Notes under the pieces: model-generated
Database searches by the model: none
What the model was told of the DNA's origin: nothing
Seen by the model: the letters and a program-made list of their open reading frames with translations, nothing else
From: a virus
Taxonomy: Duplodnaviria; Heunggongvirae; Uroviricota; Caudoviricetes
DNA: 11,700 nt
IMG/VR virus record: IMGVR_UViG_2657244940_000002
Coordinates: 1-11,700 of that record
Strand: one strand, 5' to 3'
Shown here: piece after piece, positions 1-11,700 of the stretch
How positions within the stretch are numbered: position 1 is the first letter of the stretch
How the letters are laid out: the number at the start of each line of letters is the position of its first letter
Translations under genes and position numbers: made by a program

Positions 1-84
1 CAGCAGTATCGGGATGGTTGGGCACTGCGCTTGAATTTATGGATTTCAAGAGTCATGAATAGTAACTATTTGATAATTAATAAA

Positions 85-1380
85 TTAATTTTGCACCACC
101 TCGTTTTGGGGCATGGTTGGGGCAAATTCGCTTAGCTGTGTATTTAACAGGGCTACCTGTGCATTATTGTTTTCAGACATCCATTTCCCGTATACCTGAA
201 ACACCATTTGCGCATCTGCATGTCCCATCTGGTTTGCTATGAATGCCGGGTTGGCACCGGCTGTCAGCGACCAGCAGGCATAAGTATGTCTCGACTGATA
301 TGATTTGCGGTGGCGGAGGCCAGCGCGCTTTATCGCTGCGTCCCACATCTGCCTTATTGAGTCAACGGTAAAATGGTCACCATAATTTTTTACTCTCGCT
401 GACACTTCAGGTTGAAAAACAAAGGTGCATTTTTGTTTTTCTGTTCTGCCGAACTCTCTGAGGTGAACGTCAATAATATGTTCTTTGCTCAGCCTCGTTA
501 GTGTCATCTGACTCCTGAGAGCGTCGATTGCAGGCTTGATAAGGTGAATTACCCGATTGGTACCAGCCTGTGTTTTCGGTACCGTAAAACGATCTTTTGC
601 TAAATTTCTCCTGATCATCATTGTTCCATTTTTCAGATCTATATCCTCCCACCCAAGCGCACACAGTTCACCAGGGCGAATGCCTGTATAAACAGAAACA
701 CACCATAAATTTTTGGCCTGCTGATTTCTGCAGGCGTCGATAAGACGGATAAATTCCTCCCGTGAAAGAGGATCAGGAATGGTTCTTGATTCCTTTAATG
801 GCGAGATCCCCTTAAACGGATTATCTGCCAGGTAACCGTTATCAACACCGAACTGGAACACGGCGTAAAGATTTGTCATGTAATTATTTACGGTGACAGC
901 CGATCTCCCCGGTTGCGTAACAATATAATTACTTTTGGGGATCTGGTATCCAGTAAGTAATTCTTTACGTACCGCCAGCAATTTTTCTTTATTAATCGAC
1001 GAGGCAAGATTTTTTTCACCGATTATGCTCAGAATATTTTTGATGACGGCACGGTACGTGTTGAGTGACGTTTTTGCGACTTCCGTTTCTTTCAGTGCCA
1101 GAAATTTTTCAGCCAGTTCCTTTATGGTTAAATCTTGTCGGGCCTCACCAAATTTTTCCAGATTGTGTGAGGAGGGAAACTGTTTTGCATAGTCGAAAAC
1201 GCCGGTTTTTATTGCATAACAAACAGAGGCGCGCAGCTCACCTGCAACGCGCCTGTTTTTTGTCGTGTCAGGAACCCCCAGATTTTCCCTGACTCTTACA
1301 CCTTTATAAACAAACCAGATACGTAATTTCCCTCCATGGTTTTCCACGCCTGTCGGATATTTCATTTTAGCTTCTCTCAT
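85..1380 (-). CDS. int: Phage tyrosine integrase (site-specific recombinase)
   Basis: 431-aa ORF. C-terminal catalytic region shows the tyrosine-recombinase pattern (…LRHRKSYQSRHTYACW…GHADAQMVFQVYGKWM). A small Xis-like ORF lies directly upstream on the same strand. An alternative start at 1365 (MKYPTG…) has a slightly better Shine-Dalgarno context (AGAGAAG) than the ATG at 1380. Confidence 0.9.
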   Translation of the reverse strand: MREAKMKYPTGVENHGGKLRIWFVYKGVRVRENLGVPDTTKNRRVAGELRASVCYAIKTGVFDYAKQFPSSHNLEKFGEARQDLTIKELAEKFLALKETEVAKTSLNTYRAVIKNILSIIGEKNLASSINKEKLLAVRKELLTGYQIPKSNYIVTQPGRSAVTVNNYMTNLYAVFQFGVDNGYLADNPFKGISPLKESRTIPDPLSREEFIRLIDACRNQQAKNLWCVSVYTGIRPGELCALGWEDIDLKNGTMMIRRNLAKDRFTVPKTQAGTNRVIHLIKPAIDALRSQMTLTRLSKEHIIDVHLREFGRTEKQKCTFVFQPEVSARVKNYGDHFTVDSIRQMWDAAIKRAGLRHRKSYQSRHTYACWSLTAGANPAFIANQMGHADAQMVFQVYGKWMSENNNAQVALLNTQLSEFAPTMPQNEVVQN

Positions 1381-1399
1381 TGGTTAGTATTGTTTTTAG

Positions 1400-1651
1400 T
1401 CAAGTAAGATGACGTCTTGGTCTTGCTGATGCCTGACGTTCAATCCAGCGATCAATTTCTTCCAGGTTGTAAAAGCATGGGCTGTTATCCCATGGCATAC
1501 CGTCATGGGCTACATGCTTATATTCCCTTCCTTCCATAAACGATTTTTCCCTGGCTTTTTTTAGCGTTCCCTTTTTTATTCCTTTCAGCGCAATTAGCTG
1601 TTCTTCGGATACCCATTTACCGGGAGAGACAATCATGATTACTTCGCTCAT
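1400..1651 (-). CDS. xis: Excisionase-like small protein (Xis/DUF1233-like)
   Basis: 83-aa basic ORF ending 20 nt upstream of the integrase start, the usual xis-int arrangement. Family assignment is from position, size and charge only, not a verified match. Confidence 0.55.
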   Translation of the reverse strand: MSEVIMIVSPGKWVSEEQLIALKGIKKGTLKKAREKSFMEGREYKHVAHDGMPWDNSPCFYNLEEIDRWIERQASARPRRHLT

Positions 1652-1720
1652 CGCTTTTATCTCTTACTTCAGATGAGCGCCGGTTGCAGAATACCAGTCA
1701 CAACCGGCGGTGGTTGAACA

Positions 1721-4201
1721 TTAAAAATCAGCCTGACTCGGGATCAGTTTTTGTATCGTAGCTGTAACGTATTTTGCCTGGTGACGGGCGTCATCCAGTG
1801 CATTGTGGCGCACGCCTTCGAATGGAATAACGGTTCTGGCATCAAAGTCGATTGTTTTTCCCAGCTCAACGATTGTGCGTACATCGCGATCGTTGTGGTA
1901 GCGCCACGGGCAGGGGATGTCCAGACGTTCGTATGAGGTGCGCAAAATTGCGTTATCGAAAGTCGCATCATTACCCCATACCTGAACGAATTTTTCATCT
2001 GAGTATTCGTTGATGAACTCCCGAAACTGCGAAAGGGCATCCTTCAGTTTTACCTGGTCTGTTAAAATGGCAGCTCTGGCTTCACTGGACTGCTTCAGCC
2101 ACCATTCGATGGTTCCACCGTCAGGAACAGCCCCTGTATTCATTGCGTCAGTCAGACTGATAACGATATAAAATACTGGCCCGATTTCCCCTGTTTGTGG
2201 GTCGAAGAAAACCGCACCAATAACCACGATGGGCGCATTGGTGTTGGTTCCCATTGTTTCAAGGTCGATCATCAAGTGGTACCACACTCTGCTGGTGGAT
2301 GTGATAACGTGATGACCGTTCACCGCAATTAAGGGATCTGCCGTCTCGCCAGTTTCATTATCGCTGGCGTGGTCCTGAGCGCTGCCAGCATTCTCCTTGT
2401 GTGGATGTTCAGCGCCTTCCATTTCCTCCGGATCATTTTCCTGAACTTCAACCTGATTCTCTTCATTGAATGTTTCCTGGTATGTTGCGTCGCCCATCAC
2501 CGCGCCACAATCAGGGCAGTTGCCGCCGCCGGTCTGACCGCAGGCGGTGCAGATCTTTTCCGGTTCCTGTTGCACTACTGGTTCAGGTTGTTTCGTTTCT
2601 GGCTCATTTTGTAACGCATTTGGGCTGTTTTGTTCCGCTTTCTGGCCGTTCTGTTCCGTTTCTTGCTGGTTCTGGTTCACAGAATCGCGGGTTTCCATCC
2701 CCTTCACCCATTTCGGATCATTCGGATCGCTAATTCCTGCAACAAATTCACCACGTGATACTGCAAGCAGTTCATCGGCGTCAGGCTGGCTGATATTGGC
2801 TGCCTGCATAATGTTGTTTACTTCGTCAGCGGTAACTTTTACCGGCCCTGGTTGTGCGGTCGTGTCAGATGCACCAGTATTTTGTTGTGAACCTGAGTAT
2901 GTACTGTTTTTGCGGACGAAATATTCTTCTTTCGTGATTTCAGTAGCCCCGGCAGCCAGTGCCTTATCCAGACCAGAAAGTTTGTTTGCGCGACCGTATT
3001 TTTCGCCATCCTTGTCGGTGAAGAGGAAGTAGAACGGCCCCTCACGCTCTACAGATGGTTCGACTTCCACTTTGCATTCGGTTTTTTCGTTGTCCGGAAT
3101 TGCCGTTTCCACTGCATCAGTTTCTGGTACTGGCGACGAGAGAGTATCAGTTGCGATCTGATTTGTTCCTTCATCTTCAAACACGCCCTTTGTAGTCAGG
3201 TATTCAGTAATGTATTTGTTCAGTGCCACAGGGTCTTTGTGAATGTCGATCGGACGCTCACGGACAAGGCCAAAAATAGTCTGGCGGTCGTAGCGAAGGG
3301 CATCAGGCTGTTTGCGCATTGATGCTGAGATACGCTTCCAGTCTTCGCGGTCGTTGTTGATAACTTCATTTTTTGCCCAGCGATGGATGCTGCCGTCAAT
3401 GTTTCCGGCATCAATGTCACCAGGCCACAGAGCGTAGGCCAGTTCATCATCCAGTGTTTTCCATGTCTGCTTATATTCGCGACGAATGACTGCAGTGACA
3501 GGGGAGATATTTTCTGCTGAGTTTTCAGTGTGCTGTCGGTTGACTCTGGCGCGGGCGAGATCAACAGCAGACGTGTATTTTCCGGTTTCCTTGCGTTCAC
3601 CTTCGCGACGTTTTTTCCAGATGCGCATCTCTGCCTGAATTTCGGGCCATTTAGCTCCAGGCTTACATTTATGCTTAACCCACCCGATGGCATGCAACTT
3701 AAGTTCTGGATACATGGCGTTAACTTCTGGCATTTTCATCAACGCTTCAACGATATGTCCGTCGAATGTTGCCATGTCTTCCTGCAACAGTTCCTGTGCA
3801 CTAATCACCATATCAACGGTGATGTTTTCACATGTGTCGAACTTAACCATGACAGCGTTCTGTACTTCAGGGGCCAGCTTGTCAAAAGTGACGTTCATCG
3901 GATCTGATTCAGTCTCAACCGGGACAAAGGAAGCTGACTCCTCATCCCAGCGGTTTTCCTGCATATATTCAGCATCCCAGGAATCGAGGGCAGGGCGGGG
4001 TATACCGGGTTTATCCTCGCAAACAAGAAATTTATAAGCGCAGTCCTGAGCAGCCGGATAATGTTCCAGGAATTGCCAGTGAAATTTTGCGCGGGCGCGA
4101 CGTTCATCACCGGCTTCAATGGCAGTGGCTACAGCGACTGCACCTTCTTCCTTTATTGCCTGTTCGTCCGGAATGGCGGCGCAAATAAAGACTTTACTCA
4201 T
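1721..4201 (-). CDS. Large phage exonuclease with C-terminal DEDDh (DnaQ-like) 3'-5' exonuclease domain
   Basis: 826-aa ORF with GAGG about 11 nt upstream of the ATG. C-terminal ~190 aa (nt 1724-2284) carry the three DEDDh motifs: MIDLETMG (Exo I), WGNDATFDN (Exo II), HNALDDARHQA (Exo III). Central Cx2C-x11-Cx2C zinc ribbon (CTACGQTGGGNCPDCG, nt ~2506-2551) flanked by acidic Q/E/P-rich linkers. It occupies the exo/recE slot of lambdoid prophages. Confidence 0.85.
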   Translation of the reverse strand: MSKVFICAAIPDEQAIKEEGAVAVATAIEAGDERRARAKFHWQFLEHYPAAQDCAYKFLVCEDKPGIPRPALDSWDAEYMQENRWDEESASFVPVETESDPMNVTFDKLAPEVQNAVMVKFDTCENITVDMVISAQELLQEDMATFDGHIVEALMKMPEVNAMYPELKLHAIGWVKHKCKPGAKWPEIQAEMRIWKKRREGERKETGKYTSAVDLARARVNRQHTENSAENISPVTAVIRREYKQTWKTLDDELAYALWPGDIDAGNIDGSIHRWAKNEVINNDREDWKRISASMRKQPDALRYDRQTIFGLVRERPIDIHKDPVALNKYITEYLTTKGVFEDEGTNQIATDTLSSPVPETDAVETAIPDNEKTECKVEVEPSVEREGPFYFLFTDKDGEKYGRANKLSGLDKALAAGATEITKEEYFVRKNSTYSGSQQNTGASDTTAQPGPVKVTADEVNNIMQAANISQPDADELLAVSRGEFVAGISDPNDPKWVKGMETRDSVNQNQQETEQNGQKAEQNSPNALQNEPETKQPEPVVQQEPEKICTACGQTGGGNCPDCGAVMGDATYQETFNEENQVEVQENDPEEMEGAEHPHKENAGSAQDHASDNETGETADPLIAVNGHHVITSTSRVWYHLMIDLETMGTNTNAPIVVIGAVFFDPQTGEIGPVFYIVISLTDAMNTGAVPDGGTIEWWLKQSSEARAAILTDQVKLKDALSQFREFINEYSDEKFVQVWGNDATFDNAILRTSYERLDIPCPWRYHNDRDVRTIVELGKTIDFDARTVIPFEGVRHNALDDARHQAKYVTATIQKLIPSQADF

Positions 4202-4281
4202 GTTGTTTTAACCTCATTACAGATTTAAGGGTGAACAAATCTCTGCCATTGCTGGCATATAAAAATGAAACCGGATATTAA

Positions 4282-4485
4282 TTACGGTGCTGTTTTAAGT
4301 CCTGCCGGGATTTCGTTATTATCCATGTGAATAACTTTATCGACCGGATAGCAGTTACCGGGAATTTTTTGTTCTGCTGCGGCAGCCATGCATTCTTTCA
4401 TTGAACCGTAAATGTCAATAACCATGTCAACAGGCTCGCCAGTATTAAGAAAAACAGTCAGAGTGAGGGCAATAGTAGTATTCAT
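4282..4485 (-). CDS. ydfD: YdfD-like small membrane (lysis-type) protein
   Basis: 67-aa ORF starting at the internal ATG (MNTTIALTLTVFLNTGEPV…) with a hydrophobic N-terminal segment. Its ATG overlaps the dicB stop as ATGA. Synteny dicB-ydfD matches Qin prophage. The longer track ORF (to 4539) would overlap dicB. Confidence 0.6.
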   Translation of the reverse strand: MNTTIALTLTVFLNTGEPVDMVIDIYGSMKECMAAAAEQKIPGNCYPVDKVIHMDNNEIPAGLKTAP

Positions 4486-4670
4486 TGCCAGTATCCTTTT
4501 TGCATCGGGCGTAAACGTGCCAGCATTGAAAGAATGCATATTTTATTTAATAGCTCCCGTTCGTGTTTTCTCTTATTAATGGCATCTTCAGTAAATACAG
4601 GGTTACTGATTCTGACACCAATTTCAAAACAACCTTCAGACGTATTGACGTTTGGTAATAACGTTTCCAT
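4482..4670 (-). CDS. dicB: Cell-division inhibitor DicB
   Basis: 62-aa product METLLPNVNTSEGCFEIGVRISNPVFTEDAINKRKHERELLNKICILSMLARLRPMQKGYWQ closely matches my recollection of E. coli K-12 DicB (62 aa). GAGG lies 8 nt upstream of the ATG at 4670. The 94-aa track ORF is an upstream extension with no RBS. Confidence 0.8.
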   Translation of the reverse strand: METLLPNVNTSEGCFEIGVRISNPVFTEDAINKRKHERELLNKICILSMLARLRPMQKGYWQ

Positions 4671-4853
4671 TATCGCGTCCTCAACAATGAATTTTGTGAT
4701 GCGGTGCCTGGTGCCTCCAGGTGACGTTAACCAGTTAATAATTAACGCCGGATACAGAGAACCCACCCATAAGAACCAATACGGAAGTCAACTGGCCTTT
4801 TTAACTGTTCCGCGTGCGCTGAGCCGCATTCACCGCATCACAAAATTCACTTT

Positions 4854-4916
4854 AAAAGGGGCGGGTATCATGGGAAAAACAAAACGGATACCCGCCAAAA
4901 GGTAATCAACATGGGT
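4854..4916 (-). ncRNA. dicF: DicF-like small RNA (divergent homolog) with intrinsic terminator
   Basis: Minus-strand sequence …CCATGTTGATTACCTTTTGGCGGGTATCCGTTTTGTTTTTCCCATGATACCCGCCCCTTTT, about 175 nt upstream of dicB. It has a 10-bp stem (GGCGGGTATC/GATACCCGCC) followed by CCTTTT. The TTTGGCGG(G)TATC…GTTTT…CCGCCC(C)TTTT skeleton resembles my recollection of K-12 DicF, but the 5' and loop regions differ. Exact ends are uncertain. Confidence 0.45.
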
Positions 4917-5326
4917 TGTTGCAGCGGGGTTGTCACTCAGGCGTATGGTCAACCTGACAACCCGGTGGACATTTGCGAGGAACGGAGAACCCCCGCCATA
5001 CTTACCGCCGCGCCATTTCGCGGAGTGCCACAACCGGAAGCGCACGGTCGACGAAAATTTAACGACAGGCTATCTATGAACCAGCAACCTCGCCGTGCGC
5101 TTTCGCGTTATGCTCTGACTTTTCAGAGAAATATCCTTTCAGTAAACTGTCAGTGCCGGATGCTCACCCGTGTCCGGCGCACACACTCCACCTCACCCGT
5201 GGAGAACTCCTTAATTACCAACCCTCAGGAGGGTGAATGTTAAAATCAACGCTTATTGCTAAATGCCTTTATCAAAATCGCATGGTAAGCAGCATTTCAA
5301 TAGGCGAATCTGTAGTTAAAAGTATT

Positions 5327-5352
5327 TTCGAAGAGTACTTTCGAAGAGTACT
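5327..5352. repeat. Perfect 13-bp tandem duplication (TTCGAAGAGTACT x2)
   Basis: Read directly: …AGTATT TTCGAAGAGTACT TTCGAAGAGTACT TTTC…. Each unit contains the palindromes TTCGAA and AGTACT. It sits in AT-rich DNA downstream of the 135-aa cargo ORF. Confidence 0.8.
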
Positions 5353-5460
5353 TTTCTGGGCGTGATTTTAATAAATGGAATACCAAATTACCGCCAGCAG
5401 TTTCAACGCGTATTCTGAAAGCAACTGAAAGAGCAAGTACAATTCGCGTTAACTATTTCA

Positions 5461-5868
5461 TTAAAGATTTGTGGGATCTTTGATATCCACAGAGCCTAAA
5501 GTATGTGCATATGGATGTGCTATTGTGCGCCCCTGTAAATTTGCATCGTTTTCTAAATCTTTTGATTTCAACAGAACATCAGCAAGACTCTGAATCATGC
5601 AGAGATAATCAAAAACAGTTGCCGTTTCTGTTCTGATTGCTGAAATAACATGACCATTCAGGCAAACAGAAATTACCCGTTCATCAATATCGTTTTTCTG
5701 TTTTTGATTATCAGAACCATATAGCCCTGAAAAAGCATTGCGCACATTACGAACCATATTATCGATGGTTTCTTTTTTGGTGTATGCCGGGTCAATTTTC
5801 ACCAGACTATCACCGAGTGTCGTTGCAGCAATTATCTGGATTTCTTTTGGTAAATCTTTAAATTCCAT
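5461..5868 (-). CDS. Hypothetical protein, AT-rich cargo (moron-like) gene inside the dicB operon
   Basis: 135-aa ORF (MEFKDLPKEIQIIAATTLGDSLVK…) with GAGG 7 nt upstream of the ATG. It starts 22 nt after the ydfC-like stop on the same strand. The local sequence is markedly more AT-rich than its flanks. No motif I recognise, and no predicted transmembrane segment. Confidence 0.7.
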   Translation of the reverse strand: MEFKDLPKEIQIIAATTLGDSLVKIDPAYTKKETIDNMVRNVRNAFSGLYGSDNQKQKNDIDERVISVCLNGHVISAIRTETATVFDYLCMIQSLADVLLKSKDLENDANLQGRTIAHPYAHTLGSVDIKDPTNL

Positions 5869-5890
5869 TATTAGCCTCGTTGGTTAACCA

Positions 5891-6109
5891 TTAACGTGGG
5901 TATGTAATCATTCTGGCAATGCTTAATGCCGCTGCTTTTTCCAGATTGGTGATATCCTGCTCCAGAGCGGACAGATTTTCAGCCTGCTTAGCCCTGGCTT
6001 CATTGGCCCATTTCAGGTCCTGCGCAGCCTTAATTTTCTGGTGCATCCACTCATAAAGTTCATCATCGGTATAGTCTGGCGCGATGATGACGGGTTCTCG
6101 TTTCTGCAT
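5891..6109 (-). CDS. ydfC: YdfC-like small protein (dicB operon)
   Basis: 72-aa ORF with GAGGAA 7 nt upstream of the ATG, in the position of ydfC (dicA-ydfA-ydfB-ydfC order as in Qin). Predicted helical/coiled-coil C-terminus. Confidence 0.65.
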   Translation of the reverse strand: MQKREPVIIAPDYTDDELYEWMHQKIKAAQDLKWANEARAKQAENLSALEQDITNLEKAAALSIARMITYPR

Positions 6110-6138
6110 ACTGATTCCTCGCGGTGCTGCTTCGCTTA

Positions 6139-6267
6139 TCAGCCGTTAGATTTTGCCGGGCTGGAAAGCGCCTGTTTAAATTCGCTGAAGCTGAGGGCTT
6201 CTTCGCCTTCGGCAAGGCCTTCGAAGTATTCTTCGTAAGCCTTTTCCATGATTGTGTCGAAATCCAT
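6139..6267 (-). CDS. ydfB: YdfB-like small protein (42 aa)
   Basis: Not in the ORF track (too short). Manual translation gives MDFDTIMEKAYEEYFEGLAEGEEALSFSEFKQALSSPAKSNG with AGGTGG upstream. Its ATG at 6267 lies immediately after the ydfA-like stop (6269-6271). Size and position match ydfB of Qin. Confidence 0.5.
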   Translation of the reverse strand: MDFDTIMEKAYEEYFEGLAEGEEALSFSEFKQALSSPAKSNG

Positions 6268-6268
6268 A

Positions 6269-6424
6269 TCACCCACCTGAATCTCTTTCCAGCCAGCGAC
6301 GCGCTCCAGATTCGGTTTTAAACGTTTTGCTTTTGGTATACGTCATTGCGGTGAACGTGCCGTCCTGGTTTGGAAACACGCCGTACACCAGAGATTCGTT
6401 GTTGCCAAGATCGATAGTATCCAT
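6269..6424 (-). CDS. ydfA: YdfA-like small protein (51 aa, DUF1391-like)
   Basis: Internal start of the 77-aa track ORF: MDTIDLGNNESLVYGVFPNQDGTFTAMTYTKSKTFKTESGARRWLERDSGG, with GAGG 5 nt upstream of the ATG at 6424. It is the first gene downstream of the predicted dicB-operon promoter. The longer N-terminal extension would run into the promoter. Confidence 0.6.
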   Translation of the reverse strand: MDTIDLGNNESLVYGVFPNQDGTFTAMTYTKSKTFKTESGARRWLERDSGG

Positions 6425-6501
6425 GCTGACCTCATTTCCCCTTAACGCCGGGGTAGCGGAACTGTTTGCTGAGAACACCGTGCGGTGTCTTGATGCAAGC
6501 A

Positions 6502-6555
6502 AGATTAGCTATGACTAACAATTTGGTCAAGCATTTTTGTTTGTCATGACTAACA
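6502..6555 (-). promoter_or_regulatory. dicB-operon promoter with DicA-type operators
   Basis: On the minus strand: TTGACC (plus 6525-6530), 17-bp spacer, TAATCT (plus 6502-6507), about 75 nt upstream of the ydfA-like ATG. The palindromic operator TTAGCTATGACTAA (6505-6518) overlaps the -10 and spacer. A related site TTGTCATGACTAACA (6541-6555) lies just upstream of the -35. Confidence 0.55.
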
Positions 6556-6565
6556 TTTTGGGCAA

Positions 6566-6599
6566 CCAAAAAGATAACGCATTGATTGCGTTATCTTTT
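6566..6599 (-). terminator. Intrinsic terminator at the 3' end of dicA
   Basis: Minus strand: CAAAAGATAACGCA-ATCAA-TGCGTTATC-TTTTTGG, a 9-11 bp stem, 5-nt loop and U-tract. It overlaps the dicA stop codon and sits between dicA and the downstream operon promoter. The plus-strand reading also ends in a T-rich tail, so it may act bidirectionally. Confidence 0.45.
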
Positions 6600-6998
6600 G
6601 TTTGTTCGTTGACGGGCTTTTAATAACTCTTCAAAGAGTTTGTTGAAATTTTTTACTCGGGCGCGCATCTCGGTGAGCTGAGCATCCTGTTCTGATTCAG
6701 GCAATGCATTAAAAAGCTCAAGGAGCTCATGTTCTTTGGGGGATAGAGCAACTGGCTCCTCAATAGGTGGTGATGGCTGCTTGTCTTCATCGCCAAATAG
6801 AATCCATGTTGGCGAGCACTGCAGTACTTTGCTGAGGGCAAAAAGATTCTTTCCTGTAGGTTCGCTATCATCCCGCTCCCATTGTGAAACCGATACGTGA
6901 GAAATTTTCAGGGCTTTAGCAAGAGACCTTTGGGTGTATTTGAGGTTTTTTCGGCGATATCTAATGCGTTCGCCAATGGTTAAATTTTTTGTATCCAT
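6591..6998 (-). CDS. dicA: Prophage repressor DicA (XRE-family HTH, P22 C2-like)
   Basis: 135-aa ORF with an N-terminal HTH (…YTQRSLAKALKISHVSVSQWERD…). It closely matches my recollection of K-12 DicA (same length). It is divergent from a cro-like gene, with palindromic operators in the intergenic region. Confidence 0.85.
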   Translation of the reverse strand: MDTKNLTIGERIRYRRKNLKYTQRSLAKALKISHVSVSQWERDDSEPTGKNLFALSKVLQCSPTWILFGDEDKQPSPPIEEPVALSPKEHELLELFNALPESEQDAQLTEMRARVKNFNKLFEELLKARQRTNKR

Positions 6999-7081
6999 AG
7001 TTAGCTAATGCTAAATCTTATTGACTATGTTTTTGTTAACATCTATTTTGTTAGTTATGGCTAACAATTAAGGTGCTTTAA
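6999..7081. promoter_or_regulatory. Divergent dicA/dicC promoter-operator region
   Basis: Two 14-bp palindromic operators, TTAGCTAATGCTAA (7001-7014) and TTAGTTATGGCTAA (7051-7064), match the TTAG-N6-CTAA pattern seen upstream of ydfA. A plus-strand promoter candidate is TTGACT (7021-7026), 17 bp, TATTTT (7044-7049), with AAGGTG before the dicC ATG. Confidence 0.6.
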
Positions 7082-7312
7082 ATGCTTAAAACTGACGCAC
7101 TTTTGTATTTCGGTTCAAAAACAAAACTTGCACAAGCTGCTGGTATTCGTTTGGCTTCGCTTTATAGCTGGAAAGGGGAGCTAGTACCTGAAGGTCGCGC
7201 GATGCGCCTGCAAGAGGCATCCGGCGGGGAACTTCAGTACGACCCCAAAGTTTATGACGAATATCGTAAGGCAAAGCGGGCGGGGCGGTTGAACAATGAA
7301 AATCACCCCTGA
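7082..7312 (+). CDS. dicC: Cro-like regulator DicC
   Basis: 76-aa ORF (MLKTDALLYFGSKTKLAQAAGIRLASLYSW…) divergent from dicA. It matches my recollection of K-12 DicC in size and sequence. Confidence 0.8.
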   Translation: MLKTDALLYFGSKTKLAQAAGIRLASLYSWKGELVPEGRAMRLQEASGGELQYDPKVYDEYRKAKRAGRLNNENHP

Positions 7313-7817
7313 ACAGGTTTGTGAGGCTCTGGATGCCTGGGTGTGCCGACCAGGAATGACACAGGAGCAGGCGACGATATTAATCACGGAAGCATTCTGG
7401 GCTCTGAAAGAACGCCCGAACATCGATGTTCAACGCGTCACGTTTAATGATGGCGAGGTTGATCAACGGGCGCTGGGCGTTAACCGGGTGAAGATATTCG
7501 AACGCTGGAAAGCTATCGACACCAGGGATAAGCGGAAAAAATTCACGGCGCTGATTCCGGCAATTATGGAGGCTATCCGGATTAATGATTTCAGGTTGTA
7601 TCGTGAAATTAGTGACGGAAAAAGCATCACGTACATGATCGCCGGGTTAAACAAAGAATATGGCGATGTGGTGGAGTCCGGGCTGCTTTTTGCAGATCCA
7701 GCTGTAGTGGATCGTGAAACTGACGAACTTATAGAAAAAGCCATTGCTTTCAAACTTGCGTATCGACAGCAATACCAACAAAAAGCTGGATGGAATTATG
7801 AGTCTTCTTTTTGCTGA
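7296..7817 (+). CDS. YdaT-like protein (CII-like regulatory domain family)
   Basis: 173-aa ORF whose start overlaps the dicC end by 17 nt. The central segment …KRKKFTALIPAIMEAIRINDFR… resembles the K-12 Rac YdaT motif (…KIQKLIPAILAILPRELR…), and YdaT sits in the same position after the cro-like gene in Rac. Family call is by resemblance only. Confidence 0.6.
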   Translation: MKITPEQVCEALDAWVCRPGMTQEQATILITEAFWALKERPNIDVQRVTFNDGEVDQRALGVNRVKIFERWKAIDTRDKRKKFTALIPAIMEAIRINDFRLYREISDGKSITYMIAGLNKEYGDVVESGLLFADPAVVDRETDELIEKAIAFKLAYRQQYQQKAGWNYESSFC

Positions 7818-8763
7818 ACGCCCACTGGTTATAAACACGCAGCTGGCAATGAAAATTGGCTTAAACGAAGCCATTGTTTTGCAACAACTGCACTACTGGT
7901 TGAGAGATACCAACTCCGGCATGGAATGTGATGGTGTTCGCTGGATTTATAACACAACGGAACAATGGCTGGAACAGTTCCCGTTCTGGTCAGAGTCAAC
8001 GTTAAAGCGCGCGTTTGCAAGTCTGAAAACGCTGGGGCTTATGCGTTGTGAAAAGCTCAATAAATCAAAGCGCGATATGACCAATTTCTACACGATCAAC
8101 TACGGGAGCGAGCTTTTAGATGGTGGCAAAGTGAGCGAATCCATCGGTTCAAAATGCGCCGCTCCATCAGGTCAAAATGACACGATGGAAGAGGTCAAAA
8201 TGAAACGCTCCATTGGTTCAAAACGGCTCAATGTCATCGGGTCAAAATGGCCTGATGATCTTACAGAGAATACAACAGAGATTACTACAGAGAATAAAAA
8301 CACTTCTCGTCCGGAAGCTTCGCAACCGGACCCGCAGACGGTTGAACAGGATTTTTTAACCCGACACCCTGACGCGGTTGTGTTCAGTGCAAAAAAACGC
8401 CAGTGGGGCAACCAGGAAGATTTGGCGTGTGCGCAGTGGATCTGGGGACGAATCGTGAGTCTTTACGAGCAGGCCGCCAGCGATGATGGCGAGATTTCGC
8501 GACCGAAAGAACCCAACTGGACCGCATGGGCCAACGACGTGCGCACAATGCGGATGCTGGATGGCAGAACTCACAGACAAATTTGTGAAATGTTTGGTCG
8601 GGCGCAGCGGGATCCATTCTGGGTAAAAAATATCATGAGTCCGTCAAAGCTTCGCGGAAAATGGGATGAACTGGTTATCCGCCTGGGGCGTTCGTCTGTA
8701 CAGCGTTGTGTGAATCATATTTCTGAGCCGGATACCGAAATTCCGCCGGGGTTCAGGGGGTAA
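7798..8763 (+). CDS. Phage replication initiator (O-like replisome organizer) containing the origin iterons
   Basis: The likely start is the ATG at 7798 (MSLLFAERPLVINTQLAMKIGLNEAIVLQQLHYWL…); the track ORF begins at a TTG at 7744. The N-terminal region looks like the winged-helix replisome-organizer type. The gene contains a direct-repeat iteron array and is followed by a DnaC-like loader. Confidence 0.75.
   Translation: MSLLFAERPLVINTQLAMKIGLNEAIVLQQLHYWLRDTNSGMECDGVRWIYNTTEQWLEQFPFWSESTLKRAFASLKTLGLMRCEKLNKSKRDMTNFYTINYGSELLDGGKVSESIGSKCAAPSGQNDTMEEVKMKRSIGSKRLNVIGSKWPDDLTENTTEITTENKNTSRPEASQPDPQTVEQDFLTRHPDAVVFSAKKRQWGNQEDLACAQWIWGRIVSLYEQAASDDGEISRPKEPNWTAWANDVRTMRMLDGRTHRQICEMFGRAQRDPFWVKNIMSPSKLRGKWDELVIRLGRSSVQRCVNHISEPDTEIPPGFRG
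8146..8250. repeat. Iteron array (putative origin of replication) inside the initiator gene
   Basis: Five direct repeats of GGT(T)CAAAA(T/C)G starting at 8146, 8170, 8193, 8215 and 8240 (spacing 22-25 bp, about two helical turns). They are followed by ACAGAGA(A/T)T repeats in 8263-8300. In the protein they appear as the repeated (S)IGSK motif. Confidence 0.6.
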
Positions 8764-8768
8764 CGGCC

Positions 8769-9515
8769 ATGAAAAATATCGCGGCAGGTGGTGTTCTTGA
8801 GCGTATCCGTAAGCTGACCCCGCAGCATGTAATCGCGCCGTACCGGACAGTGGATGAGTGGCGCGAGTGGCAACTGGCTGAAGGGCGAAAACGTAGCGAG
8901 GAGATCAACCGCCAGAATCGCCAGTTGCGGGTGGAAAAAATCCTGAATCGTTCGGGCATCCAGCCTCTGCACAGCAAATGCTCGTTTGCGAATTATCAGG
9001 TGCAGAACGACGGGCAAAAACATGCGCTGAGCCAGGCAAAATCCATCGCTGACGAACTGATGACCGGGTGCACGAATTTTGTGTTCAGCGGTAAGCCGGG
9101 TACCGGAAAGAACCACCTTGCAGCCGCCATTGGCAATCATCTTCTGGCGAAAGGTCGCAGCGTGATTGTGATAACGGTGGCTGATGTGATGCTGGCGTTA
9201 CACAACAGCTACGACAACAAAAACTCAGGCGAAAAATTTTTACAGGGGTTGTGTGATGTTGACCTGCTTGTCCTGGATGAAATCGGAATGCAGCGGGATA
9301 CGCGCAACGAGCAGGTCACACTGAACCAGATAGTCGACCGCAGAACGGCTTCGATGCGTAGTGTCGGAATGCTGACGAACCTGAACCACGTAGCGATGAG
9401 TACGCTTCTTGGCGAGCGTGTGATGGACCGCATGGTCATGAACGGTGGTCGCTGGGTGAATTTTAACTGGGAGAGCTGGCGTTCGAATGTCAGACACCTG
9501 AGGGTTGTGAAGTAA
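8769..9515 (+). CDS. DnaC-like helicase loader (IstB-like AAA+ ATPase)
   Basis: 248-aa ORF with Walker A (GKPGTGKNHLAAAIG) and Walker B (DLLVLDEIG). It starts 6 nt after the initiator stop. Confidence 0.85.
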   Translation: MKNIAAGGVLERIRKLTPQHVIAPYRTVDEWREWQLAEGRKRSEEINRQNRQLRVEKILNRSGIQPLHSKCSFANYQVQNDGQKHALSQAKSIADELMTGCTNFVFSGKPGTGKNHLAAAIGNHLLAKGRSVIVITVADVMLALHNSYDNKNSGEKFLQGLCDVDLLVLDEIGMQRDTRNEQVTLNQIVDRRTASMRSVGMLTNLNHVAMSTLLGERVMDRMVMNGGRWVNFNWESWRSNVRHLRVVK

Positions 9516-9529
9516 TTTCAGGAGGACTT

Positions 9530-9946
9530 ATGGTAAAAGTTTTTACTCCCGAACAACGGGAAGAAGTAAAGGCGCGTATTGTGGAACTGGTACGCAGAGA
9601 TGGTAGGAAAACGCGTAAACAACTGGAAAATGAAACAGGGGCGACGAGACATCTGATTGAAGTTCTGGCGAAAGAACTGGTAGACAGTGGTGTTGTATAT
9701 GGTTCAGGGCATGGAATATTCCCTTCTGAGCAGGTACGTAAAGACTGGATAAAAGCCCATAAAGAGATGTCTAAAGGTGCAGCGAAAAAGAAGAGCGACC
9801 CTGGCCTGATTTATTCATTACCAGATGGAGAGATACGCCACTACGACAGGCGTCAGAACATAATCTGTCTCGAGTGCCGGAAAAGCAAGGTTATGCAGCG
9901 TGTGCTGGCGTTTTATCAGGGTAATTTTCAGGAGGTGATGGCGTGA
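9530..9946 (+). CDS. Hypothetical early-region protein (138 aa)
   Basis: Strong AGGAGG Shine-Dalgarno before the ATG. Basic N-terminus. Its stop overlaps the next start (ATGA-type overlap at 9943-9946). No family recognised. Confidence 0.65.
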   Translation: MVKVFTPEQREEVKARIVELVRRDGRKTRKQLENETGATRHLIEVLAKELVDSGVVYGSGHGIFPSEQVRKDWIKAHKEMSKGAAKKKSDPGLIYSLPDGEIRHYDRRQNIICLECRKSKVMQRVLAFYQGNFQEVMA

Positions 9947-10248
9947 GGGTGAGGGTTTATATCGCCGGTCCAATGACGGGGTATGAAAATTTCAACCGTG
10001 AGGCGTTTCACAAGGCAGAAGAGGAACTGAAACGGGAAGGGCATACCGTTTTAAATCCGGCTGTGCTTCCGGATGGGCTGACACAGCCGCATTACATGGA
10101 TATTTGCATGGCAATGATTCGTTGTGTGGATGCGATTTACATGCTGAAAGGCTGGCAGCGGTCAGCAGGCGCTAAGGCAGAACTGGCGCTGGCGGAGAAA
10201 CTGGGGCATGCGGTGATTTTTCAGGAGACAGCCAGTGTGCAAGACTAA
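9943..10248 (+). CDS. DUF4406-like protein (nucleoside 2-deoxyribosyltransferase-like fold)
   Basis: 101-aa ORF beginning MRVRVYIAGPMTGYENFN…, the N-terminal YIAGPMTG-type motif of DUF4406 / deoxyribosyltransferase-like small phage proteins. Assigned from motif memory only. Confidence 0.6.
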   Translation: MRVRVYIAGPMTGYENFNREAFHKAEEELKREGHTVLNPAVLPDGLTQPHYMDICMAMIRCVDAIYMLKGWQRSAGAKAELALAEKLGHAVIFQETASVQD

Positions 10249-10690
10249 TTACCAGGCATTACGTGAACGTTATTCACCAATTCAGGTGCCGGAATGTTCT
10301 GTTTGTGGCGATGAAATGTCGATACAGCGCATATTTTCCAGAGCGCATATTGTGTATGCCTGCACAGGTGAGGGGGATGATGGATATTTTAAAACTGGTC
10401 GAACTTTTGCGGATGAACATTACCTGAAATCGCGCGTAACCGTCGTTGATGTTAGCGATCCTGACGTACTGGCTTTACTGAAAGAGCTGGAAGTTAAAGA
10501 CAAACGCATTGCAGAATTGACAGACGCGCTTACACAAATGATTAATGCGCACAAAACCACAATTCGTTTTGGTCATGAACGCATAACTGAATGTGGTGGT
10601 GATTGCGACTCGCCGGAAAAGATGATTTCAGAAAATCCGGATATCAGAATGGCAGAGGCTGTTTTGAGAGCAGGAATAAAAACTGAATAA
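10235..10690 (+). CDS. Hypothetical protein with Cys clusters (possible zinc-binding), GTG start
   Basis: 151-aa ORF starting at a GTG with AGGAGA 6 nt upstream. It overlaps the previous gene by 14 nt. Contains CxxC (ECSVCGDE) and CGGDC cysteine clusters and a central coiled-coil-like segment. Confidence 0.6.
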   Translation: MCKTNYQALRERYSPIQVPECSVCGDEMSIQRIFSRAHIVYACTGEGDDGYFKTGRTFADEHYLKSRVTVVDVSDPDVLALLKELEVKDKRIAELTDALTQMINAHKTTIRFGHERITECGGDCDSPEKMISENPDIRMAEAVLRAGIKTE

Positions 10691-10780
10691 TTAAATTTAG
10701 CACAGCAAATAAAATTTAATCCTTAACCGGAGGGATTTCTGCACCCTCAGAACATCAGGAGGCCGCCTGAAAGGGCGGTA

Positions 10781-11203
10781 ATGAAAATGACTGAATTAAC
10801 AAAAGAACAATTAATCGAAGAAGCCAAATTAAAAATAGCGATTACGAAATGCCACCCCAATTCAGGGATGGCGCGAGTAGAGGGCGAGTTATTCAAAATT
10901 GCACTGGCATCGCTGGAAGCAGAGCCGATAGCGTGGCGATATCGCTACGTGAAAAAAGGTGTTATGGACTCTCAGGGGGAGTTGTGGGTTGGTGACTGGA
11001 AATATGTACCGAAAAAAGAGGATTGTAACGACAGGCCGAACTATGAAATTCAGGCCTTATTCACTGCCCCACCAGTCCCGGTTACATCAGAAGAACTGGT
11101 TAAAGCTGTGCACTTTTATGAACAACTAAAACGCGAAAATCCACCAGCATCCGGCAACCAGATTAATGGGTTAACTATGCCGGTTAAACGACCAGCCGAC
11201 TGA
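10781..11203 (+). CDS. Hypothetical phage protein (140 aa)
   Basis: ORF with good coding appearance, preceded by a 90-bp intergenic region containing short hairpins. No family recognised. Confidence 0.6.
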   Translation: MKMTELTKEQLIEEAKLKIAITKCHPNSGMARVEGELFKIALASLEAEPIAWRYRYVKKGVMDSQGELWVGDWKYVPKKEDCNDRPNYEIQALFTAPPVPVTSEELVKAVHFYEQLKRENPPASGNQINGLTMPVKRPAD

Positions 11204-11414
11204 AAAACGGAAACCTGATTACAGATTCCCAGATAAGGCAATGAGCTACCTGGCGTAGAGTGGGCTGATAAGTATGGGGAATGTTTTACGATGAATACTT
11301 AGACTAAAGAGTTTGTAACGCTATGTAAGTGATTTTTTCTGGTTTAGATATTTATATGTCCGGCCAAATTGAGGTGTGTTTAAATGTAATTGCACATTGA
11401 TTGTAGGGGGAATA

Positions 11415-11546
11415 ATGAAAAACGCATTGCAGTTTTTGTTTGTTGCGTTCTGGTTGTTCGCATCATGTATGCCCATCATCTTCACAGCAAGGTATATGGA
11501 AAAAATTGATGTTTTGATATTCTGTCAGGATGTGCGCCGGTGGTAA
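11415..11546 (+). CDS. Possible small hydrophobic peptide (43 aa)
   Basis: Manual ORF MKNALQFLFVAFWLFASCMPIIFTARYMEKIDVLIFCQDVRRW with AGGGGG 4 nt upstream of the ATG and a hydrophobic N-terminus. It overlaps the 3' end of the convergent partial ORF, so it is uncertain. Confidence 0.25.
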   Translation: MKNALQFLFVAFWLFASCMPIIFTARYMEKIDVLIFCQDVRRW

Positions 11547-11700
11547 TCGACTGAATAATCTCCCCCGTCGCCACGTTAATGACCGATAACGCATTCGCTT
11601 CAAATGAAGTCGCATAAATCAACTTTTCATCCAGGCTTAATGCCAGCGATCTGACGCCCTGATCTTTACAGCCACCACAATGTTTGACTGACTTTTCTTT
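11482..11700 (-). CDS. Partial CDS (C-terminal 72 aa; 5' end beyond the window), beta-propeller-repeat-like
   Basis: Minus-strand frame is open from the window edge to the TGA at 11482-11484: …GVRSLALSLDEKLIYATSFEANALSVINVATGEIIQSITTGAHPDRISKHQFFPYTLL*. The SVINVATGEII pattern resembles YVTN-type beta-propeller repeats. It may be a host or cargo gene at or beyond the prophage edge. Confidence 0.4.
   Translation of the reverse strand, partial: KEKSVKHCGGCKDQGVRSLALSLDEKLIYATSFEANALSVINVATGEIIQSITTGAHPDRISKHQFFPYTLL

Follow-up and report, generated by a model that had tools for sequence, protein, structure and literature searches.

The dicB operon leader in the window (the whole 11,700-nt stretch of viral DNA that was analyzed) carries a hairpin element at the position that is orthologous to dicF of Escherichia coli K-12. 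The scaffold and flanks of this element are conserved, its recognition segments are replaced, its predicted pairing with the known DicF targets is lost, and its parts are found re-assorted as modules among related prophages. Judged by its sequence, the element is a previously undescribed variant on the DicF/KilS scaffold. The reading that we favor, with a probability of about 0.5 for all of its parts taken jointly, is that it would be an unannotated and strongly diverged allele of the DicF/KilS type of 5'-UTR RNA module, which acts as a trans-acting sRNA on targets differing from those of DicF, while its hairpin also serves as a partial terminator before dicB. DicF is a textbook prophage sRNA of E. 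coli K-12 (b1574), encoded just upstream of dicB in the Qin prophage; its transcript is stable (~53/72 nt), binds Hfq and is shaped by RNase E and RNase III processing together with termination.

Genomic context

The window represents the early region of a lambdoid prophage that is read in the minus-strand direction. In list order, the integrase gene (1380..85, minus strand) is followed by the genes for an excisionase, an 826-aa exonuclease and a DUF1482 protein and then by dicB (4670..4482, minus strand), the 62-aa product of which, a cell-division inhibitor, matches Pfam PF05358 (DicB) with E = 4.4e-37. A ydfC-like gene and an HTH repressor gene (6998..6591) are located further upstream of dicB, as are the divergently oriented genes of a P22-type Cro and YdaT. 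The corresponding locus of E. coli 602354 is 99.2% identical to the window, and its RefSeq/PGAP annotation names the gene dicB and includes ydfA, ydfB and ydfC homologues, with no ncRNA annotated. The element is thereby placed where DicF is expected, in the leader of the dicB operon and downstream of ydfA/ydfB/ydfC-type genes.

The untranslated part of this leader (4925..5227, minus strand), which ends in ...GACAACCCCGCUGCAAC, is ~95% identical to the ydfC-dicF spacer of K-12, and neither of its strands contains a conserved ORF. We also noticed a 135-aa ORF (5461..5868, minus strand) without a Pfam match, located between this leader and the ydfC-like gene; the near-identical genome lists it as a hypothetical protein, and K-12 Qin has no counterpart at this position. 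A direct tandem repeat (~5322..5352, visible on either strand), made of two full copies of GTACTCTTCGAAA and part of a third, immediately precedes the conserved leader, inside the stretch that is missing from K-12.

Anatomy and fold of the element

The element occupies positions 4917..4854 on the minus strand, with 184 nt between the end of its U run and the dicB ATG. The feature that the original prediction had placed here is real, a stable hairpin upstream of a confirmed dicB. The 5' part is a 21-nt tail (4897..4917, AACCCAUGUUGAUUACCUUUU), referred to below as module B, which stands in place of the DicF precursor and 5' seed (...GUUAUCAAUUUUCUGGUGACGUUU). It is followed by the 5' arm of the hairpin (4887..4896, GGCGGGUAUC), with a residual likeness to the DicF 5' arm GGCGGUAUCAG, and by a 17-nt U/C-rich loop (4870..4886, CGUUUUGUUUUUCCCAU), which takes the place of UUUUACUCCGUGA, the loop by which DicF pairs with pykA and ftsZ. 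The 3' arm (4860..4869, GAUACCCGCC) is the perfect complement of the 5' arm; in DicF the stretch at this position, CUGCUCUGCCGCC, belongs to the region pairing with ftsZ and manX. The element closes with CC and a tract of only four U (4854..4859), where transcription presumably terminates and Hfq presumably binds the 3' end, so that the minus strand after the stem reads CC UUUU AAAG (4859..4850).

The stem GGCGGGUAUC/GAUACCCGCC is a perfect, GC-rich helix of 10 bp. A 71-nt stretch folds at -18.7 kcal/mol (z = -4.3), a stability reached by none of 200 dinucleotide shuffles, and the hairpin alone accounts for -16.4 kcal/mol. The putative terminator, which had been described as retained, consists of a 10-bp GC-rich hairpin followed by a U run and is atypical, with a loop of 17 nt and 4 U in contrast to the 5 U of most other alleles, and the hairpin was not called by a consensus terminator scan. 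No minus-strand sigma-70 promoter was found near the cassette by consensus scan.

Comparison with K-12 DicF

From UUUUAAAGUGAAUUUUG to the dicB start codon the window is ~95% identical to K-12, where the spacing between dicF and dicB is 174 nt as compared with 184 nt here. The divergence is limited to a cassette of 61 nt, located between ...GCUGCAAC and UUUUAAAG; the K-12 cassette, with 71 nt, is 10 nt longer. Within the cassette, the DicF 5' seed UUUCUGGUGACG has no counterpart and is essentially deleted, while the DicF loop and 3' arm ACUCCGUGACUGCUCUGCC are replaced. A residual likeness resides in the 5'-arm region, in which 17 of 19 positions are identical (TTTGGC-GGTATCAGTTTT vs TTTGGCGGGTATCCGTTTT), with a local alignment score of 26 that was reached by none of 2000 shuffles. 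The K-12 sequence from which the original prediction argued (UUUCUGGUGACGUUUGGCGG...) is correct, as a check against K-12 confirmed, and the alignment bears out that the element is not identical to DicF. Its claim of an altered 5' portion and loop holds, and extends to the 3' arm, but the 5' arm of the hairpin is little changed and the seed is essentially lost rather than altered.

The covariance model search that had been proposed as a check came out negative. RF00039 gives no match at its gathering score (48 bits) over the whole window, and no match at E<=10 in 601 nt or 101 nt around the element; K-12 DicF, used as positive control, scores 76.7 bits. The cassette matches no Rfam family at E<=10. 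Since RF00039 does not match, the element is not to be filed as DicF, whose defining seeds it likewise lacks, and what stands of the proposed DicF likeness is a divergent dicF relative at the orthologous site, with the scaffold kept.

We also built a scaffold covariance model (R1) from 20 alleles that are not of the window type (DicF, KilS, the H3 class described below and others). The best match to this model anywhere in the window, with 22.7 bits (rough E ~1.6e-6), is 4899..4854 on the minus strand, a match that covers the outer stem and flanks only and skips 27 inner nucleotides. The second-best match, at 10630..10688 on the minus strand (13.2 bits, rough E 0.011), has CAGUUUU...CUGAUAUCCG in common with the model and is probably due to chance or to an unrelated terminator. 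Covariation across the hairpin classes, which pair in different registers, is weak when scored by column, with one compensatory change among the only 8 common pairs that could be scored.

Long-range helix and processing context

A long-range helix begins straight after the U tract. Its 5' strand (4831..4851, minus strand, AGUGAAUUUUGUGAUGCGGUG) is identical in K-12 Qin and Rac, and its 3' strand (4686..4706, minus strand, CACCGCAUCACAAAAUUCAUU) is located just upstream of the dicB ribosome-binding site. In an alignment of Rac, Qin, the window and phage pPE4, considered together with predicted folds, the hairpin is directly followed by the helix strand AAAGUGAAUUUUGUGAUGCGGUG and then by the structured leader of a division-inhibitor gene, either dicB or kil. 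The predicted folds of 261 nt of the window and of the equivalent K-12 stretch share the same architecture, in which 4851..4831 is paired with 4706..4686 over ~21 bp and the dicB leader is enclosed; the signals that shape the 3' ends of DicF should therefore be intact here. The 72-nt form of DicF has an RNase III-dependent 3' end, 19 nt beyond that of the 53-nt form (PMC5069750), and we infer that this end would fall in the 5' strand of the helix (4831..4851).

The structured dicB leader within the helix (4693..4847, minus strand) gives a sub-threshold match to the Rfam family STnc100 (RF02076), at 33.5 bits in relation to a gathering score of 47. The same family scores 34.1 bits in K-12 Qin (1047..1187 of extract L003) and 27.8 bits in K-12 Rac (3257..3399 of extract L356, minus strand). 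In the minimum-free-energy fold, CCUU at 4856..4859 is paired with GAGG of the dicB Shine-Dalgarno region (4679..4682, minus strand), and this one predicted fold hints at a link in cis between termination or processing at the hairpin and the translation of dicB.

KilS and the modular mosaic at the site

In K-12 Rac, the ncRNA kilS (b4833) is annotated 175 nt upstream of kilR. KilS is a northern-verified sRNA from the kilR 5' UTR, detected by Hfq RIL-seq (Bar et al. 2021, PMC8175672), and it may have a promoter of its own (PMC8175672). It is located at NC_000913.3 1418405-1418502 (3406..3503 of extract L356, minus strand), and the comparable stretch of the window is 4917..4829. KilS and Qin DicF are alike in hairpin base and U tract, their 3' flanks are identical and their leaders homologous, and RF00039 scores Rac KilS at 39.1 bits, below threshold. 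Alignment of the 5' region and loop specific to KilS (UUUUUUUCUUGAAGUUCGG) shows no similarity to the window beyond the stem base and flanks. A scaffold in common with a second sRNA, and a mosaic of exchangeable modules, go beyond the original prediction. In the literature searched, we found no paper that names DicF and KilS together, and no description of natural divergent dicF alleles.

IMG/VR was scanned with the conserved flanks, with the B tail, and with the 3' flank alone. The 5' modules found at the site are A (DicF type), B (window type) and K (KilS), and the loops with their inner stems are of the DicF type, H2 (window type), H3 (CAUUGCUGG), the KilS type and rarer forms. These occur in the combinations A+DicF, A+H3', B+H2, B+H3, K+KilS, K+H3 and K+DicF loop, the B module thus being joined to two different hairpin types among prophages. 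All alleles fold as hairpins, with energies from -9.6 to -20 kcal/mol, which are followed by 4-5 U, and in a hybrid allele the stem base is compensatorily changed to GGUGG/CCACC. The H2 class includes several variants in U-run length and in C/U composition of the loop; in the H3 class the loop is less variable than the flanks. Some B-type loci in IMG/VR are decayed, with the 5' arm deleted (e.g. L172 and L193) or with a CCGTCC mismatch in the stem (L152 and L173), which suggests that the element is not uniformly constrained across all (cryptic) prophages.

Frequency and distribution

Canonical dicF is present in 3,975 of 5,426 complete E. coli genomes (6,702 places), and the window-type allele group in ~200 of the 5,426 (236 places), many of the carriers being ETEC and STEC isolates. 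Only 21 records are >=99% identical, and nowhere is the window-type group annotated. Carriers include E. coli 602354, ETEC-2265 and TW10722, as well as O55:H7/O121 strains with the H2' allele, and the 5,426 genomes contain ~11,000 copies of the leader in all. The annotation model misses the window allele, and the element at the dicF site consequently goes unannotated in ~200 complete E. coli genomes. Of 80 IMG/VR loci that were sampled by their flank only, 52 are of the DicF type and 14 of the KilS type, followed by 5 K+H3, 2 B+H2 and 1 B+H3, with other forms making up the remainder. A search of 596 Gb of genome contigs with an 18-base gapped pattern returned only chance matches in unrelated taxa.

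Among 50,697 phage records, the window type occurs in a single one, deposited as 'Actinobacillus phage vB_Apl-pPE4' (PP818812.1). The cassette is tandemly duplicated there, as a unit of ~85 nt upstream of the Kil gene (~2395..2478 and ~2484..2570 of extract L355), in an early region that is Rac-like and of E. coli type (DicA, YdaT, Kil, exonuclease VIII). For a sequence so near to E. coli prophages, such a host is unexpected.

Predicted pairing with DicF targets

DicF uses its 5' end to pair with xylR and its 3' region to pair with the ribosome-binding site of ftsZ (PMC5069750). Pairing was evaluated by a windowed scan for accessibility-corrected duplexes, using control shuffles that keep the stem and permute the tail or the loop only; whole-molecule duplex folding, which allows huge loops, gave no information. 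Applied to canonical DicF, the scan recovers xylR +11..+20 via the 5' end, pykA -18..-4 via the loop, manX +34..+50, and ftsZ -28..-7 via the 3' part, all of which are the published or expected sites. Relative to the shuffles, canonical DicF reaches p = 0.003 for the loop with pykA, 0.007 for the tail with xylR, and 0.053 for the loop with ftsZ.

The same scan, applied to the window allele and to three of its relatives, gives p = 0.14-0.87 for ftsZ, xylR, pykA and manX. The loop of the window allele is at p = 0.55 for ftsZ, 0.73 for pykA and 0.51 for manX, and the energy of the tail with xylR is reduced from -12.6 kcal/mol in DicF (p = 0.007) to -5.6 kcal/mol in the window (p = 0.17). With the pairings of the window allele at chance level, the targets known for DicF are not kept in silico. 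The possibility raised in the original prediction, that the target set of this variant may differ, stands on this result, as none of the four leaders that it had proposed for target prediction is paired above shuffles, and the element would probably not regulate the known targets of DicF. The loop of the related H3 class has a 9-bp match to ftsZ +11..+19, which is no better than shuffles.

Proposed mechanism and alternative explanations

On the reading that we favor, and by analogy with DicF, the RNA would be released from the DicA-repressed operon transcript. Its 3' end would be generated either by the hairpin acting as a partial intrinsic terminator or by an RNase III cut in the adjacent helix, and its 5' end by endonucleolytic cleavage in the upstream A/U-rich stretch, yielding a ~50-70-nt RNA that ends in the hairpin. 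This product would engage in putative Hfq-dependent pairing in trans, via its own 5' tail (CCCAUGUUGAUUACCUUUU) and/or the U/C-rich loop, with targets unlike those of DicF, while the hairpin may in addition set the level of transcription read-through into dicB. We consider a trans-acting sRNA to be the most likely role because DicF and KilS, built on the same scaffold, are verified Hfq sRNAs with different 5' and loop sequences. The persistence of the allele group in ~200 of 5,426 genomes and the H3 loop, less variable than its flanks, also count in favor. Points against the full reading are a 4-U tract and a 17-nt loop, which look weak both as a terminator and as an Hfq-binding module, the match of model R1 to outer stem and flanks only, and covariation limited to one compensatory pair.

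A considerable share of the probability, if clearly short of half, goes to an element that is a terminator or attenuator only, limiting read-through into toxic dicB and/or organizing the RNase III processing of the leader. It would be DicF-null in effect, give rise to no trans-acting RNA, and leave the 5' tail and loop free to drift or to be exchanged. What all alleles keep is the base of the stem, the U tract and the helix next to it, with tail and loop not conserved, and pairing with every known DicF target is at chance level. The U tract is short, and the loops of the H2 class differ by U-run indels, a variation that has the pattern expected of a loop free of pairing constraint; related loci are visibly decayed in some cases. 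DicF is toxic when expressed (PMC5069750), so that loss of the seed could be tolerated or even favored. However, divergence with sharp boundaries in flanks that are ~95% identical, combined with re-assorted modules, resembles the exchange of functional units and not drift, and Hfq sRNAs have been proven for two sister alleles (PMC5069750; PMC8175672). The H2 and H3 classes moreover carry an identical B tail, though the search pattern itself prescribed 16 of the 21 nt. We place the divergent, trans-acting allele ahead of an attenuator without trans function.

That the element still functions as DicF is improbable. The loop GUUUUUCCC is predicted to pair with the ftsZ Shine-Dalgarno sequence GGAGAGAAAC (-11..-2), through which it could repress ftsZ and so keep cell-division inhibition by another sequence; the 9-bp pairing lies over the ribosome-binding site, with one bulge and one G-U, and has an energy of -9.9 kcal/mol for hybridization and -7.1 kcal/mol in total, as compared with -8.6 for canonical DicF. 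Yet loop shuffles of the same composition are as good or better (p = 0.55 for the window; 0.77, 0.58 and 0.40 for the related alleles), pyrimidine-rich loops pair with nearly any Shine-Dalgarno sequence, and the 3' region of DicF, which is genetically required for repression of ftsZ (PMC5069750), is missing in the window. Hardly credible at all is a divergence due to coding, for which the ORF list offers a 110-aa plus-strand ORF that starts opposite the B tail (4911..5243, with its ATG from the B module) and, on the minus strand, an ORF of 71 aa that spans the cassette (5045..4830). The plus-strand ORF has 9, 55, 102, 110 or 200 codons at B-type loci, with a stop after 9 codons in 24 of them, no frame through the cassette survives its lengths of 52, 59, 61, 62, 64, 69 and 71 nt, and neither ORF is annotated by PGAP.

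A wider proposal, which we put forward tentatively and think rather doubtful in its full extent, is that DicF, KilS and the window allele belong to one modular 'seed-swap' platform. Its constant scaffold would consist of the leader, the base of the terminator hairpin and the RNase III helix before an FtsZ-inhibitor gene, on which tail and loop would be exchanged by recombination and an Hfq sRNA thus retargeted. The window allele would then function as an sRNA in ETEC/STEC lineages, and its regulon would be a new one other than that of ftsZ.

Significance

The site amounts to a natural experiment, in which the scaffold, the operon and the downstream toxin gene are constant and both recognition segments are exchanged. 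If the element is an active sRNA, it would exemplify horizontally transferred regulators that are retargeted by module exchange, and a strain-specific regulon would be added. If it is inert, the role of the hairpin in cis in dicB/kil expression would be the selected function, with a bearing on the wide retention of the toxic dicBF locus. A link between KilS and DicF as homologous alleles, which is absent from the literature searched, would tidy the classification of both. DicF itself has been surveyed only as copies with >99% identity (PMC5069750).

Comparison with known systems

Other prophage sRNAs were considered and rejected. The primer and probe sequences of sRNA-17 of the mEp460 prophage (PMC7719688) are not in the window, and AgvB and similar EHEC sRNAs are located in the late region (PMC7873438). 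Exact-sequence literature searches for the element returned nothing relevant. The STnc100 match suggests that this family is a Salmonella-side relative of the dicB/kilR leader, the likeness concerning the neighboring leader and not the hairpin cassette.

The window element resembles DicF in the base of the hairpin (UUUGGCGG...CCGCCC) with its U run, in the long helix downstream, in its place in the dicB leader and in the 5' arm. It differs by its perfect 10-bp helix and 4 U, where DicF has a two-part stem and 5 U. KilS differs from the window element by a longer and distinct 5' part (GGGAGUGCGCCUCCGGUUGUAAAUAACGACAUUGCUGUGUGUAGUCCU) and by a distinct loop, but it likewise resides in the 5' UTR of a prophage FtsZ-inhibitor gene, its 3' flank is identical to CCGCCCUUUUUAAAGUGAAUUUUGUGAUGCGGUGAAUGCGGCU of the window, it has the stem base in common with the window, and its stem GGCGGCAUCAG/CUGAUGUCCGCC is also used by the B+H3 relatives of the window allele.

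What the first reader, a model, noticed from the sequence alone, without database searches (positions are those of the whole stretch)
5240..5890. AT-rich 135-aa cargo gene inserted into the dicB operon between ydfC and DicF
In the Qin arrangement as I recall it, ydfC is followed directly by dicF and dicB. Here a compositionally distinct AT-rich segment of about 650 bp sits between them. It carries a well-formed ORF (5461-5868, minus strand, GAGG RBS) that starts 22 nt after ydfC and would be co-transcribed from the DicA-repressed promoter. The protein has no motif I recognise. This operon is the counterpart of the lambda PL region (kil, ral, sieB and similar), and DicB itself alters phage susceptibility, so a moron here is a plausible superinfection-exclusion, anti-defence or host-takeover factor. 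That functional guess is inference only.
Basis: partly seen in the sequence, partly recalled or inferred. Interest (0 to 1): 0.75.

Follow-up and report, generated by a model that had tools for sequence, protein, structure and literature searches.

The report
Convergent orphan gene pair in prophage
The 135-aa gene is real, but it is one half of a widespread, unstudied two-gene prophage cassette: an early-operon gene plus a small opposite-strand gene, broken here by a 13-bp duplication. The layout matches recently described prophage defence/self-immunity pairs.

Summary
About 640 AT-rich bases (window ~5233-5871) sit between ydfC and the long leader that precedes the DicF position. E. coli K-12 Qin lacks exactly this stretch.

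- **ORF135** (5461-5868, minus strand) has an N-terminal helical hairpin plus a ~75-aa "M" domain.
- **p77** is a convergent 77-aa gene (5237-5483, plus strand) whose 3' end overlaps ORF135 by 23 bp. Here it is frameshifted by a 13-bp tandem duplication, seen in only 1 of 5426 complete E. coli genomes.

The M/p77 pair is conserved across Enterobacterales prophages. 75 of 80 M loci carry a convergent, 3'-overlapping p77, and 79 of 80 p77 loci carry M. M sits in the repressor-controlled early-left operon.

The slot is polymorphic in complete E. coli genomes:
- empty: 2799
- this cassette: 646
- two other forward-plus-convergent cassettes: 594 and 8

Neither protein matches Pfam, NCBIfam, PADLOC, PDB or phi80 Tai/Ati.

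Best reading (about 0.4): p77 is a lysogeny-expressed defence or exclusion protein, and ORF135 is its cognate self-immunity protein made on induction, as in TERi, Tai/Ati and BstA/aba. Function is inferred, not shown.

The parts
5461..5868 (-). ORF135: the forward (operon-strand) gene of the cassette, 135 aa, intact. Residues 1-55 (5704-5868) form the N-terminal helical-hairpin module. Residues 60-135 (5464-5691) form the M domain.
   Evidence: ORF and translation. PHROG 1363 full length, PHROG 23433 on residues 54-128. Modular hits in HMMER against 1.84e9 representatives. AF2 model pLDDT 77.9, with H8-23, H32-54, a disordered linker at 53-60, then beta-beta-alpha-alpha. dN/dS 0.48.
5237..5483 (+). 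p77 pseudogene: the convergent 77-aa partner gene. Its 3' end overlaps the 3' end of ORF135 by 23 bp. The reading frame is broken here, leaving a 42-aa stub (5237-5365).
   Evidence: Intact 77-aa orthologues in O157:H7, strain E400634 and phage Evi. PHROG 10348 at E 1e-47. Annotated 'frameshifted' in the closest genome, NZ_CP025847. Family-wide purifying selection (dN/dS ~0.1 between genera).
5330..5355 (+). 13-bp tandem duplication (GAAGAGTACTTTC / GAAGAGTACTTTT) that frameshifts p77.
   Evidence: Alignment with intact alleles. Only 1 of 5426 complete genomes (strain 602354) shares it; 605 others match the 81-bp probe only as far as the duplication.
5130..5236 (+). Structured leader upstream of the p77 start. 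It has two hairpins (GCCGGA..UCCGGC and CUCCAC..GUGGAG), then a helix enclosing the AGGAGG Shine-Dalgarno and the AUG.
   Evidence: RNA fold of -36.8 kcal/mol, z = -3.46 on the + strand against z = -0.32 on the - strand. Other genera carry an analogous element plus a hairpin that overlaps the SD and has a covarying stem. The 63-aa and 69-aa ORFs of the other cassettes have anti-SD hairpins too.
5869..5890 (-). 22-nt ydfC-ORF135 spacer with the GAGG ribosome-binding site; left edge of the cassette.
   Evidence: This junction plus the first ~20 nt of the ORF are 100% identical in hundreds of genomes that carry other cargo: hits H51-H60.
5891..6109 (-). ydfC (72 aa), immediately upstream in the same operon. 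YdfC-like domains are fused to M or to the C module in other genera.
   Evidence: Fusion proteins P0034, P0082, P0085, P0098 and L018/L021/L034.
4901..5233 (-). Conserved GC-rich untranslated stretch between the cassette and the DicF position. K-12 has it too. Its cassette-proximal end is the p77 leader on the other strand.
   Evidence: Alignments A1 and A2. [quoted passage not shown]
4854..4905 (-). DicF-position hairpin plus U-run, a divergent allele (context only).
   Evidence: No Rfam DicF hit in the window, against 76.7 bits in K-12.
6591..6998 (-). dicA repressor, with ydfA (6269-6424) and ydfB (6139-6267) downstream: the operon context that puts ORF135 under repressor control.

Best explanation
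The insert is a two-gene, opposite-strand (noncontiguous-operon) prophage module.

Proposed mechanism:
1. p77, the small gene antisense to the early-left (dicB/PL-type) operon, is made in the lysogen from its own structured-leader transcript. It acts as an exclusion or defence effector against incoming phages.
2. ORF135 lies on the operon strand, directly behind ydfC. It is made only when the DicA-type repressor is lifted.
3. Its M domain binds and neutralises the cognate p77, so the prophage's own lytic cycle is not blocked.
4. Operon read-through, which is fully antisense to p77, also shuts p77 down.
5. The N-terminal helical hairpin of ORF135 is an exchangeable oligomerisation or adaptor module.

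In this window the putative defence half is dead (13-bp duplication), so only the putative immunity half remains.

Shown: gene structures, pairing, conservation, slot polymorphism, operon position.
Inferred: expression timing, binding and any defence activity.
For: 1. **Obligate pairing and fixed geometry.** 75 of 80 IMG/VR loci found with the M profile have a convergent p77 whose 3' end overlaps M by 23-53 bp. 79 of 80 loci found with p77 have a convergent M; the 80th is cut by a contig end.
2. **The pair is the unit kept.** The M N-terminus varies (none, ClpX zinc finger, YdfC-like, MQFD.., MEFKDLP..), yet p77 stays. M and p77 subtypes also co-vary.
3. **M is on the repressor-controlled lytic strand.**
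   - In E. coli it follows ydfABC behind dicA.
   - In Hafnia, a terminator, a promoter-like TTGACT/TAAACT pair and operator repeats shared with OR lie between cI and M. That makes M the first early-left gene.
4. **Same slot, alternating cargo.** Other cassettes pair unrelated forward genes (201 aa, 212 aa) with unrelated convergent small ORFs (63 aa, 69 aa) behind a similar leader. TERi shows the same pattern: a conserved promoter with alternating small opposite-strand genes (10.1101/2025.02.27.640495).
5. **Precedents with this logic.**
   - TerI is 65 aa, lies on the opposite strand inside the early lytic module, and its anti-TerI genes sit in the operon.
   - Tai/Ati of phi80 form a noncontiguous operon with cognate binding (PMC11364771).
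   - BstA/aba lies next to cI (PMC8585504).
6. **Both are real genes.** p77 dN/dS is ~0.1 between genera, and the ORF135 M domain is 0.37.
7. **Both look like soluble proteins.** Neither has a hydrophobic segment.
Against: - No defence phenotype, expression data or interaction data exist for either protein.
- PADLOC gives no hit. Profile comparison with phi80 TaiEcA/AtiEcA shows no similarity.
- A consensus sigma-70 scan finds no promoter upstream of p77 in the window.
- The leader appears to sequester the Shine-Dalgarno. That fits a tightly limited or toxic product better than a constitutively made one.
- Outside E. coli, the strand on which that structure acts is unresolved.
- 5 of 80 M loci lack a detected p77.
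- M/p77 co-variation could reflect linkage alone.
- In Hafnia and Klebsiella, M holds the first-gene position of the early operon, which could equally suit a regulator.
Confidence: 0.4

Rival explanations
1. Toxin-antitoxin or addiction-type pair. One protein is toxic, probably p77, whose translation is held down by the SD-sequestering leader. The other protein, or the antisense operon transcript, neutralises it. The module then stabilises the prophage or aborts infection by killing the cell.
For: - Two small, co-inherited, co-varying genes.
- A leader that encloses the SD and AUG, as in tightly controlled toxin mRNAs.
- Fully antisense transcription by the operon (geometry).
- An orphaned partner left after loss of the other half, as in this window, is common for TA loci.
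- Related prophages carry PaaA2-ParE nearby.
Against: - Convergent, separately controlled genes are atypical for protein-protein TA pairs, which are usually co-transcribed.
- There is no similarity to any Pfam, NCBIfam or PADLOC toxin or antitoxin family.
- p77 is neither a hydrophobic type I-like peptide nor a recognisable RNase fold.
- If M were the antitoxin it would be absent in the repressed lysogen, which is exactly where p77 would be made.
Confidence: 0.2
2. ORF135 is a stand-alone early host-takeover or anti-host-defence factor, in the sense of lambda Ral, Kil or Gam. p77 is an unrelated lysogenic-conversion gene, or merely an antisense brake on the operon. The pairing would reflect shared regulation through overlapping 3' ends (like lambda cII/oop), not protein-protein neutralisation.
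For: - ORF135 sits in the PL-type operon beside the known host-directed products DicB and DicF (PMC5069750).
- M is fused to modules that could engage host machinery, such as a ClpX-type zinc finger.
- M occurs without p77 in 5 of 80 loci and in the 201-aa form.
- The 23-53-bp 3' overlap is conserved.
Against: - The near-obligate M-p77 association across genera, despite mosaic flanks, and the matching subtype classes of the two proteins are hard to explain by regulation alone.
- Strong protein-level constraint on p77 shows it is more than an antisense RNA.
Confidence: 0.15
3. A lysis-lysogeny regulatory pair. p77 would be a small lysogeny-maintenance or anti-induction factor and M its induction-time antagonist, or the reverse. 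Both would act on the prophage's own switch rather than on other phages.
For: - The module lies immediately next to the repressor/operator region, as the first early-left gene in Hafnia and Klebsiella.
- The two genes have opposite transcriptional polarity.
- Weak, sub-threshold hits to HutP and Ros/MucR regulators.
Against: - The slot is empty in about half of E. coli genomes and holds unrelated cassettes in others. The module is therefore dispensable for the switch.
- No DNA-binding fold or HTH was detected.
- The Pfam hits are far below threshold.
Confidence: 0.1

Closest known systems
TERi system of Listeria comK prophages (TerI plus anti-TerI1/2; bioRxiv 10.1101/2025.02.27.640495)
   Same: - A very small defence gene (65 aa) sits on the opposite strand inside the early lytic operon and overlaps an operon gene.
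- The immunity genes lie on the operon strand and are made on induction.
- A conserved expression platform carries alternating small genes in different prophages.
   Different: - There is no sequence relationship, and the host is Gram-positive.
- TerI is shown to be transcribed constitutively and to block the terminase. None of this has been tested for p77.
- Here the overlap is tail-to-tail at the 3' ends, and the leader looks translationally closed.
Tai/Ati of coliphage phi80 and Salmonella prophages (PMC11364771)
   Same: - A noncontiguous operon in which the defence gene is antisense to a lytic operon.
- An adjacent small (76-aa) counter-defence protein binds its cognate partner.
- Occurs in E. 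coli lambdoid prophages.
   Different: - TaiEcA is 204 aa and lies in the Q-dependent late region.
- orf63 and orf64 overlap head-to-head, not tail-to-tail.
- hhalign finds no similarity of M or p77 to either protein.
BstA/aba of Salmonella phage BTP1 (PMC8585504)
   Same: - A prophage defence with cognate, allele-specific self-immunity.
- It is encoded next to the cI repressor, the same hot spot that the M/p77 module occupies in Klebsiella and Hafnia prophages.
   Different: - BstA is a large protein on the cI strand.
- Its immunity determinant is a 63-bp DNA element, not a protein.
- There is no homology.
Lambda cII/oop-type convergent 3'-overlapping transcripts (own knowledge, not tested here)
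   Same: Convergent transcription units whose 3' ends overlap by a few tens of nucleotides inside a phage early operon, which allows antisense or RNase III control.
   Different: oop is a non-coding RNA. Here both partners are conserved proteins.
PHROG families 1363, 23433 (M domain), 9419/2151/6937 (N module) and 10348 (p77)
   Same: ORF135 and p77 are bona fide members, at E 3e-42 and 1e-47.
   Different: All of these families are annotated 'unknown function'. PHROGs records neither the pairing nor the modular structure.

Membership tests
Opposite-strand (noncontiguous-operon) prophage defence / self-immunity pairs (TERi, Tai/Ati, Tha/Ith type) | A gene on the opposite strand interrupts a repressor- or antiterminator-controlled lytic operon | tested here: met
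   p77 (5237-5483, + strand) lies inside the minus-strand dicA-ydfABC-ORF135-(DicF)-dicB operon. The same holds in Hafnia, Klebsiella and Citrobacter.
Opposite-strand (noncontiguous-operon) prophage defence / self-immunity pairs (TERi, Tai/Ati, Tha/Ith type) | An adjacent operon-strand gene is co-inherited as the cognate partner | tested here: met
   75/80 and 79/80 reciprocal co-occurrence with fixed geometry, and co-varying subtypes.
Opposite-strand (noncontiguous-operon) prophage defence / self-immunity pairs (TERi, Tai/Ati, Tha/Ith type) | The opposite-strand gene is expressed in the lysogen from its own promoter | tested here: inconclusive
   The consensus scan finds no sigma-70 site upstream of p77. 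A conserved ..GGTGGTATC.. element resembles an extended -10 but also forms covarying helices. No transcript data are available.
Opposite-strand (noncontiguous-operon) prophage defence / self-immunity pairs (TERi, Tai/Ati, Tha/Ith type) | The opposite-strand gene protects against other phages, and the partner relieves self-inhibition on induction by binding it | not testable with these tools
   Needs plaque and induction assays and interaction tests.
Tai / Ati protein families (phi80 orf63 / orf64) | Sequence homology to TaiEcA or AtiEcA | tested here: not met
   hhalign probabilities are 0.05-0.4%. tblastn of M and p77 against 50,697 phage records hits only phage Evi and the PPompW prophages, not phi80.
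Known anti-phage defence protein families (PADLOC-DB v2) | A profile match to any defence-system component | tested here: not met
   0 families at E<=1 for ORF135 (window and O157 alleles) and for p77. The library dates from 2023 and predates Tai and TERi.
Moron (independently acquired accessory unit in a phage operon) | Present in some but absent from otherwise collinear relatives, with deviant base composition | tested here: met
   K-12 Qin lacks exactly this block. Genome counts: 2799 empty, 646 this cassette, 594 and 8 other cassettes. GC is 0.37 against ~0.5.
Moron (independently acquired accessory unit in a phage operon) | Its own promoter and terminator flank the cargo gene | tested here: not met
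   For ORF135, no promoter-like site was found between ydfC and the ATG. The 22-nt spacer holds only an RBS, so the gene is operon-driven. For p77 the question remains open (see the row on lysogen expression from its own promoter).
Type II toxin-antitoxin families | Homology to a known toxin or antitoxin fold, and co-transcribed gene order | tested here: not met
   There are no Pfam, NCBIfam or PADLOC matches, even as a consensus of weak hits over family members. The genes are convergent, not co-transcribed.
   No hit in the window at the gathering threshold or at E<=10. The positive control, K-12, scores 76.7 bits.

The most novel reading that the evidence does not exclude
M/p77 is a previously unrecognised family of prophage defence plus protein self-immunity, widespread in Enterobacterales and present in about 12% of complete E. 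coli genomes, including O157:H7.
- A 77-aa lysogeny protein blocks incoming or resident phage development.
- Its translation is gated by a conserved pseudoknot-like, SD-sequestering leader.
- The first early-operon product neutralises it through a new ~75-aa domain, which evolution has fused to ClpX-zinc-finger, YdfC-like or helical-hairpin adaptors.
- The ydfC-dicF gap would then be a dedicated exchange slot for such opposite-strand pairs.
Probability: 0.3. Interest if true: 0.75.

Novelty: new member of a known kind. Interest (0 to 1): 0.55.

Why it matters
If the reading is right, the dicB/PL-type early operon of Qin-like prophages holds a swap-in slot for small opposite-strand defence/immunity pairs.

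- These prophages occur in most E. coli genomes, including enterohaemorrhagic and enterotoxigenic strains.
- Two orphan protein families (the M domain and p77) would gain a function.
- YdfC, a long-standing K-12 protein of unknown function, would be tied to the system through its fusions with M.
- The TERi/Tai design principle would extend to the early operons of enterobacterial lambdoid phages.
- A compact, testable pair would be available: phage Evi and O157 prophages carry intact copies.

For this particular window the biological impact is smaller, because the putative effector gene is already inactivated.

Tried and rejected
- **Family searches.** Pfam, NCBIfam and PADLOC scans of ORF135 and p77 gave only sub-threshold noise (HutP 13.2 bits, Ros/MucR, YjdP). 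I rejected these.
- **Weak-hit consensus.** Pooling weak Pfam hits across 22 p77 and 11 M family members gave nothing consistent.
- **First AF2 run.** With the shallow E. coli-only alignment the model reached pLDDT 45.7 and was unusable.
- **Second AF2 run.** With 119 sequences the model reached pLDDT 77.9, but fold searches found nothing convincing.
  - Foldseek against PDB and BFVD found nothing at E<=0.001, apart from a 52-aa N-module homologue in phage phi191.
  - The afdb50 library was unavailable.
- **PDB sequence-profile searches.** Nothing for M or p77.
- **"ORF135 is a truncated 201-aa protein."** Rejected. Its C-terminus matches the natural end of stand-alone M proteins.
- **Charge complementarity (acidic M, basic p77) as evidence for binding.** True for the E. 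coli alleles but not family-wide, so dropped.
- **Prevalence of the p77 frameshift.** I first read the 331 records in the >=99% identity class as the broken allele. They are mostly 40-bp junction hits. The duplication is in 1 genome only.
- **Strand assignment of the SD-overlapping hairpin outside E. coli.** Inconclusive: both strands fold equally well.
- **Genome-contig scan with the M profile.** It returned only one locus. An earlier attempt failed for lack of a conserved stretch.
- **Literature searches.** Searches by accession, PHROG id, phage Evi and ydfC/dicF found no study of these genes.
Full report
**1. Checking the observation**

The minus strand of the window carries a Qin-type early-left operon:
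- dicA, 6591-6998
- ydfA, 6269-6424
- ydfB, 6139-6267
- ydfC, 5891-6109
- a 135-codon ORF, 5461-5868
- a GC-rich untranslated stretch, 4901-5233
- a hairpin plus U-run at the DicF position, ~4854-4905
- dicB, 4482-4670
- a DUF1482 gene
- an 826-aa exonuclease

The ORF starts 22 nt after the ydfC stop, behind a GAGG. GC falls to 0.365-0.38 over 5200-5900, against 0.555-0.57 and 0.485-0.505 on the two sides. Alignment with K-12 Qin shows that K-12 lacks exactly this ~640-bp block.

Three details need correction.
- The insert does not abut DicF. [quoted passage not shown]
- The DicF-position sequence here is a divergent allele. The Rfam DicF model does not detect it even at E<=10, although it scores 76.7 bits on K-12.
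- The segment contains a second gene.

**2. The second gene**

RefSeq annotates two genes under the segment. In O157:H7, strain E400634 and phage Evi, a 77-aa ORF (p77) runs on the opposite strand. It starts right at the edge of the conserved leader and ends 23 bp inside the 3' end of ORF135.

In the window this gene occupies 5237-5483. A 13-bp tandem duplication at 5330-5355 shifts the frame after codon 35. The lesion is recent and rare. An 81-bp probe across it is fully matched in only 1 of 5426 complete E. coli genomes (ETEC strain 602354, also the closest relative of the window). Another 605 genomes match only up to the duplication.

**3. How variable the slot is**

Counts among 5426 complete E. 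coli genomes:
- 2799 have the uninterrupted K-12-type ydfC/leader junction.
- 646 carry this cassette at >=80% coverage, including O157:H7, O26, O111 and O145.
- 594 carry a different cassette: a 212-aa forward gene plus a convergent 69-aa ORF.
- 8 carry a third: a 201-aa forward gene plus a convergent 63-aa ORF.

Genomes can hold several dicB-type prophages, so these classes overlap. The forward genes share their first ~55 codons. The junction plus start, identical over 40 bp, occurs in hundreds of genomes with other cargo. The convergent ORFs are unrelated to each other, but all start behind a similar leader in which an anti-SD segment pairs with the Shine-Dalgarno. The ydfC-leader gap is thus an exchange slot for "forward gene plus convergent small gene" cassettes.

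**4. Anatomy of ORF135**

ORF135 matches PHROG 1363 over its full length. Its first ~55 residues also match several other PHROGs, and residues 54-128 match PHROG 23433. All are of unknown function. Close homologues are confined to E. coli, plus one Salmonella.

An exhaustive HMMER search of 1.84 billion representatives splits the 135/201-aa family into three modules:
- N, residues 1-55
- M, residues 60-133, which also occurs as stand-alone 75-90-aa proteins
- C, residues 141-201, present only in the 201-aa form

ORF135 ends where stand-alone M proteins end, so it is a complete N+M protein and not a truncation.

A profile of M finds 136 clusters across Citrobacter, Serratia, Hafnia, Klebsiella, Enterobacter, Dickeya, Pectobacterium, Erwinia, Yersinia and Cronobacter. 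Some are fused to a ClpX-type C4 zinc finger (PF06689), to YdfC-like domains, or to other N-termini.

With this deeper alignment AlphaFold2 gives pLDDT 77.9. The model has a two-helix hairpin (8-23, 32-54), a disordered linker, then beta-hairpin, helix, helix. The nearly invariant positions are G72, T80, D87, Y88, L105, E106, A109, G113, T115 and G125.

**5. The pair is the conserved unit**

In Klebsiella, Hafnia and Citrobacter prophages, the M gene is followed by a convergent ~77-aa ORF that overlaps its 3' end. That ORF is homologous to E. coli p77, at 58-62% and 32% identity.

The association is systematic.
- Of 80 IMG/VR loci retrieved with the M profile, 75 have a convergent p77 overlapping by 23-53 bp.
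- Of 80 loci retrieved with p77, 79 have a convergent M, and the remaining one is cut by the contig end.

The N-terminal extension of M varies freely, yet p77 stays. Three M C-terminal classes go with three p77 classes (MLKST.., MTRSD.., MKRSD..).

The p77 family has 58 clusters, extends to Morganella, Providencia, Xenorhabdus and Photorhabdus, and has no annotation anywhere. Both genes are under purifying selection. p77 dN/dS is about 0.1 between genera with synonymous sites saturated. For ORF135, window against O157, it is 0.48 overall and 0.37 in M. Neither protein has a hydrophobic segment.

**6. Position and control**

In E. coli the M gene is operon-driven behind dicA-ydfABC.

In Hafnia, the sequence between cI and M contains a terminator and then a promoter-like TTGACT/TAAACT pair. 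That pair is embedded in repeats shared with the cI-cro operator region. M is therefore the first early-left gene and should be repressed in the lysogen. p77 is antisense to that operon.

Upstream of p77, all non-E. coli loci share an element GCCUG..CCAC..CAGGC..GUGG-UAUC.
- Its arms are interleaved, and it shows a few compensatory or wobble changes.
- It is followed by a hairpin whose stem sequence differs between lineages but always pairs.
- That hairpin overlaps the Shine-Dalgarno.

In the window, the corresponding 116 nt fold markedly better than shuffles on the p77 strand (z = -3.46) but not on the operon strand (z = -0.32). Outside E. coli the strand is unresolved. A simple sigma-70 scan finds no promoter for p77.

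**7. Interpretation**

The layout has four features:
- a small gene on the opposite strand inside a repressor-controlled lytic operon;
- an adjacent, co-inherited, co-varying operon-strand partner;
- a conserved expression platform with alternating small genes;
- a location next to the immunity region.

This is the layout of recently described prophage defence systems with cognate self-immunity.
- TERi in Listeria: the 65-aa TerI lies on the opposite strand in the early module, and the anti-TerI genes lie in the operon.
- Tai/Ati of phi80 and Salmonella prophages: a noncontiguous operon with cognate binding, where loss of Ati selects for disruption of Tai.
- BstA/aba next to cI in BTP1.

I therefore favour, at about 0.4, that p77 is a lysogeny-time exclusion or defence effector. 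ORF135 would be its induction-time neutraliser, and the antisense operon transcript would help switch p77 off.

M and p77 are not members of the Tai/Ati families. hhalign probabilities are below 0.5%, and the geometry is different. They match nothing in PADLOC. The claim is therefore "works like", not "is a".

Rival explanations:
- a TA or abortive pair (0.2), favoured by the closed leader;
- a stand-alone early host-directed factor with p77 as a regulatory or unrelated partner (0.15);
- a lysis-lysogeny regulatory pair (0.1).

In this window the p77 half is inactivated, so whatever the module does, only ORF135 can still act.

**8. Verdict**

It is a new, uncharacterised member of an emerging class rather than a new kind of system. 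The copy in this window is half-decayed. Interest is moderate, at 0.55. The family as a whole would deserve more if the defence/immunity reading is confirmed experimentally.

Noticed in passing
window 4854-4905 (-): The DicF position holds a divergent hairpin plus U-run (GGCGGGTATC..GATACCCGCC). It lacks 9 nt of K-12 DicF and has a different loop. Rfam DicF (RF00039) does not hit the window, the O157 locus L002 or L007, yet scores 76.7 bits on K-12. At least three alleles exist at this position, so DicF target specificity may differ between prophages.
   Followed up: partly
window 4901-5233 (-): The 340-nt GC-rich stretch (0.555-0.57) between the cassette and the DicF position is almost invariant between K-12, O157 and the window, while flanking genes diverge by 5-15%. 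A 110-codon ORF on the + strand (4911-5243) ends overlapping the p77 start codon. Phage Evi has a 63-aa CDS annotated in this stretch. I did not assess coding potential or RNA structure.
   Followed up: no
L017-L074, ~40-75 nt upstream of the p77 start (e.g. L014 5470-5505 on the - strand): A conserved element GCCUG-N-CCAC-N-CAGGC-N-GUGG-UAUC has interleaved arms and looks pseudoknot-like. It shows GCCGGG/CCCGGC and CCACA/UGUGG compensatory variants and U.G wobbles. It could also be read as an extended -10 (TGGTATC). No Rfam family matches it. It is a candidate new cis-regulatory motif.
   Followed up: partly
window 4693-4847 (-): Sub-threshold Rfam match to STnc100 (33.5 bits, gathering score 47, E = 3e-5), between the DicF-position hairpin and dicB.
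   Followed up: no
L018, L021, L034 (193-203-aa proteins); P0034, P0082, P0085, P0098: YdfC-like domains are fused in one polypeptide to the M domain or to the C module in Yersinia/Serratia-type prophages, and in one E. coli deletion variant. This Rosetta-stone hint suggests that YdfC, of unknown function in K-12, works together with ORF135-family proteins.
   Followed up: partly
P0110, P0155, P0159, P0174; L013 5001-5420: In Citrobacter and Yersinia prophages the M domain is fused to an N-terminal ClpX-type C4 zinc finger (PF06689). This raises the possibility that the variable N-modules are dimerisation or protease-adaptor domains.
   Followed up: no
L014 5440-5725: In the Hafnia prophage, the region just beyond the p77 start contains a long-range helix (CACACAACTGTATGAGTATTGC / GCAATGCTCATACAGTTGTGGTG). 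A phage-borne tRNA-Asn (5644-5725) directly follows it, at the place where E. coli prophages carry DicF.
   Followed up: partly
L006 4001-4444 (phage PA2 gp25) and other Stx2a phages: Homologues of the N module alone (~45% identity over 70 residues), with other C-termini, sit in the early-left operon of Stx-converting phages downstream of the recombination genes. The module is therefore a widely reused N-terminal cassette.
   Followed up: no
L008 2694-3172: A related dicB-type prophage carries a PaaA2-ParE toxin-antitoxin pair between the repressor gene and ydfA. This is another accessory insertion point in the same operon.
   Followed up: no
window 1721-4201 (-): The 826-aa 'exonuclease' downstream of dicB/DUF1482 has a long acidic, Q/E/N-rich low-complexity middle and a C-terminal Rv2179c-like 3'-5' exonuclease domain. 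Related loci have versions of 793-821 aa.
   Followed up: no

Follow-up and report, generated by a model that had tools for sequence, protein, structure and literature searches.

The window analysed here is an 11,700-nt stretch of DNA from a Caudoviricetes virus (IMG/VR record IMGVR_UViG_2657244940_000002, positions 1 to 11,700). Annotated relatives and Pfam give the gene order at the locus as dicA-like repressor, ydfA, ydfB, ydfC, cargo gene, spacer, small RNA/terminator, dicB, exonuclease, xis, and int, and the stretch at 4925-5236 is the untranslated spacer of this dicBF-type early-left prophage operon. The spacer shares 92% identity with its ydfC-dicF counterpart in the Qin prophage of Escherichia coli K-12, to which 4925-5223 aligns, and the dicF operon is present in about four-fifths of complete E. 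coli genomes. An earlier note on this DNA had described 4925-5236 as GC-rich and without a convincing ORF, and both descriptions hold: the GC fraction is 0.57-0.59 at 4900-5124 vs 0.37 at 5200-5800, that is, ∼57-59% against flanks of ∼37%, and no reading frame is conserved among homologues. Few bacterial small RNAs have been known for as long as DicF, and the untranslated 260-550 nt surrounding it have so far been regarded as plain spacer. The ydfC-dicF region has been described merely as a long untranslated region (PMC5069750, PMC9438474). A full-text literature search (motifs; dicF with antitermination, ydfC, or P1), beyond the reach of which lie older key papers, returned no description of a domain, a pseudoknot, or a modular presence and absence at this site.

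A discrete RNA domain, conserved among relatives and folding in the operon sense only, occupies the promoter-distal 117 nt of the spacer (5034-4918, minus strand). In this core domain, helix P0 closes a junction of three hairpins, P1, P2, and P3, and a 6-bp pseudoknot connects the P3 loop with the P1/P2 junction. Covariance model R1 matches the domain with 133.9 bits (E 5e-40; 4915-5042 including flanks), its sole match in the window, and RNAfold returns P0-P3 from the isolated sequence. The 5′ arm of P0, GUUGUGGC (5027-5034), pairs with the 3′ arm GCUGCAAC (4918-4925), variants of which among homologues include GCUACAAC, GCCACAAC, and ACCACAAC. Position 4925, taken earlier as the start of the stretch, misses 7 nt of this 3′ arm, which reaches 4918. 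The P1 hairpin (5008-5023, minus strand) consists of CCGCG, the loop AAAUGG, and CGCGG, and is retained in phage P1 as CCGCG-ACAGG-CGCGG. It is followed at 4996-5007 by the junction CGGUAA and the 5′ strand of the pseudoknot, GUAUGG (4996-5001), the 3′ strand of which, CCAUAC, sits in the P3 loop (4943-4948); the corresponding strands in phage P1 are GCAUGG and CCAUGC. P2 (4976-4995) is a variable hairpin, CGGGG...CCUCG with a UCC-rich loop in the window, and its stem variants include CGGGG/CCCCG, CUGGGG/CUCCAG, CAGGGG/CCCCUG, CAGGUG/CACCUG, and CUGGG/CCCAG. Most of the 42 sequence variants form a hairpin at P2, and several single-copy variants fold differently or partly. P3 (4927-4963, minus strand) is an inverted repeat, a 9-bp hairpin with arms GGGUUGUCA/UGACAACCC and a 19-nt loop.

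Folding energies give modest evidence for this structure. The whole stretch folds below its shuffles with z = -2.5 for the minus and -3.2 for the plus strand, and the isolated core domain has z = -0.6; z-scores of this size make thermodynamics insufficient alone, and the case for a structured RNA is carried by the comparative data. Covariation of the stems was among the checks proposed by the earlier note, and covariation is found for the core domain. Across 77 homologous domain sequences, 95.8% of pair cells are paired, vs 33-57% when the partners are slid. Two-sided (compensatory) changes occur at nine pairs, a number matched by 1 of 500 shuffles, and the 28 extra pair types are matched by none of the 500. 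P0 contributes three covarying pairs (one of them is C-G in 61 sequences, U-A in 6, and U-G in 6), P2 has both sides changed at three pairs, and a P3 pair (U-A 70, C-G 6) is compensatory in phages P1 and P7. The pseudoknot helix is 99.3% paired, with one pair present as U-A 69, U-G 4, and C-G 3, and the P1 hairpin is nearly invariant (96.8% paired) without informative covariation. G-U pairs are frequent, and the folded strand is thus the operon (minus) strand. The sequences are closely related members of a narrow family, and several of the covariations may each be a single event. A viral scan for a fourth state (purine) at the covarying pseudoknot position returned 34 loci, none of which was a real case.

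The promoter-proximal part of the spacer is of a different kind. All four hairpins named in the earlier note appear in the inverted-repeat listing where it had placed them: GGGTTGTCA/TGACAACCC, which is P3 (4927-4935 with 4955-4963, 9 bp, perfect); CGGAAGCGCACGG/CCGTGCGCTTTCG, here H_d (5035-5047 with 5093-5105, 12 of 13 positions paired, enclosing 45 nt); GCCGGA/TCCGGC, here H_b (5155-5160 with 5173-5178); and CTCCAC/GTGGAG, here H_a (5186-5191 with 5199-5204). The plus-strand motif CTCACCCGTG likewise occurs twice, at 5163-5172 and 5192-5201. As conserved elements the four fare unequally, as P3 is deeply conserved and the 13-nt-arm hairpin H_d is conserved within lambdoid relatives, but H_b and H_a are lineage-specific and deleted in loci L126 and L281. 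H_d (5035-5105, minus strand; arms CGAAAGCGCACGG/CCGUGCGCUUCCG around a variable 45-nt interior) is kept in 28 lambdoid relatives nearly without covariation, shows a compensatory A-U to G-C change in Rac-like relatives (GAAGGCGCA/UGCGCCUCC), and is deleted in L133. The 5′ arm of P0 (GGUUGUG) has a second possible partner, an upstream CA(U/C)AAC, and pairing of these two would lengthen H_d. A small hairpin in the RNAalifold consensus (5113-5128; CUCUGA, loop AAAG, UCAGAG) contains one compensatory pair, C-G 19/U-A 3. H_b (5155-5178; GCCGGA, 12-nt loop, UCCGGC) is conserved in sequence without covariation and is half-deleted in L126 and L281 via recombination between two CACGGGUGA repeats. The same two loci dispense with H_a (5186-5204; CUCCAC, loop GGGUGAG, GUGGAG), at the site of which relatives carry another hairpin, GACCAC...GUGGUC. 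The hairpins at 5035-5204 would represent a lineage-specific accessory structure that probably holds a long untranslated stretch folded. The stretch is therefore several elements and not the single structured unit first proposed; the separate structured RNA suggested as an alternative does exist inside it, in the form of the core domain with its covariation and without a conserved coding frame.

Downstream of the domain on the minus strand, a linker (4897-4917) leads into a small RNA with an intrinsic terminator (4854-4917 with the linker), the stem of which is a perfect 10-bp inverted repeat (4860-4869 with 4887-4896) followed by CCUUUU. The spacer had been placed on the operon transcript between the cargo gene and DicF; it does lie on the minus-strand operon after the 135-aa cargo gene, but the neighbor is not DicF by the Rfam model, which scores K-12 DicF at 76.7 bits and finds nothing in the window even at E<=10. 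The window thus has a different small RNA and terminator in the DicF slot. At least 10 small-RNA/terminator variants, the window's being one, follow the core in relatives, and the core domain is more conserved than the small RNA downstream. In the dicB leader beyond it (4688-4849, minus strand), 4831-4849 pair without a mismatch with 4688-4706 in a long-range duplex of 19 bp around a 124-nt interior, and the leader matches the STnc100 family at 33.5 bits (E 4.7e-5), which is below the gathering score of 47.

These features bear on the proposal that the spacer serves as an RNase III or RNase E processing platform for DicF, which needs revision for both enzymes. The longest helix within 4925-5236 is 13 nt with one mismatch, and no ∼20-bp perfect duplex is present there; the 19-bp duplex sits downstream of the terminator, at a position that fits the published RNase III-generated 3′ end of the 72-nt DicF (PMC5069750). 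The RNase E site mapped in K-12 falls, by alignment, in the linker past the domain and outside 4925-5236 (PMC5069750). With Plac driving the operon at its native site in K-12 in place of its own promoter, the resulting phenotypes need DicB, and the intact operon expressing DicB yields little mature DicF, none of it detectable by Northern blot (PMC5069750; PMC6832061). Expression of DicB with little DicF from the intact operon speaks for control of read-through and against a platform devoted to DicF processing, and the DicB dependence of the phenotypes with undetectable DicF indicates that most polymerases get past the DicF terminator in its native context.

Two groups of lambdoid prophage, Qin-like and cdtI/Stx2c-like, carry the core domain, as does phage P1, where it stands at the 5′ end of the ban operon; 77% identity is retained in phages P1 and P7. 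In all three genome architectures an early promoter lies ahead of the domain and the first strong terminator lies after it, and none has an N gene. The intrinsic terminator is strong and follows the domain by 19-41 nt in every lineage that carries the domain. In the cdtI/Stx2c-like layout, a near-consensus pL (11/12 matches) is followed by a 280-nt leader, the domain, the terminator, a 15-bp duplex, and the first ORF. In phage P1, the start inferred from the annotated Pban -10 is ∼17 nt before the model match and ∼33 nt before the P1 hairpin, and the order past Pban is domain, terminator, tRNAs, and tciA; a misc_feature annotated there as ‘dicF-like region’ overlaps the P3 hairpin, linker, and terminator. 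In the window the domain does not adjoin the operon promoter, which is ∼1.5 kb away. Each locus has one copy, and neither a second copy nor any copy in the rightward operon was found. Searches of phage and plasmid collections by blastn with the core and its phage P1 version returned just lambdoid or P1/P7-like elements of Escherichia, Shigella, Salmonella, and Klebsiella, with one exception by record name, Actinobacillus phage pPE4, and the family is narrow, confined to phages of Enterobacteriaceae. A scan of genome contigs with a 15-base pattern added one real locus (L022, E. albertii) among 120, the other 119 being chance matches.

Approximately 23% of the loci that share this terminator and leader are core-less, and these are mostly Rac-like phages, which keep the terminator and, like other core-less relatives, a 5-bp mini-hairpin at the position of P0. 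Searches by tblastn with two N families find N only in core-less loci (L247, L287, and L250). N-encoding POCJ13, the N protein of which is matched by Pfam N_peptide, keeps the small RNA and terminator with only the last ∼40 nt of the domain, and N-encoding phiSTEC1589 and L250 keep the small RNA and terminator with the domain wholly absent. The negative association between domain and N involves two independent N lineages only. A strict exclusivity of N and domain is partly borne out, as the Rac-like core-less phages gave no N with the two N queries and thus have neither. The domain is consequently optional and not required for read-through in general. An N-like protein binding the domain, either YdfC or cdtI orf39, was considered and rejected: Pfam N_peptide matches neither YdfA nor YdfC of the window nor orf39 or orf38 of cdtI, and YdfC is not arginine-rich.

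Comparison with known RNA families places the domain in none of them. Rfam 15, including DicF RF00039, C4 RF01695, isrK RF01394, and the riboswitch classes, has no gathering-level match in the window, and at E<=10 over 4918-5236 it returns just mascRNA at a chance-level 14.9 bits. In K-12, phage P1, and two further loci the domain is again unmatched, while DicF and the tRNAs beside it are detected in K-12 and P1. A trans-acting antisense RNA such as P1 C4 or P4 CI was considered and rejected, as the window contains no complementary target.

Among the closest known parallels is put. A put element of ∼70 nt folds into two stem-loops in a V shape, and it promotes read-through in cis without phage proteins, an activity that mutations affecting the zinc-binding domain of β′ in RNA polymerase block. 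HK022, an N-less lambdoid phage, uses put as an RNA-only antiterminator consisting of two or three consecutive stem-loops (PMC9378689). Like put, the core domain is a structured nascent RNA located in cis in the early operons of N-less lambdoid phages, between the early promoter and the first terminators in the cdtI type, phage P1, and the Qin type. The putL-like element of HK639, a single annotated element of 126 nt that is confined to the left operon and folds as three serial hairpins, further resembles the domain in size and in being single-copy. The architectures differ, put being serial stem-loops whereas in the core domain several helices meet in a closed, pseudoknotted junction. Homology to put RNA was rejected: a covariance model built from 72 domain sequences reaches no more than 6.3 bits across the early region of HK022 and 7.2 bits in HK639, with nothing at the putL-like RNA, and alignment to the HK639 element scores within shuffles. 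The N leader of lambda (pL, nutL, RNase III hairpin, N) likewise presents a structured signal and then a long RNase III-sensitive hairpin before the first ORF, with counterparts in the 19-bp duplex before dicB and the 15-bp duplex before cdtI orf39. It differs in that N is not found in the domain-carrying phages and N-encoding relatives lack the domain.

The best reading, which we hold tentatively, is that the domain is a candidate cis-acting leader RNA promoting read-through of the adjacent terminator. The domain would fold on the nascent transcript as RNA polymerase reaches the terminator, and would lower termination in cis, acting by itself in the manner of put RNAs or together with a host factor. 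Polymerases that started at the early promoter would then go on into dicB/kil, exo, xis, and int, or in phage P1 into the tRNAs, the tci genes, and ban, and the fraction still terminating would give the DicF-type small RNA. In its favor are the placement ahead of the first strong terminator in three N-less architectures, the loss of the domain from N-encoding phages that keep the terminator, a conservation exceeding that of the small RNA, the covariation of the fold, the K-12 expression data, and the precedent of RNA-only antiterminators in N-less lambdoid phages. Several observations stand against such a role. Some 23% of the loci sharing this terminator and leader manage without the domain; it has no likeness to put in sequence or architecture; there is a single copy per locus and none in the rightward operon; no conserved, mutually exclusive antiterminator pairing with the terminator stem was found; the window domain is ∼1.5 kb from its promoter; the negative association with N comes from two independent N lineages only; and the family is narrow, with closely related sequences. 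More doubtful is the wider proposal that the domain represents a new structural class of RNA-only or host-factor-assisted antiterminator, unrelated to put and carried as a portable cassette by N-less Qin-like and cdtI/Stx2c-like prophages and the phage P1 ban operon, where it would set the share of early transcripts ending as a DicF-type small RNA vs those reading through into the genes for division inhibition, recombination, and excision.

The domain, which is shared with phage P1 and swapped in and out between prophage lineages, offers a mutable handle on the way in which the first terminator is passed in N-less lambdoid prophages and in the ban operon of phage P1. It equally offers a handle on the ratio of DicF-type small RNA to DicB/Kil, which bears on cell division, phage exclusion, and EHEC virulence regulation, and on whether phages possess more classes of RNA polymerase-modifying RNA besides put.

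The main rival, itself rather unlikely, makes the domain a scaffold for small-RNA biogenesis, in which the P0-closed structure would insulate the small RNA from the upstream mRNA and expose the AU/CA-rich linker, single-stranded between two stable structures, for a precise RNase E cut that frees the DicF-type RNA. Stem-loops play this part for the 3′UTR-derived MicL, and DicF is classed as a processed small RNA, 3′UTR-derived or operon-internal (PMC9438474). The RNase E-made 5′ end of K-12 DicF falls, by alignment, in the linker (PMC5069750), the terminator hairpin is always 19-41 nt past the domain, and the 5-bp hairpin kept at P0 in core-less relatives makes a stem there the common denominator. 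That same hairpin is evidently enough in Rac-like phages, however, and a 100-nt pseudoknot with invariant loops exceeds the need. RNase E-released operon small RNAs likewise have their cleavage site flanked by stable structures (PMC9438474), but the core structure is much larger than the small RNA that follows and is also better conserved. It is present, moreover, where there is no upstream mRNA to remove, as in phage P1 and the cdtI type, where the domain is near the 5′ end of the primary transcript, the linker is 19-25 nt, and the small RNA is unrelated to DicF. The DicF precursor of K-12, the ydfC 3′UTR of dicBF, occupies the same region, yet the small RNA of the window is not DicF itself, and the intact operon on the chromosome gives no detectable DicF (PMC5069750).

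An autonomous RNA, either a ligand- or protein-binding aptamer of riboswitch type that gates the early operon or the body of a stable RNA of ∼170-190 nt (domain, linker, and terminator) that sequesters or recruits a host factor, is unlikely. The unpaired CGGUAAG, the P3 loop GGUUGACCAU.CGC, and ACACC are highly conserved despite unrelated flanks; this conservation is partly an artefact of the search pattern, as loci found with the leader pattern show the variants GGCUGACC and GGUUGGCC. A pseudoknotted multi-helix junction right before a terminator is typical transcriptional riboswitch anatomy, and such a conserved junction lies 19-41 nt before the terminator in every lineage; the alternative pairing of the P0 5′ arm with the upstream CA(U/C)AAC, the sole one observed and one that does not involve the terminator stem, might act as a switch. 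No conserved, mutually exclusive terminator/antiterminator pairing was found, however, the sequence of the terminator stem differs between lineages, and the known aptamer classes in Rfam are unmatched. In phage P1, promoter, domain, and terminator would together yield a discrete primary transcript of ∼170 nt. In the window no target complementary to the loops is present.

It is improbable that the domain has no function of its own and is a GC-rich remnant or insertion hitch-hiking in a mosaic spacer, its hairpins at most keeping the stretch folded, for example against Rho loading. The presence or absence of the domain at one exact site bounded by inverted repeats (the P0 arms), the clean deletions (L262, L133, and L126/L281), and the high identity of E. 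coli copies, which fits recent recombination spread, are what such a remnant might leave. All helices but the P1 hairpin, that is, P0, P2, P3, and the pseudoknot, nevertheless show compensatory and G-U-tolerant changes that are retained in phages P1/P7 at only 77% identity, which indicates that selection acts on the fold of the RNA. A terminator accompanies the domain in every case, each locus has one copy, and target-site duplications are absent.

Hardly credible is a plus-strand gene encoded by the 110-aa ORF at 4911-5243, which begins with ATG, overlaps the next plus-strand ORF by 7 nt at its end, and is annotated as a hypothetical protein in several GenBank phage records, but which has no Pfam match and a marginal PHROG match over 18 residues (phrog_3651, E 0.0016), is left empty in E. 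coli RefSeq annotation, and carries substitutions that track the RNA pairs of the opposite strand. A conserved coding frame in relatives, the outcome that the earlier note considered fatal to a structured RNA, was looked for and none was found: the antisense frame is stop-free across the core in just 64 of 118 distinct homologous contexts, and the length from the P1 hairpin to the end of P3 ranges over 89-95 nt (91 nt seen 59 times, 92 nt 26 times), with near-identical copies differing by 1 nt. Plus-strand coding or a promoter for the ORF at 5237 inside the region was likewise rejected, as there is neither family support nor a promoter-like site. Even if the domain proves just a processing scaffold, it provides a new RNA family for annotation and would allow spurious hypothetical proteins to be removed from phage records.

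Judging from its ORF listing, Pfam matches and near-identical annotated E. coli records, the window is a lambdoid prophage integrated beside potC, with its early-left operon on the minus strand. This operon comprises a dicA-like repressor gene (6591-6998), ydfA, ydfB and ydfC (the last at 5891-6109), a 135-aa cargo gene (5461-5868) assigned to PHROG 1363 (function unknown) and lacking a Pfam match, a long untranslated stretch, and dicB (4482-4670), followed by a DUF1482 gene, an 826-aa exonuclease gene, xis and int. Between ydfC and the spacer, K-12 has neither the cargo gene nor the small ORF on the plus strand that are inserted there in the window. The plus-strand ORF (5237-5365), antisense to the operon, has a strong Shine-Dalgarno sequence (GGAGGGTGAATG) and, owing to a 13-bp tandem duplication at ~5343-5355, ends after 42 aa; its intact 77-aa counterpart in relatives is PHROG 10348 (function unknown).

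The untranslated stretch contains region 4925-5236, in which the four hairpins and the twice-occurring 10-mer named in an earlier note are all present. The region is GC-rich as described there (0.57-0.59 versus 0.37 in the flanks), and the folding energy of the spacer lies modestly below that of shuffles (z of -2.5 on the minus and -3.2 on the plus strand). The stretch is found by blastn in 4429 of 5426 complete E. coli genomes, and in a K-12-derived strain it corresponds to the ydfC-dicF spacer of the Qin prophage. Its promoter-distal ~100 nt (4925-5023) are 77-79% identical to the 'dicF-like region' of phages P1 and P7, where the flanks are unrelated to those of the window. This side belongs to a conserved minus-strand RNA domain of ~117 nt (5034-4918), a family that, within the breadth of the comparison, is seen only in enterobacterial phages. 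One record carrying the domain (PP818812.1, 'Actinobacillus phage vB_Apl-pPE4', 1476-1613) is assigned to Actinobacillus pleuropneumoniae; besides the domain it has a small RNA of the window type together with kil, ydaT and a dicA-like repressor, with identities (84-93%) like those of E. coli, and its host assignment or isolate purity may need checking.

The fold of the domain is derived from 120 IMG/VR loci retrieved by motif scan together with annotated loci, yielding 72-77 distinct sequences. In the minus-strand RNA, helix P0 (GUUGUGGC / GCUGCAAC, 5034-5027 with 4925-4918) encloses the P1 hairpin (CCGCG-AAAUGG-CGCGG, 5023-5008), a CGGUAA junction (5007-5002), a variable P2 hairpin (4995-4976) and a 9-bp P3 hairpin (4963-4955 with 4935-4927), while GUAUGG pairs with CCAUAC (5001-4996 with 4948-4943) as a pseudoknot. 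Among these closely related sequences, aligned to the model, standard pairs fill 95.8% of pair cells, a share that drops to 33-57% once the 3' partners are shifted by 1-3 columns; two-sided changes occur at nine pairs (equalled in 1 of 500 shuffles), and the helices hold 28 additional pair types (reached in none of 500). A MAFFT alignment gives the same pairing picture. Examples are a P3 pair that is U-A in 70 sequences and C-G in six (P1/P7), a pseudoknot pair (U-A 69, U-G 4, C-G 3) and an inner P0 pair (C-G 61, U-A 6, U-G 6). P2 exists in 42 variants, most of which form a hairpin on differing stems; several single-copy ones do not. On the opposite strand the many G-U pairs would become A-C mismatches, which indicates that it is the RNA of operon sense that folds. 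RNAfold reproduces P0-P3 in the isolated domain, and a search with a covariance model gives a single copy in each locus, with no further one in the window. The invariance of the P3 loop is partly imposed by the search pattern, and independently retrieved loci show two loop variants. The P0 5' arm (GGUUGUG, 5027-5034) can pair either with its 3' arm (4918-4925) or with an upstream CAUAAC (5106-5111; CACAAC in relatives), which lengthens the upstream hairpin H_d and is favoured by whole-spacer RNAfold; this alternative could be a switch or incidental.

In every lineage, a strong intrinsic terminator lies 19-41 nt after the domain. The neighbouring 'DicF-like RNA' proposed previously is indeed a small RNA with a terminator in the DicF slot (4854-4917), but it is not DicF: the Rfam DicF model scores 76.7 bits in K-12 and has no match anywhere in the window. 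At least 10 small-RNA/terminator variants occur behind the domain, including DicF and the window, cdtI/Stx2c and P1 types; conservation is thus higher in the domain than in the small RNA, and while the domain upstream stays constant, the slot holds a family of seeds that are swapped. In phage cdtI and Stx2c phages, the domain is located in the pL leader: a near-consensus promoter (TTGACA-16-CATAAT) follows cI and its terminator, the domain comes ~280 nt further on, and after it lie, in this order, the terminator, a long-range duplex of 15 bp and the first ORF. In phage P1, the annotated Pban promoter is controlled by C1; counted from the start inferred for it, the model match begins ~17 nt and the conserved P1 hairpin ~33 nt downstream. 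Behind the domain come a terminator, two tRNA genes and an STnc100-like leader, with tciA after it, so that P1 has both halves of the lambdoid module, the domain with its terminator and the leader. In this ban-operon leader (135-254, minus strand, of the P1 locus) the STnc100 match stays below threshold at 33.4 bits, and the two halves are now parted by the tRNA genes, plp and upl.

The domain is optional: a scan with the conserved terminator-plus-leader sequence, rather than with the domain itself, shows it to be missing from ~23% of the loci found. The majority of the loci without it are of the Rac-like kind (ydaF, sieB, kil), with a mini-hairpin of 5 bp at the P0 position; in one window-type spacer (L262) the domain is cleanly deleted. 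Three phages without the domain encode N: POCJ13, whose N protein is confirmed by Pfam and which retains only the last ~40 nt of the domain, and phiSTEC1589 and L250, both with the mini-hairpin. N is not detectable in any domain-carrying locus examined, and Rac-like phages do without both devices. A dicB-type locus lacking the domain (L263, 2972-3160, minus strand) carries isrK (64.8 bits) and C4 antisense RNA (79 bits) just downstream of its DicF-like RNA and STnc100-like leader, placing a P1 immI-type RNA module within the same operon.

The domain is rated among the structured cis-acting leader RNAs of phage early operons, and the favoured reading, held tentatively, is that it controls read-through of the adjacent terminator. 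In three unrelated architectures it sits in an operon without N, after an early promoter and ahead of the first strong terminator, and N-encoding relatives have lost it and kept the terminator. When Plac drives the K-12 operon from its native position, the resulting phenotypes require DicB and DicF is undetectable (PMC5069750; PMC6832061), which also fits read-through. RNA-only antiterminators in N-less lambdoid phages (PMC9378689), one annotated in the HK639 record, provide a precedent. Homology of the domain to put was considered and rejected.

The main rival, that the domain is a processing or insulation scaffold, is somewhat doubtful. The earlier note had named an RNase III/RNase E processing platform for DicF as one of two possibilities for 4925-5236, beside a separate structured RNA; the probable RNase III substrate lies downstream of the terminator, as a perfect 19-bp duplex (4831-4849 with 4688-4706, minus-strand RNA) surrounding the 124-nt dicB leader, which matches STnc100 below threshold, and the published RNase E site falls in the linker after the domain. 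This duplex is likely the RNase III site that makes the longer DicF-type 3' end, and the published 72-nt DicF end maps at its position (PMC5069750). Phage cdtI has the analogous 15-bp duplex ahead of its first ORF (L285, ~3678-3770). An autonomous sensor or protein-binding RNA is the next candidate and an unlikely one, and a domain without function is more improbable still. Protein coding is scarcely credible, since 4925-5236 is noncoding as first described: its 110-aa plus-strand ORF is without real family support, the frame of that ORF is interrupted in all but 64 of 118 homologous contexts, and copies differing by 1 nt in length are both common.

An implicit record of the sequence similarity upstream of dicF already existed in the 'dicF-like region' annotation of P1, and possibly in Faubladier and Bouche (1994). 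The literature searched yielded no description of the fold, pseudoknot or modular distribution of the domain, and Rfam 15 has no family for it.

The promoter-proximal hairpins H_a (5186-5204), H_b and H_d are accessory elements. H_d (5105-5035) and H_b (5178-5155) are kept in 28 lambdoid relatives with covariation almost absent, compensatory change in H_d appears only against Rac-like sequences, and other lineages have a different hairpin in place of H_a. In some Rac-like or L127-like spacers, H_a to H_c are replaced by a small H-type pseudoknot, A-rich in its third loop (ACCACC-N3-GCCCGG-N-GGUGGU-GAAAUAAAA-CCGGGC; L248 ~5580-5630, L127 ~1810-1850), which has no Rfam match and whose second stem covaries (GCCUG/CAGGC). 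Two loci (L126, 5622-5833; L281, 12600-12811) have H_a/H_b half-deleted via two CACGGGUGA repeats, the duplicated motif noted at the outset, and a third (L133, 1634-1770) has lost H_d and the P0 5' arm via two ACGCGAAA repeats; these natural deletion variants are ready-made for functional tests.

Follow-up and report, generated by a model that had tools for sequence, protein, structure and literature searches.

The window, which is the whole 11,700-nucleotide stretch of Caudoviricetes DNA analyzed here, encodes a divergent pair of regulatory genes. On the minus strand, dicA (6591..6998) encodes a CI/C2-like repressor of 135 aa, with a Pfam HTH_3 domain (2.7e-16) and 93% identity to DicA of Escherichia coli K-12. 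The Pfam search returned nothing beyond HTH families and no Peptidase_S24 match, and DicA is stated in the literature to lack the Ala-Gly cleavage site. On the plus strand, dicC (7082..7312) encodes a Cro-like protein (Pfam P22_Cro, 1.3e-11) that shares 74 of 76 residues with K-12 DicC. Downstream of dicA, the ORF list and Pfam matches to DUF1391 and DicB define a minus-strand operon (4482..6424) with ydfA (6269-6424), ydfB (6139-6267), ydfC (5891-6109), a 135-aa ORF without assigned function (5461-5868; hereafter, the cargo ORF), and dicB (4482-4670). The gene names dicA, dicC, and ydfA-...-dicB, proposed earlier in a reading of the letters without database searches (hereafter, the sequence-only reading), were confirmed by the Pfam matches, the K-12 identities, and the order of the genes on the minus strand. 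The intergenic regions of the window are AT-rich.

The operon is colinear with that of K-12, save for a 647-bp insertion at 5224-5870. The cargo ORF is located between ydfC and the slot that is occupied by DicF in K-12, and this diverged slot retains only a hairpin (4854-4900, minus strand). No DicF match (RF00039) was detected at the Rfam gathering threshold, nor at E ≤ 1 over 4400-6600, where the Rfam search gave a sub-threshold STnc100 match in the dicB leader. The promoter scan detected no promoter-like site on the minus strand from the operon promoter (hereafter, dicBp) to the cargo ORF, which is presumably co-transcribed from dicBp. The 74-nt ydfA leader has no significant RNA fold (z = +0.25), and the ORF list contains no N- or gene-24-like ORF between dicBp and ydfA. 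No evident nutL/boxA equivalent was seen downstream of dicBp, where the leader carries conserved motifs. Between dicA and dicBp, the terminator scan identified a strong intrinsic terminator of dicA (6569..6599, minus strand) that overlaps the dicA stop codon, folds with -16.7 kcal/mol (z = -5.5), and is followed by UUUUUGG. It insulates dicBp from dicA read-through.

Palindromes of the form TTAG-N6-CTAA flank dicA. The window contains three exact matches, at 6505-6518 (TTAGCTATGACTAA), 7001-7014 (TTAGCTAATGCTAA), and 7051-7064 (TTAGTTATGGCTAA), versus 0.06 expected in 11.7 kb, and three were reached in none of 200 shuffled windows. A fourth site at 6540-6553 (TTTGTCATGACTAA, TTTG-N6-CTAA) is in register with one mismatch; this one-mismatch class is not enriched over the whole window (7 seen vs 3.4 expected). 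We built an 18-bp weight matrix (PWM) trained only on two of the four site types described below, Oc and the proximal dicBp operator, from loci of other genera, with the window excluded. Its top four matches in the window were Oc (27.3 bits), the proximal operator (23.2), the distal operator (17.3), and Oa (10.7), and the next-best match scored -4.1 bits. All four sites are beyond chance, because their scores exceed the null maximum (95th percentile, 8.7). The four related sites of the sequence-only reading were thus recovered, three of them as exact motifs, and the one placed at 6541-6555 proved inexact, with its register at 6540-6553. The full operator is an inverted repeat of 18–20 bp, and its consensus can be refined to TGTTAG-YYATRR-CTAACA.

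The dicA-dicC intergenic region (~83 bp) is 98% identical to that of K-12. It contains Oc (7048..7067; TTGTTAGTTATGGCTAACAA), the equivalent of OR1 in phage P22, which is identical at 19 of 20 positions to the K-12 counterpart TTGTTAGTTATGACTAACAA. Oc spans -8..+12 relative to the homologous dicC start, and its inverted repeat overlaps the -10 and the start site; a DicA site is annotated at the same positions of dicCp. In K-12, 5'RACE located the dicC start and placed the -11 A within the homologous hexamer. Evidence that K-12 DicA binds Oc came from in vivo assays, from point mutants, and from a gel shift with crude extract; one A>C substitution in the TTAG/CTAA half-site was enough to abolish binding (Yun et al. 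2012; PMC3441716). By analogy with K-12, we regard Oc as the main DicA operator. The promoter scan placed the dicC promoter at 7021..7049 on the plus strand (TTGACT-17-TATTTT), with a predicted start at ~7056.

The second exact site of this region, Oa (6999..7016), aligns with P22 OR3, of which it is the equivalent, and abuts the dicA start codon. Its core (7001-7014) is identical to K-12 at 14 of 14 positions, and its centre is atypical, reading CTAATG (CATTAG in the dicA sense) and not YYATRR. Om (7024..7041; TGTTAACAAAAACATAGT in the dicA sense) lies halfway from Oa to Oc, the position held by OR2 in P22; it is degenerate, has a single good half-site, and receives no PWM score. Om was named from its sequence only (PMC3441716), and it is missing from the sequence-only reading, which had listed 7001-7014 and 7051-7064 correctly. 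In vivo, neither K-12 Oa nor K-12 Om bound DicA when isolated, a result given there as data not shown (PMC3441716). Two candidate -10 elements for the dicA promoter were considered, TAAGAT (7020..7015) and a TAGCAT inside Oa that matches the P22 PRM -10 in position. No credible -35 accompanies either of them, in agreement with K-12, where the dicA promoter is reported to be unrecognisable and to require activation (PMC3441716).

On the other side of dicA, the proposed operon promoter TTGACC-17-TAATCT is present on the minus strand, where "near-consensus" overstates its quality. The -35 (TTGACC, 6530..6525, read from the sequence) matches the consensus at five of six positions and aligns with the annotated -35 of P22 PL. 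The -10 (TAATCT, 6507..6502), separated by a 17-bp spacer, matches TATAAT at three of six, with TAnnnT kept. A consensus promoter scan did not call dicBp, and no better minus-strand promoter was found by eye within 6480-6560. Among homologues, the -10 is conserved as TAAYNT, the positional counterpart of the P22 PL -10 (TAAATT), and the -35 region is conserved across genera as CTTGAYC/CTTGCC. By homology, transcription would start at 6494..6495 on the minus strand, 7-8 nt past the -10; the annotated 5' end of P22 PL is 7 nt past its own -10, and a CATCA motif aligns with dicBp. The accessible literature yielded no mapped dicBp start and no DicA footprint at dicBp.

Two operators accompany dicBp. 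The proximal one (6503..6520; TGTTAGTCATAGCTAATC on the minus strand) carries the exact motif, is the equivalent of P22 OL1, and aligns with the OL1/PL region. It occupies the dicBp spacer and the first three bases of the -10, whose TAA doubles as operator half-site bases. The distal one (6538..6555; TGTTAGTCATGACAAACA on the minus strand), the equivalent of OL2, has one perfect half-site and one degenerate half-site (CAAA for CTAA). Both had been described as overlapping dicBp, which holds for the proximal site, whereas the distal site sits upstream of the -35, at about -60..-43 and 35 bp upstream of the proximal site. The degenerate half-site is present in all E. coli Qin-type loci; in several other genera the distal operator is a perfect palindrome, and the GTTAG half is kept in 79-83 of 83 loci. 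The spacing between the two operators is 33-36 bp in every locus but one.

The comparative set comprised 85 unique related loci with 65-100% DicA identity. A DicA scan of genome contigs yielded five loci, a first scan of viral contigs only relatives of at least 93% identity, and the collection was extended by three further scans using distant homologues. TTAG/CTAA is located exactly at -66 (Oc) and -16 (Oa) from the dicA ATG in 85 of 85 loci, and the proximal TTAG/CTAA is invariant in all 83 unique loci in which it was compared, lying +71..+78 past the stop codon of dicA, or +130 in two of them. Half-site entropy is zero, in intergenic DNA that is otherwise saturated with changes. Across the locus set, 261 of 265 exact motif matches fall in the two regulatory stretches, and the four in the remaining 208 kb are at chance level. 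The motif is absent from 11 loci with the repressor helix S[HY][AS]TISLWESDN, and P22-like TTRAG...CTYAA palindromes are found there at the same four positions. The operator half-sites thus covary with the DicA recognition helix. In the literature searched, this set is the first systematic support for where exactly the two dicBp operators lie.

These patterns bear on whether the palindromes could be chance matches in AT-rich DNA or targets of host factors (H-NS/Cnu, YjdC), a reading we consider extremely improbable. An action of YjdC and of a Cnu-H-NS complex at the dic locus has been reported, and an unidentified protein also shifted a K-12 dicA promoter fragment (PMC3441716). However, the shuffled windows, the positions fixed across genera, the chance frequency of the motif outside the regulatory stretches, and the covariation with a phage repressor helix all argue against such an origin, and chance is effectively refuted.

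Some of the sites, in particular Oa and the proximal CTAA half, might instead be kept as promoter, start-site, or translation-start elements and not be bound by a protein. Oa lies directly against the dicA ATG and overlaps the place where P22 has the PRM -10 and start, the TAA of the dicBp -10 is the operator TAA, and Oa was negative in the K-12 assay described above. The invariance of Oa could partly stem from the promoter, start site, and start codon of dicA that it overlaps. Nevertheless, both Oa half-sites are invariant and shift along with the other three sites in the loci with a different helix, and by position Oa corresponds to P22 OR3, which is annotated as a C2 site; this makes the explanation unlikely. 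Dual use of the same bases by operator and promoter is the norm in lambdoid-type switches, and the two readings are therefore not exclusive.

A further question is which protein the palindromes serve. They might mainly be DicC (Cro) sites, with DicA acting only at Oc and the ydfA operon repressed indirectly or via other DNA, which we judge to be very unlikely. The repressor and Cro of lambdoid switches share operators, the proximal dicBp site matches Oc as well as any (23.2 bits), and the half-sites covary with the recognition helix of DicA, the one helix compared. In K-12, deletion of dicA raised the activity of an ectopic dicBp-lacZ fusion 22-fold and deletion of dicC was without effect (Ragunathan et al. 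2023; PMC10448788). The case for DicC is that the genome-wide binding data considered are its own, with ChIP-seq peaks on either side of dicA and the palindrome TT[ACT]G...C[GAT]AA (PMC11430063), that isolated K-12 Oa and Om did not bind DicA, and that one source enters a K-12 DicA site at dicB without a location. DicA, too, is reported to be included in a ChIP-seq compendium.

We conclude that the four palindromes very probably serve as operators in the immunity region of a P22-like prophage of the Qin/Kim type, where the HTH protein DicA binds them as a dimer and the Cro-like DicC binds them too. An immunity switch in which the repressor controls both its own region and the operon, as the sequence-only reading had it, is supported by the orthology of the sites, the binding of DicA to K-12 Oc, and the 22-fold derepression of K-12 dicBp. 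DicA at Oc, repression of dicCp and dicBp, and DicC on either side of dicA are established in K-12 and would apply to the window by analogy. Since Oc covers the -10 end and start site of the dicC promoter, bound DicA would block dicC, and following the K-12 precedent it may also stimulate the dicA promoter, which is weak and nearly leaderless. Oa probably has low affinity and serves to turn dicA off, through DicC or through DicA that binds cooperatively or is present at high concentration. At dicBp, DicA probably contacts both sites: it would exclude RNA polymerase because the proximal site fills the spacer and the first -10 bases, and the distal site probably assists through cooperative binding.

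Active DicA would keep ydfA-ydfB-ydfC, the cargo ORF, and dicB off, and the operon would be transcribed once DicA loses its activity, which in K-12 is brought about by an antirepressor, or once DicC takes over the switch. For the cargo ORF, control by DicA is a reasonable inference. To call the cargo ORF silent in the lysogen goes too far, because in K-12 a subpopulation derepresses dicBp spontaneously, in a bistable switch that also involves the antirepressor Rem (PMC10448788). Among near-identical prophages, no intergenic positions vary more than the YYATRR centres of Oc and the proximal site, and nine natural variants of the Oc centre occur. The changes are all transitions and come in many combinations, also where two loci have a DicA that is 100% identical. 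A joint reading, possible yet doubtful, is that affinity is tuned prophage by prophage, that control in trans operates among co-resident Qin-like prophages, and that Oa is a DicC-preferring and not a DicA site, in the way that OR3 serves Cro. The half-sites are common, and therefore any resident DicA-type repressor could act on every co-resident Qin-like prophage. If true, dicB-type operons and cargo such as the 135-aa ORF would be controlled in trans by resident DicA-type repressors.

Identification of the palindromes as Qin/P22-type repressor sites is correct but already known and adds nothing new, and it matters little beyond annotation. It does place the cargo ORF and ydfABC-dicB under a well-studied repressor/anti-repressor switch, which offers a route to switch the genes on, by deleting or titrating DicA or by expressing Rem or DicC.

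Among known systems, the Gifsy GfoR/GfhR-type switches resemble the window in having a short repressor without a cleavage domain, and K-12 DicA is relieved by a small antirepressor; unlike in those systems, an antirepressor gene is absent from the window, where tblastn with K-12 Rem found no homologue. As in lambda, the divergent repressor and cro genes share operators, the behaviour is bistable, and an early-left promoter that follows the repressor gene directly is shut by the repressor as well. In contrast to lambda, the operators have no sequence similarity, RecA-dependent cleavage is not expected for DicA, and induction in K-12 is by the antirepressor Rem. Of the lambdoid features, the window has an early-left promoter that lies past the repressor gene and holds an operator between its -35 and -10; it lacks three operators at each of OR and OL and a self-cleaving repressor of the S24/LexA type.

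The P22 immC region is closer. In its N-terminal HTH domain, DicA shares 57-59% identity with C2, the layout is the same (OR1-3, PRM, OL, PL), and the DNA can be aligned in the vicinity of OR3 and the c2/dicA start. P22 PL (TTGACC-17-TAAATT) and dicBp share the -35 and the 17-bp spacer, in DNA that aligns, and both systems have an operator between -35 and -10 with a second one 35-36 bp upstream. They differ in the half-site (TTAAG with a 4-bp centre in P22, TTAG with a 6-bp centre in DicA-type sites), in the S24 self-cleavage domain of C2, which the 135-aa DicA lacks, and in the number of operators, the window having two clear sites per region and a degenerate middle OR site. No third OL site was found in the window, where the dicA terminator occupies that position.

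The closest relative is the Qin (Kim) prophage of K-12, as described by Bejar et al. 1986/1988, Yun et al. 2012, and Ragunathan et al. 2023; the operator assignments of Bejar 1986 and Cam 1988 are given as relayed in later papers. The window differs in its operator centres (by transitions), in the distal site (CAAACA, versus CATACA in K-12), in the 647-bp insertion with the 135-aa ORF between ydfC and the DicF slot, and in its diverged DicF sequence without an Rfam match. After dicC it carries an intact YdaT/CII-like gene, where K-12 has only the pseudogene ydfX, and integrase, excisionase, and replication genes are intact on its flanks. Of the features of a Qin/Kim-type switch, only the DicF sRNA between ydfC and dicB is missing, and this bears on the operon cargo and not on the operators. 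The DicA orthologue, the divergent DicC, the Oc repeat, and a dicBp with Oc-like operators driving ydfABC...dicB are all present. The gene order (dicB<-ydfCBA<-dicBp, dicA<- ->dicC), the dicBp hexamers, the proximal half-sites, and the position of the dicA terminator are the same. The window sites are orthologues of the K-12 Qin operators, and the switch is of a type long described in E. coli K-12.

Three exact matches to the palindrome TTAG-N6-CTAA were detected in the whole 11,700-bp window against 0.06 expected, a count reached in 0 of 200 dinucleotide-preserving shuffles. They correspond to the proximal site at dicBp, the leftward promoter of the dicB operon (6505-6518, TTAGCTATGACTAA), and to Oa (7001-7014, TTAGCTAATGCTAA) and Oc (7051-7064, TTAGTTATGGCTAA) between dicA and dicC. 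The sequence-only reading had counted four sites; the fourth, the distal leftward site, is real and imperfect, with one mismatch in the register 6540-6553 (TTTGTCATGACTAA). The one-mismatch class as a whole was not enriched in the window (7 vs 3.4 expected). Mismatches to the 18-bp form TGTTAG-N6-CTAACA number 0, 1, 2 and 3 in the four sites. As an independent test, the window was scanned with an 18-column weight matrix whose only training data were the Oc and proximal sites of other-genus loci with 65-80% DicA identity. The same sites took ranks 1-4, i.e., Oc (7049-7066; 27.3 bits), proximal (6503-6520; 23.2 bits), distal (6538-6555; 17.3 bits) and Oa (6999-7016; 10.7 bits), compared with -4.1 for the fifth match and a null maximum whose 95th percentile is 8.7. 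The proposed family of related palindromes is thus borne out by both the exact count and the matrix ranking.

We also gathered 246 loci with DicA relatives, which amount to 96 unique regulatory-region pairs and 44 protein variants. The main set comprised 85 unique loci with the repressor helix S[HD]VS[VI]SQWER (65-100% identity), those with a named source being from Escherichia, Citrobacter and Serratia; the protein family was also found in Klebsiella, Cronobacter and others. In 85/85 loci, TTAG-N6-CTAA precedes the dicA ATG by exactly 66 and 16 bp, and in 83 it also follows the dicA stop by 71-78 bp (130 bp in two of them), the other two having unrelated DNA past dicA. The eight half-site positions did not vary in the 85 loci, and in the 65-80% identity group the intergenic DNA around them has changed to saturation. 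Nearly all exact matches in these loci (261/265) fall inside the two regulatory stretches, the remaining four being spread over 208 kb at about the chance rate. At the distal leftward site, GTTAG is conserved in 79-83 of 83 loci, and the spacing to the proximal site is 33-36 bp (one locus deviates); several genera have a perfect palindrome here, and in all E. coli Qin-type loci the inner half is degenerate. The refined operator consensus is TGTTAG-YYATRR-CTAACA.

A sister set of 11 loci (58-64% identity) has the helix S[HY][AS]TISLWESDN. TTAG-N6-CTAA was absent from all 11, and P22-like palindromes, TTRAG...CTYAA, occupy the same four positions. Such helix/half-site covariation is the best evidence short of wet work that the operators are cognate. 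In this sister group (IMG/VR loci L232-L244), the four sites lie within -70 to -1 before and +30 to +100 after the dicA-like gene and have the form TTRAG-N4-CTYAA, which resembles a natural switch of specificity inside one repressor family.

Entropy at the Y/R positions of the operator centres (7055-7056 and 7059-7060 in Oc, 6509-6510 and 6513-6514 in the proximal site, in window coordinates) is 0.5-1.0 bit across the 62 unique loci whose DicA is at least 93% identical (loci L008-L087), compared with an average of 0.17 bit at other intergenic positions and zero in the half-sites. All centre changes were transitions, with YYATRR kept. Nine different Oc centres were found, and even loci whose DicA is 100% identical have several of them.

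The 20-mer at 7048-7067 (TTGTTAGTTATGGCTAACAA) differs from K-12 Oc (TTGTTAGTTATGACTAACAA; given as the other strand in PMC3441716) at one central base. For K-12 Oc, Yun et al. reported DicA-dependent repression in vivo, a DicA-dependent gel shift with crude extract, and loss of binding when one A of the TTAG/CTAA half-site is changed to C; the dicC promoter, whose start was determined by 5'RACE, has a -10 that Oc overlaps (PMC3441716). A later reporter study lists the annotated DicA site as -8 to +12 of the dicC promoter. In the window this promoter is TTGACT-17-TATTTT (7021-7049), and with its -11 A at 7045 the segment 7048-7067 is exactly -8 to +12. Oa is identical to its K-12 counterpart, and Om is a degenerate middle site (7024-7041). 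According to Yun et al., isolated Oa and Om of K-12 were negative for DicA binding (data not shown there; PMC3441716). Across the comparative loci the centre of Oa is fixed and atypical (CATTAG in the dicA sense), which may explain weak binding.

At dicBp, the -35 TTGACC (6530..6525) and -10 TAATCT (6507..6502) lie on the minus strand with a 17-bp spacer, and K-12 shares the hexamers and the proximal half-sites. Calling this promoter near-consensus was an overstatement, because the -10 matches at only 3/6 positions; TAnnnT is kept, its TAA is the end of an operator half-site, and homologues read TAAYNT. As the P22 PL 5' end is 7 nt past the -10, the predicted dicBp start is 6494-6495, which places the proximal operator at about -25 to -8 and the distal one at about -60 to -43. 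The claimed promoter overlap therefore holds for the proximal site and fails for the distal. In K-12, dicBp-lacZ rises 22-fold on dicA deletion, and repression is relieved by the antirepressor Rem and spontaneously in a subpopulation (PMC10448788). K-12 DicC ChIP-seq had its strongest signal at the dic locus, with the motif TT[ACT]G...C[GAT]AA and sites inferred on both flanks of dicA (PMC11430063); one source describes the DicA site at dicB as without known location. Past the predicted start, the ydfA leader (~6444-6476, minus-strand transcript) has motifs conserved across genera, i.e., CAC(C)GCACRGTG, a short inverted repeat, and ACGTTCCGC. The leader has no significant fold in the window (z = +0.25), and nothing resembling a boxA/boxB nut site was recognised.

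The minus strand carries dicA (6591-6998; a 135-aa HTH_3 protein, 93% identical to K-12 DicA), ydfA (6269-6424; DUF1391), ydfB (6139-6267), ydfC (5891-6109), a 135-aa cargo ORF with no assigned function (5461-5868) and dicB (4482-4670; Pfam DicB); dicC (7082-7312; P22_Cro family, 74/76 residues as in K-12) is on the plus strand. A strong dicA terminator, a hairpin then U-run (6569-6599; -16.7 kcal/mol, z = -5.5), lies just ahead of the leftward promoter. In L157-L161 and L230 (IMG/VR), the first 35 bp past the dicA stop hold a terminator stem of operator-like sequence (TTAGCTAAC...GTTAGCTA then a T-run), which may be coincidental or may be a third operator that also acts as the terminator.

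In the proposed switch, DicA dimers on Oc would block dicC transcription and, by K-12 precedent, activate the weak dicA promoter. DicA on the proximal leftward site would shut RNA polymerase out of dicBp, with the distal site probably adding cooperativity. Oa, at the dicA start, likely serves dicA shut-off. The repressing protein may be DicC, whose induction in K-12 reduces dicA 48-84-fold (PMC11430063), or DicA itself when occupancy is high. DicA has no self-cleavage domain, so induction is expected via an antirepressor or a flip of the switch; no rem homologue was found in the window. The cargo ORF starts 22 bp past ydfC, and no promoter-like site was detected on the minus strand between it and dicBp. 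The sole terminator-like match in the ORF is weak, and the DicF-slot hairpin comes after the ORF in the operon; control of the ORF by DicA is thus a well-founded prediction.

The window and the K-12 Qin prophage are colinear apart from 647 bp inserted in the window (5224-5870), which bear the cargo ORF. This ORF belongs to phrog_1363, a PHROG of unknown function, and has no Pfam match. Of 5,426 complete E. coli genomes, 646 contain at least 80% of the 701-bp stretch 5200-5900, and in O145 RM9872 another ORF occupies this place, so the dicB operon has a variable cargo slot here. The DicF slot (4854-4900, minus strand) has diverged from K-12, its 5' (seed) part being replaced or deleted, and it gave no Rfam match to DicF even at E<=1. 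It keeps a 10-bp GC-rich hairpin then a T-run (GGCGGGTATC...GATACCCGCC, -17.2 kcal/mol), which could be a DicF variant or a mere terminator between the cargo ORF and dicB. The dicB leader just upstream of dicB has a sub-threshold match to Rfam STnc100 (RF02076; 4693-4847, minus strand; 33.5 bits vs a gathering threshold of 47, E = 5e-5).

The next gene after dicC is an intact YdaT/CII-like one (7296-7817, plus strand; Pfam YdaT_toxin, phrog_163 'CII-like transcriptional activator'), in whose place K-12 retains no more than a truncated pseudogene, ydfX. With the integrase, excisionase, exonuclease and replication genes also intact, the window prophage looks less decayed than Qin. The viable phage PhiR42_1 has the same immunity region, including the three exact sites. 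Alignment of the window to the annotated P22 immC pairs OR3 with Oa, OR2 with Om and OR1 with Oc around the repressor start. On the leftward side the -35 CTTGACC is identical, both spacers are 17 bp (P22 PL, TTGACC-17-TAAATT, 5' end 7 nt after the -10; window, TTGACC-17-TAATCT), OL1 lies between -35 and -10 as the proximal site does, and OL2 is 36 bp upstream vs 35 bp in the window. The operator finding is correct in substance, and the immunity switch is already known, with descriptions going back to 1986-1988 and refinements in 2012, 2023 and 2024. Mildly new, and from the comparative set only, are the dicBp operator positions and consensus, the helix/operator covariation, and the finding that operator centres of near-identical prophages vary unusually much and by transitions only. 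The window adds one more Qin-like prophage, with a different cargo.

Follow-up and report, generated by a model that had tools for sequence, protein, structure and literature searches.

A putative replication origin within the initiator gene of a lambdoid Escherichia coli prophage, with a 12-nt repeat block that recurs in phage initiator genes of several phyla

The initiator gene and its prophage setting

The window, that is, the whole 11.7-kb stretch of DNA analysed here, contains a replication module whose central gene encodes an O-like initiator (Table 1). Its product, which is nearly always annotated elsewhere as "hypothetical protein", combines a winged-helix-like domain at the N-terminus with a disordered linker and, at the C-terminus, a domain that is lambda-O-like. 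The latter shares 35% sequence identity with lambda O over 148 residues (BLASTP, E = 2e-27), with only residues 147-294 aligning. Pfam returned no match for the whole initiator, and residues 1-111 matched neither Phage_rep_O nor RepA_N (PF06970) at E values up to 10. Pfam and NCBIfam assigned the initiator to no family, apart from a DnaT-like tail of 22 residues, and a sequence search of the PDB found nothing. The IPPGFRG motif that ends this tail recurs on YdaU of the Rac prophage as well as on other C-domain types, and may serve to recruit the helicase or its loader.

In the AlphaFold2 model, residues 14-100 adopt a helix-helix-strand-strand-helix-helix-strand-strand arrangement with pLDDT values of 55-70. 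The best Foldseek matches of this domain are RepA_N-type N-domains (5kbj, 4pql and 4pt7), with probabilities of 0.98-1.0 but E values of 0.07-0.13; relative to the target, these matches reach a TM-score of about 0.5, for a query model of moderate confidence. 4ro3 is also among the RepA_N matches, which are followed by many winged-helix regulators. Residues 84-177, including those encoded by the repeats described below, are predicted to be disordered (pLDDT 22-44).

The gene directly downstream encodes a helicase loader that matches Pfam IstB_IS21 (E = 2.6e-18), the DnaC-like family phrog_50 (E = 2.1e-84) and NCBIfam PRK12377 (499 bits, above the cut-off), and that is 80% identical to YdaV of Rac. 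The replication module is present, whole or in part, in 3076 of 5426 complete E. coli genomes, i.e. in more than half. The element very probably belongs to a lambdoid (Qin/Rac-like) E. coli prophage.

Table 1. Genes and sequence features of the replication module, in window coordinates
Feature	Position	Strand	Remarks
Early-right unit	7021-7817	+	Upstream of the putative origin, through which it would transcribe
Promoter-like site TTGACT-17-TATTTT	7021-7049	+	Belongs to the early-right unit
Cro/DicC-like gene	7082-7312	+	P22_Cro, E = 1.3e-11
YdaT/CII-like gene	7296-7817	+	Overlaps the initiator start; YdaT_toxin, E = 1.7e-5; phrog_163 (CII-like), E = 7e-41
Replication initiator gene, O-like, 321 aa	7798-8763	+	phrog_391 "replication initiation O-like", E = 1.1e-93
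N-terminal domain coding region, about aa 1-111	7798-8130	+	Presumed iteron-binding winged helix; fold support from the model weak to moderate
Iteron 0, degenerate, TGGCAAAGTG	8124-8133	+	7/10 matches; one period 5' of iteron 1; 67% copy in repeat family D1
Iteron 1, core GTTCAAAATG at 8147-8156	8141-8165	+	Dyad 6/12 pairs around the A-tract
Iteron 2, core GGTCAAAATG at 8170-8179, full unit CCATCAGGTCAAAATGACACGATGG	8164-8188	+	Dyad 9/12 pairs
Iteron 3, core GGTCAAAATG at 8193-8202	8187-8211	+	Dyad 6/12 pairs
Iteron 4, core GTTCAAAACG at 8216-8225	8210-8234	+	Dyad 6/12 pairs
Iteron 5, core GGTCAAAATG at 8240-8249, full unit TCATCGGGTCAAAATGGCCTGATGA	8234-8258	+	Dyad 9/12 pairs
Block of three 12-nt units, ACAGAGAATACA / ACAGAGATTACT / ACAGAGAATAAA	8263-8298	+	Consensus ACAGAGAWTACW; AT-rich tract
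Inverted repeat, GTCCGGAAGC-TTC-GCAACCGGAC	8309-8331	+	Right of the AT-rich block; 8/10 complementary, six outer pairs GTCCGG/CCGGAC perfect
C-terminal helical domain coding region, aa 183-298	8344-8691	+	Lambda O C-domain homologue; pLDDT 65-84
C-terminal tail IPPGFRG	8740-8760	+	Match to the final residues of E. coli DnaT (NF002770, E = 0.0032)
DnaC-type helicase loader gene, 248 aa	8769-9515	+	Directly after the initiator gene

Iterons and an AT-rich block in the linker-coding region

The original prediction placed direct repeats with a periodicity of about 23 bp at 8140-8300, inside the coding sequence of the O-like initiator, and all of the repeats indeed lie within this open reading frame. 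The motif G[GT]TCAAAA[TC]G has five exact sites in the whole window, all on the + strand and starting at 8147, 8170, 8193, 8216 and 8240, so that the five cores span 8147-8249 at spacings of 23, 23, 23 and 24 nt. By chance 0.16 sites would be expected, and five were reached in none of 200 shuffles. Tandem Repeats Finder reported a period of 23 at 8140-8213, and no second iteron-like array was found in the window with repeat, Tandem Repeats Finder and motif scans. The proposed consensus, GGT(T)CAAAA(T/C)G, describes a real repeat with letters that are slightly off; the right core is G[G/T]TCAAAA[T/C]G. Taken literally as GGTYCAAAAYG, it undercounts the array, giving only three sites even with one mismatch, and we replaced it. 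In relatives, the position of the degenerate iteron 0 is occupied by a good copy, GGTCAAAGTG.

Each iteron shows dyad symmetry around its A-tract, with 6-9 of 12 pairs complementary against 3.0 +/- 1.5 expected by chance. The pairs sum to 36 over the array, compared with an expected 14.9, and this sum was not attained in 1e5 samples. Such a semi-palindromic iteron is presumed, by analogy with lambda, to be a site for an initiator dimer.

The five iterons end 23 nt upstream of a block of three 12-nt units, which had been described as three ACAGAGAAT-like repeats following the iterons. The pattern ACAGAGAWT occurs three times in the window, at 8263, 8275 and 8287, thus with a period of 12 nt over 8263-8295, where 0.19 matches would be expected and three were reached in 0 of 200 shuffles; Tandem Repeats Finder independently gives a period of 12 at 8263-8296. 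The block is 70% A+T, and its top strand is 68% purine. Of all 40-nt stretches of the gene, the one starting at 8261 has the lowest stability, with a dG of -44.3 against a mean of -55.4 (sd 3.6), a difference of 3 sd; intergenic parts of the window, such as that around 7019, are less stable still. By analogy, the block is presumed to be the site of unwinding and helicase entry. At the position of the inverted repeat that follows, relatives with other C-domains carry GTCCGGTTGC...GCAACCAGAC.

Compared by eye, the DnaA box (TTATCCACA, best fit 6/9), DnaA-trios, the 13-mers of oriC and -10/-35 hexamers gave no convincing fit to the block. A consensus scan found no sigma-70-like promoter within the array or the block. 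Primase trinucleotides can be read in the block, CTG on the bottom strand and CTA on the top strand; these are too short to judge.

The repeats had been thought to be visible in the protein as reiterated (S)IGSK motifs. This holds only for iteron copies 1, 4 and 5, which all give the peptide GSK. With a period of 23 nt, which three does not divide, copies 2 and 3 fall into the two remaining frames, where they encode GQN and VKM. The repeats might be nothing but a low-complexity or repetitive protein linker with no function as DNA; the region is predicted to encode a disordered linker, and the period of the block, 12 nt, divides evenly by three. The iteron copies occupy all three reading frames, however, so that a peptide repeat cannot explain them. 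Among 83 distinct homologues, conservation at third codon positions is 0.82 in the iteron cores versus 0.62 in the N-domain (p = 1e-4), and the codon periodicity of conservation is lost across the array. Recombination could account for part of the raised conservation at third positions near the block.

The codons of the block likewise speak against a linker that matters only as protein. Position 8, where a change alters the amino acid (Asn or Ile), varies between A (0.54) and T (0.31), while positions 3 and 6, which are synonymous, hardly vary. Of the Glu codons in the block zone, 91% are GAG, compared with 37% in the rest of the same ORFs, and ACA/ACT codons are retained in the block of a Burkholderia phage of 65% GC. 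Where unrelated proteins contain this peptide, all codons are used for it, and non-coding copies of the block exist, one of them with an in-frame stop. An explanation at the protein level alone is thus virtually untenable. Selection acts on the repeats as DNA rather than as protein, in line with the original prediction, in which a DNA constraint appeared to shape the protein linker.

We consider it highly likely that 8124-8331 constitutes the vegetative origin of this lambdoid (Qin/Rac-like) E. coli prophage, located where its own initiator gene encodes the linker. The sequence-level features of a lambda-type origin are all present, including the dyads of the iterons, the stability minimum and the homology to the C-domain of lambda O, and at the level of sequence the idea of a putative origin at this site is well supported. 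A further argument for the origin comes from initiator genes with other N-domains, which carry other iterons at the same period and place.

Plasmid iterons are known to have control roles such as autoregulation and handcuffing. The repeats might accordingly be initiator sites for autoregulation or copy control, acting as a roadblock, as an operator or by titration, with the true origin elsewhere; that the sites fall within the transcribed initiator gene would agree with this. We regard this as very unlikely, given that the full set of origin elements (iterons, an unstable asymmetric tract and an inverted repeat) is present in the order seen in lambda and that the window holds no other iteron-like array. 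Orphan copies of iterons plus block, which are found on small plasmids and in a non-coding stretch beside phage-type genes, also fit a cis-acting origin better.

If 8124-8331 is the origin, a pathway can be sketched from lambda. Dimers of the winged-helix N-domain of the initiator would bind the five or six 23-nt iterons to form an O-some-like nucleoprotein complex, and stress in this complex would open the adjoining, least stable and purine-asymmetric block of three ACAGAGAWTACW units. The lambda-O-like C-domain, possibly together with the IPPGFRG tail, would then bring in host DnaB via the DnaC-type loader of the phage, while transcription from the early-right promoter would pass through the origin, again by analogy with lambda. 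All three steps, namely initiator binding, unwinding and loading, are inferred only.

The 12-nt block in other phages and phyla

The origin itself is ordinary; the unexpected part is the distribution of the block. The ACAGAGAWTACW unit, usually in three copies, recurs at the same place in the initiator genes of phages and prophages from Proteobacteria, Bacillota and other phyla, and the motif is near-identical in phages of E. coli, Acinetobacter, Bacillus, Staphylococcus and Burkholderia and in genomes of further phyla, among them Planctomycetota and Chloroflexota. The original prediction had taken the ACAGAGAAT units to be part of the putative origin of this phage. They are present as described, but they are common to very diverse initiator genes rather than specific to this phage. 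A literature search for the motif in a phage context (ACAGAGAAT, ACAGAGATTAC, TENTTE, TEITTE) found no paper describing it, and a paper on the replication regions of non-lambdoid Stx phages does not discuss origins.

We defined a class of loci by two to five 12-nt units, read in a T-E-N/I-T frame and placed centrally within an ORF of about 300 aa, with at least three lineage-specific repeats at 21-24 nt directly upstream. The window initiator belongs to this class, with three units at 8263-8298 and five iterons. Repeat arrays lie directly upstream of the block in 99 of 118 stretches (about 84%), compared with 3/109, 1/114 and 6/87 in controls, and the architecture of iterons followed by the block was found in hundreds of unrelated loci. 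Other N-domain types are associated with other iterons of the same 22-23-nt period, which end about one period before the same block. The loci were gathered by matching the block itself, so that statistics on the conservation of the block are partly inflated. Genome matches L173, L192 and L251, in unrelated low-complexity proteins that use a different reading frame, were discounted.

The same block joins at least nine N-domain types to at least 11 C-domain types, the N-domain types having been clustered by identity thresholds; single linkage at E = 1e-6 merged nearly all of them. In E. coli genomes, the C-terminal half of the initiator gene (query 500-966) is also joined to unrelated N-terminal halves, with homology beginning right after the block, and the initiators of Stx phages share with the window only these 40 nt, at 97.5% identity. 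Such sharp edges of homology could mean that the block is mainly a recombination joint for the exchange of N- and C-modules, kept similar by that exchange. Exchange cannot, however, hold a motif near-identical across such distant phages and phyla. The block also lies at a fixed distance from the iterons in 84% of the loci, is retained in non-coding copies and coincides with the stability minimum, as in lambda. We therefore consider recombination unlikely to be the main role of the block. As an added effect, it would be compatible with an origin at this site.

If the block belongs to the origin, easy melting alone does not explain it, as it is only 70% A+T and, in AT-rich phages, is exceeded in instability by other parts of the initiator gene. 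That the sequence of the 12-mers is so strictly conserved points to some sequence-specific recognition beyond easy melting. We tentatively propose, as a view that is plausible if not quite probable, that the three ACAGAGAWTACW units form an origin element that acts in cis, is shared by phages of many phyla and is read sequence-specifically. The reader could be a conserved surface of the winged-helix initiator superfamily that binds single strands, or else a replication protein conserved universally, for example the DnaB-family helicase or the primase.

A conservation that exceeds the requirements of melting might also be taken to mean that the block acts via the transcript or its translation, not by duplex unwinding. 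It always lies on the coding strand of a transcribed gene, its RNA would be purine-rich and could form a stable R-loop or a primer at the origin, or a translational pause could favour binding in cis; the lambda origin, moreover, needs transcriptional activation (PMC7466680). Against this, Rfam gave no RNA family, either at E values up to 1 across 7000-9600 or at the gathering score across the whole window, and the purine-rich sequence has no evident self-complementarity as judged from its letters. Non-coding and orphan copies exist, and ACA, GAG and AAT are presumably not rare codons in all of the host phyla. Action through the transcript or translation is in our estimate quite improbable. With an R-loop, it would be a form of the origin explanation and no true alternative.

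Were the block indeed a shared, sequence-specifically read origin element, it would mark the exact place of helicase entry. This would account for the retention of its synonymous sites over a range from E. coli through Bacillus to genomes of the Planctomycetota and Chloroflexota, for its portability between unrelated N- and C-domains, and for the orphan copies on plasmids, possibly also on satellites, which could borrow the initiator of a helper phage. For the window itself, the result is mostly a tidy annotation that places the probable origin of a common E. coli prophage module. More generally, a stretch of about 36 nt that is conserved at synonymous sites across phyla provides a simple signature for finding origins of phages and prophages, and a defined target for studies of DNA opening and helicase placement by winged-helix initiators. 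It also offers a possible explanation of how small plasmids or satellites with orphan copies could exploit a phage initiator.

Comparison with known replication systems

Gene O of lambda and of the Stx phages contains the origin, made up of iterons and an AT-rich tract, in its central part (PMC7466680). The lambda origin and those of Stx phages 933W and P27, with six iterons each, are likewise located in the linker-coding part of the initiator gene, between the DNA-binding and the loader-recruiting domain. As here, four to six direct repeats have inverted arms that converge on an A-tract (TCCCTCAAAACGAGGGA in lambda, CATCAGGTCAAAATGACACGATG in the window), and the AT-rich, purine-asymmetric tract, with the same purine bias, directly follows the iterons and is the stability minimum of gene O too. 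BLASTP places the residues TENTTEITTEN opposite those encoded by the AT-tract of lambda. An inverted repeat is present at the same relative position (GTCAGAGAATTC...GAATCCTCTGAC in lambda), and the C-terminal domains are homologous at the identity given above. In contrast to lambda, the initiator described here lacks a Pfam Phage_rep_O N-domain, its iterons differ in sequence, and its gene contains the three conserved ACAGAGAWTACW units, which blastn did not find in lambda. It also bears the DnaT-like IPPGFRG tail, and its partner is a DnaC/IstB-type AAA+ ATPase rather than a P-type loader.

The N-domains of RepA_N proteins (RepA of pSK41 and pTZ2162, and RepA of the Vibrio PLE) are the best, albeit weak (E about 0.1), structural matches of the model. 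The iterons of RepA_N systems are direct repeats of a semi-palindromic kind, whose inverted arms meet at a poly-A tract (PMC7145576), a design that the iterons of the window share. Both systems combine a DNA-binding N-domain, presumed in the present case, with a variable C-domain. They differ in that the window initiator shows no sequence match to Pfam RepA_N at E values up to 10, and in that its C-domain is lambda-O-like.

In gene order, the closest parallel is the Rac module (ydaS-ydaT-ydaU-ydaV, with oriJ), in which repressor, Cro-like protein, YdaT/CII-like protein, initiator and DnaC-like loader follow each other in the same succession. Rac has been reported to carry an active origin, oriJ (PMC3945230). 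The two modules have highly similar loaders, and YdaU shares the IPPGFRG tail. YdaU is, however, a DUF1376 protein with another N-domain, other internal repeats and no ACAGAGAAT block, and the immunity region of the window is DicA/DicC-like, i.e. of the Qin type.

The "replisome organizer" or DnaD-like initiators of Gram-positive phages (PM1, BtCS33, Staphylococcus phage 37 and Geobacillus PT9.1) have very low protein identity to the window initiator and other types of C-domain, and their hosts belong to another phylum. Their partners are a DnaB-type helicase, a G39P-type loader and a DnaC/DnaI-like ATPase. Despite these differences, they display the same architecture and nearly the same 12-mer block: a winged-helix-type N-domain with an (I/L)LxQIxYW-like helix precedes three to five lineage-specific iterons at 22-23 nt, which are followed by ACAGAGAWTAC units and then by a variable C-domain.

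Iterons and repeat block in the window

The core G[GT]TCAAAA[TC]G matches the 11.7-kb window exactly five times, with spacings of 23, 23, 23, and 24 nt. All five matches lie inside the 321-aa ORF of the initiator and none elsewhere; the chance expectation is 0.16, and five copies were found in none of 200 shuffles. The array is preceded, at a distance of one period, by a degenerate copy. The positions and the ~23-bp period in the original prediction therefore hold, as does the repeat itself, although its wording as GGT(T)C has to be changed to G[G/T]TC. The three ACAGAGA(A/T)T repeats proposed to follow the iterons are likewise present (ACAGAGAWT, with a period of 12 nt; chance expectation 0.19; three copies in 0/200 shuffles).

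The iterons had also been thought to surface in the protein as reiterated IGSK motifs. This is seen for copies 1, 4, and 5 but not for copies 2 and 3; the cores lie at codon offsets 1, 0, 2, 1, and 1 and encode GSK, GQN, VKM, GSK, and GSK, respectively. With a period of 23 nt, the iterons cannot be a peptide repeat. For the N-terminal half, we aligned 83 distinct homologues by codon; their proteins are at least 49% identical to that of the window (median 71%). Conservation at codon positions 1, 2, and 3 is 0.84, 0.90, and 0.62 in the N-domain, versus 0.85, 0.87, and 0.82 in the iteron cores, where the third-position drop is gone (Mann–Whitney p = 1e-4 for the third positions). The repeats in the window are thus constrained as DNA, with copies in all three reading frames.

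The iterons are semi-palindromic around an A-tract, e.g. CCATCAGGTCAAAATGACACGATGG, a design shared with the annotated iterons of lambda, ATCCCTCAAAACGAGGGA. Each contains 6–9 complementary pairs out of 12, versus 3.0 ± 1.5 at random window centres, and the summed dyad score of the five, 36 versus 14.9, was never attained in 1e5 resamplings.

The prophage is lambdoid, and the genes of its early region are listed in the table with other features of the window. The tandem repeat in the 826-aa ORF has a period of 21 nt, divisible by three, and is therefore probably repeated as peptide.

Genes, repeats, and structural features of the window
Feature	Position	Strand	Remark
Integrase and excisionase genes	early region
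826-aa protein	1721–4201	minus	C-terminal 3'-5' exonuclease domain
21-nt tandem repeat	2588–2671		4 copies, 69% matches
13-nt tandem repeat AGTACTTTCGAAG	5321–5354		near-perfect, x2.6, 95% matches; between DUF1482 gene and 135-aa minus-strand ORF
Hairpin, 13-bp stem then T-run	6569–6599	plus	terminator-like; just downstream of the DicA-like gene end
DicA-like repressor	6591–6998	minus
Cro/DicC-like gene	7082–7312
YdaT/CII-like gene	7296–7817
Initiator ORF, 321 aa	7798–8763	plus
Degenerate iteron copy	8124
Iteron cores	8147, 8170, 8193, 8216, 8240
Start of least stable 40 nt	8261
ACAGAGAWT units	8263, 8275, 8287
Inverted repeat	8309–8331
IPPGFRG codons	8740–8760
DnaC-type ATPase gene	8769–9515	plus	product 80% identical to Rac YdaV

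The block in other phages and genomes

Full-length relatives of the initiator gene are found in phages PhiR42_1, HannyBb, and mEp460, and 3076 of 5426 complete E. coli genomes contain the gene at least in part. The 'O' genes of Stx phages, with unrelated N- and C-domains, match the window only at 8257–8296, with 97.5% identity; there, a different iteron array of the GGGAAAACC.ATTTCG type directly precedes four ACAGAGAWT units. Scanning viral contigs for the exact 19-mer ACAGAGAATACAACAGAGA yielded at least 120 loci. In all 120 listed, the block is in one and the same reading frame, and wherever these have a complete ORF, of ~300 aa, it lies mid-ORF. Clustering of these loci revealed that the block links at least nine N-domain types to at least 11 C-domain types. 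Every N-domain type comes with an iteron of its own, e.g. GGTCAAAATG, GAGGGCAAAT, ATGCAGGAAA, AAAGGGCCAA, or CATGTGATCA, with a common period of 22–24 nt and the array ending about one period before the block.

A blastn search of phage records with the 47-nt block returned 91 records, whose hosts include E. coli, Klebsiella, Erwinia, Acinetobacter, Pseudomonas, Burkholderia, Vibrio, Bacillus, Staphylococcus, and Geobacillus. With one exception, the matches listed fall under a hypothetical protein or a CDS of the replication-initiator type; no feature is marked at the block site in that exception or in the unannotated records. Six of these loci, which we read directly, share the plan of iterons followed by the block; in one of them, from a 65%-GC Burkholderia phage, the block is an AT-rich island.

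Two consecutive units, ACAGAGAWTACWACAGAGAWTAC, have an estimated chance expectation of ~0.1 in 596 Gb at equal base frequencies, and were found at no fewer than 120 loci in 185,579 species genomes, including Gamma- and Alphaproteobacteria, Campylobacterota, Bacilli, Clostridia, Chloroflexota, Planctomycetota, Nitrospinota, and others. Among the matches listed, 112 of 122 fall within an ORF that has the expected frame and is 150 aa or longer; the medians are 167 aa before the block and 146 aa after it. The matches in Nostocales (L173), an archaeal MAG (L192), and L251 were rejected as unrelated low-complexity proteins with DYNR- or DYYG-type repeats in another frame; the list contains one further cyanobacterial match. 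We defined an iteron-like array as at least three copies of a 9-mer spaced by 20–26 nt or double that distance. Of the 118 stretches immediately before the block, 99 contain such an array, versus 3/109, 1/114, and 6/87 for three control stretches from the same loci, and the spacings in the arrays peak sharply at 22–23 nt. As these counts refer to matches listed, the prevalence of the block is a lower bound. A search of ~8 million full texts, with thin coverage of older subscription literature, returned no description of the ACAGAGAWTACW motif or the TENTTE peptide in a phage context, so an earlier description of the motif is possible.

The block is likely, in addition, a recombination joint between modules, given the many N- and C-domain types that it links and the fusion, in E. 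coli strains, of the C-terminal half to an unrelated N-domain with the breakpoint at the origin. A joint cannot, however, explain why the block is conserved across phyla.

From position 8297 of the window onward, just past the block, the C-terminal half is ~91% identical in O157:H7 (L004, 1506–2468) and other strains. Its fusion partner in these strains is an unrelated N-domain of the helix-turn-helix kind, which has TTGACCCGTCAAAT-type repeats (peptide STVDPSN); the fused gene lacks the ACAGAGAAT block, and its mosaic breakpoint is at the origin.

Constraint on the block and its possible role

Every locus in the block statistics was picked up through a match to the block itself, which makes conservation within the matched units circular. 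Units outside the matched part, the scan over synonymous codons, the iteron control stretches, the high-GC example, and non-coding copies are free of this circularity.

The consensus over 283 units is A-C-A-G-A-G-A-[A/T]-T-A-C-[A/T], and the usual number of units is three (119 of 143 loci). Position 8, where a change alters the amino acid (Asn or Ile), varies freely; positions 3 and 6, which are synonymous, are nearly fixed. The third unit, free of the search pattern, matches the consensus to 61–85% at the eight near-invariant positions (1–7 and 9). In 106 distinct ORFs from the genome scan, Glu codons are 91% GAG in the block zone versus 37% in the remainder of these ORFs, and Thr codons are 95% versus 55% ACA or ACT, figures inflated by the two units per locus that the pattern fixes; outside these units, by our own arithmetic on the counts, GAG still makes up ~74% of Glu codons. 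When every synonymous codon of T-E-N-T-T-E was permitted, this peptide was encoded in the initiator context by ACA or ACT, GAG (rarely GAA), and AAT, and by all codons in unrelated ORFs.

Non-coding and orphan copies exist as well. In Planococcus soli (L187, 40–300), four TTGTCACTATGGAAAATAAC-type repeats at 23 nt precede a block with an in-frame TAG; the stretch, with 239 nt of upstream sequence available, holds no long ORF. Next downstream is a small regulator-like ORF, and a gene for a small terminase is ~2.5 kb away. The copy may represent a decayed initiator gene or an element of the satellite kind. Bacillus rolling-circle plasmids of 8.4–8.9 kb, namely pBSG3 and its relatives (six plasmids of Bacillus velezensis, amyloliquefaciens, and sp., H127–H133), contain iterons plus ACAGAGATTAC x3. 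The pBSG3 copy (NC_014104.1, 717–888) is a 180-bp orphan fragment without an N-domain, open from stop to stop for only 88 aa; the central part of the initiator gene of phage PM1 matches it with 76% identity. Possibly, this is a phage origin left as an orphan, through which the plasmid can exploit the initiator of a helper phage.

By nearest-neighbour energies, the least stable 40 nt of the initiator gene in the window, with a dG of −44.3 versus a mean of −55.4 (sd 3.6), begin at position 8261. In AT-rich phages, other stretches of the gene are less stable than the block, so easy melting alone does not explain why it is conserved. From these sequence comparisons, it is best read as a putative tract for unwinding and helicase entry that would also have to be recognized in a sequence-specific way. 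Its reader could be a surface conserved in the superfamily of initiator N-domains, a candidate because all N-domain types share an (I/L)LxQIxYW-like helix. A universal replication protein is another candidate reader, and the block might also act through an R-loop formed by its purine-rich transcript.

The initiator and the origin plan of lambda

The initiator, labelled 'hypothetical protein' almost everywhere in public sources, matches phrog_391 'replication initiation O-like' with E = 1.1e-93, and a Pfam search returned no family. BLASTP against lambda O aligned only the C-terminal domain (35% identity over aa 147–294, E = 2e-27), with TENTTEITTEN facing residues encoded by lambda's AT-rich tract. 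AlphaFold, run with 14 sequences, predicts an N-domain of helices and strands (aa 14–100, pLDDT 55–70), disorder over aa 84–177 (pLDDT 22–44), spanning all residues encoded by the iterons and the block, and a helical C-domain (aa 183–298, pLDDT 65–84). In a Foldseek search of the PDB, the N-domain model is closest to N-domains with which staphylococcal RepA_N initiators bind iterons (5kbj, 4pql, and 4pt7), followed by many winged-helix regulators; the scores are weak, at E ~0.1.

The last residues of the initiator, IPPGFRG, match the C-terminal end of the E. coli primosomal protein DnaT. Such a tail recurs on Rac YdaU (L008, 3954–3974), whose N-domain and middle part are unrelated, and as IPAGFRG, VPAGFRS, and IPDGFRG on initiators with other C-domains (gene ends in L005 and L006). 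A possible role for this short peptide is recruitment of the helicase or loader. Close relatives of the initiator in phage PhiR42_1 (L001, 4001–5429), L005, and L006 are followed by LygF, PerC, or Dam methylase in place of a DnaC-like gene; a phage-encoded loader is thus optional in this family.

That lambda has its origin within the gene of its initiator is textbook knowledge. The stability minimum of the lambda O gene falls on the established AT-rich tract, which immediately follows iteron 4 (−43.0 versus −54.7), and the purine content of the top strand in the unstable tract is 68% in the window phage and 67% in lambda. An inverted repeat follows the block, as one follows the AT-rich tract in lambda. 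The succession of iterons, an unstable asymmetric tract, and an inverted repeat within the linker-coding part is therefore the plan of the lambda origin (PMC7466680), and this order bears out the lambda-like placement originally proposed. The initiator belongs only in part to the lambda O family, through its C-domain but not through its N-domain or loader. Judged by comparison, the element in the window is very probably the origin of the prophage, working like ori-lambda.

Follow-up and report, generated by a model that had tools for sequence, protein, structure and literature searches.

A blunt join between a Qin-type prophage arm and a rhomboid protease gene at the tip of an Escherichia coli draft contig, probably made in sequencing or assembly

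Introduction

The locus described here raises the question of whether a lambdoid prophage truly ends where its early region gives way to unrelated DNA. The DNA concerned, hereafter the window, is a stretch of 11,700 nucleotides (positions 1 to 11,700 of IMG/VR record IMGVR_UViG_2657244940_000002). In its last segment (11204-11700), a sequence-only reading made without database searches had described an AT-rich gap of 280 bp after the last plus-strand early gene, a minus-strand frame running open from the window edge to 11482 with a YVTN-like repeat signature and an odd C-terminal tail, and a 43-aa hydrophobic ORF with a strong ribosome-binding site (RBS) overlapping the end of that frame. It was proposed that these features could mark a prophage boundary, with the prophage being truncated or defective at this point, or else the presence of a cargo gene.

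Results

Phage and chromosomal DNA meet at a single blunt join

A three-way alignment of the window with the phage and chromosomal sequences revealed only one discontinuity in the interval, between positions 11521 and 11522, within both of the odd ORFs. The sequences across the breakpoint (slash) read as follows.

Window, 11521..11522: ...TTGATATT/CTGTCAGG...
Phage: ...TTGATATT/AATGTTTGG...
Chromosome: ...GGATAAAG/CTGTCAGG...
Native rhomboid sequence, longer form: ...GAGAGGATAAAG/CTGTCAGGATG...
Phage continuation, longer form: ...TTTTGATATT/AATGTTTGGACATATAAATGCC...

The join is blunt and not a single base at it is common to both partners, which rules out microhomology-mediated joining. A break caused by an insertion sequence (IS) was likewise rejected, no IS being present at the join and the chromosomal partner, a rhomboid gene, being continuous there in all 3,236 complete genomes that carry it.

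All matches to phages and prophages end at 11521 and all matches to chromosomal DNA begin at 11522. When the whole window was used as the query, the best relatives (AST205, 99.6% identical, cS51a and E300082) aligned to 11521 and no further, and the match to isolated phages carrying the same module ended at the same base. Thus, the proposal of a prophage boundary was sound inasmuch as phage homology does stop in the interval; the stop is not an att-type end (attL lies at 1-50, see below), nor is it placed at 11482 or in the AT-rich gap. The adjacency of the two partners was assessed by a megablast search with positions 11150-11700, scoring any place that covered at least 80% of this query. Thousands of matches were returned, and such a place was present in none of the 5,426 complete E. 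coli genomes. An exact scan with a 46-mer spanning the junction showed it to be absent from one-genome-per-species contigs, from IMG/VR viral contigs and from JGI metagenome contigs. A search for literature on the assembly accessions returned nothing relevant.

The left partner is the arm of a Qin-type prophage

The main features to the left of the junction are the following.

1-50: attL region; 1-47/50 homologous to ydfJ, the Qin integration target
85-1380, minus strand: tyrosine integrase, 431 aa, marking the true left end of the prophage
10781-11203, plus strand: last complete phage gene, 140 aa, phrog_660; the exact protein is found in 261 blocks of the collection
11204-11414: ordinary phage intergenic spacer, 211 nt, 37.4% GC; identical in L019 and, over the aligned part, in AST205
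11415-11521, plus strand: opening 35 codons, with 2 further nt, of a hydrophobic phage ORF of 59 aa that recurs ahead of hokD in intact relatives

Positions 1-11521 make up the left arm of a lambdoid prophage of the Qin/Rac type that is integrated in ydfJ. Genomes without a prophage at the site matched the query over positions 1-47/50 only, in DNA annotated as ydfJ, and the identical prophage present in draft contigs L013-L021 adjoins rspB-rspA-ynfA-ynfB-speG. These two observations place attL at the left end of the window and identify the integration site as the Qin locus. AST205 and O157 prophages with the same type of integrase matched only from position 32, suggesting that the core starts near 32 and that another flank is used in those strains; the bacterial arm probably corresponds to positions 1-31 and the core to positions from about 32 to 50. 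An identical integrase gene in L013 encodes the Arm-DNA-bind_2 (PF12167) and Phage_integrase (PF00589) domains. Further genes of the arm specify an XisR-type excisionase, a RecE-like exonuclease, DicB, YdfA/B/C, a repressor, Cro, YdaT, O-like and DnaC-like replication proteins, DUF977, DUF4406 and Ea22-like proteins and, finally, the 140-aa phrog_660 protein. The latter, for which no Pfam family was found and whose phrog is of unknown function, ends at 11203, exactly where the last early gene had been placed.

The gap reported after this gene is moderately AT-rich (38.1% GC in 11204-11481 vs 46.5% in the whole window). It proved to be a normal phage spacer followed by the recurrent phage ORF. 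In the spacer, no sigma-70-like promoter was recognized, a single weak hairpin was seen on the minus strand (11208-11231) and no RNA family reached the Rfam gathering score. The ydfJ target, the rspB side (as seen in the identical prophage of L013-L021) and the set of modules are shared with the cryptic Qin and Rac prophages of K-12, which end at att sites or in DNA neighbouring the integration site. The prophage in the window differs in that it breaks off within a small ORF, at 11521, where unrelated DNA is attached.

Where relatives have an identical or near-identical arm, the DNA past 11521 comprises the 59-aa ORF, hokD and genes for a Fic/Doc toxin, Rem, DUF968 and RusA proteins, followed by a Q-like gene. 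Methylase, holin, endolysin and terminase genes come next in AST205 and in more distant relatives, L003 among them, and tRNAs are annotated in AST205. A continuation of phage genes, together with the minus-strand frame being a normal phage gene, had been named beforehand as evidence that would speak against a boundary. The first part is borne out in the relatives, from hokD to the Q-like gene and, in AST205 and L003, on to lysis and terminase; the second is not, as the minus-strand frame is no normal phage gene. A genuinely truncated prophage exists in L007 (GCA_000939255.1; 7 SNPs relative to the window), with IS1 following the Q-like DUF1133 gene. The prophage of this lineage is defective, and its real right end lies several kb beyond the junction of the window.

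Other features of the arm and its relatives deserve mention in their own right. A set of three direct repeats, each about 23 nt long and containing GGTCAAAATG(A/G), occupies positions 8165-8257, inside the O-like gene (7744/7798-8763); these look like the iterons of a lambdoid origin. Two 23-nt direct repeats, ATGACTAACAATTTGGTCAAGCA and ATGACTAACATTTTGGGCAACCA, are found at 6511-6568, directly downstream of the stop codon of the repressor-like gene (6591-6998, minus strand) and before the ydfA-like gene (6269-6424); the sole non-genic SNPs between the window and a relative (6510, 6545 and 6562) fall at this repeat region. About 790 nt with no called gene (4671-5460) separate dicB from a 135-aa ORF and hold a perfect 19-nt inverted repeat (4688-4706 / 4831-4849). 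In the Qin prophage of K-12, dicF is located in this neighbourhood; an Rfam scan of the whole window yielded no family at the gathering score, DicF included. At the truncation of the L007 prophage (14928-16153), the IS1 is followed by ydfI-ydfZ-ydfH-ydfG-dcp, with no lysis or structural genes.

The right partner is an internal piece of a rhomboid protease gene

A single feature accounts for the DNA to the right of the junction.

11522-11700, minus strand: internal fragment, residues 339-397 of 625, of a rhomboid protease; chromosomal gene between lnt and gltI

The allele in the window matches the one typical of phylogroup B2 (Nissle 1917, ATCC 11775, STEC299) at 100% identity. The full-length relative, WP_001276748.1 of strain Nissle 1917, is 625 aa long and is encoded between lnt and gltI (L002 8316-10193). 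The gene was found in 3,236 of the 5,426 complete E. coli genomes (about 60%), with only 2 extra places, and is single-copy and unbroken at the breakpoint in every genome having it. This distribution and the presence of frameshifted and truncated versions in the protein database (P0004, P0006) indicate that the gene is accessory and often decaying.

The Nissle protein contains a Rhomboid domain (PF01694, residues 60-201, E=1.4e-28) followed by a C-terminal beta-propeller. The propeller scored 24.1 bits with Lactonase (PF10282), above the cut-off of 21.7, and 23.3 bits with YNCE (PF21783), under the cut-off of 27.1; the YVTN-like signature noted in the window was thus right in kind. Ser133, in the motif GASGA, and His187 are present in the full-length protein and lie outside the portion contained in the window. 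The same two residues are reported to be catalytic in Rhom7 of Shigella sonnei (SSON_0610), a rhomboid protease with seven TMDs and a C-terminal domain (Liu et al., EMBO J 2020, PMC7232013). Sharing with Rhom7 a Rhomboid domain, Ser133/His187 and a large C-terminal domain, the gene would appear to be its E. coli counterpart and a putative orthologue. The window departs from Rhom7 in holding only residues 339-397, from the propeller, with no catalytic domain and no start codon, and its frame, made up of 59 native and 13 foreign residues, does not qualify as a functional protein of this type. The C-terminal domain of the full-length protein also resembles the seven-bladed propellers of the YncE/lactonase group (PF21783, PF10282; 'YVTN' repeat type), and one database fragment is titled 'YncE family protein, partial'. 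In contrast to YncE, which is free in the periplasm, the E. coli domain is fused to a rhomboid protease, and about one blade of it lies in the window.

The rhomboid/propeller gene had no match in 50,697 phage records. The suggestion that the window carries a cargo gene is contradicted by this result and by the chromosomal position of the gene, between lnt and gltI, in 3,236/5,426 genomes. A cargo gene (moron) would be expected as a complete ORF in phage genomes, and what the window contains is residues 339-397 of 625 only.

The odd reading frames are products of the junction

Two short segments, one on each side of the breakpoint, are read in frames that cross it.

11482-11521, minus strand: chimeric tail of the minus-strand frame (RISKHQFFPYTLL, then stop); phage DNA read antisense
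11522-11546, plus strand: chimeric tail of the 43-aa ORF (FCQDVRRW, then stop); rhomboid gene antisense, with codon TT/C spanning the junction from 11520

The minus-strand frame comprises 72 codons from the window edge to the stop at 11482 and ends in ...DRISKHQFFPYTLL (in longer form, ...GAHPDRISKHQFFPYTLL). Where the native rhomboid protein reads ...GAHPD-SFILSRDG..., the window has the 13 residues RISKHQFFPYTLL after GAHPD instead. The earlier description of an open, non-phage frame encoding part of a beta-propeller therefore stands, with the correction that the frame is chimeric and only the last 179 nt of the window are native to the gene; the odd tail is indeed foreign to the rhomboid protein. 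A search of the protein databases with the 72-aa fragment, a check recommended at the time, retrieved rhomboid/propeller relatives, and the chimeric tail was carried by no database protein.

The hydrophobic ORF, MKNALQFLFVAFWLFASCMPIIFTARYMEKIDVLIFCQDVRRW (11415-11546, plus strand), is preceded by the Shine-Dalgarno sequence AGGGGGA, in agreement with the strong RBS previously noted. It is, however, a chimera made by the junction: codons 1-35 of the 59-aa phage ORF are followed by 8 antisense rhomboid codons. A look-up of the 43-aa and 56-aa versions of the chimeric ORF found neither on record anywhere as a called gene. Both odd frames are thus read-through products of the junction, each consisting of a truncated real ORF and a few antisense codons of the other partner.

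In L003, L005-L012, L019 and L020, the 59-aa ORF itself (MKNALQ...CIEYWR) is called at the corresponding place, starting from the same ATG as the 43-aa ORF. Its predicted product has two helices and a GRAVY of 1.15; the ORF has a strong RBS and lies directly upstream of hokD in many lambdoid prophages (coordinates are 10635-10814 in L007 and 280-459 in L019). It is called by Prodigal-type programs and left without annotation by PGAP in AST205, and a search for Pfam and PHROG families found none.

The window is a complete draft contig

The window turned out to be identical in sequence to the entire draft contig CDRA01000564.1 (GCA_000947375.1; 11,700 bp), which, as contig number 564, belongs to a fragmented assembly. 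A look-up of the 72-aa partial product returned exactly one contig on record, the same CDRA01000564.1, in which chromosomal DNA makes up just the last 179 nt. Hence, the truncated or defective prophage end proposed for this position is seen in one draft contig only, 179 nt from its tip, and the apparent truncation is most likely not biological.

A sister draft contig, L019 (GCA_000939215.1, CCCD01000012.1), shows 0 mismatches to positions 1-11521 and extends past the equivalent of 11521 with 352 nt more of phage DNA, up to its own contig end; other close relatives have 4-7 differing sites in the same segment. In four independent related draft assemblies with the same prophage (L018-L021), the contigs stop 161-364 nt past the breakpoint, that is, at window-equivalent positions 11682-11885 in the spacer/hok region. 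Because of these stops, the hok-proximal region is recognized as a repeat-induced break point of short-read assemblies. The left end of the window contig, 31 nt outside the att core, is likewise unique DNA, and therefore the assembly breaks at non-repeats too.

The two partners are nearly one megabase apart in a B2 chromosome

STEC299 carries the Qin site at 2.397-2.402 Mb and the rhomboid gene at 3.388 Mb; both are collinear with the window. The junction is therefore of the deletion type, with partners about 0.99 Mb apart. The side removed by such a deletion begins with the C-terminus of the rhomboid protein and continues with lnt. This gene and many others in the interval of about 0.99 Mb are essential in E. 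coli. A simple deletion would therefore not be viable. A single inversion was ruled out by orientation, both sides running in the same direction in STEC299; an inversion would pair the lnt-side half of the gene with the int-side arm of the phage. The chromosomal flank of L019 and the rhomboid allele have their best matches in the same B2 strains (STEC299, M16807, Es_ST80 and 95-3322). Since both halves fit one B2 background, a chimera formed within one genome suffices and no second strain is needed. A cross-strain chimera, or contamination, was consequently dropped as unnecessary.

Discussion

Origin of the junction

We infer, with a probability of roughly 0.8, that the junction is the chimeric tip of a contig, made during sequencing or assembly and not in the cell. 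The likely cause is a chimeric read, or the over-extension of a contig end, by which a contig due to terminate near the hok-region repeat gained at most one read length of unrelated DNA. In the actual chromosome, the prophage would probably continue into hokD, as it does in the 100%-identical L019 assembly, and the rhomboid gene would probably be intact at its own locus. The junction occurs in one assembly only, shows neither repeat nor microhomology and is within about a read length of the contig end, all of which are marks of a chimeric contig end. As with chimeric ends in short-read draft assemblies, the join is a unique, blunt one of distant loci of the same genome, less than a read length (179 nt) from the end of a short contig, in a region where sister assemblies break too. 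The present case differs from them in the length of the overhang, which exceeds k-1 for common de Bruijn settings. A pure de Bruijn chimeric path, on rejoining the true locus, would normally end k-1 nt past the junction, so that 179 nt would require k=180, an unusual value; an overlap or extension step has therefore to be assumed. A second point against an artefact is the non-repeat left end of the contig, which would allow for a genuine join with a chance gap in coverage beyond it. We estimate the chance of a break within 179 nt at 2-3%. The foreign 179 nt are single-copy, continuous DNA elsewhere, and no genomic feature accounts for a real path coming to a halt there.

The explanation that comes next, itself improbable, is a real event of illegitimate recombination in the strain or in a subpopulation, whereby a complex rearrangement (a translocation or a multi-step process) joined the interior of the prophage to the rhomboid gene. 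Such an event would truncate the prophage before hokD and remove most of the beta-propeller from the rhomboid protease. Blunt, homology-free joins are what illegitimate recombination leaves, and both halves do fit one B2 genome; the deletion-type geometry, with about 0.99 Mb including the essential lnt gene between the partners, nevertheless calls for extra events that were not observed. Marginally less probable still is its specific form in a B2 isolate, where the junction is real and a larger rearrangement retains the essential interval at another place, leaving a rhomboid protease without most of its periplasmic propeller. Decay is known among prophages of this lineage, as exemplified in L007, where an IS1 adjoining ydfI cuts the prophage off past the Q-like gene; yet the 100%-identical sister prophage in L019 is not truncated at 11521, and the junction is present in no other genome, metagenome or protein set searched. 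Assembly breaks in unique DNA, as at the left end, make a random break 179 nt past a real junction conceivable, against which stands the fact that the contig stops 179 nt into single-copy DNA. A cryptic prophage truncated by deletion would be expected to border on neighbouring DNA and to be inherited; here the partners are 0.99 Mb apart with lnt in between, and 0 of the 5,426 genomes, none of the three contig collections and not L019 have the junction.

It is distinctly less likely that the prophage captured, as a passenger, a host fragment of at least 179 nt from the rhomboid gene and that phage DNA resumes past the contig end. The captured fragment would then be a two-copy repeat and the contig would break there, which would explain its end so shortly past the entry into otherwise single-copy DNA. 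Mosaicism around the hok region is a feature of lambdoid prophages, but the rhomboid gene is without a match in the phage records, no complete E. coli genome has a copy adjoining the phage module and only 2 extra places exist among 3,236 genomes. Moreover, the fragment is internal, promoterless and fused to antisense sequence, with no function as cargo, and the sister prophage, identical up to the junction, is without it.

That the junction could be the natural right end of the prophage (attR), or that the prophage could be integrated in the rhomboid gene, is next to impossible: phage homology does stop at the junction and the flanking gene is chromosomal, but it is the integrase-proximal end that has ydfJ homology and adjoins rspB in relatives, the right end has no second att core, a phage ORF is interrupted by the break at least 25 kb short of the late genes, and 3,236/3,236 genomes are unbroken at this rhomboid position. 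The comparison with prophage-free genomes, suggested earlier as a way of finding att sites at both ends, disclosed ydfJ at the left only and no right-end repeat. The longest exact word common to 1-100 and 11204-11700 is 7 nt, and a repeat search gave no family of this kind. The right flank is the rhomboid gene and not the other half of ydfJ, and related prophages and isolated phages do not share this end, running on to the 59-aa ORF and hokD. No part of the interval functions as cargo or as an att site.

Implications

The case calls for caution when contigs are read as genomes, as their chimeric ends are then flagged as 'boundaries', 'odd tails' or 'overlapping small ORFs'. With the breakpoint mapped and the 11.7-kb window known to be a draft contig in full, none of the odd features of the segment remains. 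A real junction would represent one strain-specific rearrangement truncating a cryptic prophage and a non-essential accessory protease, and would be of local interest only. Two elements are worth study apart from the junction: the unannotated 59-aa ORF upstream of hokD and the Rhom7-like rhomboid/propeller gene.
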